DNA of 60,290 bases from a virus (taxonomy: Duplodnaviria; Caudoviricetes): IMG/VR virus record IMGVR_UViG_3300044833_000038, positions 1 to 60,290 of that record; one strand, 5' to 3'. Each line of letters begins with the position of its first letter. The first letter of the stretch is position 1. A model generated the notes under the pieces. The model worked only from the letters and a program-made list of their open reading frames with translations. It did not search any database and was not told the DNA's origin. Positions 1 through 60,290 of this stretch are shown in pieces. The translations under genes and the position numbers were made by a program.

Positions 1-206
1 TCAGACGTAAACCCATTCGATGCGCACATACCCCGGCCCGCCAGCACCGCCAGCACCGGAGTTGTTGCCGTTCAACGATGCGCCGCCGCCGCCGCCAGCG
101 CCGTAGCCGAGTGGGGTTGCGCCGGCTTGGGGGGCACCGGATACAGTTGCGGCACCGCCGCCGCCACCAGCGCCCGGGTTTCCCGCCACGGCGGTACCCG
201 CACCCG
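1..206. repeat. Terminal overlap, copy 1 (circular assembly)
   Basis: 1-206 matches 60082-60290 except for one GCC triplet. Confidence 0.95.
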
Positions 207-852
207 GGGCCGCGCCGCCCACCACCCCACCGGCAAGGGCTCCGATGTTGTACAGGAACAGGTTGCCGCCTGTGCCTCCGTTGGCTGCCGCGTTGCCTGA
301 AGTGAGACCACCCCCAGCACCCCCGGCAGACGGTCCCCCGTTGAAGCTGTCAGCTCCGACACCGCCGACACCTCCCGTGACTGACGCCGAACCGCCGGGG
401 GCTGAGCCGCTGAATTGCCCACCACCGGGGTTGGCGCCCCCGGAACCGGTGCTAGCGGTACCGCCCGCCCCAGCACTACCAGAGGAACACAGCAAAGTAC
501 AGGAACCTGATACGAAAGTTGTGTTTCCGGGCTGGGTTCCGCCGTTGCCGACGGTGGAGTTGACAGTTTGAGCAACGCCACCAACACCAGCCGCGGGGAT
601 GGTGACAGCGTAGGTTGAACCCAAAACGGATACGGGCACGAAATGGTCGAAGACGGCTGCACTGCCTGACCCGCCCCCACCACCACATCGCACGGTGCTG
701 GTCAGACCTCGCATACCGGAGCCGCCGCCGGAGCCGGGGGCGATGATCGTGACCCTGGCGCCCTTAATCCCTGATGGGACTGTGACGGCGGAAACACTTG
801 TGGTGCCCGTGTATTCGATAATCGGTGACGCTCCGAGCTGTTTGCGGGCCAT
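1..852 (-). CDS. Glycine-rich minor tail protein
   Basis: Gly-rich GGGG..G repeats ending GYVRIEW; start MARKQ overlaps the upstream stop (TGATG at 850-854). Confidence 0.75.
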   Translation of the reverse strand: MARKQLGASPIIEYTGTTSVSAVTVPSGIKGARVTIIAPGSGGGSGMRGLTSTVRCGGGGGSGSAAVFDHFVPVSVLGSTYAVTIPAAGVGGVAQTVNSTVGNGGTQPGNTTFVSGSCTLLCSSGSAGAGGTASTGSGGANPGGGQFSGSAPGGSASVTGGVGGVGADSFNGGPSAGGAGGGLTSGNAAANGGTGGNLFLYNIGALAGGVVGGAAPGAGTAVAGNPGAGGGGGAATVSGAPQAGATPLGYGAGGGGGASLNGNNSGAGGAGGPGYVRIEWVYV

Positions 853-1646
853 CAGCCGAAGACGGTTACCCGGTAAGCGTTCGATGCCGGGGCGGTCGCG
901 AACGTCAGGGTGACCACCGATGTGCTGGTCTTGACGACGTCGCACTCTACTTCTTCGAACGTTGAAGCGTCGTGCACGCTGACGTGAATATCGCGGGTAC
1001 CCAGCGAATGAGTGACAGCGATCGCAGTGGTTGAGCCGTCCCCGATAGTGGAGGCGAACCTGCGGACCACCACTGTGCTGTCGGGGATGATCTGGTTACC
1101 GGACAGGGTTAGACCGGTGCCGAGGTTGGCGCGGAAGTCGCTGCCCACCAACTGGACACCAAGGCTGGCCGTGTAGACACCGCCGCCGCCGACCTGAGCC
1201 CACGTGGTAGCTGTGGTGCCGATGGTGATGATTCCGTTTGTCGTGTTGGTCCACGCCGTGTCCGCGAGGGTTGTCCCTTCCGACACCATCACTGTCGTAT
1301 TAGGGCCGAGCTCACTGCCGCCGTCTGCGTCTAGCGCGCGCGTAGGCGCACCGGAGGCGTTGACGGTGTAAATCCCGTTGTCCGCTCCGGTTGTCTGATT
1401 CTTCAACAGGATTCGGTCGCCGGTTGCCAATGTGACACCGTCAATGACCGAGGCGTTCGCATAAGCGGTGGACAGGGTTCCGTTAGCGGTAGTCGACGCT
1501 CGAACAGCTGGCTTCCACGCCAAGCCGTTGACTAGGTTATCAACATACGACTTGTTGGCCGCGTCGGTCGACGCCGACGGTGACGCCAGGTTGACAATCT
1601 TCTGGCTTGTGAGATCGATACCGTTGAGGAACTTACGTCCAGCCAT
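852..1646 (-). CDS. Minor tail / tail fibre-associated protein
   Basis: TDAANKSYVD and GDRILLKNQT..NGIY motifs typical of fibre proteins; located in the tail module. Confidence 0.7.
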   Translation of the reverse strand: MAGRKFLNGIDLTSQKIVNLASPSASTDAANKSYVDNLVNGLAWKPAVRASTTANGTLSTAYANASVIDGVTLATGDRILLKNQTTGADNGIYTVNASGAPTRALDADGGSELGPNTTVMVSEGTTLADTAWTNTTNGIITIGTTATTWAQVGGGGVYTASLGVQLVGSDFRANLGTGLTLSGNQIIPDSTVVVRRFASTIGDGSTTAIAVTHSLGTRDIHVSVHDASTFEEVECDVVKTSTSVVTLTFATAPASNAYRVTVFG

Positions 1647-1655
1647 GTGCTTCTC

Positions 1656-1991
1656 CTAAATGATTTCGGCTCGACCAGATTGAGGCGAGGCGAAGGTGAT
1701 GACAATCGTTGACGTGTCGGGTGTTTCGATATCGGCGTCAACGATCTCGTCGCCGACAACCACCGTGACGGCAGATGGGTAGCGGCCCAATGTGTTGGTG
1801 ATCGTCCAGGTCGCGGCCGGGCTACTTTGGGTGTAGGTGAATGCGCCGTCTCCGGCCGCGCCAGTTGGGCCGCGTGTGCCTACGACTGGTATCACGATCA
1901 GCGGCGACGGGGCCGCAGCTGGCGCGGCCAGGACGGGAACCTGCGCTGGTGCGACTTGAACCTGTGCGCCGTTCGGCAGCGGTAGTGTCAC
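1656..1991 (-). CDS. Minor tail protein with short collagen-like stretch
   Basis: GTRGPTGAAG, WTITNTLGRYP; tail context. Confidence 0.6.
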   Translation of the reverse strand: MTLPLPNGAQVQVAPAQVPVLAAPAAAPSPLIVIPVVGTRGPTGAAGDGAFTYTQSSPAATWTITNTLGRYPSAVTVVVGDEIVDADIETPDTSTIVITFASPQSGRAEII

Positions 1992-2350
1992 TTATCGACT
2001 CGGCTGACTGTGCCCAGCATGTAGGCGTAGGGGGGTATGCCGGGCTCGGTGAGAACTACCGTGGTGAGGGACTTGTCTGGTATTGCTTCGGCCCGGTCGG
2101 CTGCAATCCTGAAACTGATGATGTCGTCGGCAATCGACCCTGCCCATGAGTCGATGACGGTCCAGTCTGTGTAGTCAAGAGTGGTGTCCTGATTGGCGGG
2201 GTGAATGTCCATCACAACTGTTGTGCCGTCGGGATAGAGCGGCGAAGGGGAGCCCGCGACGGGTTCGATGTCGACGTTCCAACCTCCCGGCTTGGAGAGG
2301 ACGACGACGATCTTTATCGCCTGCCAGCCCAGTTTCGTTGGCGCTGCCAT
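1988..2350 (-). CDS. Minor tail protein (actinophage LtfC-like)
   Basis: N-terminal LGW..IKIVVVLSK pattern; translationally coupled to neighbours. Confidence 0.55.
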   Translation of the reverse strand: MAAPTKLGWQAIKIVVVLSKPGGWNVDIEPVAGSPSPLYPDGTTVVMDIHPANQDTTLDYTDWTVIDSWAGSIADDIISFRIAADRAEAIPDKSLTTVVLTEPGIPPYAYMLGTVSRVDK

Positions 2351-2946
2351 CACGCCTGCTGATTCACGTCGATGACGTCACACACAGTGTCGGCGGCGTT
2401 GTAGATGGTGCGGACATACACGGTTTTGTTCGCCACCGTTGCCGTTGGCAGCGTTGTCCCGATGATCCGGAACGCGGCGTTCCACGTCAAAGTCTTGCTC
2501 GTGCCGTTGTCGCGGATGCGGAAGTCGAGCCGCTCCCCGTCGAGCAGATTGATCGGCGCGTTGATGGTCAGGTTCGCCGCTAGAGCGGTGAAGGCGTACA
2601 GGTCCGCGGCGGACTGATCGGGTGTCAGCGATGACGCCGACGCCGACGAGATGACGCGCGGTTTGATGCGCTTGTTAGTGAGGTTGTCGACGCTGTCACG
2701 ACCAACCAGGGTGTCGCTAGTTGTTGCTGGCAACACCAGTGTTTGAGTGCCCGTCGCCGCGCTGTTCGCCGACAGGTTCGCCAAAAATGTTGGCCCCCAC
2801 ATCTTAAGCACATAGGAGTACATGTTCACTATGCTGGAGCTTGCCCAAAAGTTCGACACACCAAGCGAATAGGTGTTATTCGCGGCGGGCTCGATATCCC
2901 CGGCGTGGTCCAGCGCCCACCGGTTCGTGAGCCAGTTCAATCCCAT
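2350..2946 (-). CDS. Minor tail protein
   Basis: Start MGLNW overlaps the upstream stop; LTNKRIKPR and DNGTSKTLTWN fibre-like motifs. Confidence 0.6.
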   Translation of the reverse strand: MGLNWLTNRWALDHAGDIEPAANNTYSLGVSNFWASSSIVNMYSYVLKMWGPTFLANLSANSAATGTQTLVLPATTSDTLVGRDSVDNLTNKRIKPRVISSASASSLTPDQSAADLYAFTALAANLTINAPINLLDGERLDFRIRDNGTSKTLTWNAAFRIIGTTLPTATVANKTVYVRTIYNAADTVCDVIDVNQQA

Positions 2947-4934
2947 CAGGCACCTACCTTCAAAGTTGTCAGATGGCCCGCGACTTCCAGCTGCGCTTTC
3001 CCGGCCTGAATGTCGGTGCCGGAACTGATGGCGAGTTTCGCGACGATCGTGTTCGCCGACGTGGTGTAGGTCAGTCCCACCGTGGTTGAGCCGTGCTGAA
3101 CCGTCTCCAGCGTGGTGAGTGTGACGACGCCGGAGCCGTCGACCAACCACGCCACCTTCTGCGACGCAACGAAACCGCTGACACCGTTGTGGACCCCGGT
3201 CACCGCGACGTCGATAATGCCGCCGGTGAAGTTCGCGACACCGAACGTCCACAAAGCTGTCGGTGTGGACGTGACCGTCCAGTTGATCGGCCGCTGATAC
3301 GAGTAGTCGATAGCGGGCGAGTTCAATGCAGAGGTGTTGTCGGTGACCAAGGCCCCGTCACCGATGCGGGTTTGACGCGCCACCACGGAGCCACCCAACG
3401 CTGTCGACTCGAAATAGACGGGAACAACGTTGGTGCAATGCCACGTGTTGGGACCGATACTGACCGGCCCGGCCCCGTTACGCACCGACACACCACGCGT
3501 CACTGCATCAGCGCGAACAGTGTTGCCGTCGAAACGCAGATCATCGAACCCGGCGCCGAAGTCCACAATGGAGTCGGTTGTGGTGCCCAGAAACTCATTG
3601 TCCTGCACGTGAGCGAGGTTGACTGTGCCACCCGCGCCCAGACGCTGGAATCTCACGCATATCGCGCCACAGTTTTCGATGCTGTTGTCGGTGACGAACA
3701 GGTCGGAGGTGCCGATCCCGTTGGCCATCGCGAAATCCACACCGACAGCGAACTGTGCGCCCGCACTCGATCCTGCACCGTTTATCTTCGAGTGTGCCAG
3801 GCGGAAGCCGCCACCAGACTCCCAATGAATAGCCGCCGATACTGAAGCAGTGCGCGATGACCCTTGCGGGTCGAAAGTCGTGCCGTGAACAAGGGCGTCA
3901 CCGATGTCGGGCTGTGACGGGTTCGCGCAAAACAACCCGTAGCGTACCGGCGCACCGACGTAGGAGTCGTATATCTTCCAGCTGCCTTTTACGCTGTCCT
4001 CGATGCGGATGTTGTCGTAAAAGTTGTGCACCCAAACATGATTGATGCGCGCCTCCGAGCCATCAGTCATCTTGATGCCGTAACCGGATGTCGGGTTGAT
4101 ACCCCCGCTATTGACGATCATCAGGTTTTCCACCACACAACCGCCGCCGCCGATAGTGAGGGCTGTCGCATTCGCGGCGTTGCAGAACAGTTGGGTAGCA
4201 CCGAAATATGTTGCGTCCCCCCAACCGCCGACGCCGATCAGACGCACCTGCGGCTTGGTGAACGTCACCCCAGCGGCGGGGAGCGCGTAGGTGCCCCCTT
4301 GCAAGAGGATGTCCCCGCCCGTCGCGGGTAACGCGGTGTGGGCGGCAAGAATGTTGGCGGCGTCGGTGGCGGCCACACCAGTCGCGGCCGGGACTACCTG
4401 CACACCAAGGCGGAGCGCCTCGTCGCCCAGATAGGCCCGCGCCGTGGCCGCATCTGCGGCCGTGCTCAACGCTAAGCCGACTGTGGAGAACCCGGTGATC
4501 TGGTCAATGCCGAGCGTTCCCACAGGTACGGCGGTGATGTTCGGCACCGGCGCCAACTGATCCAGCGACCGGGCCACACCCGGCGCGGGCGCCTGGAAAG
4601 TCCACGTCGACAACTTGATTGTCTTGCCGCCCAACGTGGCGCTCCCCGGCACGACGGTCCACTGCACAGGACTAGTCAGATTCAACGCGGAATCGTTGGC
4701 GAGCAACATAATCCCCGGGTTAGTGCCGTCCTCACTGATCTGCCCGGACGGCAACACGGTGACGGTGCGCCATCCCACATAGAACAGGCCGCCCGAGGTG
4801 GGGATGCCCCGGTTGGTTGGAATGTTGGACTTCAGCACGATCTGCAGTCCTGTCAGGGCGGCTAACTGCTGGGCGGTCGGCGTTCCGAGCATCAGCTGGC
4901 CGGCTGTGCCGGTGAGGTGAAACTCTCCGGGCAT
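2946..4934 (-). CDS. Tailspike with pectate-lyase-like right-handed beta-helix
   Basis: GVAATDAANILAA..GGDILLQGGTY..LIGVG beta-helix entry motif followed by repetitive beta strands. Confidence 0.7.
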   Translation of the reverse strand: MPGEFHLTGTAGQLMLGTPTAQQLAALTGLQIVLKSNIPTNRGIPTSGGLFYVGWRTVTVLPSGQISEDGTNPGIMLLANDSALNLTSPVQWTVVPGSATLGGKTIKLSTWTFQAPAPGVARSLDQLAPVPNITAVPVGTLGIDQITGFSTVGLALSTAADAATARAYLGDEALRLGVQVVPAATGVAATDAANILAAHTALPATGGDILLQGGTYALPAAGVTFTKPQVRLIGVGGWGDATYFGATQLFCNAANATALTIGGGGCVVENLMIVNSGGINPTSGYGIKMTDGSEARINHVWVHNFYDNIRIEDSVKGSWKIYDSYVGAPVRYGLFCANPSQPDIGDALVHGTTFDPQGSSRTASVSAAIHWESGGGFRLAHSKINGAGSSAGAQFAVGVDFAMANGIGTSDLFVTDNSIENCGAICVRFQRLGAGGTVNLAHVQDNEFLGTTTDSIVDFGAGFDDLRFDGNTVRADAVTRGVSVRNGAGPVSIGPNTWHCTNVVPVYFESTALGGSVVARQTRIGDGALVTDNTSALNSPAIDYSYQRPINWTVTSTPTALWTFGVANFTGGIIDVAVTGVHNGVSGFVASQKVAWLVDGSGVVTLTTLETVQHGSTTVGLTYTTSANTIVAKLAISSGTDIQAGKAQLEVAGHLTTLKVGA

Positions 4935-4958
4935 GTCAGCGCCCCCCTAGTTGTGTCG

Positions 4959-5516
4959 TCATGCGCCGGCCAGGTAGTGGTTCCAAGTGATTGTCAGAAC
5001 GTCTGAGGAGCCTTTCGAGCTGATACCCGTTATAGGCAGGCGTGAAATGGTGTTGGCCGCAGTGGAAGTCGCGTTGGTGGCGATGGTGTCGTTGACGATC
5101 ACAGCCTCAGTGATAGCCGACGTGGTCGTCGCCTGCCCGGCAGCATAGGTGCGTTTGTAGGTGATCTGCCGCGCGTCATAAGGGGTCACAGGTGCTGTCG
5201 CGGCCGGTTTCAGCGACGACTGCGGGAAGGTGGAATCGAACGCGAAATTGCTGCCCGACAGGTAGGTCGTCAGCGCGGCACCCGCGCCAGTCTTCGCGAT
5301 CGCATTCGCGCCTGAAGTCGCGCCAGTCCCGAGTCGGATACCTGTCGGCGCGGCGGGTGCGCCTGAGATGGCGGCTCCGCGTTCGTAGTACATCTGGTCG
5401 CCGACCTGGGTTACCAGGTTCTTACCCTCGAAGCGTTCGATCAGGTTGCCGTGTTCGTCGAAACGCTCCACGGTGACCATGCTGATGGCGGTGCTTTGCT
5501 CGTTCAGATCGGTCAT
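4959..5516 (-). CDS. Minor tail protein
   Basis: NLVTQVG, IRLGTG, ITEA, KGSSDVLTITW motifs; SD upstream of MTDLNEQ. Confidence 0.65.
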   Translation of the reverse strand: MTDLNEQSTAISMVTVERFDEHGNLIERFEGKNLVTQVGDQMYYERGAAISGAPAAPTGIRLGTGATSGANAIAKTGAGAALTTYLSGSNFAFDSTFPQSSLKPAATAPVTPYDARQITYKRTYAAGQATTTSAITEAVIVNDTIATNATSTAANTISRLPITGISSKGSSDVLTITWNHYLAGA

Positions 5517-5532
5517 TTTGCTGTCCTCTTTG

Positions 5533-7395
5533 TCAGGCATGGACGAGATCGATTGCGAGGGCGCTGTACAAGGTGAGGTAGGTAGAAGGGATTTCGGCCT
5601 CGACATTCAGCGCGCCTGGCGCGGTGCCGATGAGGATGAATCCGCCGTTCCCCCCCGTCCCCCCGATCGTGGCACCCCCGTGGTAGCGGACAGTCAACCC
5701 AGTCATTCCCGCGTTGAAGTCGCGGCTACCGCCGAAAAGGAACGCCACAATGTTGCCGGCGGATGAGTGGGCTACCAGATCAGGTGTGTTGCCGCCGGAC
5801 GCTGAGTGAACCGAGTACACGGTGCCGAACGCTGAAACACCGGAGCATAAAATCGAGTCGGCGGCGACTGAATCGAACTTCGTGACACCGTCGACGGTTT
5901 TCACTTCCGCGCTGAAGGTGTGGGCACCAGCTGTGGGCACCTTCGTTTTGATGACGCCGCCGACGATGGAGTCGACGAGCCCGAACAGATGGATTGAGCC
6001 TCGTTGGTTTGTGGTGCTGGCGATCTGAATCGATCCGAGTTTTGTCAGCGCGCCGTCAACACTCGATGACACCGTCCCCCCCGGTGGGCTGTACAGACTC
6101 CACGGTTTGGAATGGTCGGTCGAAGCGACTAAGCCCACGAGCAACGCACCGTTGGCGATCGCTGCGATGGTCTCGGTCCAGGTGATGGTGACGTCGAACG
6201 TGTCGCTAGTGGTATCGATATCGCCGGCACCCGAGGCGACGAAGGCCGCTCCGGTGGTTATCAGGTCGAACGTCGCATCATCGGTGGCATCGGCGACCTC
6301 AGCGCCCGGCGCATATAGCCCGGATGGCATTAGGTTGAACGTCGCCGAGTCCGTGGCATAGGCGACGTCGGCGATAGTCCCCGGGAATGCAGCGAACCCG
6401 GACACAACCGCTTTCTCAGCCTTGGGTGTGTAGTCGAAATGCGCCATGCCGTAATGCTTATTGGCCTTCTTGTTGGGCTGCTCCCAGTCGCGGTACATGA
6501 AGATCCACGTGGTCGGATAGATGACCCCAGCCGTGGCATACGGTTGCATCAGCGCCCACTGCGCGGCGACGTTGGCCGCCTGCTCAGCCTCGAGTTCGGC
6601 GTCCGTCACCGATAAACCGCCCGGGGATGTCATCGACTCGAATCCCCACTCGGTGCAATAGATCAGGGAGGAGTCGCTGTTGGTGTCCATGATGGCGCGG
6701 ATAGCTGTGATGTTTTTGAAGCTGAAGTTATCCGCCGACGGAACCATCGCAGTGAAGTGTGTATCCCGCATGTACGGGTGCATTGACAGGCCGTCGAACC
6801 AGCCCTGCGCGCCGCAGTTGTAGAACGCCTGCACCCACTGGACCGGTGCCAGCGACGCCCAACCGGTGCCGACGGCCATCAACGCCCCGGCCAGCACCGT
6901 CACGCTCGGCATCGCAGCCTTGATGGGGGTGTATGCGGCGCGCACGAACTCCAGATACTTCGACGGATCGGTGGGAGAACCGAAGTTCGCGATATCGTTT
7001 ACTTCATTTCCCAGCTCGATCCACCGGATACGCGACCCGGCGTAGCGTTGCGCTATCGCCCCGCACAGCAGCCCGTAATCGGCGGCGTTCGCCGGGGTGG
7101 CCGATATCCCTATCGGAAATATCGAGCGGCGCGGCTCGATGTTGAGGTTGATGTCGAGCCCCACGGCTTCGGCGGCGTTGACCGCGTAATCCAGGTTGCC
7201 CCACACGTATTTGGATTGCACACCGTGCGCGGTCCGGTTGGGGTCCAACTGCACCCACAGGCAGTCCATGCTGATCGAGTTCGCGCCGATCGCCTTGATC
7301 TCCTGCATGATGCGTGTCACATCAGCAGGGTTGTCGGCGCCTTGAGTGCCCCACGGCAGCTCAGACTGGCGGATACCGAAATTCAGGCTCGTCAT
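5533..7395 (-). CDS. Tail-associated clan GH-A glycoside hydrolase (GH5/GH39-like) with C-terminal beta domain
   Basis: IELGNEVN (acid/base), SMHPY, YCTEWG (nucleophile), HYGM. Confidence 0.75.
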   Translation of the reverse strand: MTSLNFGIRQSELPWGTQGADNPADVTRIMQEIKAIGANSISMDCLWVQLDPNRTAHGVQSKYVWGNLDYAVNAAEAVGLDINLNIEPRRSIFPIGISATPANAADYGLLCGAIAQRYAGSRIRWIELGNEVNDIANFGSPTDPSKYLEFVRAAYTPIKAAMPSVTVLAGALMAVGTGWASLAPVQWVQAFYNCGAQGWFDGLSMHPYMRDTHFTAMVPSADNFSFKNITAIRAIMDTNSDSSLIYCTEWGFESMTSPGGLSVTDAELEAEQAANVAAQWALMQPYATAGVIYPTTWIFMYRDWEQPNKKANKHYGMAHFDYTPKAEKAVVSGFAAFPGTIADVAYATDSATFNLMPSGLYAPGAEVADATDDATFDLITTGAAFVASGAGDIDTTSDTFDVTITWTETIAAIANGALLVGLVASTDHSKPWSLYSPPGGTVSSSVDGALTKLGSIQIASTTNQRGSIHLFGLVDSIVGGVIKTKVPTAGAHTFSAEVKTVDGVTKFDSVAADSILCSGVSAFGTVYSVHSASGGNTPDLVAHSSAGNIVAFLFGGSRDFNAGMTGLTVRYHGGATIGGTGGNGGFILIGTAPGALNVEAEIPSTYLTLYSALAIDLVHA

Positions 7396-8417
7396 TGTGG
7401 TGCTGCTGTAAGCCAGTCGTAGAACGTGAACTCGGTGATGGAGAAGCCGCGGTGGCTGGCGTCGTTCAAACCGTTCAGCGTCACCCCGACATGCTGATAG
7501 GTGGCCGTGCCGTCGTGGATGACGCTGTTGCCTGCGTCATTCCAGCGCAGCGGGACGATCTCGGCGCCGTTGAGGAACACGTGAAAGGTGTTGGAAGTAG
7601 GGGATGTGTCGTCGTACGGTTCGTAGCGGATCTCCCAGAACGTGTTGTCAGGGATCCGCATCTGCAGAGATGTTCGCGACACAACACCGGTCGTCGGCCC
7701 GGTTCCTGTCACGACGGCGACGGTGTCCGCACCGTTGGACGTCGGGTTCAGTTCCAGGGCGGCCCAGTTCGTCATCGCCGTGTTGGAGCAGATGTGCACG
7801 CGGGTCTGGCCGGGCCTCTTGGCTTTGACCGCGATACCCGCGCCCTGGCGGTCGGTCCCTGGCGAAGTGTTATAGATGGCCGCAGCGGTTGCCGCAGCCG
7901 TCCACGCGCCCCAACCGGTCGGGCTGACTGTGCCCACAACCGGGACCAGATTGGTTGTGTTCGTGCAGTTATCAGTGACAGGGTTCAGCGTGTTGGACTT
8001 GGCCTCCAGCGCGGCGATGCGCGCCGCCATATCGCTGAAGTCACCCTCTACCTTCTGGGCGAGGTTGCTGATGAACTGCAACGGGCTATCGAGCGTGTCC
8101 ACCAGCTGCTTGAGCGCATCCGGGATCGACGAGAAGTCGGTGGCCAGCGCGCCGAACGGCGCCAGGATCTTGGCGACCATGGAGAACACCAGCCCGGGGA
8201 TTCCTGCGAGGCCGCCGAACACCTGCGACAGCACCCCAGTCGGATTCGAGAACACCGAAGTCCCGTTGGTGATGTACTTCGCCTTGTACGCGGCGACGAC
8301 GGTGGCCTGATCGTTGCCGACAAGGTCAGCGACCGAGGTGGGACTGTTCCCGTTGGCGGAGACGATGAACGGCAACGCTGTGGTGTCGACACTGGCGCCC
8401 ATATCCGGGAGCGTCAT
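7392..8417 (-). CDS. Minor tail protein
   Basis: Helical N-terminus plus beta-rich C-terminus; coupled to neighbours. Confidence 0.65.
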   Translation of the reverse strand: MTLPDMGASVDTTALPFIVSANGNSPTSVADLVGNDQATVVAAYKAKYITNGTSVFSNPTGVLSQVFGGLAGIPGLVFSMVAKILAPFGALATDFSSIPDALKQLVDTLDSPLQFISNLAQKVEGDFSDMAARIAALEAKSNTLNPVTDNCTNTTNLVPVVGTVSPTGWGAWTAAATAAAIYNTSPGTDRQGAGIAVKAKRPGQTRVHICSNTAMTNWAALELNPTSNGADTVAVVTGTGPTTGVVSRTSLQMRIPDNTFWEIRYEPYDDTSPTSNTFHVFLNGAEIVPLRWNDAGNSVIHDGTATYQHVGVTLNGLNDASHRGFSITEFTFYDWLTAAPQ

Positions 8418-8830
8418 GCCTCGAAGTCCTCAGGCTTGGCCGCGTCCATCCGCGCATTGGCTTCGGCGTTCGTCGCCTGATGCGCGGCCAGCGCCTCAGC
8501 CGCGAACACGCGCCGCTGCTCATCGGTCAGACCGTCGACACCGCCCGCCGCGTCGATGCGCGCCGCCAGATCAGGGTTGGCCTGGCGCAGCATGTCCAGC
8601 ATCGCCGCCTTCACCCCGGGCGGCGCCTTCTTCACCACCGTCTGCGGGGCGTGATTGCCCATCGCCTTGGGGCCTTCGCGCTGCAGCTCGAGCGTGGCCA
8701 GCTCGGGATGCACCCGCACACCCAGCCCGTGGAGTTTGTCGGCGATCATCGCGCGCGCCGGCGGCGGCAGAAACCACAACACATCAGCCAGCGCGCGGAC
8801 ATCAATGACCCTCGCGGACAATTCGACCAT
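8414..8830 (-). CDS. Mycobacteriophage gp29/DUF2744-like tail-region protein
   Basis: LHGLGVRVHPELA motif; position after the hub genes. Confidence 0.55.
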   Translation of the reverse strand: MVELSARVIDVRALADVLWFLPPPARAMIADKLHGLGVRVHPELATLELQREGPKAMGNHAPQTVVKKAPPGVKAAMLDMLRQANPDLAARIDAAGGVDGLTDEQRRVFAAEALAAHQATNAEANARMDAAKPEDFEA

Positions 8831-9771
8831 CAGTTGTCCTTCGCCTGCCAGCCGGCGACCTCAATACCCGGAGAGAACAGCAGCCCGGTATCGAACGCAA
8901 ACCCCGCATAGCGGTAGCCAGGGCCGTGCGGCACCACAGCCAGTGAGTCCACCCATGTTGTCAGCGGGGTCAGGCTGGTGCCCTGATACACCGCCAGCGT
9001 CGCGGTCACAAAGTCGTAAGTCACGTAGTAGTCGTTCAGGTCGACCACCGTGTGGGACAGCGCCGTCGACTGATAGGTGACCGTCGTCGGCCCGGTCACG
9101 ATAGCCATGTGGATGTGATTGGTGACAGAGTCGAACTCGACCGCCAGCCCGGTGGTGTACCGCTGGTCTGCGCAGACGATCACCTGACATTTGCCCTGAC
9201 CCTGATTCAGCAGCACCACATGGGATTTGACGGTGTCGGTGTTCAAAGGCGAATCCCAGCGGATCGCCGACTGCGCCACGAATAGGCTGGCATCGGCGGA
9301 CACACCGAACGGCAGCGACGATCCGGTGTTGTCGTACACCTTTGTGCGGCCCTTGACGGCCTTCCAGTTGGTCCGAAGGCCGAGCGTGGGGAAGGTGTCG
9401 GTGTAGTTCAAAGCGATCGATGCCTGCTGCACGGCTGGGGCATCGGGGTATTCGACTTCGCGGCGAGTCACCTTGCCGTACCGGATCTTCACTGGCCCGT
9501 TGTCGGTGTCCAGGAATGTCTCAAAGTTGGCGCCGTGCGGGATCAAATCCACGTCGTCGGGCTGTGCGGTGAAGGTGATCGCGTCCGCGGTGACGGTGTC
9601 GGCGTACAGGGTGGTTAGTTCACCCCCGGAGGTGTCGGTGAACACTGTGTAGGCGTCGGCGTCGGTCGGCCACGGCGCCCCAGCGTCGGCCAGCAGATAG
9701 GGCGGCTCATACGGCAGCGGGTTCCACATACTGCCGCGGGACAGCAGGACAACGGAATTGCGTGTCTGCAT
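8830..9771 (-). CDS. Minor tail protein
   Basis: LLSRG N-terminus and PHGPGYRYAGF C-terminus typical of mycobacteriophage minor tails. Confidence 0.7.
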   Translation of the reverse strand: MQTRNSVVLLSRGSMWNPLPYEPPYLLADAGAPWPTDADAYTVFTDTSGGELTTLYADTVTADAITFTAQPDDVDLIPHGANFETFLDTDNGPVKIRYGKVTRREVEYPDAPAVQQASIALNYTDTFPTLGLRTNWKAVKGRTKVYDNTGSSLPFGVSADASLFVAQSAIRWDSPLNTDTVKSHVVLLNQGQGKCQVIVCADQRYTTGLAVEFDSVTNHIHMAIVTGPTTVTYQSTALSHTVVDLNDYYVTYDFVTATLAVYQGTSLTPLTTWVDSLAVVPHGPGYRYAGFAFDTGLLFSPGIEVAGWQAKDN

Positions 9772-9804
9772 CAGCTCCTTCTCCCAATCCTGTTGTGCTG
9801 CACC

Positions 9805-11517
9805 CTACGTCACCAATCTGACGCCGACGTCATTAATCGTGGCGAGAGCCCTCTTAAGCAGATTGGCCGTGCGTTCCGCGCTCGACTGCGCTGCTTTGTT
9901 CTGCCCGCACTTCATGACGAACTGCGACGCCCCGGTGTCATCACCGGACAGGTTCATTTCCTCTATCTGATTGACGAACAGCAGATCGATTCCGGCGCTG
10001 CGCTGCAAAGCCCCCGCCGTCGAGGAAACCCGGTCGCCGATCTGGCAATGCAGACCGGGTATCAGCCAGGTCGACTCGTCGATGACCATGGTGTGACTGG
10101 TTTGGGCTTCGGTGGCCTTGAACCCGCCGCGCAACACCTCCAGTGCCGCCAGGGACCACGAGTTGCTCTCGGCGCCGCGCTGGAAGATCTCCCACAGATG
10201 CACCCAGCCCAAATCGGTTGCGCGGGTGAAGTTCTTCCACTGGTCCCAGGCGAGGATGGTGCCGACGATGAACGGCATCACTACGTCGGCAATGATGGTG
10301 CCGAGGCTGTCGAAGCCGAACAGTAGGAAGTAGCCGACCAGGTTGCCAACTGACTCGATGATCAGTTTCACGATCGCGTCGGCGGTCGGATTATCACCTC
10401 CCACGATCACTGAGGCGGCGGTGGCCGGTGAGTGGGTGACCTTGGATTGCAAGTCATTCCAGTAGGAGTCGCGCACACACACTGTTGGCGCTGAGGCGAA
10501 GGTGCCGAGGAACCCGGCCTGCCAGTACTCGTCTGGGTAGAGGCTCTCGCTGTCGGTGACGGTGGTTAGCGTGTCCTCTATGAACCCGGAACCCCAGGTG
10601 AGCACCGTGCGTTCCAGGCCGCCGATCACGGTGCCGTTGGTGAACGTTCCGCCGGGCAGGGTGAACCCGGAGCGGTCGGTTATCTCAAAGACCAGGGCAC
10701 CGTTGGCGATGTTGTTGTCCAGCAGGCCGCTCACCTGCTCGCCTTCGGCGGTGAAGTATCGGCGGTAGGTGAGGCACAGCTGCCCGTCGTCGAGTGTATC
10801 GGCGATAACGCTATCGGCCGTGTTCATCCTGGACCCGATGAACGTCCACAGCGAGGCGTCGGTCAGGAACGGTGCGGCCTTGACATGCACCTGAAAGTTG
10901 TTGAAGTCCAGGACCGACAGCGGGAACCACTGTGCGATGTCGAACGGATCGTCGGGCAGCGTCCACAAGTTGGATTCGACCCGAAATATGTTCAGCAGCA
11001 GGAAAAGTGAGCACGTCCAGACCCCTGGTCCGAAGAGGAAAAAATCGCGCGGCGCCTGGAAGATCGGGATCGGCAGCAACGGGTTCGGCGGCCCAAGAAG
11101 GAACTGCAGGAACTGCATATCGTCGTTGAAGCTGGCCGTCAGGTAGTCGACACCGTTCTTGGTTTCGACGGTCCAGTGATGCAGCAGCCCCGTCCATCTC
11201 CACTGGCCGCCGTAACGGTCAACCCGGATGACGAGGTTCTTGCACTCGTTCGGGTTGTTCGGGATCTTCATGATCAGCTTGGCCAGGAAGTGATTGGCCC
11301 GCACCGTGAAATAGCCGGACGCTGAAACGTTCTTCTTCTCCGGCCAGTCGTGCTTCACCAGGTCGTTGACGTTCAGTCGCCCGCGCGGCACCAGCCCGGT
11401 CTGGCTAGGAACATTGGAGTACAGCGAGATTTCGGTTTGCGCCCGCTGCAGGCACTTACGGCGACGCCGGATCTCGTCAGTCGCCTCCCGTGTGCGCTCG
11501 AGAGTCGCGGTGCTCAC
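9805..11517 (-). CDS. Minor tail / baseplate hub protein (L5 gp28-like)
   Basis: PNPLLPIPIFQAP, PDDPFD, GTILAW motifs; second gene after the tape measure. Confidence 0.8.
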   Translation of the reverse strand: MSTATLERTREATDEIRRRRKCLQRAQTEISLYSNVPSQTGLVPRGRLNVNDLVKHDWPEKKNVSASGYFTVRANHFLAKLIMKIPNNPNECKNLVIRVDRYGGQWRWTGLLHHWTVETKNGVDYLTASFNDDMQFLQFLLGPPNPLLPIPIFQAPRDFFLFGPGVWTCSLFLLLNIFRVESNLWTLPDDPFDIAQWFPLSVLDFNNFQVHVKAAPFLTDASLWTFIGSRMNTADSVIADTLDDGQLCLTYRRYFTAEGEQVSGLLDNNIANGALVFEITDRSGFTLPGGTFTNGTVIGGLERTVLTWGSGFIEDTLTTVTDSESLYPDEYWQAGFLGTFASAPTVCVRDSYWNDLQSKVTHSPATAASVIVGGDNPTADAIVKLIIESVGNLVGYFLLFGFDSLGTIIADVVMPFIVGTILAWDQWKNFTRATDLGWVHLWEIFQRGAESNSWSLAALEVLRGGFKATEAQTSHTMVIDESTWLIPGLHCQIGDRVSSTAGALQRSAGIDLLFVNQIEEMNLSGDDTGASQFVMKCGQNKAAQSSAERTANLLKRALATINDVGVRLVT

Positions 11518-12464
11518 ACGAGCCTCGGTGTGGAGAACGGTTCGGCGTACCAGCGGGGCAACGTCAGCGTGCAGCCGAGCCCGGCCGACACGGCGCCCAC
11601 GCAGCGCACCACACAGCCCGCATCGGGGCCGGCCGAGGCGCTGGATCCCTTACCGGGAGGGATCGGATACTCGTGCCGCAGACCCGGTGAGCGCTGTCCG
11701 GGTGTGGTCTCCCACTCCGACAGGATCCACTCCATGTCGGGGCGGCTCATCACCGTCGAGTTCTCGCCCGGCAGCAGCGTCGGGATCGGAACCGTTTTGC
11801 CGAGGTCGTTGACTCCGCGGCCGTAAGCTTCGTTGCCGAACGAGTAGTCGGGCAGCGTCCAGGTTGCCCCGCCGTCGACATCCCATTCGGGCCAGATGTC
11901 GATGGAGGCGGGGTTGAAATACGGCAGGTTGAACCAAAAGTTGCCCGATGCCGGTGTCTCCCACGAATAGGACTGGGAGGCGCCGACGTAGAACGGAAGT
12001 TCGCAGCCCACCGTCTGCACGATCGACGCGTACGGAAACAGCCTGGGGTCGCGGCCCTCGAAGTTCTGCGACGTCATCGACTGGGGCGCCTGCAGCTGCC
12101 GTATCCCTAACCTGCGGTCCCCGTCTGGGCTGCTGTACACCACCTGCGCCTCTTGCGCCGGGGAGAACAGGTTGCGGTAGCGGGAGTAGACGTTTGACCA
12201 CAGGTCGGAGTCCTCGTCGATGACGAGCCCGGTGTCGGGGTTGAGCACATGGGTTGTCCAGACGACGTCGCGGCGTTTGGGCTTCCAGGATTGGAAGAAC
12301 TGCCCGAACGGTCCGATGCCCCAGTTGGATTGGAACGGCATATCGAACAGGCCGGTCGACTTGGGGGCGAGGAATGGGCCCCACGAGTATTCGGCGGGTT
12401 GGATGATGCAGTGATCGCCGTTGACGCCTTCGATGGCGATCATGTTCCCTTGGCGCAGGTACAT
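11514..12464 (-). CDS. Distal tail protein
   Basis: First gene after the tape measure; IEGVNG, WTLPDYSF, LPRWYAEPF. Confidence 0.8.
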   Translation of the reverse strand: MYLRQGNMIAIEGVNGDHCIIQPAEYSWGPFLAPKSTGLFDMPFQSNWGIGPFGQFFQSWKPKRRDVVWTTHVLNPDTGLVIDEDSDLWSNVYSRYRNLFSPAQEAQVVYSSPDGDRRLGIRQLQAPQSMTSQNFEGRDPRLFPYASIVQTVGCELPFYVGASQSYSWETPASGNFWFNLPYFNPASIDIWPEWDVDGGATWTLPDYSFGNEAYGRGVNDLGKTVPIPTLLPGENSTVMSRPDMEWILSEWETTPGQRSPGLRHEYPIPPGKGSSASAGPDAGCVVRCVGAVSAGLGCTLTLPRWYAEPFSTPRLV

Positions 12465-15400
12465 CAGCCGCGGCTCGTGGCAAGCAGGGCTTGCTGGTCC
12501 TGGGCATCCTTCAAGCGCAGTTCGTCGACCACCTTTTCGGACTCGATGCCGTTGAAGATGTAGTTGTTGCCCAGCGGCGCGGTGTGCGGCGTCATTTGGG
12601 GCGGCCGGAGCGTCGCCCCGCCTGCGGGCAGGTTCGGGTCGCCGAAGGAGCCGGGGACCGAGCCGACGAGCATGGAGGCGCCCACATTGGCGAAGCCGGT
12701 GGCGATCTTGCCCAACTGTGCGAATCCGCCCTGGATTAGGCCGCCACCACCGCCCGCACCACCACTAAGCGCGCCCGCGATGGCGCTGACTGCGTTACCG
12801 GCTGCGGCGAACCCGGATTGGATGCCGGTCGACACCGCAGGCAGCAGGTGATCGTCAGATGTCGCTCCGGCTCCGATGGGCGCCGGCCCGCCGGTGGGCG
12901 CGACCTGCGCGGGCGGCGGAGGAGCTGCTTGCGGTTCCTGCTGCGCGGGTGTCGGCGCGACCTGAGCCGGGGCCGGTGGTGGCTGCATCAGATGCGCGTC
13001 TGGGACCTGCGGGCGCGGCTGCTTCTGCTGCGCCACCGCGGCCTGCGCCAACTGGATATGAGCCTTGGACTCATCGGGTGTGAGAACGGCTTCAGGCTTC
13101 TTTGTTAAGTTCAGGGAGAGCTCATCCGGCATATGCCAGCCGCCGACGTCATGGACCGTCGCGGGCGCAGCCGGTGGTTTCCACCTGGTCGTTGCCGGAT
13201 CCCACGTCCAATCCTTGCCGCCCTGATATGGCGGATTGGCGTACTCACCGGCGGCGTCCGGGGTTCCAGCGCCGAGAAACGCGCTTGGTTGTAGTGACGT
13301 CGGCGGCACATCGGACGGCTTGAACGGCTGCTGCGCATCCTGGCCCGGCACCGAGACGTTGGCCGGTGCCGATGCGGCGGCGGGGAAATACGCCCAGTTG
13401 GTGAACTGCTTGGAGCGATACCCGGACGCGTTGGGGCCGACGACGATCGGGGCGCCCGGCGTCGATGACTCGAAGTTGTTGCCGTTGGGCAGTGTTCCGG
13501 CAGTGTGGCTGGCATTCCATCCGATGGCGAGCACGCCGGGCGGTATCTGGCTTGGGTCGGTGACGATGACCGCACCCTTGGCGGCCAGCCACGGTCCTTC
13601 GGTGGGTGTCGCCGTCCGGTTGGTGGACCCGGGGTTTCCGGTGTAGGCGTTGACAACCCAGGACACGAGCCCGGAGCAGTCGGTGCCGTCTGGGCCGATG
13701 TGACCGCCCGCGATGTAGGGCTTGCCCGCAAGCTGGTTGGCGGCGTTGATCGCGGCCTGAGATCCCGGCCCGGAAGGCGCCACGGCGCGGGGAGCGCCGG
13801 GGACGCCGGGGACGCCGGTTGACGTCCCGAACGTCGGGATCTGAACCGTCGACCCATCGCCGAGCGTGATGGTTTGCGTTCCGAGCGCCGGTGTGCCGCC
13901 CGGAGTTCCGCCCAGCCCGAGGGCGCCCAGGCCCCCGAGACTCTTCGTCGCGTCCTGGAACCACGGATTGCTTGGCGAGAGGATCGAATTACCGAGCCCG
14001 AAGAAACCGAGGATGCCGGTGTAGAACGCTGAGCCGAGCCCGGCGAGGAGTTGGCCGCCCCAGTTGCCTAGATAGCTGGCGGTTTGAGATTGCCAGGCGG
14101 CCTGTGCGTTCGGGTTGTTCCCGGCTTGCGCGAGCCCGGCCAGCCCGGGGGTGAGCCCTGCTGCGCCCGGTGTGGCGCCTGGTATTCCGCCGAGGCCGGG
14201 GATTGAGCTGAGACCGGGGATGCCGCTCCCATTAACCGCGCCGGAAACCAGGCCACTCAGCGGACCCTGCAACCCTCCAATAGCCGTCTGAATCGCCGGA
14301 AGCGCCCCGCCACCTGACGGGTTGGGGGCGATCGGGGCCGATGGGTCTGGCATCGGTGTCGACGGACCTAGGAGCATGCCTGGGTCGACGGGGTTGCCGA
14401 ACTGGTCGATGACAGCGCCGCCCGCGAACCCATTGAGCGCGTGAATGGCTGCGGGGCCGATCTTGCGGACGACCTCCGGCCGGATGATTCCCTCACCGCC
14501 AGCCAGCTTGATCGCATTGCCGTTGACCACCCCCAGCAGGTTGTCCTTACCGGGCGAATAGCCGGGAAGCACACCACCAGTAGTGAAGCCGGGCGGTGTC
14601 AACAGGCCGTGCGTCGGATCTTGCGCGGGTGGTGGTGCGCCCGTCGCAATCGCTGCGTTGTACCGCTTGATCAACTCGTCGCGGGGCATCTTCCGCAGGT
14701 CGCCGACGCTAACGCCAAGGGCATCCGCTATCGGCTTCAGGTTGTCATCATTCAGCTGCGGAATGGCCTGCAGCAGTGTCTGTAAGTCCTTTTGGGCTTG
14801 CGGCAGGTTCGATGGCGATACGCCCGGCTCGGCTGCGAACGCCCCCGCGGCAGCGCCCGCAGGGCCGCCGGTGACTGCTCCGACAGCCGCCCCGGCGACA
14901 ACGGAGGCCACGTCCTTTGGCGGTAAGACTGGTACTTGCCCGAAGGGTGTTGCCTGCCCAGCCGGAAGTTGCCCCGTGGGGACTTGACCCGATGGCAGAC
15001 CCTGATCCGAGGGGGGAGCACCGGGCGGGGCAGGCGGGGTGCTGCTGTCGTCGAGCAGCGCGTTAAGTGCGACCCCGGCGATCGAGATCAGCCCGATCTT
15101 GCCAAGTATTCCCTTCCCGCCCTTGCCGCCCTTACCTGTTCCGGCGATGCCAAGCAGACCCGAGATCTTCTCCAGATCACCGATCAGGCTGGAGACACCG
15201 GCTATGGTCTTCCACGCGGCGAATGCAATAACAATGTCCTGGATCAGCTTCGGATGCTCGCCGAGGAACTTGCTGATATCCCGCAACGGTGGCACAACAA
15301 CATCCGCGATCTGAGTACCGGCGTCGACGATGCCCTTGAACAACCCGGGCAGGGCTTGCAGCAGCGGGATGATGTGGTTGTTGATCTCATCGCGGCCCTC

Positions 15401-17110
15401 GGCGAACCACTGCTTGAGCTTGTTCTGCCCCTCCGTCGACGACAGGAACTCGTGCAGCTTCCCAGTCGCCTTCTCGATCGTCCCCCACAAGCCCTCGCCA
15501 CCGCCCGCAGCCCTCGTGATATCAGTGAACGACTTACCGAGGTTCAGCAGAATGTTGCCGACCTGCTCGAAACCGGTGATGCCGTCGTTGATCCACTTAT
15601 CCAGACGCCCGTCCTTGTCGGCGGCGGAGATGAACTTGTCGAACCGGTCAGCCAGCTTGTCGAAGTCATCAACCAAACGCGGCAACGTGTTCGAGCCTGC
15701 AGCCGAGAGCACCCCGAGCACGTGCACTATCGGATCGACAGCGGCCTTCAAACGGTTCTGCGCGTCGGCCGTGTTCCCGAGAATATGATCCAGGAAGCCC
15801 TTCGATGAGTCCGAAGACAGCGACATGCCGAGCTGCTTCAGAATCCCATTCCAGGCGGTGGCGATGTTGCCCATACCGGTCTTCAAGTTCGGCAGATCCG
15901 CCGCCACAAGGCTTTTGATCGACTGCGACACACCCGCAAGCAGGTTGTCTTGGATGCTGCCCTGGAAAGCCTGGAACTGCGGCCGCAACTCAGCCAGCGT
16001 CTTGACGAGTTCCTGCCCGTTGGCCGAGAGCTGCGACAGCGCGAACGCCGCCGCGCGCTGCGACGTAGAACCCTGCGCCTGCTGATCGAGTGCGGCCTGC
16101 GTCGACTGCACCGTCTCCAACGACCGCGTCACCCGCTGATTAGCTGCCACCACCAAGTCGGAATTCGTGACGCCCTTAGCGTTTTCGTCGTTGGCTTTGG
16201 CCTGCAACTCGATGTTGCGCTGATGCGCATCGGCAACCGACTGGTCGGCCGACTGAATATCAAGCAACCGCCCCTGCAAGTCGATCTGGTCCTTGATCTG
16301 CCCGGTCGCCAAATCCTTCTGCAGATCGCGGCGCTGACGCAGCGCATTGTTGGCCGCCTGCGCCTCAGAGATCTGCCCGCCCCGCAACTGCAGGTTCAGA
16401 TCCTCCAGCTGCTGGGTGGCGTCGCGCACCGCGCGGGAACGATCCTTCTCCGCCTGCGCCTCATCGACGACGGCGTTGCGGTGAGCATTGTTGGCGGCGA
16501 TAGCTTGCTGGGCGTTCTGCGCCTGATTCTGCGCCGAATCCTGCGAGGCCTTCGTGACCGCCGTGTACGCATCACTGATGCCCGAGAGCCCCAGCACGAG
16601 TGTGCCGACCGACGCCCCGATACCAGCCAGAATGCCCGGAACCGCCAGCCCCGCACCGGCCAGCTGCTGCAACGCGCCCGCGAACTGCGCGACCGCCGTC
16701 GTCGCCGCCGGAAGCTCCCCAACCAAAGCGAGCGCACCACCGAACTGCAGCGCGTTACCGCCCGGTCCGGCCGGCAGATCACCCAGCTTCTTCAGGAACT
16801 TATCGAGGTCCGACGTATCAGTCTTCGTCTTCACCTTGACAGTGACGTCGTTGCTCTCCTGGCGGGCGCGGAACGCATCCATATCCGCCTTGGCCCTCGC
16901 GAGCGCCATGTCGACGCCGATACCAATCCCGTGGCGCTGCTGCTCTTCTCGGAAACGGTCAATATCCGCACGCGCCTGCGCAAAGTCGGCAGTGACATGC
17001 AACGCGTACTCGGCGCGGATCTTCTTCATCTCCGCTTCGAGCTTGGCCTTGAACGAGGAGAGGTCGGGTATAACGGTGAGCCTGGCGCTACCGGCGTCGA
17101 AGGTTGCGAT
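12464..17110 (-). CDS. Tape measure protein with C-terminal NlpC/P60-like peptidase
   Basis: >1500 aa, Ala/Gln-rich helical; GKPYIAGG..DCSGLVSWV..HTA; probable ATC start at 17110 (first ATG at 17029). Confidence 0.9.
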   Translation of the reverse strand: MATFDAGSARLTVIPDLSSFKAKLEAEMKKIRAEYALHVTADFAQARADIDRFREEQQRHGIGIGVDMALARAKADMDAFRARQESNDVTVKVKTKTDTSDLDKFLKKLGDLPAGPGGNALQFGGALALVGELPAATTAVAQFAGALQQLAGAGLAVPGILAGIGASVGTLVLGLSGISDAYTAVTKASQDSAQNQAQNAQQAIAANNAHRNAVVDEAQAEKDRSRAVRDATQQLEDLNLQLRGGQISEAQAANNALRQRRDLQKDLATGQIKDQIDLQGRLLDIQSADQSVADAHQRNIELQAKANDENAKGVTNSDLVVAANQRVTRSLETVQSTQAALDQQAQGSTSQRAAAFALSQLSANGQELVKTLAELRPQFQAFQGSIQDNLLAGVSQSIKSLVAADLPNLKTGMGNIATAWNGILKQLGMSLSSDSSKGFLDHILGNTADAQNRLKAAVDPIVHVLGVLSAAGSNTLPRLVDDFDKLADRFDKFISAADKDGRLDKWINDGITGFEQVGNILLNLGKSFTDITRAAGGGEGLWGTIEKATGKLHEFLSSTEGQNKLKQWFAEGRDEINNHIIPLLQALPGLFKGIVDAGTQIADVVVPPLRDISKFLGEHPKLIQDIVIAFAAWKTIAGVSSLIGDLEKISGLLGIAGTGKGGKGGKGILGKIGLISIAGVALNALLDDSSTPPAPPGAPPSDQGLPSGQVPTGQLPAGQATPFGQVPVLPPKDVASVVAGAAVGAVTGGPAGAAAGAFAAEPGVSPSNLPQAQKDLQTLLQAIPQLNDDNLKPIADALGVSVGDLRKMPRDELIKRYNAAIATGAPPPAQDPTHGLLTPPGFTTGGVLPGYSPGKDNLLGVVNGNAIKLAGGEGIIRPEVVRKIGPAAIHALNGFAGGAVIDQFGNPVDPGMLLGPSTPMPDPSAPIAPNPSGGGALPAIQTAIGGLQGPLSGLVSGAVNGSGIPGLSSIPGLGGIPGATPGAAGLTPGLAGLAQAGNNPNAQAAWQSQTASYLGNWGGQLLAGLGSAFYTGILGFFGLGNSILSPSNPWFQDATKSLGGLGALGLGGTPGGTPALGTQTITLGDGSTVQIPTFGTSTGVPGVPGAPRAVAPSGPGSQAAINAANQLAGKPYIAGGHIGPDGTDCSGLVSWVVNAYTGNPGSTNRTATPTEGPWLAAKGAVIVTDPSQIPPGVLAIGWNASHTAGTLPNGNNFESSTPGAPIVVGPNASGYRSKQFTNWAYFPAAASAPANVSVPGQDAQQPFKPSDVPPTSLQPSAFLGAGTPDAAGEYANPPYQGGKDWTWDPATTRWKPPAAPATVHDVGGWHMPDELSLNLTKKPEAVLTPDESKAHIQLAQAAVAQQKQPRPQVPDAHLMQPPPAPAQVAPTPAQQEPQAAPPPPAQVAPTGGPAPIGAGATSDDHLLPAVSTGIQSGFAAAGNAVSAIAGALSGGAGGGGGLIQGGFAQLGKIATGFANVGASMLVGSVPGSFGDPNLPAGGATLRPPQMTPHTAPLGNNYIFNGIESEKVVDELRLKDAQDQQALLATSRG

Positions 17111-17139
17111 TTCAGCTCACCTCCCTGTTGTCGTCGTTG

Positions 17140-17562
17140 TCATAGCCCGAGCTCATCGAGACGCTGATCGCTGAGCGCCTTCTTGCGTTCCTTGATCCGG
17201 TCCATCGGCGACGCAGGACCGTCCAAGAGGGACATCTGCATATAGGCGCGGATCGTGTTGTGGATCTGCCGAAGCTCCGAGAGATACGAGTCGAAGCCCG
17301 CCATCCGCGGCCGACTCCGCTTGGAGCGCATCGCCTTCTCATGGAGCTGCTCCCACTCCGCTAGATGCCGGTCATCGAGCGCTTGGGCTTCCTGCAGCCA
17401 GGAGCCCTCGGTGTTGGAGAACATGTCGCAGTAGTTGTAAAACTGGTCCCACGGCTTGAGTCCGCGTATCCAGTCGCGGGCATCGAACCCGCGGCTGGCG
17501 AAGTCTTTTTCTAGGGCGTCCCAGTAGTTGTTGATGAAGTCGAGGACGCGGGCGGTTTTCCC
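17140..17562 (-). CDS. Tail assembly chaperone, frameshifted C-terminal part (gpGT-like)
   Basis: The -1 frame reads GKTARVLDFINNYWDALEKDF after the slippery site. Confidence 0.85.
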   Translation of the reverse strand, partial: GKTARVLDFINNYWDALEKDFASRGFDARDWIRGLKPWDQFYNYCDMFSNTEGSWLQEAQALDDRHLAEWEQLHEKAMRSKRSRPRMAGFDSYLSELRQIHNTIRAYMQMSLLDGPASPMDRIKERKKALSDQRLDELGL

Positions 17563-18137
17563 GCTTCTTCCTGGTCCTCCACATTCCCGCACGTCGGGCA
17601 CACGCCGCCGGTGGGCATGGCGGGCAGGAAATCGGCCTTGATGTCGGTCACGAACGCGTCCCACAGCTTCTGCGGCTGGTGCTCGAAGTAGGCCATCACG
17701 TCGTCGTGCGCGTCGCCGAAGAACGCTTTGTTGTAGGCGGCTTCGGCGTCGGTGATGTTCTGCGACAACGCCTGCATGACTTCCTCGTTGTTCTTGATCG
17801 AGGCTTCCCAGGCCGCGACCGCGTCGGCGTGGGCCGCTGCCTCTTCCTCGCTGGCGTCCGGTCCCGGCGGGATGGGCGCGGTGTTGGACTGCCGCATCGC
17901 CTCACTCAGCAGCGTCTGGTAGACGAGGATCGACATGTGCGCCTCACGCAAAGCGGTGCCGCGCTTCTTCGTCAACGGTGCCACCGAAATCCGGTCCGTC
18001 ACCGGATAGGCGTCGGGGACCTTCGAGTCGATCGACAGCTTCATCAACCGCTCCGAGGGGACCCCGAACGACGCGATATCGGCGACCGGAGCGCTCGGGA
18101 TCATTGGTGCGGCCGACTTCTTCTTGGCTGCAGGCAT
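17511..18137 (-). CDS. Tail assembly chaperone (gpG-like)
   Basis: Lies between major tail and tape measure; slippery heptamer near the 3' end. Confidence 0.85.
   Translation of the reverse strand: MPAAKKKSAAPMIPSAPVADIASFGVPSERLMKLSIDSKVPDAYPVTDRISVAPLTKKRGTALREAHMSILVYQTLLSEAMRQSNTAPIPPGPDASEEEAAAHADAVAAWEASIKNNEEVMQALSQNITDAEAAYNKAFFGDAHDDVMAYFEHQPQKLWDAFVTDIKADFLPAMPTGGVCPTCGNVEDQEEAGKPPASSTSSTTTGTP
17556..17562 (-). other. Programmed -1 frameshift site G GGA AAA
   Basis: X XXY YYZ heptamer in frame at ..GCG GGA AAA CCG. Confidence 0.85.
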
Positions 18138-18166
18138 TGCGCGGACCTTTCAGAGACATGGAGGCA

Positions 18167-18213
18167 CCCCGCCACGCTCCTACCTCGGGGAAGTAGGCAG
18201 CAGCGTGGCGGGG
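18167..18213 (-). terminator. GC-rich hairpin after the major tail gene
   Basis: CCCCGCCACGCT...AGCGTGGCGGGG inverted repeat; no clear U-tract. Confidence 0.45.
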
Positions 18214-18223
18214 CGTGGGGGGT

Positions 18224-19153
18224 TTACGTGATCGAGCAGACGCAGGGCGGCGACGTGAACGCACCATAGGTTGCAGTGACGTTGATGCCCGTACCCGTCG
18301 CCACAGCGGTCATCAGACCGGTCGCCGACACCGTCACCTTCGTCACATCCGACGACAGGTAGGTGGCTGTCGCGGTGCGATCCACACCGTTCGAATCGGT
18401 CACCGTCAGCTGCTGGGTGTGATTCGCGCCCACGGCCACCGTCAGCGCCTTCGTCGTCGGAGCGATTGTCGTCGCGGTACTCGCCTGATACAGGCTGCCA
18501 TCCGAAGTCGCCGCCACCAGATCCTGCAGACCTGCGCCGCACATACCGAAGATCACCGGCACACCCACCGACGGATCAGTCAGGAACCCGAGCGACACAG
18601 GGTGATTCAACGTGTCGGAGTCCAGAACGTTGATGTCCTGACGGTCTGACACTAGCGACTTGTTCGCGATCCAGTAGAAGAACACATCCTTGGCGTTGTA
18701 CGTGGTCTGCGCCAACACGACGGTGCGCCACTGCGACATCGCCGGAAGCTCCGGCAACCCGATCGTGAAACCACCCTTGCTCGACACCGTCGAGATCGCC
18801 GACGGGGTAAACCCCCACGCCAACTGAAGGTTCAGCAGGTTCAGCTGCTGCGGATCGTAGGTGATGCCCTTCTCCGCCTCCGACGGAATGTAGGCGGTCG
18901 GTGAACCACGTCCCGCCGACATGATCTTGTTGATCGTCGGCTTGTTCGACAGCTTGACGCCGGCCTTCTTCTCATAGTTGCCGACATACGCGAACTTGGT
19001 GCCCGCGCCGATCTTCGTCCGATCGATACCGCCGGCGGCCGGATCCTCCAGAGTGAGCAGCGGAGTAGTGCCGCTGAACGGCGCGTGGTAGACGCGGCTG
19101 TCGGCCGCCCACAGCTCGAGGTCAGGCTGAGCGAAGTCGAATGCAATGGCCAT
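18224..19153 (-). CDS. Major tail protein with C-terminal Ig-like (Big_2) domain
   Basis: Position; TYLSSDVTKVTVSATGLMTAVATG Ig motif. Confidence 0.85.
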   Translation of the reverse strand: MAIAFDFAQPDLELWAADSRVYHAPFSGTTPLLTLEDPAAGGIDRTKIGAGTKFAYVGNYEKKAGVKLSNKPTINKIMSAGRGSPTAYIPSEAEKGITYDPQQLNLLNLQLAWGFTPSAISTVSSKGGFTIGLPELPAMSQWRTVVLAQTTYNAKDVFFYWIANKSLVSDRQDINVLDSDTLNHPVSLGFLTDPSVGVPVIFGMCGAGLQDLVAATSDGSLYQASTATTIAPTTKALTVAVGANHTQQLTVTDSNGVDRTATATYLSSDVTKVTVSATGLMTAVATGTGINVTATYGAFTSPPCVCSIT

Positions 19154-19170
19154 GATTTGTTGCCTTCCGA

Positions 19171-19650
19171 TTAGAGGCCGAGAGCCTCGTGATAGTTACC
19201 GAGTCCTCCGGGCTTCCGGGTGAGAAGCGTGAAGGTCACCGGGACGATCCTTTCGTCCCTCATTTCCGCGCGGGTCAGCTGCGGGCCGAGAATCTCACCG
19301 AGACAACCCAATTGGTTATTCGTCCCCGGCACGACGGCCTCAGACTCTTCAAACTTCGAGAGCACCTGGCGGATGAACTCGATCAGCTTCCACGACTCGT
19401 CACGCGACTTGGTCAATGCCACGAACTGCACGTTAGGTTCGTCGCGTTTCTGGTCGTGGTTGATCTTGCCGCCGGTGCGGTAGATCGACAGATACCCGCC
19501 GCCCGCAGCAAGCGTGGTTTCGATATCGGCCTCAGCGGGCCACCAATGCACCGGTGTGACACCGGTAATCAGTGGGGTGAACAGGGTTTCGACCAGCACC
19601 TCGACGTCTGGGTAGCCGCCCTTGTACCAGGCCGGGTAGGTGATGGCCAT
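19171..19650 (-). CDS. Tail terminator
   Basis: PAWYKGGYPDVE and IYRTGG; directly upstream of the major tail gene. Confidence 0.75.
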   Translation of the reverse strand: MAITYPAWYKGGYPDVEVLVETLFTPLITGVTPVHWWPAEADIETTLAAGGGYLSIYRTGGKINHDQKRDEPNVQFVALTKSRDESWKLIEFIRQVLSKFEESEAVVPGTNNQLGCLGEILGPQLTRAEMRDERIVPVTFTLLTRKPGGLGNYHEALGL

Positions 19651-20009
19651 CAGAACGCGTGCAGTTCCTCAAGCACCCGCTGCAGATCATCAGCCGCCGG
19701 GTCGACGCGCTGCTCGCCATCGAGGTTATGCACCGACGCTGGGTGATCGCCGACCCCAAACTCGTGCGCCAACCCGTAATCCACACCGCGGCCACCGACG
19801 AGCAGCACCCCGATGTGTCGGTCCGAACGTGCCCCGCCAATCTCCGTGGTGGCGTGCGCCGAAGCCGCCAGAGCCCCGGTGCGTTTGGCCACCGTGGCCT
19901 GATACAGCAGCATCGCCATGTTGGCGCGCTCCTCAACCGCACGGCGGCAGTCGCTGCTCAGCAACCACTCACCGAGCCCCTTATTGGGCTCGGGAATGTC
20001 GACTTCCAC
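19650..20009 (-). CDS. Neck protein (HK97 gp10-like)
   Basis: KRTGALAAS..YGLAHEFG. Confidence 0.7.
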   Translation of the reverse strand: MEVDIPEPNKGLGEWLLSSDCRRAVEERANMAMLLYQATVAKRTGALAASAHATTEIGGARSDRHIGVLLVGGRGVDYGLAHEFGVGDHPASVHNLDGEQRVDPAADDLQRVLEELHAF

Positions 20010-20011
20010 AG

Positions 20012-20332
20012 CTAGCCGCCCTTGCGGATCTGGTAACGGACCCAGCCGAAATCGGTGCCGGTGATGGCGTTACCGCGGTTCATGCCGGGACCGCCGATGA
20101 CGCCGAATGTTCCCTCTGCCAGTGGTATTTCGTCGCCGTCCTGCAGATCGGCACCTTCACGGACTCGGATTCGACCGTTCTGAATCCAGCGTTTGCCGCG
20201 CTCGTCGACCCGCTGAGGCGCATCGAGGAACACGTGCACATCGATCGGTGCAAGATTGGTTCGGATGTTGTTGGCCTCGTCGACGACCCGCGTCGGGGTG
20301 ACCGTCTGAAAGTTGATGACGGACAGCGGCAT
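20012..20332 (-). CDS. Head-to-tail stopper
   Basis: Synteny; GADLQDGDEI; start trimmed to MPLSV. Confidence 0.6.
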   Translation of the reverse strand: MPLSVINFQTVTPTRVVDEANNIRTNLAPIDVHVFLDAPQRVDERGKRWIQNGRIRVREGADLQDGDEIPLAEGTFGVIGGPGMNRGNAITGTDFGWVRYQIRKGG

Positions 20333-20336
20333 TCGA

Positions 20337-20792
20337 TCACCAGTCCAGCGGCGACTGGAACGGCTCGCGCGGCCAATCAGGTTCCTGGACGGCGTCGCGC
20401 ACATTGCGCACCGCATTCCACGCGCCGACCTTGATCGTGCCGAAACCGCGTTTCTTGGACCGCAACCGCACCGAATCCAACTCGTCAGGGGTGAAACACA
20501 GCTGCCCAGTCTCCGTGGCGGTAGAACGGGCCGCGTTGTCGGTTTCCATCCCCTCCGACCGGAAGCCGCCCGGGTTGCGGTACACCCGCAACACCGCCTG
20601 ACACACAGCGGCTTTCGCGTTGGCCGCCCGCGCCGGACTCGTCTTCATCGGATCTAGCAGCGACGGAATCAGTGTGGTCAGCATGCCCTCGGCGTCGTCG
20701 ATCTTGGCTTCGGCCCAGTCCTGTTTATCGTCGGGGAACTCGCCTTCGACATACCGCAATGCGACGTCGTCGAAGGATGCGAACAGGCCCAT
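20337..20792 (-). CDS. Head-to-tail adaptor (Gp19/Gp15/Gp42 family)
   Basis: FASFDDVALRY..VLRVYRNPGGFRSE. Confidence 0.8.
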   Translation of the reverse strand: MGLFASFDDVALRYVEGEFPDDKQDWAEAKIDDAEGMLTTLIPSLLDPMKTSPARAANAKAAVCQAVLRVYRNPGGFRSEGMETDNAARSTATETGQLCFTPDELDSVRLRSKKRGFGTIKVGAWNAVRNVRDAVQEPDWPREPFQSPLDW

Positions 20793-21097
20793 CAGCCGAC
20801 CGCAACCCCGGCGTCCTCGCAGGCCGCCACGATCTCGTCACGGCCTGCGCCATCCTCGAACTCGACGCCGTTGGCCGTTGCGTAGTCGGCCCACGGTTGC
20901 AGACCTGACCCTTTGCCCGCGCGTGGCGGCGGAGAATCAGACGAGCCTGACGGCTCGCCCTCAACATCGTCTACAGCCAGCACATTAGGGTTGGTGATCA
21001 GCGTGGCCGCCCATTCCGGCACAACATCGCCGGGCATGAAGGTCTGTGTGACACCGTCCTTCATGAGATGGACTGCGAACTGTCCACCGATACGCAT
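20792..21097 (-). CDS. Conserved capsid-region protein
   Basis: PGDVVPEWA..ITNP and PPRAGKGSG..WADYA; directly after the capsid gene. Confidence 0.65.
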   Translation of the reverse strand: MRIGGQFAVHLMKDGVTQTFMPGDVVPEWAATLITNPNVLAVDDVEGEPSGSSDSPPPRAGKGSGLQPWADYATANGVEFEDGAGRDEIVAACEDAGVAVG

Positions 21098-22140
21098 CAG
21101 GCAACCGTGGCGACGAGCAGCTTGCGCGGATCGGCCAGCACCGGCAGCGACACCGCATCCACATAGGTGGTTTTGTTGAACGGCGGTGCCTCCTCACGCA
21201 CGAGGATGCCGATGATGCCCGCGGCGGTCTCGACCTGAACGTTGTTGGCGTTCAGCTCCATCACCGTCGTCGGGGTGCCCCACGCGGTGAACCCGAGCTC
21301 GCCCATGTCCGTCGGGAGGAACAGGAACTTGTTCGCGGCCAGCGGCGCGGTCTTGACACCGTCCACATCGAAGAAGCTGTTGTAGACGTTGTCCATCGAG
21401 ATCGACGGCAGATCGTAGCTGTTGAACAGCCCGGAGATCTCAGCCAGTGTCACGTTGGTGACACCGGTCTGAGCACCACGGATCTGGTTGATCAGATGGG
21501 TGTTGGACTGCAACTGCCGCGCCGTGGTCAGCGAGCACAGGAACTGGCCGGGCCCCGAACCGTTGAGGGCGACGTAGATGTCGTACCACGCCTCCAGGTC
21601 GATCAGCGGATTGGAGTTCGCGGTGTCCGACCACAATGCGCCAGCCGGGGTGACCACCTGGTTGGTGGGGATCCCGAAGTCCAGTTGCTGCTGGACACCG
21701 TTCTCGTTGATGGTGAGTATGCCGTCGGAAAGAACGTCGCCCCACGCCAATTCGACGCGGTTCTGCACGTAGTGCGTCTGGTTTTCCAGGTCGTTGTAGA
21801 TGGCCTGGTGCAGGATCGACTGGATGGTTCCACCGACGGCGGCGAACTCGATCTGGCGGCGTTCGTACTCGCCGATCTCGCTGGAGCGGGCACCCAGGGG
21901 AAGCATCTTGACGCGCTTCTCCAGGCCGGTGTCGCGCGGGGCCGTCCAGAACGCGCCGTCCCAGTTACGGTACTTCGCGGCCCGGTTGGTTTGGGTGATG
22001 ATGGCCATGTCGATCTCGTCGGTGGCGTAGTGCCGCGTCGGGAACATCTGTGTCAGCTTGTTGTTCGACGGCAGAGGAACCTGTTGAGTGAACGTGATGA
22101 CATCTTCGAGCGGCAGTGGGCCGTCCAGGAAAAGGGCCAT
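21097..22140 (-). CDS. Major capsid protein (lambda gpE-like)
   Basis: 347 aa; AAKYRNWDG, RVELAWG, DFGIP, LPVLADP; follows scaffold and decoration genes. Confidence 0.85.
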   Translation of the reverse strand: MALFLDGPLPLEDVITFTQQVPLPSNNKLTQMFPTRHYATDEIDMAIITQTNRAAKYRNWDGAFWTAPRDTGLEKRVKMLPLGARSSEIGEYERRQIEFAAVGGTIQSILHQAIYNDLENQTHYVQNRVELAWGDVLSDGILTINENGVQQQLDFGIPTNQVVTPAGALWSDTANSNPLIDLEAWYDIYVALNGSGPGQFLCSLTTARQLQSNTHLINQIRGAQTGVTNVTLAEISGLFNSYDLPSISMDNVYNSFFDVDGVKTAPLAANKFLFLPTDMGELGFTAWGTPTTVMELNANNVQVETAAGIIGILVREEAPPFNKTTYVDAVSLPVLADPRKLLVATVA

Positions 22141-22143
22141 GAT

Positions 22144-22872
22144 TTACGCCTCCCAGCGGATCTGGTTGAGATCGGCCTTGCCGTTGGCATCGATGGAACC
22201 CGGACCGGCCTGGAACGGGAGTTTGGCGACGGACACCGCCGTGTCGTACACGACCGCACCGGTGCCGACCTTGGCCGCCGTGGTGCCGTTCTGGCGGATC
22301 ACCCGGCAGTCTCCGTATGTCAGGCCGTAGGCGGTCTGGCGACCGTCGGAGGCGCCGTCGTCGTACGGGCCGAACAGCCCGGTCGAGGTGACCAGACCGA
22401 TGACCGTGCCCGACGGGATGAACCCGTTGGGGTAGTGCGCGACCACACCGCCGGTGCCGGTCGCGACGACCGCCGTGGGTGTACCGCCGGTGAGGCTGGC
22501 GGCGCTGGTGGTCATCTGCGGAACGTTGATGCCCGCCAACGCGCCCTGGAACGTGACGGTGTAGGCACCGGCTGAGCCGGTGACCGCGACGTTGCCGGCG
22601 CCCACGGTGGACAGCGCCGCCAAAGCGGTCTGCACCGCGCCGATGGTGGCGTTCCACGCGATACCGGAGGCGGTTTGACCGTTGAACGTCAACGGGAAAG
22701 TACCGCCGGTGGCGCCGCCGCCGATGGTGACGGTCTGAACCTCATTCGTCGCGGTGGCGACGAATAGTGAGGTGTCCAGTGTGACGTTGGGCTTGTAGTC
22801 CGGTGTGGCCAGAAGCCACGACCTGTTGCCGACCTGATAGGTCGTCTTCTGCAACGAAATGTCGGTCGACAT
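22144..22872 (-). CDS. Head decoration protein with inserted beta domain
   Basis: IPSGTVIG..FGPYD..SDGRQTAYG; NEVQTVTI..GGTF insertion. Confidence 0.75.
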   Translation of the reverse strand: MSTDISLQKTTYQVGNRSWLLATPDYKPNVTLDTSLFVATATNEVQTVTIGGGATGGTFPLTFNGQTASGIAWNATIGAVQTALAALSTVGAGNVAVTGSAGAYTVTFQGALAGINVPQMTTSAASLTGGTPTAVVATGTGGVVAHYPNGFIPSGTVIGLVTSTGLFGPYDDGASDGRQTAYGLTYGDCRVIRQNGTTAAKVGTGAVVYDTAVSVAKLPFQAGPGSIDANGKADLNQIRWEA

Positions 22873-22885
22873 ACGTGCTCCTTAA

Positions 22886-23554
22886 CTAGGTGGTTTTCGC
22901 TCCGAAGCGCCTTGCGGCTTCGGCTGATCCGGCTGCTCCGGGTTTCGCCCCTGGCGGCGGCGGTGAGAACTGACCGGCGTTCTGCCAACGCTGACCAGGG
23001 GTGGCGCCTTGGGGCTGCTGAGCCCCGTACATCGCGGTGAGGTGTCCCATCACCATCGTTTCGTCCACAGCACCGTCGGCCCCCACCAACTTCGAGGGGT
23101 CCACGATGGCCAGGAACGCGTTCAACTTGTCTCCCTGAATGACTTGGGAGGCAATGGCTTTCACTTGCAGCTGCTGCATCTGCGGAAGATACTCGGCCCT
23201 CGCGGCCTCAGCTGCGGTCTTCGCGGCTTCTTTGCGGGCCGCGTCGAGCGCCTTGTCGCTGGCCGACATCTGCGCGGTCCGCAGCGCGTCGTTCTCCGTC
23301 TGCATGTCCTTGACCTGCTGCGGAGTTAAGCCGTTGAACCCCTTGACGGTGTCCTCGTGCTTTCTTGCATAATGCTGCCAGTAGGCCGTCCGCTGAGCCT
23401 CGGTCATCTCCACCAGCGGCGTGCCCTCGGGGAACCCCTTGTCCGCAGCGGGAGGTGCTGGCGCGGTCGGAGCTGCGGGCGCGGCAGGCGCTGGAGCTGG
23501 CGGACCGGGAACTGGCGGTGCTGCCGGTGGGGTGGGTGCAGCGGGTTGGGTCAT
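22886..23554 (-). CDS. Capsid scaffolding protein
   Basis: Pro/Ala-rich N-terminus, YWQHYARKHE, coiled coil; position before the capsid genes. Confidence 0.8.
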   Translation of the reverse strand: MTQPAAPTPPAAPPVPGPPAPAPAAPAAPTAPAPPAADKGFPEGTPLVEMTEAQRTAYWQHYARKHEDTVKGFNGLTPQQVKDMQTENDALRTAQMSASDKALDAARKEAAKTAAEAARAEYLPQMQQLQVKAIASQVIQGDKLNAFLAIVDPSKLVGADGAVDETMVMGHLTAMYGAQQPQGATPGQRWQNAGQFSPPPPGAKPGAAGSAEAARRFGAKTT

Positions 23555-23627
23555 GATTCTCCTGTGTCAGGAAACGAGGAACACCACCCATGCCAGGTGG
23601 GCGTTCAATCCCGCAGCGCGGGAAGAC

Positions 23628-25622
23628 TTATGCAGCCTCGGTCATCGGCGTGAAGTACGGCACCGATTCACCATCGGCGGGGACCAGGACTGGTCCGAGC
23701 TCGTTGTAGGCGACGGTGTATCGGGTGCGCTTCAAGTCGGCTGCCGAATTGGAACCCGCCTCGGTCTTTAGCCGCTTGATGTCGGAGTCGTTCAGGTTAA
23801 GACCGGGATCATATGTCGCGGTCACCGGCGCAGACGTGCATTTACAGTTGCTAACCGTGATAGAATTGGCGCTGTACCAGCCCTCAACTGTTTCGAGGTT
23901 TAGAACATGCCCGCGCCATACCCCGACGCGTTTATCGATCAGTGTGTCGAGATGTACAGAGCTGGAAAGTCGTTCGCGAAGATCGGTGCCGAGCTTGGTA
24001 AAGACGGCGAATCTCTCAGGGTCGCGGTCAGAAACCGTGGGATCGAACTTCCGCGAAGGACATACCCAAGTACCCAGACCATTCCGATGCCCACCGACCT
24101 TTCCGGTCGTTACGCCGAAGGTCAGTCCGTCCAGGCGATGGCCAAGCATTACGGCGTCTCGCGACCGCTGGTCATTCGTTGGCTGAAGAAGCGCGGGTTG
24201 CCCATCCGAACCAGTCGAGAAGCCAGCCTGATCAAGGCGGCGGCGATGAGTCCGGCACAACGAGAAGCCCAGGCCGCCAACGCCCATGCTGCGACGAGGG
24301 GAAGGACCGTCGGCCGGGACGAGAAGTGGCGCCGCGCCGAGGCGATCGAGCAGCACGCCATCGCTGGCACGCGTCGCCGCAGCGCTGGTGAAATACTCCT
24401 CGGCCAATGGCTGCGTGAGCGCGGTATTGACTTCATCCCCGAAAAACGGGTCGACCGCTACAACGTCGACTTCGGAATTGAACCCGTCGCCGTGGAACTC
24501 CTCGGCGGCCACTGGCATTCGCAACCTAGTCGCCGACGCTTCCATGCCGAGCGCACGCACGACATCCTCAATGCGGGCTGGCACATGATCTTCATCTGGT
24601 CCGGTAACGACGCTCCGATCAGCCCTGACGGAGCTGACGAGCTTGTCTCCTATATTCAGGAGGCCCGCTTGCACCCAGCCACGGTCGGTCAGTACTGGGT
24701 GCTTCGGGGTGATGGAAAGCTGGTGGCCAGCGGCGGTGACGAGGGTGACAAGTTCACCCTCATAGTACCGCCGGTAACCGACCTGACTAGGAGGTCCAGA
24801 AACTAGCGTCCCCGGAACAACGCACCGTAAGTGTATCGGCCGCAACGTTTCTCGGTGATAGATCCGATCCGACGCCGCGACGCACAGCCCGCATACCCCG
24901 CCTGTGGAGAACTCTGGGTGGATGATGCGGCGGAACCCGATGATCCGGGCACCCGTGCGGGTCTTGGTTCGCGACCGGGTCGTGGCTTGGCCTTGATAGT
25001 CGATGATCGTCGCGTTCAAAGCTTGGTGCTCGGCGTCGCGCTGCGCGATCACCAGGTTGCCGTCCACAATGTCATCAAGACGGATGACCGAGGCCGCCCG
25101 CGCCCTGTCGCTGCTCGTACCGACTGACTCCGACCAGCGCAGCGTCCGCGCGGGCCGCTCAAGCAGCGATGCGTTGGTTGCGTCACTGGGTGTGACAGTG
25201 ACATCGATGTTCGGTTCGGTGTCCGACTCGCTGTAGGTGATGACCACCCGCTTAGCGTGTGGCACCCGGATGTCGTCGGGCAGCTTCGGCACGACAGCTG
25301 CGTTCACGCCCATCGACCGCAGCATCGTGGTCTGCGCTGCCGCCGCGGTCTGGGCGGTGGCCTTCTGCGCGGCCACCAGGATCGGGTCGGCCTGCTTCAC
25401 GAACGCGGCAACCTGGCGATCCTGATAGGGGTCGACTGGCAGCCACAACCGCTGCAGCACCGCCTTAGTGCGGGTAGTGATGCTCGCGATGGTCGCGGCG
25501 GTGGCTAGCGATACGCCGGCGACCGTGTACGCGACCGGGTCGGTGCCCTGGCTGGCCGCGATCAGCGCAGCCGCGGTCACCGCAGCGTCGGCCGGGGTGA
25601 CCGGTGCAGTCACGTCTGCCAC
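23628..25622 (-). CDS. MuF-like minor head protein (often annotated capsid maturation protease), intein-containing
   Basis: GFRRIIHPE..GVCGLC; removing the intein restores PIHLR-CKC (HxxCxC MuF motif). Confidence 0.85.
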   Translation of the reverse strand: MADVTAPVTPADAAVTAAALIAASQGTDPVAYTVAGVSLATAATIASITTRTKAVLQRLWLPVDPYQDRQVAAFVKQADPILVAAQKATAQTAAAAQTTMLRSMGVNAAVVPKLPDDIRVPHAKRVVITYSESDTEPNIDVTVTPSDATNASLLERPARTLRWSESVGTSSDRARAASVIRLDDIVDGNLVIAQRDAEHQALNATIIDYQGQATTRSRTKTRTGARIIGFRRIIHPEFSTGGVCGLCVAASDRIYHRETLRPIHLRCVVPGTLVSGPPSQVGYRRYYEGELVTLVTAAGHQLSITPKHPVLTDRGWVQAGLLNIGDKLVSSVRADRSVVTGPDEDHVPARIEDVVRALGMEASATRLRMPVAAEEFHGDGFNSEVDVVAVDPFFGDEVNTALTQPLAEEYFTSAAATRASDGVLLDRLGAAPLLVPADGPSPRRSMGVGGLGFSLCRTHRRRLDQAGFSTGSDGQPALLQPTNDQRSRDAVMLGHRLDGLTFGVTTGKVGGHRNGLGTWVCPSRKFDPTVSDRDPERFAVFTKLGTDLRERLSSSVHLDTLIDKRVGVWRGHVLNLETVEGWYSANSITVSNCKCTSAPVTATYDPGLNLNDSDIKRLKTEAGSNSAADLKRTRYTVAYNELGPVLVPADGESVPYFTPMTEAA
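23858..23899 (+). promoter_or_regulatory. Extended -10 promoter (TGATAGAAT) and SD (GAGGT) for the antisense endonuclease
   Basis: TGnTAGAAT at 23858-23866; GAGGT at 23895-23899, 7 nt before ATG 23907. Confidence 0.6.
23907..24806 (+). CDS. HTH + Vsr/DUF559-like (PD-(D/E)XK superfamily) putative homing endonuclease nested antisense in the intein
   Basis: Two HTH units (GKSFAKIGAELG; GQSVQAMAKHYGVSRPLVIRWLKKRG); SAGEILL..E..YNVDF..VAVELLGGHWH..GWHMIFIW nuclease pattern. Confidence 0.85.
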   Translation: MPAPYPDAFIDQCVEMYRAGKSFAKIGAELGKDGESLRVAVRNRGIELPRRTYPSTQTIPMPTDLSGRYAEGQSVQAMAKHYGVSRPLVIRWLKKRGLPIRTSREASLIKAAAMSPAQREAQAANAHAATRGRTVGRDEKWRRAEAIEQHAIAGTRRRSAGEILLGQWLRERGIDFIPEKRVDRYNVDFGIEPVAVELLGGHWHSQPSRRRFHAERTHDILNAGWHMIFIWSGNDAPISPDGADELVSYIQEARLHPATVGQYWVLRGDGKLVASGGDEGDKFTLIVPPVTDLTRRSRN

Positions 25623-26077
25623 ACCTCGCGCGCCGCAACTGGGATTTTACCGAGCGCGCGATCACTTAGCGTAGCTAGATCAGCGCGTACGTCTCTGACG
25701 ATGATGCCTTCTAGCGAACAGGCTAGAACTGGGTCTGGCTCAGTCAGCCACACCAGGAGGATGGCTTCCATGAAGCTCCGCTCAATGCCCCAGTGTTTCA
25801 TCTGAAACTCAGCGTGCCTTCGGCTCCACTTCAGACGGACAGGGGACGCGTCTTGGCTGATATTGACACCTTTGTAGTCCGCGGGTGTTTCCTTTATCCA
25901 GCGGAGGTGTTCCAAGCATGGTTGGGATAGTTCCCGGCCGATCTCGTACATCAAGTCCGTGAACTGGTTGGCGAAGATCAGCGCCTCACGTCTGGCAGCG
26001 CGCGCCTTTTTGGTCATCTTCACGACGTCATAGCGAGCGTCCCGACGACGCTTGTGGCGAGAGCTTGTCACGGTCAT
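25610..26077 (-). CDS. Hypothetical protein (insertion between portal and MuF)
   Basis: 155-aa ORF coupled to the upstream gene by TAATG. Confidence 0.6.
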   Translation of the reverse strand: MTVTSSRHKRRRDARYDVVKMTKKARAARREALIFANQFTDLMYEIGRELSQPCLEHLRWIKETPADYKGVNISQDASPVRLKWSRRHAEFQMKHWGIERSFMEAILLVWLTEPDPVLACSLEGIIVRDVRADLATLSDRALGKIPVAAREVWQT

Positions 26078-26541
26078 TAGAACAGCTCCAGTTGCGACGC
26101 TTCATCATTGCGCGGTAACCCGAGAGCCCAGGCCGCGCCTTCGCATCGATCTTCACGCCAATGCGGAAGCCGTAGTCGCCACAGCCAATTGGCGAATAGG
26201 AACGGTGACATCGGCGTTTCCGTTTTCCGTTCAGGTAGATCCACCACCCAGAACCGGCAGTCATCAGTCGGCTCATCGAGATCGTCTTTGTACCTAACCA
26301 GGAACGCCGGGATGCCTCTCGCGTGCGCCAGATCCTCTGTTATCCCGGTTGGCTTGTCGCCCCATGACCGAGTGCGCTCGATCAGTGCTACCGGCTTCGC
26401 ACAGGCGAAGCAGTGCTCGACCTGATCGATATCTATGGCCGTCATACACGCGTTACGTGCACGGCCGATGTAGCGGTGCAGAGTTCGGTGATACCGCTCA
26501 TAGGAGTCTGGGTATCGACGGATGAGGTGTTCGTTTGGCAT
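26077..26541 (-). CDS. Putative restriction-endonuclease-fold protein
   Basis: IDIDQVEHC..PVALIERT..LAHARGIPAFLVRY; GGAG SD before MPNEH. Confidence 0.5.
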   Translation of the reverse strand: MPNEHLIRRYPDSYERYHRTLHRYIGRARNACMTAIDIDQVEHCFACAKPVALIERTRSWGDKPTGITEDLAHARGIPAFLVRYKDDLDEPTDDCRFWVVDLPERKTETPMSPFLFANWLWRLRLPHWREDRCEGAAWALGLPRNDEASQLELF

Positions 26542-26670
26542 GACTCGCTCCTGCGGCTGCGTAAAAGAGTCATCCACACGATGTGTGGGCGCTCCGCAGG
26601 AGCCGAAACACCGATATTGACCGGCACTTCGCTTTGGAAAGTCATGCTACTACAACTTTGCGGTCACGAG

Positions 26671-28269
26671 CTAGGGAACCGCCGGCGGCCGCACGGGACC
26701 TGCGGGCTGCCCCGACGCCGACTGCGCCTGCCCGGGCGCCTTCTCGGTGACGTTCTCGGTGAGCCGGATGTTCGCAGGCGGCGGCGCGACCGTCAGCTGC
26801 GCGTCGAGCAGCTGATCACTCAGCAGCTCCTGATTGTTCTCGGCGGCCTCGTCGGGCGTGAAGTTCAGCAGCGTCACCATCTGGCGCTCCCGCGACAGTA
26901 GGCCCTTGGTTTTCGACACCGCATCAGACATCTCCGCCAAAGTGCGCAGCTTCAACGGCCCCCACAGAATCCGCATACCGTCCGCCCGCTGCGGGACGCC
27001 GGCGAACGCGAACGCGTAGCGCATCACCTGATGTAGCCCGGTGACGGTGCGGTCGCGGCGGTCGGTGGCCTTGTTGACCACACCCTCCTGCTGCGCCTCA
27101 GTGCCTTGGGCGGTCTGGTTCGCCGAATCCGGGATCACCATGTACATCGGGGTGCCGGTGCACAGCGCGAATTCCTTCATGTCGTTGATGATCGATTGCA
27201 GGACGCCGTTGATGTCGGTGATGGACGACTCCCAGAACGTGAAGCCCTTCGGAACCCGCCACAACGCCCCCGGGTCGGCCTTGAACACGTCATCCAGCGA
27301 TATATCCTCGGGATCGTCGCCCTCGTCTTCACCCTCTTCGTCGCCGATGATCGCCCGCTGCCGAAACGACTGATACCAGGTGATGACGATCCGCTGCAGA
27401 ATCGTGTCGTTGATCCGGTCCAACAAGTCCAGGTTGGGCTCGAACTCGCCCATCCCCCGCGCGTTCACGAACCGCACGATCGGCACCGGGCCCACCCCAG
27501 CGATCTCCGGCATCTCCGTCGGCGGACCGTCCCACTCGAACCCGGCCGCGCTGTGCAACTCGTAGGACGTGTTGATCAGCCCGTACGTTTTGCGGGACGC
27601 CTCGTAACGTTTCCCGTCGAGGAACAGCCACGCCTTCTCCACCTGCAACACCGGGTCGAAACCGATCTTCACCGCGGCCCGCAACTGGTTCGGGTTGAGC
27701 TGATCGGGCTCCCCGATGCACCAGCGCGGGTCCTCCGCCGTGATCAACGGTGTCTTGTCCAGCGCGTCCGGGTCGGCCGGCACCGCCATCAGGTAGGACT
27801 CCGACATCACGAACAGGTACGCCAGCGCATCCTTGATCGCGGCCTTCAGGTTCGACTTCTCGAAGATGTCGGCGGCGATGTCGTCGCCCTCAGGGTCGCT
27901 GTCCACCGTCGTCGACACGCCGTTGACCGTCATCCGGTCCAGAATCGACTGGATCGCGATCGGCGCCAGACACGCCCGCGCCTTGCGTAGCACCTCCTGG
28001 AAGGTGTGCGAATAGCCCTCCACCACCTGTGGCAGCGGCGGCGACCCGATGTAGTACGACCACAGCAGGTTCATCCGCTGCCGCCGCGTCAGATAGCGGC
28101 GCGCCGGGCGCTGCTTCTGATTGGGCACCGCCAGGTCGACGTCGAATGTGTGGTCACGCTCATTGAAGCGCGCCATCAGATAGTTCAGCCACCACGCCGG
28201 GGACTGCGGGACCTTAGCTTCCTGCTCCATTGAGAGCGTCGGCTCGACGGCCTGGAGGGCTAACGTCAC
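26671..28269 (-). CDS. Portal protein (SPP1 gp6-like)
   Basis: Follows the terminase; VPIVRFVN..GEFEP..LLDRIN..FRQR. Confidence 0.9.
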   Translation of the reverse strand: MTLALQAVEPTLSMEQEAKVPQSPAWWLNYLMARFNERDHTFDVDLAVPNQKQRPARRYLTRRQRMNLLWSYYIGSPPLPQVVEGYSHTFQEVLRKARACLAPIAIQSILDRMTVNGVSTTVDSDPEGDDIAADIFEKSNLKAAIKDALAYLFVMSESYLMAVPADPDALDKTPLITAEDPRWCIGEPDQLNPNQLRAAVKIGFDPVLQVEKAWLFLDGKRYEASRKTYGLINTSYELHSAAGFEWDGPPTEMPEIAGVGPVPIVRFVNARGMGEFEPNLDLLDRINDTILQRIVITWYQSFRQRAIIGDEEGEDEGDDPEDISLDDVFKADPGALWRVPKGFTFWESSITDINGVLQSIINDMKEFALCTGTPMYMVIPDSANQTAQGTEAQQEGVVNKATDRRDRTVTGLHQVMRYAFAFAGVPQRADGMRILWGPLKLRTLAEMSDAVSKTKGLLSRERQMVTLLNFTPDEAAENNQELLSDQLLDAQLTVAPPPANIRLTENVTEKAPGQAQSASGQPAGPVRPPAVP

Positions 28270-28278
28270 AAGGCCCTC

Positions 28279-29925
28279 CTATCTGATCCGTTGGACACGT
28301 CGGCGGCCTTTCGGGAGCGTCCCGAGTACGTCCATGCGGGCCTGCCATGACAGGACCCCCGCCATGGCGAGGTCGAACTTGCGCTCCGGGTGGATCTTGC
28401 AGAGAATCCACACCTTTTGCCCGGTCTGATCATCGGCCACCAGATTCGTGCTTCGGCGGCCAGCGTTATGGATGTGCCGAGTCAGGCTGCCGACCGCCGG
28501 GTTGTTCTCATCACCCGGGGAGCTGTTGTGCTTCACAGCACCGGACTCGATTGCGTCGCAATAGGCTTCGAGCGCCTTGAACATCCGGCGCTTCTGGTTG
28601 GTCCAGAACTCCTCAACGACGTCTGGGTGATGGGCCGCCCACGCGCCCACCGTGTAATTCCAGTGCGGCGGATCGGCGAACATCTTCACAACACGGAAGC
28701 GCTTGAAAATCTCGCGTCGCTTCTCGTTGACCTCAAGCTCGTCGACTTCCCAGCCATCAGCCGCGTCGTGCGGGCGCTCCCACAGCCCTTCCTCCTGCTG
28801 TAAGCCAGTCTTGATGTCAGTGACGACGAACCCGGTCGAGTCGCGCATCCGGGCGCCGTCGAAACCGATTGTCACCAACGCGCGCAACGGGATCACGAGG
28901 CCCGGCATATACAGTGCGTCCCAGCGCTTCACGTCGAATGCCTGCGCAGATTGCTGAGTCCAGCGGTTCGTCCACACCCGCTCGAGGTAGTTGCGATCAG
29001 CCCGCGGCCGGTCCCACCGTGCTGCCAGCGCCTCAAGATCCGAGCGCGCCGCCAACTCCGGCCCGGACGCCTCACGGATCGCCTCGATACGGTCCTCGAA
29101 CTTGTCCATATCCCAACCGTCAGAAGCCTGACGGTGGATGTAGCACAGTGACGGGCGTGCCACCTCGCCGCGGGCGATCGCCTCGGCCTCAAAATGGTCG
29201 TCCTCGGCCTGCGAATCTTGGCCTGGCTCACCAGCCGTCGTCGTCCCGAGCGACCACGGATCTTCCTCGAAGCGTTTACCGAGGTTGGATTCCATCGTCT
29301 GGATCGCGGCTTTGTGGTTCGGCAGATACAAGCGGTGCGTCTCGTCATAGCCCTGAAACGTCGTGCGGCCACCGTCAGCGGCGTTCGGCGCGTTGGCAAC
29401 CGGAACGGCCTCACCATCAGCGCGACCATCAGGCCCGACGCGGATGATGCGCTCGAGCGCGATATCGAACAGCTCAGAGTCGCGGCCCTGCTCGCAAATC
29501 ACCATCAGCGCGCCGTACGCGAGCTTCTCGACCTGATCCTTCGTATTGGCCAGCAGTGGAATAAAAGGATCGCGCACCGGGCGCCCCTGCTTCAACGACC
29601 CGTCACGGTTAAACCCGTTGAACCGCACCGGAGACTCGGAATGCAGCTCAGCGAACGTGATCAGCGCCATATCCTCAGTCTTCGAGCCACCCTTGCGGAT
29701 CGACCACACCACCCGGTCGAACCGACGACGCCCCTCACGGCGATGACCCTTCGGCCACACCTCATACGCCCGGTACAACAGCAGCCACTCATCCTCAGAC
29801 AAGACGAGCTGTTCACCCTTAAGACTGCCCGGACCGCGGCAAGCGCGCTCCTCGAGGAACTCGCCCACCTGGTCGCCGAGCGTCGGGAACGGCTCGTCCT
29901 CAAGCGGAGGAACAATCAAGTCCAT
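28279..29925 (-). CDS. Terminase large subunit
   Basis: Walker A-like RKGGSKTE, Walker B YDETH, TTTAG coupling motif, GFDG..DST nuclease, KFDLAMA. Confidence 0.92.
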   Translation of the reverse strand: MDLIVPPLEDEPFPTLGDQVGEFLEERACRGPGSLKGEQLVLSEDEWLLLYRAYEVWPKGHRREGRRRFDRVVWSIRKGGSKTEDMALITFAELHSESPVRFNGFNRDGSLKQGRPVRDPFIPLLANTKDQVEKLAYGALMVICEQGRDSELFDIALERIIRVGPDGRADGEAVPVANAPNAADGGRTTFQGYDETHRLYLPNHKAAIQTMESNLGKRFEEDPWSLGTTTAGEPGQDSQAEDDHFEAEAIARGEVARPSLCYIHRQASDGWDMDKFEDRIEAIREASGPELAARSDLEALAARWDRPRADRNYLERVWTNRWTQQSAQAFDVKRWDALYMPGLVIPLRALVTIGFDGARMRDSTGFVVTDIKTGLQQEEGLWERPHDAADGWEVDELEVNEKRREIFKRFRVVKMFADPPHWNYTVGAWAAHHPDVVEEFWTNQKRRMFKALEAYCDAIESGAVKHNSSPGDENNPAVGSLTRHIHNAGRRSTNLVADDQTGQKVWILCKIHPERKFDLAMAGVLSWQARMDVLGTLPKGRRRVQRIR

Positions 29926-29931
29926 TCGATG

Positions 29932-30411
29932 CTATGAAGCAGCGGAGGGCACAACCGACAAACGGCGCGTGGTCCTCGGATCGGCCTTCTTGGGCGCCGC
30001 TTTCTTTGGAGGCGTACCGCGGCGCTGCGCCGTCTTCTGCGCCGCGCTCTCGCCGCGATCAATCTCCCACTGCAAACTTCGCCGGGACATCGGGGTTAGC
30101 CCACACTGGGTGAGCACCTGACGGATCTCACCACCAGTCGACGTCCGAGTCGACGCCGGAGTCTCCGGATCCCAAAACTGCTGCTGCAACCGCGCCGCCA
30201 AATACAGCGCATCGATGTCAGACTCGGTCCACTCAGGCACCATCGGCGACGACCAACAGCGCTTCCACCAGTCCCTCACCACCGGATACCAGTCCTTGAT
30301 ATGCACCGGCAGCGGCGGAATCTTCGCGTTCGTCACCGGTGTCAGCACCGCACGCGTCGACGTCTTGTTGCGGCGAACCCGCGTCGACGGGTCCTTACTG
30401 GTAGGCGGCAT
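29932..30411 (-). CDS. Terminase small subunit
   Basis: RRNK, WWKRCWSSPM..W..SD, EIRQ..GLTPMSRRSLQWEI. Confidence 0.85.
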   Translation of the reverse strand: MPPTSKDPSTRVRRNKTSTRAVLTPVTNAKIPPLPVHIKDWYPVVRDWWKRCWSSPMVPEWTESDIDALYLAARLQQQFWDPETPASTRTSTGGEIRQVLTQCGLTPMSRRSLQWEIDRGESAAQKTAQRRGTPPKKAAPKKADPRTTRRLSVVPSAAS

Positions 30412-30474
30412 ACAGGGGTCTCCTATGTCAGGAGGTGCGAGGTTCCTGGGGTTGCGTACATCTCGGATTTGCCA

Positions 30475-30484
30475 GTGCGTTCCG
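30475..30484 (-). other. Possible cos (3' overhang) site CGGAACGCAC
   Basis: Lies in the HNH-terS intergenic region, the usual cos location; the resemblance to mycobacteriophage overhangs is from memory only. Confidence 0.25.
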
Positions 30485-30616
30485 GTCCTGCAAGTAGGTG
30501 TGACCGGCCTCCCCGCCCAGCCCTTTATCGCAGGTCAGGCCGCATGTTTGCGTATGGTTATGTGTTACCGCTCTCACCTGCGGCTATACAGCTAACCATC
30601 CGGCCCTGACCAGCGG

Positions 30617-31006
30617 CTATAGCAGCCCGGGATGGCGCTCAGCCTGCCGCTTCCATCCGTTCCGTCCTGCGCGTGCCTGCTGCTGCGTCTTGCGCCGATG
30701 GCATGGCCGGCAAACCCCTTGCACGACGCCGGCGGTCAGCACTGATGTCCGTGGCTTGCCAGTCGCGGCCAACCCGTCTGGGTGATCCATCTCGTCGATC
30801 GCGCCGGTGCAGATGACTGGGTAGTTCAGCCGGCACGTCTTGTCCCTGGCTCGGACCGCAGCCTTGACCTTCGGTGAGACGTAGCGGCCTTGGCCTGTGG
30901 TGCGTCCTTGCCAGCTTGTCGTGTGGTTTGGGCAGTACTTACCTGACCGGATGGTGTTTGGGCAGTGGTAGTCGTCGCCTGGGCAGCGGCGTGGCGCGCG
31001 GGGCAT
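30617..31006 (-). CDS. Packaging-associated HNH endonuclease
   Basis: RDKTCRL..C..DEMDH..VCRPCHRRKT; immediately upstream of terS. Confidence 0.85.
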   Translation of the reverse strand: MPRAPRRCPGDDYHCPNTIRSGKYCPNHTTSWQGRTTGQGRYVSPKVKAAVRARDKTCRLNYPVICTGAIDEMDHPDGLAATGKPRTSVLTAGVVQGVCRPCHRRKTQQQARAGRNGWKRQAERHPGLL

Positions 31007-31242
31007 CAGTCGTGTCCGTGCTGTCCACCGTGTGGCGGGAGGTGGCCGAAGTGGAGGCGGTAGTACTCGGTCGTGAGGCCGTCTGCTTTGGCTGGTGACA
31101 TGTACTGCAGCAGCAGCGCGTGCAGGGTGGTCCAGGGTTTCGGGTTGGTCGCCCACTTGGCTAAGCCTGCGCCGGCGAGCCAGTACCGGTTGATGCCTTC
31201 GGATGGTCCGACGCCTGGCTTGGTGTCTACGCCTGCGGCCAC
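31006..31242 (-). CDS. Hypothetical protein
   Basis: GTG start with GGAG SD; RYWLAGAGLAKW..PWTTL. Confidence 0.5.
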   Translation of the reverse strand: MAAGVDTKPGVGPSEGINRYWLAGAGLAKWATNPKPWTTLHALLLQYMSPAKADGLTTEYYRLHFGHLPPHGGQHGHD

Positions 31243-31476
31243 CGTTGCTCCGGTGTCGCGGTGCGTTCGGCATACTCGCGCAGCTCCCGGTTGAGCGCGG
31301 CCATCTCGAGCTCGGCTGCTGCGTAGGCGATGATCCGTTCGGTCTGGGCGATCAGATGACTTTCCGCGGCAGCAATGCCGCGATGATGCGGGTTGCGGTA
31401 TCGAAGTCCTCACCCCAAGCCTCGTACCAGACGTCGCTCACCTTGCAGTAGATGATCGTCATATGGCGCTCTCCTG

Positions 31477-31683
31477 TTGTTCGTATCGCCCGCAGCCGGT
31501 CGTGCGATGGTGCAAGCTCATGGTGTGCGTGTCGTTGATCGAGCCGTCTTATGGGGCGTGCGTGTCGGGGTCGGCGGTTTCGTCGCGTGGATGGTGTTCC
31601 ACATCGTGTGGCTGCAGATCGCTAGCCTGATCGTGCTGTTCGGGGCGGCTGCGACGATGGTCTTCCTCGCCGCAACCGAGTAA
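31477..31683 (+). CDS. Small membrane protein (start uncertain)
   Basis: Two hydrophobic segments; oriented against its neighbours. Confidence 0.4.
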   Translation: MFVSPAAGRAMVQAHGVRVVDRAVLWGVRVGVGGFVAWMVFHIVWLQIASLIVLFGAAATMVFLAATE

Positions 31684-31899
31684 CGGTTGGCCGCGGCAGT
31701 CCTTGTCGAGGTCGTCAGCGTCCGATGCACATCGTCGCCACACCGAACCGTTCAAGTAGCTCATCCCGCCTGGCAACCCAAAACCGGATGGCGTCGCATC
31801 CGCCGTCCAACCGTGCCCGCTGCAGCTGCTGGTGGGCGTGGGTGATGTCTTGGGTGAGGTTGCGGGTTGCGCGGGTTGGTTCGGGCATCGCGACCATCC

Positions 31900-32151
31900 T
31901 TATGCGGGGATGCAGTATCCGAGTCGTTTGTCGCGGTTTTCGCGTCCGGATGGGATGCGGGTGGTTTTTTCGTATTGGGCGACGTCGATGAGCCGATAGA
32001 GTTTTCGGCCGGCTTGGTCTAGGCCGGTGGCGTGGATGTGGCCGAGTTGCGCCCATTTGCGGATGGTGGCTGCGGTGACGCCGAGGAGTGTGGCTGCTTG
32101 GGCGGTGGTGAGCAACTGTTGGGCGCCGTCGGGGGTGAGGACTGCATGCAA
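31900..32151 (-). CDS. MerR/excisionase-like HTH protein
   Basis: LLTTAQAATLLGVTAATIRKWAQLG..KLYRLIDV; TTG start with AAGGGAG SD (frame is open to 32406). Confidence 0.75.
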   Translation of the reverse strand: MHAVLTPDGAQQLLTTAQAATLLGVTAATIRKWAQLGHIHATGLDQAGRKLYRLIDVAQYEKTTRIPSGRENRDKRLGYCIPA

Positions 32152-32173
32152 GGCGTGCTCCCTTGGAACAGCG

Positions 32174-32265
32174 AAAACCCCCATGCGTGAGGCGTGGGGG
32201 CTGTTTGGGCATAGGTGTGCTACTGCCGCAGGTGTGAAAGTAGCAGGTCGCGGCCGGAAAGTCAC
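32174..32265 (-). promoter_or_regulatory. Promoter followed by a short leader and terminator hairpin
   Basis: GTGACT-17-TACTTT with TG extension; CCCCCACGC..GCATGGGGG-TTTT hairpin about 35 nt downstream. Confidence 0.45.
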
Positions 32266-32405
32266 CTGCTCCTCGGCAATGGCGCGGATCGCCTCACGTA
32301 CCGGCTCGTCGCCCCGGTCGGCGTATAGGTTCCCCAGCGCAGAGGGGCCTAGCCATTCGGCCATGAGCATGTCGAGTGCGGCCATTGCGCGGTCGGTAGC
32401 GGGCA

Positions 32406-32585
32406 TCAGTAGCTCGCAATCGTGTCGTCGTCGAGTTCGGCCTGCGCCGCTTTGAGCATGCTGCGTATCAGCGATGCCCGACTGACGCCGAGGCTGTATG
32501 CGCGGGCGTCCATGTCGGCGAGCAGGCCGTCGCCGACGCGGACGTTGATGGGTGTGCCGATCTCAGGTCGGCCTGCGGGGGTCAC
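32406..32585 (-). CDS. Ribbon-helix-helix (CopG-like) regulator
   Basis: GRPEIGTPINVRV..LLADMD..GVSRASLIR. Confidence 0.75.
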   Translation of the reverse strand: MTPAGRPEIGTPINVRVGDGLLADMDARAYSLGVSRASLIRSMLKAAQAELDDDTIASY

Positions 32586-32779
32586 CGCACCGACCGCAAT
32601 GCTTCCGTGGTGCGGACCATCGCCGCCCAGTCGTAAGCGCCGTGACCGGGCATGGCGTCGAGAATGTCGAGGCATTCCGGGCAGTCAACGTGATCGCGGT
32701 AGATGACAGTGTCGCCTTCGCCTTCGCAAAGTGAGCCGGGAATGTCGCCGCCGTCGGGTGCGTGTGCGTAGATTTTCAT
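32582..32779 (-). CDS. Small Cys-containing protein, leaderless
   Basis: ATG 7 nt after the -10 box; LC..VDCPEC. Confidence 0.6.
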   Translation of the reverse strand: MKIYAHAPDGGDIPGSLCEGEGDTVIYRDHVDCPECLDILDAMPGHGAYDWAAMVRTTEALRSVR

Positions 32780-32786
32780 GTGATTA

Positions 32787-32815
32787 ACGATACCGTCTAT
32801 CCAACTGATTGTCAA
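32787..32815 (-). promoter_or_regulatory. SigA-type promoter
   Basis: TTGACA-17-TATCGT. Confidence 0.75.
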
Positions 32816-32821
32816 TACCGT

Positions 32822-32983
32822 TTATTGCCGGTCTCGGTTTGCTCGCAGCTGCCGATAGTACTGCTCCGACGCCGCTCCTAAGCTGGAGCGCCCGCAATAC
32901 GGGCACGGGTCGCCATTTGCGTAGGCCCGGAACAGCGCCGACGTGTAACGGTCGCAGCCTGGACACGTTAGCTTGTACGTCAC
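32822..32983 (-). CDS. Small zinc-ribbon protein
   Basis: CPGC..CPYCG; GTGA coupling. Confidence 0.55.
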   Translation of the reverse strand: MTYKLTCPGCDRYTSALFRAYANGDPCPYCGRSSLGAASEQYYRQLRANRDRQ

Positions 32984-33234
32984 GTTTGCCTCAGGTGAAC
33001 ACCGGGACGCGACGGATGCCCCCAGCGACAGTCGGTGTGGTCGACATGCCGCCACCCAACGCCCGGTGTGCGATCTACCAATGCTCCGCATAAGCCGCAT
33101 TCGCGGAGTTGGTGGGATCGCGCCACGATGCGGTCTGCCGGGTCGTCGGGTCCGTCGTAGTCGCAGTTCCCATCGCATGTCGCGAAGTCGCAGGGGCGAT
33201 CTTCACCGCTCATCGCTCGCTCACCATTAGGCAC
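32980..33234 (-). CDS. Cys-rich hypothetical protein
   Basis: CGLCG..WRH..C..HP. Confidence 0.5.
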   Translation of the reverse strand: MPNGERAMSGEDRPCDFATCDGNCDYDGPDDPADRIVARSHQLRECGLCGALVDRTPGVGWRHVDHTDCRWGHPSRPGVHLRQT

Positions 33235-33498
33235 ATAAGGAATGGAATCGCTAGGCCCAGTACGAGCCAGAACACTGGTCCGCTCATGTTTGCTCCTGTC
33301 AGTCTCGGTCGCCGATAATGTTGCGTCACGTCAGCCGCACAGGCACGTCGGGCTGTGTGGATTCTCGACCCGTCCAGACCCAGACGTCGCCCACTCGGTC
33401 GTAGCCATCATCCCCATCCCACGCGTCCAGGCACGCTTTCCCGCACTGTGTTTCGGGGTACGGGCACACATGCCCAGGCCAATTCGGACAGTTGGGTT

Positions 33499-34134
33499 TC
33501 ATGCGACCTCCGCCAACACCGCATCCAATGTGAGCCGGATCAGGAACGGGTAGTGAACCTCTTTGATCGTGTACCCGCACGCGTCGCAGGAGATAAAATC
33601 CTGGCCTGCACCCTGAACGCGCACCAAGGTTCGCAACCCGCAGTCGTTGGATGGGCACGGTACTGGCAGCGTGTATTTGGGGGTTGTGGCGCCCAATGCT
33701 CGCCGTATCCCGTAATGCAGGTCCGGTAGCTCTCGCAGCGCGTCGTGGTCGACGAGGGCGACGAGCATTTCGCAGCGCGGCTCGAGATATCTCCACGCCG
33801 AGACGAGGCGTTGTTTGTGGTTGACGGCGTACGCCCACACGTCGTCGCCGTCATTGTTGACGGCCATGCGTTTGCGGCGGGGTTGCCGTTCGCTGCGTTC
33901 CTCGGCGAGGTAGTCGTGCCAGCAGGTCATCATGTCGACGATTTCGGCGGCTTTCGCCGACGCCCACTCTGCCGGGTGTCCGTAGTCCTGAACTTTCCCG
34001 GTGCGGCCCTCAGTTTTCGGGGGGTTGGGGAAGACGGCCTGCAAATGGACCCAGTCGAGCGCGAGCCAGTACAGGGTTCGGCGGAGGTGTTTGGCAGACA
34101 TTCGCTTCGTCGTTTCGGGCTGTGGTGCTGTCAT
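33499..34134 (-). CDS. Zinc-finger protein, possible late-gene regulator
   Basis: C-terminal PCP..CG..CDACG; located at the end of the early operon. Confidence 0.55.
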   Translation of the reverse strand: MTAPQPETTKRMSAKHLRRTLYWLALDWVHLQAVFPNPPKTEGRTGKVQDYGHPAEWASAKAAEIVDMMTCWHDYLAEERSERQPRRKRMAVNNDGDDVWAYAVNHKQRLVSAWRYLEPRCEMLVALVDHDALRELPDLHYGIRRALGATTPKYTLPVPCPSNDCGLRTLVRVQGAGQDFISCDACGYTIKEVHYPFLIRLTLDAVLAEVA

Positions 34135-34355
34135 GCGGATTGTGGTCCCGCCCATGTGCCCGGCCATGACCAACCGGGCCAGTCGCGGTCAGCTTTGACG
34201 AGGCCGATGGTTTCCGGTGGTAGGCATTTTCCGTTGCGGCGGTGTCGGTCGAATGCGCCGGCGCTGGTGAATGTGTGGTGGCAAGCGGAGCAGTGCGCGG
34301 CGCCGAGTCCGGTCCATCGGGCGCCGCAGCAGTTGGCTTGGATCATTTCAGGCAT
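34131..34355 (-). CDS. FDxHR-type zinc-binding protein
   Basis: CCGARWTG..HCSACHHTF..AFDRHR..C. Confidence 0.7.
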   Translation of the reverse strand: MPEMIQANCCGARWTGLGAAHCSACHHTFTSAGAFDRHRRNGKCLPPETIGLVKADRDWPGWSWPGTWAGPQSA

Positions 34356-34461
34356 GGTCGTATCCGATCTGTGTGGGTGATTCCGGGGCTAGGGACGGCC
34401 GAATGGGCGATTGGAGCCCTTTGGGTGGCGTCCCAGTGCCCGCGAGGGGTGTTTTGGGCGC

Positions 34462-34677
34462 TCACCAGATCGTCTCCGGCTGGGCGACCTTGGCTGGTTT
34501 CCGTGTGGTGACCCTCAGACCGGCCATGGCCAACTCGGCGACCACATGCTCGACCCAAGCCTCAGTCGACGTGAACTCGCCCGATCCGCGCCCGTCGGCG
34601 CATTCGTGGCAGAGCAGCCGGTTTGGGCCGTCGGTGTAAGGCGCGTGGCGGGCGAGGAGCTCGGTGAACGCGGTCAT
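34462..34677 (-). CDS. Hypothetical protein
   Basis: H..CHEC..WVEHV; coupled start. Confidence 0.5.
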   Translation of the reverse strand: MTAFTELLARHAPYTDGPNRLLCHECADGRGSGEFTSTEAWVEHVVAELAMAGLRVTTRKPAKVAQPETIW

Positions 34678-34835
34678 CGAGCCGCCGCCGATGCGATCGC
34701 CGCGAGCCGAATGAACAGCGAGAGGCTCTCCTCGCGGGCATGGGCAGCAGCTGCAATAGCCTGGTGCTCCTCGGGTGTCAGGCGCAACGCCACGAGCCTG
34801 GTGCGCTGGCGACGCTCGGAGCGCTGGCGGCTCAT
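34674..34835 (-). CDS. MobC/RHH-like DNA-binding protein
   Basis: RQRTRLVALRLTPEEH..SLSLFIR. Confidence 0.6.
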   Translation of the reverse strand: MSRQRSERRQRTRLVALRLTPEEHQAIAAAAHAREESLSLFIRLAAIASAAAR

Positions 34836-35686
34836 GCGCCGCCTCGTTCGATCGCGGCGCGCACAGCAGCCATACCGCGGGCGGAGGTTTCGGTGCGGTC
34901 GACGTGGTCGCAGACGACGGGGCCGCGGTAGCCCTCGTCGTCGCACAGCCCGCAGTTCACGACAGCCATCGCCGCGACGTCGGCGTCCGCCTGGCGCTGT
35001 TCGAGTAGCTCACGGCCTTCGCGTTGCATGCGGGCCTTGGTTTCGATGTCCTGCTCGGCGAGCCAGCGGTCATGGGCCTTGCGGGTGTCCTTGCACGGCC
35101 CGCAGGGTGCGAGGGTTCCGCCGGGCATGTGGCGGTTGCACCATCGAGGGGGAGCTTCTAGGAGGGGGTTGTTCGGGTCGGGCGCTAACTCACCGTGAGA
35201 TCCCCTCTCAAATTGACCATTACTGGGTGGGGTGGGGTGGGGAGCGCAGACGTCCGGGAGCGCGCGCGAGGAATCCACACTGTCTTCCGGTGGGATTCCG
35301 TCTGGAATCCGTTCGGAGTCCGGTGGGTAGTCCGGTGGGACTTCCAAAGGTTGTCCATGTGGGACATTTCGGGCTTTGCGCTGCTCAGCCTTACGCGTCC
35401 TGTCTACTTTTCGCTTCTGATCAACTTCAGCTTTTGTGAGCTGACGATGTTCCCAATCATGGAACTGGTAACCACCCGAAACTTTTCGCCAGAGGTCCGC
35501 TTTGAGTAGCGAATCGACCTGTGTTTGAGTGCCGATCGAGCGCGCAATCCTACTCGGAATGAACCCATCAGTGAGCGATCCCGTCGACCAGGCGCCGGCC
35601 CTCACCCACAGCCCCATAGCGGCATTTCCGGCCTCGGCGACCTTCTTATGGAAGGCAAGCCCGTCGTCGACGTAGAACCACACCAT
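34832..35686 (-). CDS. Putative replication initiator protein
   Basis: WFYVDD..H.K..AMGLW..TDGFIP..GYQFHDW N-terminal winged helix; internal repeats; C-terminal Cys clusters. Confidence 0.65.
   Translation of the reverse strand: MVWFYVDDGLAFHKKVAEAGNAAMGLWVRAGAWSTGSLTDGFIPSRIARSIGTQTQVDSLLKADLWRKVSGGYQFHDWEHRQLTKAEVDQKRKVDRTRKAEQRKARNVPHGQPLEVPPDYPPDSERIPDGIPPEDSVDSSRALPDVCAPHPTPPSNGQFERGSHGELAPDPNNPLLEAPPRWCNRHMPGGTLAPCGPCKDTRKAHDRWLAEQDIETKARMQREGRELLEQRQADADVAAMAVVNCGLCDDEGYRGPVVCDHVDRTETSARGMAAVRAAIERGGA
35286..35364. repeat. Iteron-like TCCnnnnGGA repeats (candidate ori)
   Basis: About 7 degenerate units at 11-12 nt period inside the initiator gene. Confidence 0.5.
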
Positions 35687-35973
35687 TACGCGCTCGCCTC
35701 GATCTCGTATCGCTCGATGTTGTGGATCGGATTGGCTCGCCGGATGTAGTCACGCTCGCCCGCGCGCGCCTCTGCTTCGGTCTCGTACGTCGTTAGGACG
35801 ATGCGGTCCACCGCACACCACCAGACCTTCTTGTCGCGGTGCACAGACAAGCGTTTTATCGGTTCTTGGGTCATGCCGATGTACAGAGGTCGGTCTAGGT
35901 CGACGCAGAACATCGCGTATACGAACCAGCAGGCGCCGATCTGGCCGTGGTTATCGGTCCACTCCAGCTTCAT
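35686..35973 (-). CDS. GIY-YIG nuclease
   Basis: FVYAM..LYIGMT..RLSVH..E..NPIHN. Confidence 0.8.
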   Translation of the reverse strand: MKLEWTDNHGQIGACWFVYAMFCVDLDRPLYIGMTQEPIKRLSVHRDKKVWWCAVDRIVLTTYETEAEARAGERDYIRRANPIHNIERYEIEASA

Positions 35974-36136
35974 CCCACCACCGCTCTCACGACTATTTCC
36001 GGCGACCTCGTCCCGCTAACCACGCACCAGACTTGTTTGGCCGGTGATCGGTAGTGGGATGGCCAGAGCCCGTCACGTCGGGTGAACAGGATTCGGCCGC
36101 AGGTCGGGCATCGGGCGGGCGCGGTAGACAGGTAGG

Positions 36137-36787
36137 TCATGCGGCGGCTCTCACGGCGTCGAGGAGCTGCGCGCCGATGTATTCGGTGTAGGCCGGCGGG
36201 ATGGCCTGGGCGAGTTCGTTACGGTTCATCCAGTCGATGCCCATCACGCGCTTACGGTCAGCCTGGGTGTACCTAGCGCCCGCACGGTATTCCTGGCCCT
36301 GCATGCCGTGTCCACTAACTGAGATAGCGATGCCCTCATGGCTACATGGGGACCGCATATCGAAACCGTGCCAAGAGGTTTCAAACCATCGCTCGCGACG
36401 CAGCGGCGAGAGTCCGAACATACAGCCACAGAGCCGATAATCCGTCCGCATCGGTGCGCCCGGTACGTTCTCGATCACCCACGGCAACCCCGTCTGCTCA
36501 AGGAGCACGCGCGTTTCGGCGAGTAAGCGTCCGGTTCCATGGAGTCCCGATACGCTACGGAGCACCGAATGGTCCTGGCATGGCGGCGAAGCGTGAATGG
36601 CGGCGAAGTGATGGTTGTGCCCCCAGCTCAGGTATTCGAGGGCATCGCACTGGTAGAAGTCGAACGGGTAGTTCGGTTGGTCGACAACATCGATGCCGAG
36701 CACGTCGAATCCGGCGCGGTGGTAGCCCATCGCGGCACCGCCTGCGCCGCAGTACAAATCAAGAAGCAGCGGCCTAGTAGCTGGCAT
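36137..36787 (-). CDS. DNA (cytosine-5) methyltransferase, compact phage type
   Basis: LDLYCGAGG, ASPPCQ, IENV, RRERWF, AIPPAYTEYIG. Confidence 0.85.
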   Translation of the reverse strand: MPATRPLLLDLYCGAGGAAMGYHRAGFDVLGIDVVDQPNYPFDFYQCDALEYLSWGHNHHFAAIHASPPCQDHSVLRSVSGLHGTGRLLAETRVLLEQTGLPWVIENVPGAPMRTDYRLCGCMFGLSPLRRERWFETSWHGFDMRSPCSHEGIAISVSGHGMQGQEYRAGARYTQADRKRVMGIDWMNRNELAQAIPPAYTEYIGAQLLDAVRAAA

Positions 36788-36928
36788 CGTTTCCCCCCGT
36801 TTCTTCGCCGTCGCCGTCACGCGCCCAGTGGTGTGCACGGCCGGGGAGCGGGGTGCCGGGGCGGATGGTGTTGGTGCATGGTTGGCCGGGTTTGGCGTGG
36901 CACACTTCGCAGTGAACGTCGAGCGCGG

Positions 36929-37150
36929 TCACGCGTCGGCGTCCGCTGTATCGAGATATTCCAGATCCATTGCGTGGATGTGGAAGTCGAAGCCACGCTT
37001 ACGCGGGGAGCTGTCGAGGCGGAACCGCAGATAGCCATTGTTGGCGCTGGTGACGACGCCCGTCTGGCCATGGAAGACACCGCGGTTGATAACGCGGGCT
37101 TTGGCGCCGCGTTTCGCCGGGACCGGATAGTGGCTGCGGATCCACTCCAT
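36929..37150 (-). CDS. Hypothetical protein
   Basis: IRSHYPVPAKRG..GVVTS..H motif common in phages. Confidence 0.55.
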   Translation of the reverse strand: MEWIRSHYPVPAKRGAKARVINRGVFHGQTGVVTSANNGYLRFRLDSSPRKRGFDFHIHAMDLEYLDTADADA

Positions 37151-37208
37151 GCTGCCTTTCACTTGGCCGGCTCCTCGCCCGGCTCCAGCACGTCGATGAG
37201 CGCCACCG

Positions 37209-38003
37209 CTAGACACCGATCCGGTCAAGCGCTGAATCAACAGCCGCAGTGTCGATATCGGCTTGGTTATCGAGTCCGGCTAGCTCGCGCCAGCGGGTGA
37301 TCGCGCGTCGCGTGAAAGCGACGCGCGCAGCGGCATCGGCATAGGCATCGGCATAGGCATAGGCATCGGCATAGGCATAGGCATCGGCATCGGCATAGGC
37401 ATCGGCATAGGCAGCGGCAGCGGCATAGGCATAGGCATAGGCATAGGCATCGGCATAGGCATAGGCATCGGCATAGGCATAGGCATCGGCATAGGCAGCG
37501 GCAGCGGCATCGGCATAGGCATCGGCATCGGCATAGGCATAGGCAGCGGCAGCGGCGCGCGCCTCCCGCCACTCCGTGATGGTCGGCGCGTCGCCGTTGG
37601 CCGCCCGCACACACAGGGCAGCTACACGGCGGATCGGCTCCCCGCCATCTGGTCGCGCATAGCGCACGACACCCCACTCGGGGTCAACCAGCAGCTCGGA
37701 CAGCCACTGCCAGATCGCCTCACGCGGTGTGTCTGCAGTGCCCATAGTCAGCCAACCGAGTTCCAGCACGATCACGCTGTTCTCCGGCGACAGGAACCCG
37801 TCCGACCCGGCAAGGTTGTCGTTGAGCGACTGCACCATCCGCGACAGCGGGCGTGCTGAGCATTCGGGGAAGTCGGTGATCTTCGTGTCGCCGTTGATGT
37901 AGCTGATCACATTCATTGCGCAGCCTTTGCCGCTGCCGGGCTGGTGTGATCCGCGTGCGAGGCGTAGCGGGTGGGTGATGCGGTCGAGATCGAACATGTT
38001 CAA
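37209..38003 (-). CDS. Hypothetical protein with Ala-Tyr-Ala-Asp repeat tract
   Basis: LARGSH..GCAMN..TDFPEC N-terminal domain plus repeat. Confidence 0.7.
   Translation of the reverse strand: MNMFDLDRITHPLRLARGSHQPGSGKGCAMNVISYINGDTKITDFPECSARPLSRMVQSLNDNLAGSDGFLSPENSVIVLELGWLTMGTADTPREAIWQWLSELLVDPEWGVVRYARPDGGEPIRRVAALCVRAANGDAPTITEWREARAAAAAYAYADADAYADAAAAAYADAYAYADAYAYADAYAYAYAYAAAAAYADAYADADAYAYADAYAYADAYADAAARVAFTRRAITRWRELAGLDNQADIDTAAVDSALDRIGV
37327..37556. repeat. Hexanucleotide microsatellite (GGCATA/GGCATC/GGCAGC)n
   Basis: About 38 tandem 6-mers. Confidence 0.95.
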
Positions 38004-38653
38004 TTCCCTTCGGGTTGTGTTGTTTCCAAAACTTCAATGAGCACAGACGCCTCGGCCTTGGTGAGATCCTTGTTCGTGGCGAGGTGCCGGGCGATGTTGG
38101 TGTGGACCCAGCGGAACCAGTCGGTGCGGCCTTCGTCGTCGTCGGCGTAGCCTTCGCGTTGCCGCAGGATGGACAGTTTCTGGAGTTGGGGTTTGGTGAT
38201 GGCCTCGTCATCCTTAGCCGTATGTTCGACTGCAGGGGGCGGCGGTTCATCTGGCAACGGGTCAACGGCGAATTGTGCGCGGCGGCCACGGGTTACGGTC
38301 AAGGCAATCTCTAGCCGCTTGTCGATATGGGACAGGTGACTAATTTTGATACCACCAACTTTGTCGGGGCCGAATCTGACGTCTGGGTCGCGATAGATCC
38401 TGATACGGCGGCCAACGTAGGCGGATGATTCCTTACCCCATGCATTGACGATGACGCGGCGCATCGTCTTCGACGGCTTATAGGGTCGCCCTGGCCCAAA
38501 CTCGGCAGTGACCATGTTGACGGGCTGCTCGGCACTGCCGCGCGTGACGCCAGCGATCGTGATCGTCACAGGGCCAGTCAAGATGTCTTCCGCGTTAATT
38601 TGGTCACTGCGGGGAATGATCGTGTCGGTCATATCGAACGCTTCGGTTGTCAT
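38000..38653 (-). CDS. Putative recombination partner of RecE
   Basis: Coupled to the exonuclease; IIPRSDQINAEDIL, YKPSKTMRR. Confidence 0.5.
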   Translation of the reverse strand: MTTEAFDMTDTIIPRSDQINAEDILTGPVTITIAGVTRGSAEQPVNMVTAEFGPGRPYKPSKTMRRVIVNAWGKESSAYVGRRIRIYRDPDVRFGPDKVGGIKISHLSHIDKRLEIALTVTRGRRAQFAVDPLPDEPPPPAVEHTAKDDEAITKPQLQKLSILRQREGYADDDEGRTDWFRWVHTNIARHLATNKDLTKAEASVLIEVLETTQPEGN

Positions 38654-39474
38654 GAAATCACCATGTCTTCGTCGTCAAATGCCCACAGAGGCAAGCTGAT
38701 TGAGTGGATGCCTGGCCCGTAGTCTGGCCAGGTGTTGGTTCGAATACATTCGGCGTAGATGTCGATTGCCATCCGATTGAGCCGGCGGCCCTGGGTCACA
38801 GCGTCAGCGTCGTACTCGACCACCGTCACGACATACGGCCGTGTTTTCTCCACCACCACGTCCACGAATCGTGGCGAGTCGCTGAGCCCGACCGCCTTGA
38901 CGAGGTCCTCGTACCAGGCGTGCTGGGCGTGGTACAGGTATTTGGCACCCTTACGTGCGAACGCTTGCGGTTCGGCGGTGTCACTGGTCTTAAAGTCGAC
39001 CACGAAGTACTGGCCGTCGAGTGCGGTGAGCCAGTCGGTGCGCCCCCGCAACCGCACACCTGTTGCCGGATCGGTTGCGTACAGGGACATCTCAGCGTCG
39101 CCGGTCTCGAACAGCGGCCCGGCTATCGGGTGTGCATCTACGGCCCGCACCATCTCCCGCGCGATCTCCAGTTCATGGGTGAGCATCGGGGCGACGCCAT
39201 TACATGCCAGGTCGCGCATCTCGCGGGCGGCTTTACTACGCCAATCGGGGGCATCAACCTCGACGATCTCTGCACCCCTGCCGAGGCGCAGGCGATGGGC
39301 TGCATGCCCGAATGTGTAGTCAGGCTTAGGCTTCGGCGGGTTGTCCATTCGTTCCCGGAACTTCGCCGGACATGATGGCGGCAGAAGTAGCTTTGCCCCG
39401 GAGAATGAGAGCGAGTCCCGCGCGGCATGATACTGCTCGTCGGGCAGATTGGCGATGATCTCAGGTTCGCTCAT
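38650..39474 (-). CDS. RecE-like exonuclease VIII (DUF3799, PD-(D/E)XK)
   Basis: YHA..LSFSGAK..FGHAAH..RGRTDW..VDFKT..YHAQ. Confidence 0.85.
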   Translation of the reverse strand: MSEPEIIANLPDEQYHAARDSLSFSGAKLLLPPSCPAKFRERMDNPPKPKPDYTFGHAAHRLRLGRGAEIVEVDAPDWRSKAAREMRDLACNGVAPMLTHELEIAREMVRAVDAHPIAGPLFETGDAEMSLYATDPATGVRLRGRTDWLTALDGQYFVVDFKTSDTAEPQAFARKGAKYLYHAQHAWYEDLVKAVGLSDSPRFVDVVVEKTRPYVVTVVEYDADAVTQGRRLNRMAIDIYAECIRTNTWPDYGPGIHSISLPLWAFDDEDMVIS

Positions 39475-39942
39475 AGCACCCCCCTCACAGTCCCCGTTGC
39501 GCGCAGGTCAGCCCACTGCGCGCTGATGCTCTCACGTAACCAGTGAATATCCTCGCCGCTATCGAAAGCTCTTGTGAACGCCGCGAACACAGCGGAGTAA
39601 GAGGCGGCCACGCCGCGCGAGTAGGCGTCGAGTTCCTCGTCAGTCATCAGCATCTTCTGGTCCTCCGCATATTCCCATCGCTGCCCGTACTTCGTATTGT
39701 GTTGCGGCCCGCTGCATCTCGGTCATTGTGGCGACGTCACGCCGCCACTCTTCACGCTCAGCTTCGTGTATCGCGTTGTCACACATGCTCATCCTCCTGC
39801 TCCCATACGCATCCCGGAAAGTCTTCGGGCCGGGCGTGGAACGCGTCGTTAGGATCTTCGCGCCAGGCTTGGTGCGGCCCTTCGTGGCCGCGCGTGAGGG
39901 TGCAGTAGTAGTCGCCGCGCTTGTCGAGGCAGATGGTGTCGC

Positions 39943-40806
39943 TCATGCGGCTCCGTTCCGCACTGAGTGCGCGTTGACTGCGCCGCCGCCGAAGGTTCGG
40001 TTAGAGACGAGGATCTTGCGGCCGGGTTTACGGTTGTACAGGCCGATGATGGCGATGGCGACCAGGACCGGCTGGCTGCCGGTGGTCACACCGCTTTCAC
40101 GCAGCGCGAGGGCCTGCGTCTTGAGCTGGCGCGGCATGATGTCGAGCAGCGCGTTGTAGAGCCGCTCGCGGTCGATGTCGGCGGTGTCGATGTGGTGCAG
40201 GACCAGGCCGACGCCGTGCACGATGGGCGCATCGAAGGCGTCGAGTCGTCGCCCCCACACGTCGAGGATGAGCCGCAGTGTCTGCTCGATCAGCTGTGTG
40301 CCGTCCAGGCGTGCGAGCTTCTCCAGGGTTGCGGTGCAGCGCACGTTGCCGTCTTTCGGCACGCTGCTGATCTGAAGGTCGACCTTTCGCACGACGTGTT
40401 CGATGCTGAGCACGTCGACGTCACCTGCGCCCTTGCGGGCGTGCCAGTGGTCCCAGGTGGTGATGCGGCGGCGTTCACTATTGAGCCGGTCGAATAGCTG
40501 TGCCTCGTCGACGACGGTGAGCCCGCTGTGGACGTTGGCGACCAGCATGGGCGGTATGTCGAGTAATGCTGCTGCGGCCCAACGGTGTTGGCCGTCGATC
40601 ACCGCGTAGCGCGGGTTGGCGCGTTCGCCACGGTCGGACACTTCCAGGATTCCGGCGAGTCGGCGGTCCCAGGTGGCGGCGATCTTGCGGGCTCGCGCCG
40701 CGTCCAGTGGCCGCTGATAGGTGTCGTCGGCGAACACTTCACTGACGGTCACCGCTGTGACGTACACGCCGATATTGGTGTCGAGCTCGACCACGCTGCG
40801 GCTCAC
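39943..40806 (-). CDS. ParB-like N-terminal domain protein (DUF6551-like)
   Basis: DTYQRPL..VIDGQHR..EAQLF..LN. Confidence 0.75.
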   Translation of the reverse strand: MSRSVVELDTNIGVYVTAVTVSEVFADDTYQRPLDAARARKIAATWDRRLAGILEVSDRGERANPRYAVIDGQHRWAAAALLDIPPMLVANVHSGLTVVDEAQLFDRLNSERRRITTWDHWHARKGAGDVDVLSIEHVVRKVDLQISSVPKDGNVRCTATLEKLARLDGTQLIEQTLRLILDVWGRRLDAFDAPIVHGVGLVLHHIDTADIDRERLYNALLDIMPRQLKTQALALRESGVTTGSQPVLVAIAIIGLYNRKPGRKILVSNRTFGGGAVNAHSVRNGAA

Positions 40807-40942
40807 GATTCCCTCACCGCCCGCACCCCGAACCACGCCACCACCCCGCCTGCGCACACCGCGATCCCGACCGGACCCCAGTGGTAGGTGAGGAGCAGCC
40901 CGGCTAGTGAGCCGAGGGCGGTCGCGGTGAGAAGGACGCGGA

Positions 40943-41290
40943 TCACGGGGTGGCCTCGGTCCACGGCGAAATCAACCTGGACACAACCACCGGATCATCT
41001 AGCTCTCGGCGCTGCGGATTACGTGATGCGCCTGGGTAATTTCCCAGGATCGTCTGCTTGTGGTTTTCTGCCCCAGCAATCGTCTTGTGGCTGTGATACG
41101 GCGGGTTCTCTGGTCCGTTGTTCTGTACGGCCCACTCCGGCGTGAGCCCGAGGGCGTCTGCTTGGTGCACGGCGTGCGCCCAAGCGCCCTGGAACGGGTG
41201 ATACCTGCTGCACCGGCAATAGACGATGCCGTTGTCGCATACCTCCGTGATGCAATGCGCGAACAGCGCCTTGGCAACTTCGTCGCTCAC
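40943..41290 (-). CDS. Hypothetical protein
   Basis: H..CRC..HAVHQAD; GTGA coupling with WhiB. Confidence 0.5.
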   Translation of the reverse strand: MSDEVAKALFAHCITEVCDNGIVYCRCSRYHPFQGAWAHAVHQADALGLTPEWAVQNNGPENPPYHSHKTIAGAENHKQTILGNYPGASRNPQRRELDDPVVVSRLISPWTEATP

Positions 41291-41634
41291 GCACCCACCC
41301 GCTTCCGTTCGGCCCATGCGTGCGCGTATCGGCAACGCTCACAGGGTGTTTCCTTGCGTTTCATGTGCTGGTGATAGCCGGTGTCTGTTCCGTGTCTGAC
41401 CGACGCATGCCGACGTGGCTTGCGTGGCCGGTGCATGCCGCCCGCCCACACACCCGAGGACGCGCCGGTGCGCTTCTTATGCTCACCGCACGCCTGTATC
41501 ACCGGGCACGCTTTGCAGATCAGTGCGGCTTCGGCGGCTTGGCGGCGAGACAGAACGCCGACGCCGGTCGGGAAGAATTTTTCCGGGTCTTCACCGATGC
41601 ATTTCGCATCGCTCATCCAATCCAAATTGCTCAT
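41287..41634 (-). CDS. whiB: WhiB family transcription factor
   Basis: W..AKC..DPEKFFP..CKACPV..C..GVWAG. Confidence 0.9.
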   Translation of the reverse strand: MSNLDWMSDAKCIGEDPEKFFPTGVGVLSRRQAAEAALICKACPVIQACGEHKKRTGASSGVWAGGMHRPRKPRRHASVRHGTDTGYHQHMKRKETPCERCRYAHAWAERKRVGA

Positions 41635-42164
41635 GCCGCACGCTCCATCCGCGCCGCTCTCCGCGCAGCTTTACGCTCACGATCACGGTGCGTGGTGCAC
41701 GCCTTACACTGACGGCTGCCCGGACGCTTAATGCTCAGGTATGTGTTTTCAGGCGTGAACTCATGGCCATGGATGCAGTGCGTCCGTCGCGCGTTTTGGT
41801 CGCGGCCATTTCGCACGCGATCGTGCCTATTTTCTGATCGTGTGCCATACCGCAGATTGCTCAGGTGGTTATTGCTCGTATCGTCGTCCCAGTGGAGACC
41901 TTCCCTACCTAATGGGCACGGTCCGATGAACGCTGCCAGAATAAGCCGGTGTACCTGGTATAGGCGCTGCCTGCCCTCCTTGTTTAAGCCAACCTGATAA
42001 CGCCCCAGGCCATTCGATGAAGGCAGGAGGACCTGGCCGTACTGCGGCCGCGTGCCACCGTATGCACCGCACTTGACGATACGATCAACACCGCGCACCC
42101 GGCCATGATCTGAAACCTCATAGAAGCCTTCGTATCCCACGACGGGGCGCCACTTCTCGCTCAT
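41631..42164 (-). CDS. NUMOD4-HNH homing endonuclease
   Basis: EKWRPVVGYEGFYEVSDHGRVR; VHRL..H.D..NNHLSNLRYGT..N; THCIHGHEF. Confidence 0.9.
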   Translation of the reverse strand: MSEKWRPVVGYEGFYEVSDHGRVRGVDRIVKCGAYGGTRPQYGQVLLPSSNGLGRYQVGLNKEGRQRLYQVHRLILAAFIGPCPLGREGLHWDDDTSNNHLSNLRYGTRSENRHDRVRNGRDQNARRTHCIHGHEFTPENTYLSIKRPGSRQCKACTTHRDRERKAARRAARMERAA

Positions 42165-42470
42165 CTCCGATTCTCCATTTTCTCGGCTTCCTCACGAAGG
42201 AACTTTGGGCTGACGGTGCAGTTCAGGCCGAGCCCGTCGCGAGCGTTCAGTTCCTCGATCGTCGATGCCGCCTGGCGCATCCGGTCGGACAGTGGCGCGG
42301 TCATCAGATGCTCACCGGGTAGCGGCAGTTGTGCAGCACAGCGTCCGAATGCCTGTGCGCGTCGATGACGGCGTGCCACTTGACGATTCGGCGTCGGGAG
42401 TGCCAGCCGCAGCTGCAGTCCGCGAACCAACGGCGGACACCCGGCCAGCGGTAGACACCTACCTTCACGC

Positions 42471-42749
42471 TCATGACACCTCACCGTCCAGGATCGCATC
42501 ATGTACCGCATCGGCCAGAAACGGCAGCCCAGCAACACTTTCCGTGAGCGCGCGCGCCAGATCGCACGCGGTTGCCCGGTCAAGATCCAGGCGAATCCCG
42601 AATGCGAACTTAGCTTCAATATGCGGAAAGTGTCCCGCCCCGAGATCGACTGAGCGGCAGTTGATCAGCGAGCCGAAACCGGCCCCGAATGTGTGATCGG
42701 ACAGCACGCCAGCGTTGAGGTGGATGTGATTAGGGCGTTCGGTGCTCAT
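42471..42749 (-). CDS. Hypothetical protein
   Basis: Coupled ORF in the early operon. Confidence 0.45.
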   Translation of the reverse strand: MSTERPNHIHLNAGVLSDHTFGAGFGSLINCRSVDLGAGHFPHIEAKFAFGIRLDLDRATACDLARALTESVAGLPFLADAVHDAILDGEVS

Positions 42750-42966
42750 ATCCGCGTCTCCCATAGCCGGTTGACCGACGCGAACAACTCGTCAATCCCG
42801 ACCGTCTGTATCGGAATGCCCGCGAGCCGTCGCCACCGGTCGATCGGCGCGTAAGTCATCTTGAACGACGGGAACTCAGGCAGAACGGTTGATGTGTAGC
42901 TGGGCTCCAGGTCGACAACTCGGATGCTGGCGTAGCGTGCGCGGTGCCGTCCGCGGTAGCGCCACT

Positions 42967-43167
42967 TCACTTCTTGGCCTCTGCTGGAAGCAGGCCACCG
43001 GGAGCGTTGTACCGCTGCTGAAGCTCATCCCAGATGCCAGGGAACACGTCGCGCAACCTTGCTAGATTGTGGTTGTCGGCCTTGCGCATCGCCGCCATGA
43101 TCAGCGCGTAGAACGGCGGGTCATCGCTGAGGATTTCCTTGGAGCACTCGTAGTCGTAGTGGCTCAT
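42967..43167 (-). CDS. Conserved phage hypothetical protein
   Basis: FYALIMAAMRKAD..RYNAPGG. Confidence 0.65.
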   Translation of the reverse strand: MSHYDYECSKEILSDDPPFYALIMAAMRKADNHNLARLRDVFPGIWDELQQRYNAPGGLLPAEAKK

Positions 43168-43411
43168 CGGTCGCCCTCCAAATCCCGGGCGTAGCTCTCA
43201 GCCGACCACTGGGCCGTGTCCTGATCACTAACGGCGGCGCTGGGCACCGTGACCTCGCGGAGCATTGCGTACCGGCAACTGTGGGCGCGGATGCGGTCGA
43301 TGCCGAGGAGACACATCACCGTGGCACCGCCTGTAAAGTCGGGTTCGGCATGGGAAGTGTCCTTTCCTGTTGCTATGGTTCGCCGCTCGTTCACGCGGGC
43401 GGCGAACCGTC

Positions 43412-44857
43412 TTACTTGGTGGTGAGGTTCAATTCGAGGTCGATGGCGTCCAGCAGCTTTTCAACGACACTGATGGCGTGGGTGTACAAGGTGGGGTCGG
43501 TGTACTTCAGCTGAAGGGCTTTGAGCCGCTCCGCTTCCCGCTGTAGAACGCCGACGGTGTACCGGAGTCCGCAGCGGTAGTCGGCGCCTAAGCGCGTGAG
43601 CGCGTCTGGTGGTTGCGCTAAGTCTTCGGCGATAATGGGCGACACGTGGGCGTGCCAGGCAACCCAGTCGTCGAGATGAAAGTCATGCGTGCCATGAGGG
43701 TCCACACACTCGACGTAGTGATACTTGCCTCGCTCATGCGGTACATGTGAGGCCAGCACCTTGCTGATCACTGGCACCGCGCCGCCGATCCACTCGGCCA
43801 CGGCGTCGTCGGGGTGTTTGTCACCGCAGTCGATGACTGGCGTGTTGTCCTGCGTGTGAACTGCCACGCCGTCGAGCAACTTGGTCGCGCGATTACATGA
43901 TGCGCAGGGAAGTTGACGCCCCTCGGAGGGCGACGGGGGAATGCCGCTCACCTCCGAGGGGCCAGACCCCGCCGTACGGGGCTCGGCAGGGGCCGTTGGT
44001 TCCGCGTAGCCGGCAGACCACGCGGAAGACTTGGGAGCCGGGTGTTGCTTCATCGCCGCCGTTATCTCAGCTGCCTTCTGGCACGTCGATGAGCAGAACA
44101 TGCCTGGAGCGCGGTCGCTGACGGCGGCGACTTCTCCGAGCTTTGAATCGCAGCGGGCGCAACGGGGTTGAGAAGATTGTGGTTGCGGGTCAGCAGGGTC
44201 AACGCGACAAGGCTCAGAGTGATCTGAAGCGTCCTGCTGCTTATCCTCACTGACAGATGAGTTGCTGAAAGACGAAACCCCAGCCGAGGGCTGAATGAAT
44301 CTCTCATCTGCGAGGCTCGCTGCCGCACCAGCGAAGTTCGGGGCTTTCGGGTAGCCCTGTTTTGTTGGGTCAACAAGGCCCGCGCGCATACGCGCCTTCC
44401 AAGACGGCCGGTCGTACCGCTCTTGCAGTAGCCCGCGCACACCCACCAGCTCCGAGTCGTCGAGGCCGGGTTCGGTGGGGTTCGGGGTGTCGTCGGCGAG
44501 CATCCGATTAAGCCGATCAATCGTCTCGTTAGCCTGCCGCATGTCGCGCTCATGGCCGTCGCGGTACCACTGGGGCACCTCGTCGTTGGGGAAACGCGCA
44601 CGAATCTCGCCGATCAGTTCGTCAAACCGAGCTGTGGAGATCGTGGGCTCGTCGTATGCGGCGTCCTCAGCGCAGTCCCAGTCCTCAGCCCAACCGGGAG
44701 GTGAGCCGACCGCGTCCCCGTCTTCCCCGTCAGCGCCGCGGCGAGCAGGCCGGGTCAGGTTGTTGAGGGTGCGCGCGCCGTCGATCACCGCCTGGACACC
44801 ACCAGCGGCAAGGGAATACGCGCGGACAGCGCACTGCTCAAGTGAGTAAGTTCTCAT
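43412..44857 (-). CDS. Large mosaic hypothetical protein
   Basis: 481-aa ORF, low-complexity centre with CxxC motifs. Confidence 0.55.
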   Translation of the reverse strand: MRTYSLEQCAVRAYSLAAGGVQAVIDGARTLNNLTRPARRGADGEDGDAVGSPPGWAEDWDCAEDAAYDEPTISTARFDELIGEIRARFPNDEVPQWYRDGHERDMRQANETIDRLNRMLADDTPNPTEPGLDDSELVGVRGLLQERYDRPSWKARMRAGLVDPTKQGYPKAPNFAGAAASLADERFIQPSAGVSSFSNSSVSEDKQQDASDHSEPCRVDPADPQPQSSQPRCARCDSKLGEVAAVSDRAPGMFCSSTCQKAAEITAAMKQHPAPKSSAWSAGYAEPTAPAEPRTAGSGPSEVSGIPPSPSEGRQLPCASCNRATKLLDGVAVHTQDNTPVIDCGDKHPDDAVAEWIGGAVPVISKVLASHVPHERGKYHYVECVDPHGTHDFHLDDWVAWHAHVSPIIAEDLAQPPDALTRLGADYRCGLRYTVGVLQREAERLKALQLKYTDPTLYTHAISVVEKLLDAIDLELNLTTK

Positions 44858-45211
44858 GACTGGACGACGGTTTCGATATGGAGCGTTCCCAACTCATCGC
44901 CAATCTCGTTGGAGTGCAGGATCAGGCGCCCGAGGTCGTCGCCGAGCAAGATGTCGTTGAGTAGCCAGTCCTGCGCGTCCTCGTCGTCAGGCGGGTAGAG
45001 CGTGGCGTCCAGCGTGAGAACCGCCGTTATCCGCAGCTTCTGCGCGCTCATAGAGCCCACCCATTTTCGGCTTCGTCGCACACCGCACGGTCCCGATCCC
45101 CATCAGCGAGCATCCCGCCGATGCGATGGTTACAGGCTTCGTAGCGGCGGCCTAGCAGTACGCCCACGACGAGAGTCGCGGCCAGGACGGCGAGGAACAG
45201 GGTCACGTTGG

Positions 45212-45505
45212 TCACTTCGAAACCGCCCTGGTGTCGAGGTAGATGTGAAACTCGTCGTCGCTGAATAGTTCCCACTGCGCGTTGGTCAGTTCAAGCGCAG
45301 TGCAGGCATCTAGTCGGCTACTGAAAGGTCCTATGTGTCTTCCGCTGCCGCGCCAGATGAGCCAGTACGGAGGCGGGAAGTCTTGACGAATCAGCACGCC
45401 CTGGACGTGGTAGCCGATGCACTCCAGTAACTCGCGGATCTCATCGGCGGTGACAGGAGCGAACGGGTCAGGATCAGGGTCATGGACGATCACCGAGATG
45501 CTCAT
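45212..45505 (-). CDS. Hypothetical protein
   Basis: Coupled ORF in the early operon. Confidence 0.45.
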   Translation of the reverse strand: MSISVIVHDPDPDPFAPVTADEIRELLECIGYHVQGVLIRQDFPPPYWLIWRGSGRHIGPFSSRLDACTALELTNAQWELFSDDEFHIYLDTRAVSK

Positions 45506-45729
45506 AACGGCGGCTCGCATTCCCACTGCTCCGGCGTGATCTGCTCAGGCATGGAGCCCATGATCGTGAGCCATTTCTCAACGGTCCAGCAGCGCATCGC
45601 AATCTGCTCCTCTGGCGGCAGGTTATGGATGCAGTTGCGGTGGTGAAGATGCTTGCCGCCGTTGTCGTCGCGGTGCCGCATGATCTTGGCAAAGCTGCGG
45701 CCCAGATCCTCTGGCGTCGGCGGGTTCAC
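45502..45729 (-). CDS. Hypothetical protein
   Basis: Coupled ORF in the early operon. Confidence 0.45.
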   Translation of the reverse strand: MNPPTPEDLGRSFAKIMRHRDDNGGKHLHHRNCIHNLPPEEQIAMRCWTVEKWLTIMGSMPEQITPEQWECEPPL

Positions 45730-46077
45730 AGCGCCTCCACCGTGGCTACGATTTCGTCAGGCCGCGTCAGTTCGAGGCGCATAAGGTCGCAGGCAGCCTC
45801 GAACTGTGCCCGCGATTCCGGTGTCCAAGACGGATGCATAGTCTGACCGCACGCGCAATGCCACCAGCACCAGTCCTCGTCGACACTTCGCCGCCAGTCG
45901 TGCTGGTGGATCACAGCAAACCACCCCAGTCACAAGGATCATTGGTCCCCCATAGCGGAGCCGTCGAAAGACCGGTCGAGTAATTCAGTGGCTCAACCAC
46001 ATCTGGATCAAGATCCATCACTTCGCAGATGCAACCCTGGCCTGTCCAGTTGCGGCACAACTCGGCTTCACACCGCA

Positions 46078-46290
46078 TCAGCGCATCTCCTCTGGCGTCA
46101 GCGGGTAGGCATACCGGCCCTTGATGCACGGTGTCGCCCAGGCGTACGGGTGGAACTCAGTTCGGTTCGGCACGGTCGTCGCGTACCAGTTGTTGATCGC
46201 GTTGGCCTGCTTCACCGCATCGGCGTAGTCCTTCGCGGGCAGCACATCATCTGGGCCACTGACATGGACCGTCCACTCCTGGTCGCTCAC
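46078..46290 (-). CDS. Hypothetical protein
   Basis: WTVHVSGPDDV motif; coupled. Confidence 0.55.
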   Translation of the reverse strand: MSDQEWTVHVSGPDDVLPAKDYADAVKQANAINNWYATTVPNRTEFHPYAWATPCIKGRYAYPLTPEEMR

Positions 46291-46580
46291 TTCAGTCCCC
46301 CACTCGCCACGCCATGCCAGTCCTCGACCGCCCGCGCCTGCTCAAGTTGCCGCTGAAGCCGAACCACTTCCGTACGGGCATCATTGAGCGAGGCGTGCAG
46401 CTCCTGCTGCCGGATCAACGCCTCATCACGGGCGTCGGTGAGGGCCTCGTAGGCTTGCGCTAAACCGTCGGCCTGCTCGTGGAGCTGCGCGTTGTCGCGG
46501 CGAAGGCGGTCACACTCGACGATCCGCGCATCAGCATCAGCGTTGGCAGCCCAAAACTTTGAGCGTTCCAGGCGCATCAT
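46287..46580 (-). CDS. Coiled-coil hypothetical protein
   Basis: Heptad pattern; ATGA coupling. Confidence 0.5.
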   Translation of the reverse strand: MMRLERSKFWAANADADARIVECDRLRRDNAQLHEQADGLAQAYEALTDARDEALIRQQELHASLNDARTEVVRLQRQLEQARAVEDWHGVASGGLK

Positions 46581-47038
46581 GCGGACACCTCCGCGAGATC
46601 GGCCCACTCTGCTTTGATCTCGGAGTACCCGTCTTTGGCGAAGTGGATGACGTCTCCAGGTTCGTCGACCGGCTCGCCGTCGACCGCGAGGATCGCGTAC
46701 ACGGGGCCGTAGCATCCCCATGGGCTGTGCTGTTGGGGTTCGTGCAGTCGAGTGGTCAGGCGAGCCATGAAAGGCGCCACGACTGCTTCGGCCGTGTGGC
46801 CCCCGTGTGTGACGGTGCTGCCCGTCATAGCCCAGTAGCCGCCGGGTGTCCAGATCTTGCTGGGATACCCGTAGTAGAACTCGAGGTACAGGCCGGAGGT
46901 GGTGCGGTTGTAGTACGGGTTGATGCCGCCGACACGGTGCGCGTTCGCATCGATCGCGGTGTTCGGCATCGTTTCGTCGAAGATCGCGGCGATCTGCTTG
47001 CACTGTGCGATCAGACGCTGGGTGGCTGCCGCGCTCAT
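46577..47038 (-). CDS. Hypothetical protein
   Basis: Coupled ORF with high GC3. Confidence 0.55.
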   Translation of the reverse strand: MSAAATQRLIAQCKQIAAIFDETMPNTAIDANAHRVGGINPYYNRTTSGLYLEFYYGYPSKIWTPGGYWAMTGSTVTHGGHTAEAVVAPFMARLTTRLHEPQQHSPWGCYGPVYAILAVDGEPVDEPGDVIHFAKDGYSEIKAEWADLAEVSA

Positions 47039-47301
47039 GACATTGCTTTCACGTAGTAGAAGGCGATCAAATCAACCCACCGGATAGCATCCTCGCGGCT
47101 GCACGCATGCACCTTGTGCGGCTGCAACAAACCAGTCGAACCGATGATGTTCTTGCACACGTAGATTCGCCAATCATTCAAACCCTGCGGCCGATACGCC
47201 CCCGCAATCTCATTGCCATCGGAGTCGACTGCGCTGACCCGGTGGGAATGCTCATCGTCGTTGCAGACGATCCGGTAAGAAGCCGCGGCAGGAGCAGTCA
47301 T
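47035..47301 (-). CDS. Hypothetical protein
   Basis: Coupled ORF. Confidence 0.55.
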   Translation of the reverse strand: MTAPAAASYRIVCNDDEHSHRVSAVDSDGNEIAGAYRPQGLNDWRIYVCKNIIGSTGLLQPHKVHACSREDAIRWVDLIAFYYVKAMS

Positions 47302-47684
47302 GACGCCCCCTCTTCCCCAGCCTCTTTGTAGTAATCCTCGAAGCGTCGCAGTTCCTCGCCGTTGACCAGGTCTTTGACCATGCGCGCGAGCGCTGGGCGC
47401 GTGTTGTCGCGATGGAATAACATCGCCGCGTCGTCCTCACCGATTCCGAGAAGGTCAACCGCGACATCAGGAGTGCTCTTCTCGGTCAGTGTGTCTGGTG
47501 ACATCACCCTGTGTTCGTCGCCGTCGTGCCACACAGTCGACGACCATCCGGATAGAAGGCATGCCCATCCTGCGAAGCACGCGGCCGTCCCACACTCGTC
47601 GACCCAGACCGTCTGGTTATGTTGCTCGGGGTGATCGGTTATGTGCTGCATCACCCGTTCGAGAAGCTCGGTGTTGACAGTCAT
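47298..47684 (-). CDS. Conserved actinophage protein (CGTxxCxAGW)
   Basis: HPEQHNQ..W..CGTAACFAGWA. Confidence 0.65.
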   Translation of the reverse strand: MTVNTELLERVMQHITDHPEQHNQTVWVDECGTAACFAGWACLLSGWSSTVWHDGDEHRVMSPDTLTEKSTPDVAVDLLGIGEDDAAMLFHRDNTRPALARMVKDLVNGEELRRFEDYYKEAGEEGAS

Positions 47685-47839
47685 TTCGTGAACGTCTCCA
47701 ATCCGCGCCTACACCCGCACGCCTTGAACTGCATCTGCGACGAACCCGACGAGCGCTGCGCCACGCAGCCCATAGACGTGTGAAGCCAGCGGGCGTGACC
47801 GCACGGGCAGAGACGGTTTAAGGGATACGGGGCGCTCAT
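47681..47839 (-). CDS. Small Cys/His protein (52 aa, not in the ORF track)
   Basis: MSAPYPLNRLCPCGHARWLH..C..CGC; ATGA coupling to the next gene. Confidence 0.55.
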   Translation of the reverse strand: MSAPYPLNRLCPCGHARWLHTSMGCVAQRSSGSSQMQFKACGCRRGLETFTK

Positions 47840-48680
47840 GACACCCACCGCCCCAGCAGGCCCATAAGCTTCGCGTAGACGCTCGCGCCAGTACCTCCGA
47901 GCCGCTCAGCTTCTTCCGCAGGAACTCGACCCCTGACGGCAGCACATACGTTGTCGCCGTGAGGATCTGCTCACCCGTATTCGGATGCGTATAAGTTTTT
48001 GGCACGACTTTGAAGTGATGCGCATACCGGGCGTAAGGCAGCCGGTTACCCTGAACCACCCCGGCGCGCCGCAACTCCTTGAGCATCACGTTGCGGCCCC
48101 AACCGAGCACGTTGGCCGTCGCCTGCCAGGAGTAGGCGCCATCCGCGTCCATCAGGTCGTCGTAAAACTCGGCTTTGGGCTCAAGCTCAGCGACCTTGGC
48201 TGTCAACGCCTCCACGCGCGCCACAGTCAGAGTGAGGGCGCGGTGAATGATCTCGTCGTCGGACAGCTCGCGCGGCGCGGCGACCTCAGCCTCGCGCGTC
48301 TTGACGGCGAAGTAGTGCTGGGCGGCGGACACCTCACGCTTGCGCGGGTCGCCGTTCATCGCGATCAGGTAGGCGGCGTAGCGGGTCACCTGATAGTCGG
48401 TAAGTGGTCGGCCGCCGAGGTTTTTATCGGAGCCGGTAACAACCCCTCCACCAGCCTTTTTCGGGGTGAGCCGGAAAAGGGTTCGGACGTTGAAGCCCTC
48501 GTTATGCGCCGTCGACTTGGCGCGCTCGATCGCACCCTCAAACTTCTGCCAGGACTCGTACCCCAGCTCGCCCATGAGCCAGCGAGCCGACCAGCGGTCC
48601 TCACCACCCTGCGGGCACGGCGTGCGACCGGCGTCGAACGGGCTGGTCGGGTCGGTGAAGAGATCTACTTCGCCGTTCAT
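47709..48680 (-). CDS. Phage antirepressor (DinD/BRO-like N-terminus + KilAC/ANT C-terminus)
   Basis: WSARWLM..LGY..W..F; RYAAYLIAMNGDPRK; LEPKAEFYD..GVEFLRK. Confidence 0.85.
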   Translation of the reverse strand: MNGEVDLFTDPTSPFDAGRTPCPQGGEDRWSARWLMGELGYESWQKFEGAIERAKSTAHNEGFNVRTLFRLTPKKAGGGVVTGSDKNLGGRPLTDYQVTRYAAYLIAMNGDPRKREVSAAQHYFAVKTREAEVAAPRELSDDEIIHRALTLTVARVEALTAKVAELEPKAEFYDDLMDADGAYSWQATANVLGWGRNVMLKELRRAGVVQGNRLPYARYAHHFKVVPKTYTHPNTGEQILTATTYVLPSGVEFLRKKLSGSEVLARASTRSLWACWGGGCHERPVSLKPSLPVRSRPLASHVYGLRGAALVGFVADAVQGVRV

Positions 48681-48898
48681 GCTGCCGTGTCCAGCAGTTC
48701 GGCCAGTTCGATGTCCAGCGCGGTGGCGATAGAGAGGAGGTCTTCGATGTCGAATGGGACTTGTCCAGAGAGCCGCCGGGATAGAAACTGTTGGGAGCGG
48801 TTGAGCTTGCTCGCCAGCGAGGTCTGAGTGTGGTTACGGCGGGCCATCTCTGCGCGGATGTTAGAAATTATCCGCTCAGCGGTTGAGTTGGACGGCAT
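48677..48898 (-). CDS. cro: Cro-like HTH regulator
   Basis: IRAEMARR..TQTSLASKLNRSQQFLSRRLSG; divergent from the repressor. Confidence 0.8.
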   Translation of the reverse strand: MPSNSTAERIISNIRAEMARRNHTQTSLASKLNRSQQFLSRRLSGQVPFDIEDLLSIATALDIELAELLDTAA

Positions 48899-48984
48899 GG
48901 TGTTTGTTCTACCGCTGAACGAATAGCGAAGCAAGCGACACGCGCACGACACGCCGGGACAGTTTTCTTCGCGTTCAGGATGAG

Positions 48985-49027
48985 TTATCCACAGTCGACT
49001 TGTGGATACTCGCTAGGCGGGTAAGAT
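48985..49027 (+). promoter_or_regulatory. Leaderless repressor promoter overlapped by an inverted repeat
   Basis: TAAGAT 7 nt before ATG 49035; TATCCACA-7-TGTGGATA over the -35 region. Confidence 0.55.
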
Positions 49028-49034
49028 ACGCGTC

Positions 49035-49400
49035 ATGACGACACTTACTGTTGTTGATGGCCAGCGGAATGAGACACGCCCCGAGGCCATCGCCCGCCGA
49101 CTGCGGGGAGAACTGGGTCAGCTCAACCTCTCGGTATCCGAGGTTGCGCGCCGCACAGGGATGAGTCAGCCCGCACTCTCGCGGCGCATGACCGGCCAGT
49201 TGCCATTCGATGTCGCCGAGCTCGATCTCATCTGCGACACGCTCGGCATCTCGTTCGACTACATCACGACTGGCATACGGGAGGTCCCGGCCCCACGCCC
49301 CCCGGGACAATGGGGGGAACGGGGCGGTGACCCAGAAGACGGTGCCCCCAGTAGGGCTCGAACCTACGACCTGCGGATTAGTAGTGCGGAAGCTGCGTGA
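49035..49400 (+). CDS. Immunity repressor (XRE HTH) with attP in its 3' end
   Basis: LSVSEVARRTGMSQPALSRRMTG; C-terminal AEAA. Confidence 0.85.
   Translation: MTTLTVVDGQRNETRPEAIARRLRGELGQLNLSVSEVARRTGMSQPALSRRMTGQLPFDVAELDLICDTLGISFDYITTGIREVPAPRPPGQWGERGGDPEDGAPSRARTYDLRISSAEAA
49341..49380 (-). other. attP: attP common core (3' half of a tRNA, probably tRNA-Lys)
   Basis: Minus strand TAATCCGCAGGTCGTAGGTTCGAGCCCTACTGGGGGCACC = anticodon 3' arm, T-arm GGTTCGA and acceptor strand. Confidence 0.85.
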
Positions 49401-49531
49401 CAAGTTTCGGACAATTGACGTTGAAGTCTAAGAAACGAAGTAAACCTCCGCTAGACCTAATCGCTTCATGCTCTGATCAGGCGTCAGGGCGAGTGGGCGC
49501 CAAAGTCGTTCTAGTAGAGGCGGTTTCGGTC

Positions 49532-50365
49532 ATGGCTGACCCTTTGCTTCAAGAGTGGATGCTGTGGCAGCTCGCAGCAAGGCTGTCACCACGAACCGTC
49601 ACCGAGCGCATCCGCGTCATTGCGCAGTTCGCTGCAGAATCAGCAACCGGCGCGGCCTTCGCCCAGCCAATCGATATTGTGAAATGGCTTGGAAAACACA
49701 GTGAATGGTCTGCGTCCACCGCGTCCACCTACTACTCGTATCTGCGGGCCTGGTATTCGTGGCTGTGCGTGATGGACTACCGCACCGACAACCCCATGGT
49801 GAAGATCGCCGCGCCGCGATACCCCGAACGCGTGCCCCGCCCGATCAGTGACGACGATCTGACCCGGCTCCTGCTGACGCCGATGCACCACCGCACGCGC
49901 GTGATGGTGCTACTGGCCGCGCTCGCCGGGCTACGCGTGTCGGAGATCTCGCGGGTCCGCGGCCAGGACGCCGACCTGAAGACGCCGCGACTGTACGTGC
50001 TCGGGAAGGGGAACAAGCAGGCGTGGCTGCCATTGCATCCGCTGCTCGTCGACGCCGCCCTGACGATGCCGCGGCGGGGCTGGTGGTTTCCCGCCAACGC
50101 GCGACGGCCTGGCGATCACGTCCACGGCAAGTCGGTGAGCGACATCATCGGGCAGGCGATGCGTCGGGCCGGCGCCCGCGGGACGCCTCACGGGCTTCGC
50201 CATTGGACGGGCTCGACGCTGCTCGACGACGGCGCGGATCTGCGCACGATCCAGGAGATCCTGCGGCACAAATCGGTCAGTACTACCCAGATCTATACGA
50301 AGGTGCCCGACGCGCGCCGCCATGCTGCGGTGAATCGGCTCGACCCATGGAGGGGCGTCGCATGA
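49532..50365 (+). CDS. int: Tyrosine integrase lacking an N-terminal arm-binding domain
   Basis: GLRVSEI, GKGNK, HGLRH, LRHKS..TQIYT; alternative start at 49397. Confidence 0.9.
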   Translation: MADPLLQEWMLWQLAARLSPRTVTERIRVIAQFAAESATGAAFAQPIDIVKWLGKHSEWSASTASTYYSYLRAWYSWLCVMDYRTDNPMVKIAAPRYPERVPRPISDDDLTRLLLTPMHHRTRVMVLLAALAGLRVSEISRVRGQDADLKTPRLYVLGKGNKQAWLPLHPLLVDAALTMPRRGWWFPANARRPGDHVHGKSVSDIIGQAMRRAGARGTPHGLRHWTGSTLLDDGADLRTIQEILRHKSVSTTQIYTKVPDARRHAAVNRLDPWRGVA

Positions 50366-50556
50366 TTTCGTCACATGACGCGACCTGGCCTGCGGGCTGT
50401 CCTAAGCTGCCGCCGCGCTGCGACTGCTCGCACCCTTCCGAGTGCCTATTCGGTGCGCCGGAGCGGGAGCGTCCGAGCTTCGCGATCGTGTGGATCGTGG
50501 GCGCGGTCCTACTTCTGGCCGTGGTGATTTGCCTGATTCACTGGTGGCCGTGGTGA
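50362..50556 (+). CDS. Small membrane protein
   Basis: ATGA coupling to int; C-terminal transmembrane helix. Confidence 0.55.
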   Translation: MISSHDATWPAGCPKLPPRCDCSHPSECLFGAPERERPSFAIVWIVGAVLLLAVVICLIHWWPW

Positions 50557-50578
50557 GCAGGGTCTAGCATGTTGCCGC

Positions 50579-50764
50579 ATGAAGATAATTGGGAGACTCA
50601 CCGCCCTACTACTGGCCGGTCTGTTCTTAGCCGCGCCCGCGCTGGCGTCAACACGACCGACCAGCGGCCAGATCTGCACCGTTCAGTGCGCGGGGCGCCA
50701 AAGCATCTCGTATGCGGACTGGGTGAACTGCATGCAGCAGTGCTACCAGAACGGTGGCCAGTGA
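50579..50764 (+). CDS. Small secreted 4-Cys peptide
   Basis: Signal peptide ending ALA; CxxxC..CxxxC; TAGCAT 8 nt upstream. Confidence 0.6.
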   Translation: MKIIGRLTALLLAGLFLAAPALASTRPTSGQICTVQCAGRQSISYADWVNCMQQCYQNGGQ

Positions 50765-50957
50765 GGCAGCTACCAAAATTTCAAAAATAAGACCAGCTAG
50801 CACCCGGATTCCGGGACTGCAAAGATGCTGGTCAGGGTCTACTACGTTGTGTAGACAGCCTGACAGAATGCCGGTTATCGGCGCAATAATGGCTGGCGCG
50901 GCGCTGACGGGCCAGTCGCAGCAAAGATAGCAGATCGGTGTTGGGCGGGGAAGTGCC

Positions 50958-50986
50958 TTGCACGAGCGACTCATAAGCGGTATCGT
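50958..50986 (+). promoter_or_regulatory. SigA-type leaderless promoter
   Basis: TTGCAC-17-TATCGT-7-ATG. Confidence 0.65.
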
Positions 50987-50993
50987 CTATTCC

Positions 50994-51161
50994 ATGACTC
51001 CCGCCGGCCGCCCTGAGATCGGCCAGCCTATCAACATTCGGCTGCCCGAGGAGCTGCTGGCGCGGGTGGATGCGCTCGCTACGGAGGAGTCGGTCAGCCG
51101 GGCTGAGGAGATTCGCCGCCTCCTCACTGCGATGCTTGACCAACTAGGAGTCGCACCGTGA
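50994..51161 (+). CDS. Ribbon-helix-helix (CopG-like) regulator
   Basis: GRPEIGQPINIRLPEELLARVD..VSRAEEIR. Confidence 0.8.
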   Translation: MTPAGRPEIGQPINIRLPEELLARVDALATEESVSRAEEIRRLLTAMLDQLGVAP

Positions 51162-51364
51162 ACTGTTTCCTCTGTGACCAGCCCCTAACGCAGGGCCGCG
51201 CGAAGTGGCTGTACTACGGCTCGGTGAAGCGGCTGGGTCATGACCGGTGTGATCGGGCGGCGTTGATGGGCCGGGCCCGCGCGCTGGGTGTGGTCGCGGA
51301 TCCGGGGGCGTATACGGACACGGAGTTGGCGGATGCGATCGCCCTGTCGGCGGCGAGAGGATAA
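51158..51364 (+). CDS. Small zinc-binding protein
   Basis: CFLC..HDRC; GTGA coupling. Confidence 0.55.
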   Translation: MNCFLCDQPLTQGRAKWLYYGSVKRLGHDRCDRAALMGRARALGVVADPGAYTDTELADAIALSAARG

Positions 51365-51371
51365 TCGGGAT

Positions 51372-51677
51372 ATGAGCTTCATCGCTGTTGGCGAGCCGAA
51401 AACCTTCGATGGCAGGCGTGGCACGTACGCACTGCAACACATGCGTGATGATGGGCCGCCGTTCAATATCTACTGTTTCGTCACATTGCCTGACGGTGGC
51501 GGGCAGCATTCTTTCACCGGGGCTGTGGGTTGGACCTCGGATGATGGCGCTCATTCGGGCATCTACTCGAAGGGTGAGCGCTACGAGATGGCCGAGCGTG
51601 ATTGTCGGCAACTTGCGAAGCAGTTCGACCTATATCAATTCGACCCGGCAAGGTTCGCCGAACAAGGATGGGCATGA
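51372..51677 (+). CDS. Hypothetical protein
   Basis: GATAAT just upstream, suggesting a leaderless start. Confidence 0.55.
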   Translation: MSFIAVGEPKTFDGRRGTYALQHMRDDGPPFNIYCFVTLPDGGGQHSFTGAVGWTSDDGAHSGIYSKGERYEMAERDCRQLAKQFDLYQFDPARFAEQGWA

Positions 51678-51937
51678 TCACCCTCTGGACTCGCCTGCGG
51701 CTTTGGCTGACGAGGCCCTTCCGCCGCAACCGCGGCCGCACGCCGATCTATCCGCAGTGGGAGGCGGCCGGGCCCGGCTCGTTCACGGTCCCAGACGGCC
51801 CACCACTCATCCCCGGTGTCGATGTCCACCTCGGCGAGCGTTGGGGCCAGGGCGATATCGACAAGGCTGCGGCTGAAGGCAGGCTGGTCGAGCATATGGC
51901 TGAGCACGGGTTCTACCCCGAAGGTGAGGAGCTGTGA
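51674..51937 (+). CDS. Hypothetical protein
   Basis: Coupled ORF. Confidence 0.5.
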   Translation: MITLWTRLRLWLTRPFRRNRGRTPIYPQWEAAGPGSFTVPDGPPLIPGVDVHLGERWGQGDIDKAAAEGRLVEHMAEHGFYPEGEEL

Positions 51938-52248
51938 GCGTCTTCGATCCGAGAGCGCATCGCCCACCGGTGCAGGACTTCGGTCCGCAATCCCAGGTCA
52001 ACTCGGGTATCACCGACCAGGACGTGGCTAGCTTCAAGCTGACGCAGCCGCCGGCACCTGAGGGATGGCGCCGCACCGGACCTACGCAAGCGACCGGCAC
52101 CGGAATCAGCTGGTACTACGCGATGGAACTCGCTGAGCTGGCCAAGGATCTACCCGGCTTCCGTGATGGCTGCGAGGTGCGCGCCGACTACCGCTGCGTC
52201 GATGGGGAATGGTTCCCGATATCCGAGTCAGTGAGGATTGTGCAATGA
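51934..52248 (+). CDS. Hypothetical protein
   Basis: Coupled ORF with GAGGAG SD. Confidence 0.55.
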   Translation: MSVFDPRAHRPPVQDFGPQSQVNSGITDQDVASFKLTQPPAPEGWRRTGPTQATGTGISWYYAMELAELAKDLPGFRDGCEVRADYRCVDGEWFPISESVRIVQ

Positions 52249-52532
52249 AGGAACTGACCGACGGCGGCATCAGCTACCCGCGCACCCGCCTCTACTCGCA
52301 GGACTACAAGCAGGTGCTGTTCGACACCGCCCACGACGGCGGCGATCCGGTCGAGTGGTTCAAGACGTCCGAGTATGACTGGCTGGGCATCGTCAAGGAC
52401 TTCTCGGACGCGGAAACGTGGAAGTCACGGTGGTCTGGGCGGATTGAGAAGCAGGACGACGGCAGCACCCGCACCTATCGCGATGACGAGTTCCTGAAAT
52501 ACATGCTGATACCGACGAATCCGTTCGGCTGA
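52245..52532 (+). CDS. Hypothetical protein
   Basis: Coupled ORF with high GC3. Confidence 0.55.
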   Translation: MKELTDGGISYPRTRLYSQDYKQVLFDTAHDGGDPVEWFKTSEYDWLGIVKDFSDAETWKSRWSGRIEKQDDGSTRTYRDDEFLKYMLIPTNPFG

Positions 52533-52840
52533 TGACCCGCGTCTTCTGCCAGTTCCTCGGCGTTCTGTTCGTGGTGGGTTTCATGTTGAAGTATTGGTGG
52601 GTCATCGCCCTGGTCGTGGCCGCTGTATACCTATACAGGCGCGCGCCGGGTTGGTGGGCGGCGCACGAGGCTGCCGGCGTGGCCGAGCGTGAGCGGTTGG
52701 CGGGGATCGCGGCGCGAGCGGATCAGCAGCACAACCTCGTCCTACAAGGCGACGATCGCGGTGTCTACGGGCTGTATCCGCCGAAGGAATGGACGTGGGC
52801 AGAAGACAAGCTCGCCGAGATGCGAGAGGTGAAGCGGTGA
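52532..52840 (+). CDS. Membrane protein
   Basis: Two N-terminal transmembrane helices; ARADQQH..GDDRGVYGLYPP. Confidence 0.65.
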   Translation: MTRVFCQFLGVLFVVGFMLKYWWVIALVVAAVYLYRRAPGWWAAHEAAGVAERERLAGIAARADQQHNLVLQGDDRGVYGLYPPKEWTWAEDKLAEMREVKR

Positions 52841-53859
52841 GCGAGGGCGAGCAGACTGTCCAGCGATACCCGAGATGGACGGGTCCAGAACTGGAACTAG
52901 CCGCCCGTGCGGATTTGACCGCATTACAGGTCGCTAATGCGACTGGCCGAACTGTCTACGCTGTGAGAACCGCACGCAGGCAACTCCGTATCGACCCCCG
53001 CAAGATCAACCTCGCGGGCACTCCACGCGACCGACAGCCGGCCGGCGTCGAGGCATCGGTCGAATCGTGGGGCGTCACAATTGACGAGGCGCAAGAAATG
53101 CTGCGCCAACAGATGTGCCCAATTTGCAGCTGCGGGCCTTGGAAGTCTCCGCTCAATCATGTGGCCCGAGCGCATGGAATTGACCGTCTAACGATGCGGG
53201 ACATTTGTGGGCTGAGCATGCGCGACAAAGTCACCGACGCAGAGGTGAGCGCAGCGTGGAGCGAGAACGGCAAGAAGAACACCGACGTGCTGGCCGCGAA
53301 TGCGGCCAAGCTTAAAGGGAAGACCCATAAGGTAAGGCGCACGCTGCGAGCGCAGGAAATGGCTGGGCACGGATTACGTGTCTACGAAGCCCGCGACCCG
53401 GAATCAGTGGCGGCCATGCGAGCCGGGTTCCGTGAACGCATGACTAGCCCGGAGGCCAGGGCTAAGTGGGAAGAATCAATGCGGCGCGCCAATGCCGACC
53501 GGGTGTACACGCCAGAGCAGCGGGCCGCAGCGTCTAGTCGCCTTCAATCGGCCGAAGCGCAGGCTAAGCGGGACGCATACAACGCCGCGCGGCGACAGGA
53601 CGAGTGCATGGTCGATGGATGCGATAACCCGCATTTGGCTCGGAGCTACTGCATTAAGCACTACCGGCGCTGGAAGCTTTACGGCGACCCGCTAGGACGT
53701 GGAAAGGTCGGTAAACCCACAGCTTTGAGTGTGGAGCAAGAACAGCAGGCGCTGAAAATGCTCGCCACGGGTAAGAGTCAACGAGAGGTTGGAGAATACT
53801 TCGGATGCAGCCAGACCGCCATTGGCCGGATGGTCAAACGTCACAAAAACCGCCCCTAA
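52837..53859 (+). CDS. Multi-module DNA-binding protein (HTH, C2H2 finger, C3H finger, HTH)
   Basis: CPIC..NHVARAHGI; CMVDGC..YCIKHY; GKSQREVGEYFGCSQTAIGR. Confidence 0.65.
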   Translation: MSEGEQTVQRYPRWTGPELELAARADLTALQVANATGRTVYAVRTARRQLRIDPRKINLAGTPRDRQPAGVEASVESWGVTIDEAQEMLRQQMCPICSCGPWKSPLNHVARAHGIDRLTMRDICGLSMRDKVTDAEVSAAWSENGKKNTDVLAANAAKLKGKTHKVRRTLRAQEMAGHGLRVYEARDPESVAAMRAGFRERMTSPEARAKWEESMRRANADRVYTPEQRAAASSRLQSAEAQAKRDAYNAARRQDECMVDGCDNPHLARSYCIKHYRRWKLYGDPLGRGKVGKPTALSVEQEQQALKMLATGKSQREVGEYFGCSQTAIGRMVKRHKNRP

Positions 53860-53879
53860 CCCGAAGGTCAGAGGCGGTT
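53848..53879. terminator. Hairpin at the convergence of the accessory and lysis transcripts
   Basis: AACCGCC..GGCGGTT imperfect stem with an A-tract on the left. Confidence 0.5.
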
Positions 53880-53982
53880 GTCTAGTGCGGGGTTGACGCG
53901 CCTGCCTAGTGCGGGCTAGACACCTACAGCAGCCCGCCTGTCAGCCCGCCGACGATCCTGCCGACGGTGCCAAGCACGCGCG

Positions 53983-54450
53983 CTATACGTCTTCCGGCCA
54001 CAGGTCGGTGTCGCCGATTTCAGTGGCCCGCGGAACATCCGGTATCCCCGTGATCCCGGCGTCCAGGAGGCGTTTCACCTCGGCGGCCCAACGGCGCAAC
54101 GCCCGGATCTCCTCATGCTGCAACTCGATGCGCACATTCTGGCGGCGGATGACGCGGCCCTGAGCGTCGATGCGTTCATTCTGCTTGTCCATGATCTCCC
54201 GGTTCCGGGTGTCGTCGGTGTGGGCTGCATTGAGTTCCCCCCGCAGGATCCGCACCGCCTCACGGGATGCGTTGACGGCGATCTCTTCCTCTTGGGCTTC
54301 CATCCGGTCGGAGGAACGTTTCAGCTGCAGAGCGGCGGCTTCGCGTTCCGCTGTGCTTTTGCGGGATCGCCACGTGACGACGGCGGTGAAGATGACGGCG
54401 ACGGCGGCCAGAATCAGTGAGGCGTCGGAGACGATCGGGTTAAGGTCCAA
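53983..54450 (-). CDS. Lysis-region membrane-anchored coiled-coil protein
   Basis: N-terminal transmembrane helix plus coiled coil. Confidence 0.65.
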   Translation of the reverse strand: MDLNPIVSDASLILAAVAVIFTAVVTWRSRKSTAEREAAALQLKRSSDRMEAQEEEIAVNASREAVRILRGELNAAHTDDTRNREIMDKQNERIDAQGRVIRRQNVRIELQHEEIRALRRWAAEVKRLLDAGITGIPDVPRATEIGDTDLWPEDV

Positions 54451-55042
54451 GATCGCCCCCCAGGATGAGCCGCCACTTGGCTTGCTTGGGAATGTTGCCG
54501 CGGCGCAGCGCACGTTTATAGATCAGGATCTCCGGCGCCCGCACCAGCGTGGCGGCGAGAACGAACCCCTCGGTCAGGTTCAACCCGTAGGACGTGTTAG
54601 GCATTTGGGTAGTCAGATACACCAGCACCACCCACATGCCCAGCGTGGGGATCAGCGCGATGTAGGAGCCCAGCTCAATCCACAGGGAGCGTTCGAGGTC
54701 GCGGATGTGCAGCCCGTAGAAGCAGATGCAGCCGCCGATCAGGTTGGCGAGTGTCAGGTAGAGGCGGGATCGGTAGTCGAGGTCGCCGGTCAAAGATGCG
54801 ACCGGCCCGGTCAGGGCGAGTTGCTGAAAGTTGGTTTGCCACAGCATCCCGACGGTGAACATTTTGAACGGCTGGGTGAGCCAGCGGTGCATCGTGTAGG
54901 TGGTGTGCGCCCACCGCCACGGATGCCGCAGGTCTACATTGTCGCGGCGCCCGAAGATCAGCAGTGCGGAGCCGACGCCGAACACGAAGCAGATGACGCC
55001 GATGAGCAGGACCAGGTCGGCCGCGAGGATGGGCACGCTCAC
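54440..55042 (-). CDS. Lysis-region multi-pass membrane protein
   Basis: 4-5 hydrophobic segments. Confidence 0.65.
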   Translation of the reverse strand: MSVPILAADLVLLIGVICFVFGVGSALLIFGRRDNVDLRHPWRWAHTTYTMHRWLTQPFKMFTVGMLWQTNFQQLALTGPVASLTGDLDYRSRLYLTLANLIGGCICFYGLHIRDLERSLWIELGSYIALIPTLGMWVVLVYLTTQMPNTSYGLNLTEGFVLAATLVRAPEILIYKRALRRGNIPKQAKWRLILGGDLGP

Positions 55043-55308
55043 AACCCCAATCCCTTGAGGAGGCCGCCGACGACCGGGATACCGCCGAACAGACTCCCGC
55101 CACCACCTCCTGCGGGGCCCCCCCCGTGGCCCAGTGAGAATGGGCCGATGCACAGCGTCGGGTGCAGGTCGGCGTAGTCGGCGTCACGGCACAGCACTGT
55201 GGTGGACTGGTCGTTACCGGGACCGGCGTGCGCTGCGGACGCGGCGCCGATGGCCGCGCCCGTCACAGCCAGGGCGGCGGCGAGTGCTCGCAGGCGAAGG
55301 CTCGCCAC
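55039..55308 (-). CDS. Small secreted protein
   Basis: Signal peptide ending AHA; two Cys; Gly-rich tail. Confidence 0.55.
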   Translation of the reverse strand: MASLRLRALAAALAVTGAAIGAASAAHAGPGNDQSTTVLCRDADYADLHPTLCIGPFSLGHGGGPAGGGGGSLFGGIPVVGGLLKGLGL

Positions 55309-55309
55309 A

Positions 55310-55549
55310 TCAGGACGTCGGCGGGGTTGTCGGGGCCTTCACGAGCGACGCGGTGCCCGAGTTGCCTATCGGCAGCGACACCACCGACGTCAGCAGCGAG
55401 AGGACAGTCGCCGTCGCGCTAATCTCCAAAGCTGACACCCAGTCGATGCTGGTGATGGTCGCGCCGACGGTGAGTAGCGCGAGCAGCGATTGCGCGAACG
55501 TCTTGACGGCGCGCTCAGCAGCGTCCTTCCAGAATGCGAGCGTGAACAT
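55310..55549 (-). CDS. Holin (r1t family)
   Basis: MFTLAFWKDAAERAVKTFAQ..LSLLTSVVS. Confidence 0.9.
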   Translation of the reverse strand: MFTLAFWKDAAERAVKTFAQSLLALLTVGATITSIDWVSALEISATATVLSLLTSVVSLPIGNSGTASLVKAPTTPPTS

Positions 55550-55619
55550 GGTTTGTTCCCTTCGGTTGGCGATACGGAGGACTAGAATCGGACGGGTGAG
55601 ACGCCAGTCATCGCTGAAC

Positions 55620-55781
55620 ATGAAGCCGCCCAAGATGGCGCACGGTGACGCTGAGCGCGTCTACGACTCCTGCGTGCTCCTTGGGATGAACCCAGTGCCG
55701 TGGCAGTTCGACTTCCTGAATCGGCTAGAGCAGGCGTCGATGGATGAGCAGTTCGTGGAGATCGCGAAGGCTGAACGCTAG
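55620..55781 (+). CDS. Small counter-oriented protein inside the lysis cassette
   Basis: 53-aa ORF filling the gap between lysin B and holin. Confidence 0.45.
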   Translation: MKPPKMAHGDAERVYDSCVLLGMNPVPWQFDFLNRLEQASMDEQFVEIAKAER

Positions 55782-55785
55782 TCGG

Positions 55786-56886
55786 CTAGACGGGTAGTGC
55801 GTCGATGATCTGGATGGCCTTCTGCACACCGGTCAAGCCGCCGAACGCCGGTGTGTCGTTGTAGTGCTGGTGAGCGTTAGTGATCACGAATTGTAGTGCG
55901 GCGATGAGTGTTTGGATGATGGCCGGAATGTTCAGTAGCATCGCCACCAGATTGACCGGTCCTGTGGTTTGCGTCGTCGGCCCCGACGTGACAAGCCCGA
56001 GCAGCCCCGACAACAGGCCCGCACCCGGCAGCGCGCTCGTCACCGTCCCGAGCAGCTGACCGCCAACTGACGACAACAGCAGCTGGAACAGGTACATGAT
56101 GAAGTCGGCGTTGGTGTCCATCCGGGTGAGAATGTCGTACAGGAACGGCAGCAAACCCACTGCGCATGGGTACATGTCGCCGTCGAGCACGAAGTCGTAG
56201 GTGACTGGCCACGCCCACTGCGGGGTGTACACACCGGAGATACCGGCGCCCGGCGGATTGTTCCCCAGCAGAGTTGGTCCGGGGCGGCGCCCGGGCGATC
56301 CGAATGTGATGACGCACGCGATCTCGGATTGCCGATCCGCTGGCCATTGCAGCAGTGCTCGGGTGACGACGTCGGCGCCCTGGCTGTAGCCGATCAACAC
56401 TTTGCGGCGCCGATCAGGGAGCGCCAGGCGTAGCAGCTCAGCGGTGCCCCCGTCGCGGGACATGTTGTAGGACACGGTCGGGTCCGGGGTGAGGAAACCT
56501 TCCGCCAGATAGCCGACGCCCTGCCACTGGAAACGCTTCTGGTCGACATTCCAGGCAGTCCAGGTGGGCGGCGCGGGGTCTGCCCACCCGGCCCACGTGC
56601 CCGCGACGGTGTAGTCGACAGTCGACGGTATGACCGGCGGTGCGACGACGACGCCCATGCGGACTTCGGTGGCATAGTTCGCGATCCCCGTCGCCGGGAA
56701 GCCCACACGCTTCTGAAACTCGGAGACAGCATCGGCGGTCGCTTGGTCGTATACACCAGACTCCTTCACCCCGAGCGGGATGCTGTACGACCCATACGCG
56801 GTGACGAGGCGGTGCTGAATCTTGGTGACTGTGGGAGCTGCGTCACCGAGCCCGAAACCTATCCATTTGCCGTTGATATCATGCAT
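55786..56886 (-). CDS. lysB: Lysin B (peptidoglycan-binding domain + cutinase-like hydrolase)
   Basis: GVYD..T..AV..FQ; GYSQGA; FGSP; GDMY. Confidence 0.88.
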   Translation of the reverse strand: MHDINGKWIGFGLGDAAPTVTKIQHRLVTAYGSYSIPLGVKESGVYDQATADAVSEFQKRVGFPATGIANYATEVRMGVVVAPPVIPSTVDYTVAGTWAGWADPAPPTWTAWNVDQKRFQWQGVGYLAEGFLTPDPTVSYNMSRDGGTAELLRLALPDRRRKVLIGYSQGADVVTRALLQWPADRQSEIACVITFGSPGRRPGPTLLGNNPPGAGISGVYTPQWAWPVTYDFVLDGDMYPCAVGLLPFLYDILTRMDTNADFIMYLFQLLLSSVGGQLLGTVTSALPGAGLLSGLLGLVTSGPTTQTTGPVNLVAMLLNIPAIIQTLIAALQFVITNAHQHYNDTPAFGGLTGVQKAIQIIDALPV

Positions 56887-57577
56887 TTACAGCTGCCTTT
56901 CGATTGCGACGCCACTCGTTGAGCTTGTCTCTCCGGCAAATACGGCAGGTTCGGCCTCTGCCATTCGGTGGGCGATACGTGTTTTCTGGTGTGAACTCGT
57001 GGCCTTGCGGACAGTGCGTGGCTAGTGTGCGGTGCGTGGCTAGTGTGCGGCCCTTGCGGTTACGCGCCTTGAATGCGCGGCTCGATGCGTTTTGGCAGAT
57101 TCGGCAGTAGCGGTACTGATAGCCGCGATAGGTATAGAGGCGCGTGTTCCCTGGTGTGTATTCGTGACCGCTCGGGCACTGGGTCTTTTTGGCTTGGCCG
57201 TGGGTTCCGAGGCGAAGTAGGTCTCTGTTGTTTCCGCCGTAGGTGTCCCAGCGCAGATTGCTGATGTGGTTATTGAGCGGGTTGTCGTCGTTGTGGCAGC
57301 CCACCAGTCCGTTGGGGCGTGGGCCGACGAACGCTTCTAGCTCGAGGATCTGTACAAGGGCTCTCCGCTGATGTGTGCCGTCCTTCAGGCCGACGCATAA
57401 ATAGCCGTTCTTCGGGTTCGTCCACGGCTTGAGAACGCGGCCTTTGGCGAATCGTGATCGACCACCCGCGAGAGTGATGGTCCGATCTAATGATCGAACA
57501 TGCCCATGGTCGGAAACTTCATACACAGCCTCGAAGCCGACAACGGGTAGCCAATATTCCTCAGGCGTAGCATCCAC
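56879..57577 (-). CDS. NUMOD4-HNH homing endonuclease between lysin A and lysin B
   Basis: YEVSDHGHVRS; CHNDDNPLNNHISNLRW; two CxxGH..TP.NT..CRIC repeats. Confidence 0.9.
   Translation of the reverse strand: MDATPEEYWLPVVGFEAVYEVSDHGHVRSLDRTITLAGGRSRFAKGRVLKPWTNPKNGYLCVGLKDGTHQRRALVQILELEAFVGPRPNGLVGCHNDDNPLNNHISNLRWDTYGGNNRDLLRLGTHGQAKKTQCPSGHEYTPGNTRLYTYRGYQYRYCRICQNASSRAFKARNRKGRTLATHRTLATHCPQGHEFTPENTYRPPNGRGRTCRICRRDKLNEWRRNRKAAVNA
57014..57049. repeat. Exact 18-nt tandem duplication (RTLATH x2)
   Basis: GTGCGTGGCTAGTGTGCG twice. Confidence 0.9.
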
Positions 57578-57666
57578 TGCTAGCTGTGCCCTCCTATTCT
57601 GCTGATACCAGATGGGTGGGTCAGGGGCCGTTCGGTGTTGATAGCACCAGCGGCCCCGTCTATATC

Positions 57667-58992
57667 TTACGTGCTAGCGGCCGGGATCTTGGCTAGGACC
57701 AGAGCGGCGATAGAGTCGCCGGCCGCCGCAGCGGTCTTGACCAATGCGACGCAGGACGGCTCGCCCATCAACGCCAACCGTTCGACGTTGACCTCATGCA
57801 ACCGGGCATCAGTGAAGTTGATGAAGTCCTTCGTCATGTACAGACCACCCTGTGTGGCGTACCGGGATTCAGAGGGGACCGCGTTGAACAGCGCACCCCA
57901 GATCTGTTCGATCATGGCGTCGGTAGTCGGCGGTGGTTGTGGGAATTGCGGTGGTTGAGGCACATTGGGTCCTGGGGGTGTAGGTGATGGTGCGGGTGTA
58001 GGTGCTGCGTACTTGTTGACAGCGGCGGCGAATACGTCCCATGGGAAGTTGTTTCCGACGTCGACGTGGGTGCCGTCGCCGAGGATCTTGGTCACGTAGT
58101 AATGGTCACTAATTCCGGGAGTTCCCGTATTGTACGGTGGCGGAACAACATTGGTGCCGATGCCGTACTTTTTGCAATCCTGGACGGCGAGGTAGGCGGC
58201 GACGTCGATGGCGTTGGCCTGCCCCATCCACTGCGCGCGCGTCCAGTTGACCGACGAGCCTGCGAAGCACAGGTTGATCGACCGGTCATTCGCAGACAGC
58301 ACCGACCAGGATGCTTGGGCGGTGGGAACAACGTCGACCACGGTCACGCCGCCATCTGATGCTTGGCTGATGGAGTAGTGGTATGACACTTGGCTTGCCG
58401 GGTTGTCGAGGAAGTTGGCCAGATCCTCAGCTGCAGAATTACCGCCGCCACCTTCTTGTGTGTGCAGAAGGAAGAGGTCGATCTTTGTGCCTGCGCGGTC
58501 CTGCGCATTGGGCGACCACTTCGCGAACTCGTTGTAGGCCGGGCGGTTCGGGTCTGTCACGGGCTGCGCTCCTGTTGCGAACTGGTCATAGAGCTGGCTT
58601 GCTTGGGCGGTGTGGCTTTTAATCTCGGTCAGGTATGCCTGACGGCCGTTGGCGTACGCGTTGTCCGCCGACGTCTCGCCGGGGCGCTGCTGCAGCCAGA
58701 AGATGTTGAGCCAGATGTCGGGTGATGCACCAGCACTGGCGCGCTTGGCGTCGAGCCGGTCGAGGAACCCCATGATCTGCGTGTTCGCGTTGTTGCGGCC
58801 GGGGTAGCCACCGTCTTGCTGATAGATGCCGACGTGGCCGGTGGGGTCGACGATGGTTGGGCTCAGTCCCGACTCTTGAATGCCGGTCGATACGCACGCG
58901 ATGCTGCCGATGGGCGTGTAGCCGCGGCGCTGAGTCTCGCCAATGATCGCCTGGGCGACGTCGTTGAAACTGGAACTGTTGCTTAGTATCAC
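57667..58992 (-). CDS. lysA: Lysin A (lysozyme-like N-terminus + amidase-2 + C-terminal domain)
   Basis: IQESGL..GIYQQ; LLHTQEG, SYHY, SINLCFAG, HVDVG.NFPWD. Confidence 0.9.
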   Translation of the reverse strand: MILSNSSSFNDVAQAIIGETQRRGYTPIGSIACVSTGIQESGLSPTIVDPTGHVGIYQQDGGYPGRNNANTQIMGFLDRLDAKRASAGASPDIWLNIFWLQQRPGETSADNAYANGRQAYLTEIKSHTAQASQLYDQFATGAQPVTDPNRPAYNEFAKWSPNAQDRAGTKIDLFLLHTQEGGGGNSAAEDLANFLDNPASQVSYHYSISQASDGGVTVVDVVPTAQASWSVLSANDRSINLCFAGSSVNWTRAQWMGQANAIDVAAYLAVQDCKKYGIGTNVVPPPYNTGTPGISDHYYVTKILGDGTHVDVGNNFPWDVFAAAVNKYAAPTPAPSPTPPGPNVPQPPQFPQPPPTTDAMIEQIWGALFNAVPSESRYATQGGLYMTKDFINFTDARLHEVNVERLALMGEPSCVALVKTAAAAGDSIAALVLAKIPAAST

Positions 58993-59010
58993 GAGGTCCT
59001 TCCGGCGTGA

Positions 59011-59050
59011 AGCAGCCCCGCGCCAAGGGATCGCCTCGGGCGGGGCTGCT
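59011..59050 (-). terminator. Hairpin upstream of lysin A
   Basis: AGCAGCCCCGC..GCGGGGCTGCT. Confidence 0.55.
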
Positions 59051-59062
59051 AGTCGATGTCGC

Positions 59063-59386
59063 CTACGGTGCCGGGGCGGGCGGTGTGGGGCCGGTTGGTA
59101 GCGCGCCGATTCCCGCGGTGACCGCTGAGACAGCGTTCGACAGGTCGGTTAGCGTCTGCGGGTTCAGCGGTGTGCCTGCAGTAACCTCGGCGGCCAGCTT
59201 GTCGAACGCTGTCTGCAGGTTCGTGGATGTGGTGGTCAGTGTGGCAACATCCGTGGTGAGGATGGTTACCTCTGCTTCAATGGCTGCGTCTTCGGACATG
59301 AGCTTTGTGATTCCTTTCTGAACCTGCTGCATCTGCACCAGGAGTTGAGTGGCCCACGCGGGTGTGGGTCGTCTGAAAATGCCCAT
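59063..59386 (-). CDS. Coiled-coil hypothetical protein
   Basis: TGATG coupling; heptad pattern. Confidence 0.6.
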   Translation of the reverse strand: MGIFRRPTPAWATQLLVQMQQVQKGITKLMSEDAAIEAEVTILTTDVATLTTTSTNLQTAFDKLAAEVTAGTPLNPQTLTDLSNAVSAVTAGIGALPTGPTPPAPAP

Positions 59387-59886
59387 CAGGCTTTGCCTTT
59401 CGGGTCTTCCGCGGTGAGTCCGCGGACGTACTGTGATCCCTCCCAGTCCGAATGTGAAACAGCGTGCGCCCCACCAGCATTCGTGCGGTGATGGAAAACG
59501 CAGAGCCAGCGGAAGTTCTGCTCCGACTCCACCCACGCACCTACCTCAGCCGGGTTGGAGATGCCGGGATAGTCCTTCTCCAACGCTTCTAGGCTGATGC
59601 CTTGCTGGAGCGCGAATTCGATGTGCGCGTGGTGTAGCTCCATGCCAGACATCTGCCCGTCAGCGTCGATGACGCACGGGTTGCCTTGCGCGTCGCGGCA
59701 GTCTTGGAAGCCGACGCGTTCCCCGGTGTAGCAGCGGGCGGTGGGCCGGGTTTTGCGGTGGTAGTGGTTGAAGTCGACGTAGTGCGGGTCGCTGGTGCGG
59801 GCCGGATGGGGTGGGAAGTGGACGACGTAGGCGTGGGATGTCTTCTGGTCGTGGGCGGCCACCTGGGCCGCGTCGTCGTCGGCCAT
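59386..59886 (-). CDS. His-rich HNH-like protein
   Basis: C..C..ELHH..NFRWLCVFHHR..GAH. Confidence 0.55.
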   Translation of the reverse strand: MADDDAAQVAAHDQKTSHAYVVHFPPHPARTSDPHYVDFNHYHRKTRPTARCYTGERVGFQDCRDAQGNPCVIDADGQMSGMELHHAHIEFALQQGISLEALEKDYPGISNPAEVGAWVESEQNFRWLCVFHHRTNAGGAHAVSHSDWEGSQYVRGLTAEDPKGKA

Positions 59887-59972
59887 CACCTGATGTCCGC
59901 ATTCGGCCAGATAAGTCCCAGCCACAGGGCAATGTTGCTGATCATCGCCACCAGTAGCAGATCCACGGTCAC
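59886..59972 (-). CDS. 28-aa hydrophobic peptide
   Basis: MTVDLLLVAMISNIALWLGLIWPNADIR; coupled at both ends. Confidence 0.45.
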   Translation of the reverse strand: MTVDLLLVAMISNIALWLGLIWPNADIR

Positions 59973-60082
59973 CACACCGCCAGCCGACCGTCAGCCAACT
60001 CCAAAATGACATGTCCGCCGATGGTGATGGCGGCGGCGAGTAGGACCGCGCCGACGGCGACACCGAAACAGAAGCCGGTCAT
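59969..60082 (-). CDS. 37-aa hydrophobic peptide
   Basis: MTGFCFGVAVGAVLLAAAITIGG..; coupled at both ends. Confidence 0.45.
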   Translation of the reverse strand: MTGFCFGVAVGAVLLAAAITIGGHVILELADGRLAVW

Positions 60083-60290
60083 CAGACGTAAACCCATTCG
60101 ATGCGCACATACCCCGGCCCGCCAGCACCGCCAGCACCGGAGTTGTTGCCGTTCAACGATGCGCCGCCGCCGCCGCCGCCAGCGCCGTAGCCGAGTGGGG
60201 TTGCGCCGGCTTGGGGGGCACCGGATACAGTTGCGGCACCGCCGCCGCCACCAGCGCCCGGGTTTCCCGCCACGGCGGTACCCGCACCCG
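60082..60290. repeat. Terminal overlap, copy 2
   Basis: Repeats 1-206 with one extra GCC. Confidence 0.95.

Follow-up and report, generated by a model that had tools for sequence, protein, structure and literature searches.

A phage head-gene intein with a putative Vsr-like homing endonuclease encoded on the opposite strand

Antisense homing endonucleases (HENs) of the VSR-like type were described by Gosselin, Arsenault and Gogarten (bioRxiv 10.1101/2025.01.02.630785) in full inteins of actinobacteriophages. According to the text of that preprint, non-canonical intein hosts include minor capsid proteins, an AlphaFold model of the VSR-like type matched Vsr (1CW0) while HHpred matched 3R3P, and the patterns in most VSR-like groups are suggestive of vertical inheritance. 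'Cluster 47' (Affeca, Keitabear, and Sedona) is treated there under endonuclease VII-like HENs; in our analysis, the MuF intein of Affeca contains an intact antisense Vsr-like ORF. For antisense LAGLIDADG HENs, the preprint cites Gorbalenya 1998 and Gogarten et al. 2002, with Synechocystis dnaX and a Chloroflexus SpoVR-like protein as hosts. Neither a synonymous/non-synonymous test nor phages from other phyla were found in its main text. In the literature searched (subscription journals and supplements excluded), no work on this element was found beyond actinophages, and the arrangement itself was found only in the 2025 preprint. In PMC8966425, 'opposite strand' has another meaning.

The window, that is, the whole 60,290-nt stretch of viral DNA analyzed here, carries an instance of such an antisense-HEN intein. 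The preliminary description of the locus had proposed a distinct design in which splicing and homing are read from opposite strands; the architecture is borne out by ORFs, selection, and folds, and the question raised there of an earlier description is answered by the 2025 preprint, in which the architecture is already in print. The head gene and its intein are organized as follows.

23628..25622, minus strand: host gene, 664-aa precursor, head-morphogenesis or MuF-like (ORF, PHROG matches, and homologue annotations)
24825..25622, minus strand: coding part of the N-extein, 266 aa, last residues ...RPIHLR
23847..24824, minus strand: intein, 326 codons, with C1, TxxH (T39, H42), C-terminal SN, and +1 Cys
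24630..24824, minus strand: N-terminal Hint lobe, intein residues 1-65 (AF2 pLDDT 77-94), also coding for the C-terminal ~58 residues of the plus-strand protein
23961..24629, minus strand: sense-frame linker, intein residues 66-288, open and apparently unstructured (pLDDT, omega, Pfam)
23847..23960, minus strand: C-terminal Hint lobe, intein residues 289-326, with the GHVxNL block and the terminal SN (pLDDT 78-91)
23628..23846, minus strand: coding part of the C-extein, 72 aa plus stop, first residues CKC

The host gene is located between a portal-like gene (26671-28269) and scaffold-like and capsid-like genes. It matched phrog_1522 ('head maturation protease', 9.3e-49), phrog_15127 ('head protein'), and phrog_758 ('head morphogenesis', 7.5e-4), and its homologues in phages are annotated as MuF-like, minor capsid, or head morphogenesis proteins. 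At E<=1, the Pfam MuF domain was matched neither by the complete host protein nor by the separate exteins; the label MuF-like is based on the PHROG head-protein families and the homologue annotations. In database records, the host gene is often called hypothetical or is otherwise named.

Translation of the intein yields 326 aa, beginning with CVVPG and ending with TVSN, followed by CKC. The claim of a complete Hint-type intein within the HxxC-x-C motif of a MuF-like gene held up: C1, T39, H42 (the TPKH of block B), and N326 are invariant in 16/16 aligned sense inteins, and the +1 Cys is found in 23/23 loci. With a C1 nucleophile, the block B TxxH, a C-terminal Asn with +1 Cys, and a Hint fold, the element has the features of a class 1 intein. 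Its penultimate residue is Ser, not the His that inteins usually carry at this position. The folded parts of the sense frame had only inteins as top Foldseek matches (best 2imz, probability 1.00, E 9.3e-4), and Pfam returned weak Hint matches (E 0.02-0.09). In line with the preliminary description, which saw neither LAGLIDADG nor HNH motifs in the central part, no sense-frame nuclease was found by Pfam or by Foldseek of the folded parts. Judging from the sequence, the head protein would regain its HxxCxC motif once the precursor is spliced and would then read ...IHLR|CKC..., the intein interrupting the site at HxxC|xC. The intein-less junction quoted earlier agrees with the window: it consists of 24825-24839 and then 23835-23846, each read as the reverse complement.

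On the plus strand, the same DNA contains a second long reading frame, found at the coordinates originally given, with the following parts.

23907..24806, plus strand: antisense gene, 299-aa putative homing endonuclease (ORF, AF2, Foldseek, profile matches, and omega)
23925..24035, plus strand: first HTH module, residues 7-43 (helices 7-18, 23-30, and 34-43; Pfam HTH_38 at aa 15-33; 2lvs match)
24099..24191, plus strand: second HTH module, residues 65-95 (helices 65-70, 75-82, and 86-95; Pfam HTH_23, HTH_58, and HTH_28)
24384..24671, plus strand: nuclease core, residues 160-255 (conservation and alignment to 3r3p)
24390-24392, plus strand: candidate catalytic E162
24468-24470, plus strand: candidate catalytic D188
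24516-24518, plus strand: candidate catalytic H204

The plus-strand ORF spans intein codons 7-306 and thus lies wholly within the intein, and it shares the codon register of the minus-strand ORF, since the triplets of both start at positions divisible by 3. Its first ~18 codons are antisense to the C-terminal Hint lobe and its last ~58 to the N-terminal lobe, in agreement with the overlap of about 60 codons with splicing blocks A/B noted before. The protein comprises a pair of HTH modules, a helical linker, and a nuclease core resembling that of Vsr/EDxHD enzymes. The reading as two HTH units with a Vsr-like nuclease was supported by the AF2 helices, by sub-threshold Pfam HTH matches (aa 15-33 and 62-102), and by the best structural match. 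AF2 modelled it with a pLDDT of 92.8 and a pTM of 0.75, and the best PDB match in Foldseek was 3r3p, the catalytic domain of I-Bth0305I (probability 1.00, TM 0.64 over the target, E 2.5e-3). The family profile matched 3r3p (3.1e-5), 3hrl (7.1e-5), and 1cw0 (0.052), as well as the tandem HTH structure 2lvs (2.4e-8, over profile positions 9-97). Pfam recognized REase MTES_1575 (PF18741) with E 1.4e-6 and 28.7 bits, which is under the cut-off of 38.2; PF18741 is also named in the precomputed Pfam lists of 10/11 homologues. PHROGs gave weak matches confined to the HTH part.

Among 111 sequences of the plus-strand protein, D188 is invariant, and E162, E197, and H204 are each conserved in at least 90%. 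The E, D, and H of the EDxHD motif (Vsr E25, D51, and H69) are thus present, and the HMM alignment to 3r3p pairs D188 with D196A and H204 with H213A. The position of D222 in I-Bth0305I (Vsr D97) falls on His213 of the window protein and not on an Asp, as judged from this HMM alignment; Glu215 and an invariant Arg216 are near His213.

At E<=1e-3, 2388 cluster representatives in the protein library are related to the plus-strand protein, and at E<=1e-10, 1269 are. A megablast of the gene against a phage collection gave no match; in bacterial genome contigs, a single-protein search recovered no loci and an alignment-based search recovered 55. The insertion site of the intein is identical in 23/23 loci, and 78/78 family members traced in DNA sequences (23 + 55) lie inside an intein at the homologous site, with no free-standing copy of the nuclease gene among them, which fits a homing partnership. 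In 10/10 GenBank phage records inspected, the nuclease gene is not annotated. Related alleles that lack precisely the intein occur in soil metagenomes: in three contigs of 151-366 nt, ~80-90% identical to the window, a net 978, 978, and 975 nt are missing at its place, 978 nt being its exact length, one contig coming from a different sample and two from a run that is possibly also the source of the window DNA.

Both frames are open in 23/23 related loci (GC 0.43-0.68) and in 54/55 further loci of bacterial genomes, all 55 of which are matched by the sense-intein HMM. Lineages with the antisense overlap range in GC from 0.40 to 0.69. Given the sense protein and the codon usage of the exteins, the antisense frame of the window would be open by chance with P 1.8e-3 and the reverse with 1.2e-2; in the AT-rich relative Aaphi23, the same probabilities are 8e-10 (antisense) and 2e-6 (sense), and over all loci they range from 8e-10 to 5e-2 and from 2e-6 to 0.13, respectively, all of these values depending on small extein codon tables.

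If the preliminary description is right, homologous inteins should retain the plus-strand ORF, and purifying selection should act on it. Both were observed in two independent clades of relatives of the window, although the sequence pairs within a clade are not independent. In the clade L006-L010 (5 sequences, 10 pairs, 327 gapless codons), the center of the intein has an omega of 0.99 in the sense frame (Nd 710, Sd 241) and of 0.22 in the antisense frame (Nd 434, Sd 517), with 537/160/254 differences at sense codon positions 1/2/3; across codons 100-285, the sense omega remains between 0.99 and 1.11. In the Guernseyvirinae clade (7 sequences including Snoke, 21 pairs, 272 codons), the corresponding values are 1.01 and 0.16. 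The relation is reversed in the Hint lobes, where sense is the more constrained frame in both clades (omega 0.07-0.34): the N-terminal lobe is constrained in both frames (sense 0.21 and 0.34, antisense 0.52 and 0.57), and the C-terminal lobe has a sense omega of 0.21 and 0.07. The window itself, whose nearest relative (L004) has 66% DNA identity, displays the same pattern, as in the comparison with this relative the antisense identity in the center is 56% versus 40% in sense, while at the ends the sense identity is 77-79% versus 55-62% in antisense. The GC content of third codon positions also changes strand inside the intein. The plus-strand ORF is a real gene and not a shadow of GC-rich coding.

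This gene is alone on the plus strand within ~30 kb of minus-strand structural genes and would therefore need expression antisense to the late operon. The preliminary description suggested that such an arrangement might set the timing of the nuclease apart from that of late gene expression. Two candidate signals precede the gene.

23895..23898, plus strand: GAGG resembling a Shine-Dalgarno site, 8 nt ahead of the ATG, with a presumed function, antisense to the Asn-Leu codons of GHVxNL
23858..23866, plus strand: extended -10-like box TG-n-TAGAAT, a hint of a promoter, within the intein on the strand opposite its final codons

In 21/23 loci and in 37/51 further loci, the start codon lies opposite the His of GHVxNL. 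Counted irrespective of phylogeny, a Shine-Dalgarno-like GAGG, GGAG, or AAGG is found at -12/-13 in 19/23 loci; one other locus has it at -16/-15, which makes 20/23, and 40/51 further loci carry such a motif. The -10-like hexamer, counted in the same way, occurs in 16/19 distinct sequences versus 4.8 expected and in 32/51 versus 12.5 expected in the independent set. For the box of the window, P is 0.022 when the sense protein and the codon usage of the exteins are taken into account. A scan for consensus promoters and terminators revealed no sigma-70-like site in the window region; in Aaphi23, it yielded one strong plus-strand site inside the intein, with a total of 4 sites versus 2.8 +/- 1.7 in shuffles and therefore no excess, and in Snoke, no plus-strand site.

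Taken together, the locus is very probably a mobile intein in which a single 978-bp segment encodes splicing on one strand and homing on the other. The precursor of the head gene would be translated from the minus strand through the whole element, with intein residues 1-65 and 289-326 making up the Hint splicing domain and the ~220 residues between the lobes probably representing an unstructured read-through, for which the absence of stops would be sufficient. From the plus strand, in the same codon register, the 299-aa protein of the HTH and Vsr/EDxHD type would be made, most likely to nick or cut intein-less head-gene alleles in co-infecting phages; repair of these alleles by recombination would transfer the entire element to them (homing). 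As the candidate -10 box, the RBS-like site, the start, and the stop are all inside the intein, the cassette could move as one piece.

It could be argued that the plus-strand ORF is a chance open frame, an antisense shadow of GC-rich coding with a spurious likeness to nucleases. The genome has a GC content of 63%, same-register antisense frames in GC-rich genes are often open, and the PF18741 score is under its cut-off. Yet in Aaphi23 the frame is open over 319 codons at 43% GC (P 8e-10), the antisense omega is 0.16-0.22 where that of sense is ~1, the pLDDT reaches 92.8 with an I-Bth0305I-like fold, and 1269 cluster representatives are related at E<=1e-10. This explanation is rejected by the strand-specific omega, the fold, and the openness at low GC, and we give it hardly any credence. 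The same low standing applies to the converse possibility that the sense-frame linker is a functional endonuclease or another folded domain, with the plus-strand ORF being secondary. Short sense strings (FHGDG, IED) are conserved over 16 inteins, but they are located opposite the invariant YNxD and VAVE motifs of the plus frame; the sense omega of 0.99-1.11 across codons 100-285 is neutral, neither Pfam nor Foldseek gave a nuclease match, and residues 66-281 have a pLDDT <50, although the Hint lobes do fold from the same 16-sequence alignment (111 sequences were aligned for the plus frame). A functional linker is rejected on these grounds and is highly improbable; this supports the earlier assumption that the sense linker does not itself fold as a nuclease, and its folded surroundings match inteins only.

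A more serious competitor, though still an unlikely one, accepts the plus-strand ORF as real and selected but not, or no longer, as a homing nuclease: it would be a DNA-binding regulator, or a nuclease for competition or exclusion between phages, and the intein would be inherited mostly vertically. The His equivalent to H204 is missing in several relatives (Snoke, Aaphi23, and Affeca), yet purifying selection persists in the Guernseyvirinae clade, to which Snoke belongs (omega 0.16); the function that is conserved may therefore be something other than cleavage in some lineages. Moreover, the final Asp of EDxHD is unmatched in the window, two HTH modules would suit a regulator too, and the VSR-like groups of the preprint mostly look vertical (bioRxiv 10.1101/2025.01.02.630785). 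On the other hand, all of the 78 members found at the DNA level are inside an intein at the homologous site, the window keeps E162, D188, and H204, empty alleles co-occur in soil samples, and I-Bth0305I, the top structural match, is an established homing endonuclease. We therefore prefer the mobile intein with homing encoded on the opposite strand.

Such an element illustrates that mobile DNA can pack two proteins into one stretch read both ways, with one of the two frames needing only the absence of stop codons. For intein biology, it offers a natural case in which splicing and homing are separately mutable, and the homing cycle is directly testable because a stop codon can be introduced into one frame without altering the protein of the other. 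For research on overlapping genes, it provides a long antisense overlap, clearly under strand-specific selection, in many independent lineages. For a further proposal, the arguments are about evenly balanced: that this is no mere rarity of actinophages but one old, obligately dual-coded element at the HPx|CxC site of head genes in phages and prophages of many phyla, in which the C-terminal splicing codons double as -10 box, RBS, and start codon of the nuclease. If true, the motifs for splicing and the signals for expression would have evolved together, each on its own strand, and all that the element needs would be contained within its boundaries. Possibly new, compared with the preprint, are the per-strand selection test, the spread over many phyla, and the expression-like signals in the C-terminal splicing codons.

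Compared with the inteins described by Gosselin et al. 2025, the window shares a contiguous, non-split intein, a sense HEN region without recognizable structure, and a VSR-like ORF in antisense; their survey, as presented, comprises actinophages of PhagesDB only, whereas the family reported here extends over many phyla. With the antisense LAGLIDADG inteins, it has in common the principle of a HEN on the strand opposite the intein, while the nuclease family and the host genes differ. The protein resembles I-Bth0305I as described by Taylor et al. 2011 (PMC3239194) in its C-terminal Vsr-like core with a modular DNA-binding region at the N-terminus, in its tie to self-splicing elements in phages, and in the retained E, D, and H positions. 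In contrast, I-Bth0305I is encoded on the sense strand of a group I intron and not antisense to an intein, carries NUMOD-like motifs in place of HTH modules, and has Asp222 at the position aligned to His213 of the window protein; the window family additionally has a C-terminal beta-hairpin, coded opposite the N-terminal lobe of the intein. As in the fractured genes of Dassa et al. 2009 (PMC2677866), a Vsr-like gene is found inside an intein as a separate ORF and not as an in-frame domain. However, the insert reported there splits the intein into trans-splicing halves, whereas here the intein frame reads through the antisense strand of the nuclease gene, so that the intein is contiguous and the DNA is dual-coding.

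The window is a complete virus record of 60,290 bp with 63% GC, and all its structural genes (852-30411) lie on the - strand. One of these is interrupted by an intein with an ORF on its opposite strand, in the same register, as the preliminary description had claimed; the coordinates, the intein motifs and the 299 codons bear this out.

23628-25622, - strand: head-gene precursor, 664 aa, matching PHROG head-protein families
23847-24824, - strand: intein of 326 residues, with Cys first, a TPKH block and Ser-Asn last, then Cys-Lys-Cys
23907-24806, + strand: antisense ORF of 299 codons with an ATG start at 23907, in the triplet register of the intein

GenBank phage homologues of the 664-aa protein are annotated as MuF-like, minor capsid or head morphogenesis proteins, and Pfam revealed no MuF domain in it; in two Salmonella phage records the host gene is labelled 'NAD+--asparagine ADP-ribosyltransferase'. 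At the sequence level, removal of the intein regains the H-x-x-C-x-C motif of the head protein. The + ORF lies opposite intein codons 7-306, its 3' end (24806) being 18 nt short of the other intein boundary. Its first ~18 codons are opposite the C-terminal Hint lobe. The N-terminal Hint lobe faces its last ~58 residues, among them one helix and a beta-hairpin modelled with confidence; in this stretch omega (dN/dS) is below 1 in both frames in two clades. Both ends of the element are true dual coding. The + ORF is also the sole credible + strand gene within the ~30 kb of structural genes, and its transcription, if it occurs, would lead to a head-on collision with the late operon.

A tblastn search with the + protein matched 133 phage records (Salmonella 65, Gordonia 15, Pseudomonas 15, Klebsiella 8, Escherichia 6, Vibrio 4, plus Aggregatibacter/Haemophilus), every match lying inside a head gene on the opposite strand. 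In 22 related loci and the window (GC 0.43 to 0.68), both frames were open, the register shared and the intein site identical in 23 of 23, with antisense stops confined to the outermost intein codons. With the sense protein fixed and the codon usage of the exteins applied, an antisense frame would be open with a probability of 8e-10 in phage Aaphi23 and 1.8e-3 in the window; conversely, the probabilities of an open sense frame were 2e-6 and 1.2e-2. Both frames are open far more than chance predicts. An independent second set comprised 55 bacterial-genome loci, one per species, labelled as Actinomycetes, Chloroflexi-type, Proteobacteria, Bacteroidales/Chitinophagaceae, Gemmatimonadota, a cyanobacterium, a Firmicutes MAG, candidate-phyla bacteria, Omnitrophota and Armatimonadota. 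All 55 matched the sense-intein profile, the - frame was open in 54, and most had junctions of the form H-P-x|C...[H/S]-N|C-x-C. None of the 78 loci revealed a free-standing nuclease gene.

The element occupies one and the same site of the head gene both in bacterial contigs labelled from many phyla and in Salmonella, Escherichia, Pantoea, Aggregatibacter, Vibrio, Pseudomonas and Klebsiella phages, with GC spanning 0.40 to 0.69. Four bacterial contigs (L029, L030, L037, L040) have divergent junctions, D-H-P-N-G-R|C ... T-H-N|C-[A/T]-x-x-P, which suggests that the element has a variant of the host site there, or that it sits in another host protein. Others carry two stops in the intein frame (L054), one stop each in the nuclease frame (L028, L058), or nuclease ORFs shortened to 143 and 130 codons (L075, with an intein of 194 aa, and L079); these are possibly stages of decay.

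Selection on the two frames is strand-specific, as determined in five gapless sequences that are 80-92% identical (L006-L010) and in seven sequences of Guernseyvirinae, phages of enterobacteria.

Omega in the sense and antisense frames, by intein region (sense codons)
L006-L010, centre, 100-285: sense 0.99, antisense 0.22
L006-L010, N-terminal Hint lobe, 0-50: sense 0.21, antisense 0.52
L006-L010, C-terminal Hint lobe, 290-327: sense 0.21, antisense 0.32
Guernseyvirinae, centre, 110-235: sense 1.01, antisense 0.16
Guernseyvirinae, N-terminal lobe, 0-60: sense 0.34, antisense 0.57
Guernseyvirinae, C-terminal lobe, 235-272: sense 0.07, antisense 2.06

The per-strand comparison proposed in the preliminary description thus gave purifying selection on the antisense centre and near neutrality on the sense centre. 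Differences in the L006-L010 centre number 537/160/254 at sense codon positions 1/2/3, the excess at sense position 1 being antisense position 3. Between the window and its nearest relative, too divergent for dS, identity in the centre is 56% antisense and 40% sense, and the order is reversed at the ends. The strand carrying the third-codon-position GC signal also changes over within the intein.

The predicted fold of the + protein agreed with the Vsr-like nuclease and two HTH units previously suggested. The AlphaFold2 model of the + protein (111-sequence alignment; pLDDT 92.8, pTM 0.75) displays two HTH modules of three helices each, then a helical linker and an alpha/beta nuclease core, with a beta-hairpin at the end, and its top PDB match is the catalytic domain of I-Bth0305I, a homing endonuclease (3r3p; probability 1.00, TM 0.64 over the target). 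The family profile matched 3r3p (3.1e-5), 3hrl (7.1e-5), tandem-HTH 2lvs (2.4e-8) and, weakly, Vsr (0.052). Among the 111 sequences D188 is invariant and E162, E197 and H204 nearly so; D188 and H204 align with D196 and H213 of 3r3p, which were mutated in the crystal and taken as catalytic by its authors (Taylor et al. 2011, PMC3239194). The final Asp of the EDxHD motif is a His at the aligned window position. The sense-frame model, built on 16 sequences, is confident at residues 1-65 and 289-326 only, which match intein splicing domains; pLDDT is below 50 at residues 66-281. The unequal alignment depth is a caveat on this comparison, although 16 sequences were enough for the Hint lobes.

Related cluster representatives of the + protein number 2388 at E<=1e-3 and 1269 at E<=1e-10. 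Gene callers often pick up the ORF, and a Nocardia puris homologue (59% identical) is named 'helix-turn-helix domain-containing protein' at NCBI. Of ten GenBank phage records (L001-L003, L024, L080-L085), none annotates the antisense ORF and one, that of Escherichia phage Snoke, annotates the intein. The H204-equivalent His is absent and the G-G-x-W-H motif altered in the Guernseyvirinae L002 and L080-L085, Aaphi23 (L001) and Gordonia phage Affeca (L024). With an antisense omega still at 0.16 in Guernseyvirinae, the protein there either can do without the His or is selected for some other role. Because of the open frames, the strand-specific selection, the fold and the family size, the + ORF is more than a shadow of a GC-rich gene.

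Candidate expression signals are a lead; the statistics on them make no correction for phylogeny and rest on small codon tables. The + start codon is antisense to the His codon of the GHVxNL block in 21 of 23 loci (17 ATG, 4 GTG) and 37 of 51 distinct second-set loci; GAGG, GGAG or AAGG precedes it by 8-9 nt in 19 of 23 loci, slightly farther upstream in one more, and was found in 40 of 51. Most loci have a -10-like hexamer (at least 5/6 matches to TATAAT) 46-54 nt before the start, therefore within the intein and opposite its last codons. By synonymous resampling, 4.8 were expected and 16 observed among 19 distinct sequences; in the second set, from which the idea was not derived, 32 of 51 compare with 12.5 expected. 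In the window the box reads TG-n-TAGAAT (23858-23866; P = 0.022), and a generic promoter scan found no promoter in the window. Hexamer, SD-like motif and start codon lie opposite C-terminal splicing codons in the window (23847-23906, +) and, where present, in the 19 and 51 distinct relatives. A frequent source of TATAAT is Ile-Ile coded ATT-ATA, presumably uncommon codons in GC-rich genomes.

Contigs of four soil-metagenome runs were compared with the head gene. In three short contigs of related genes, two from the run that is probably the source sample and one from another run, the exteins are joined and a net 978, 978 and 975 nt skipped, which is the exact intein or one codon less; intein-less targets are therefore present in the same kind of habitat.

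Most likely, the element combines splicing and homing. The head-protein precursor would be translated through it and the Hint domain would excise the intein, while the HTH modules of the + protein would bind the uninterrupted HxxCxC-coding site, which the protein would then nick or cut; repair templated by an intein-bearing genome would copy the element. The earlier proposal of two proteins read from opposite strands holds on conservation, strand-specific selection and predicted folds, and we infer expression, splicing, cleavage and timing.

Vsr-like homing endonuclease (HEN) genes inside split inteins (Dassa et al. 2009, PMC2677866) and I-Bth0305I itself (Taylor et al. 2011) have been described. 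The element belongs to a kind already reported in a recent preprint on antisense VSR-like HENs in actinophage inteins (Gosselin, Arsenault and Gogarten, bioRxiv 10.1101/2025.01.02.630785), and the principle is not new. Affeca, whose MuF-like gene has this intein and an intact 280-aa antisense Vsr-like ORF (L024, 1501-2343), is named there as part of a cluster that the authors treat with the endonuclease VII-like HENs. Our literature search found no paper on this element outside actinophages. Unlike the main text of the preprint, the present analysis includes a per-strand selection test and occurrences outside actinophages, and it describes how the ORF, together with the candidate signals for its expression, overlaps the splicing blocks. 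The element is a textbook-quality case of dual coding with a wide and apparently unreported distribution.
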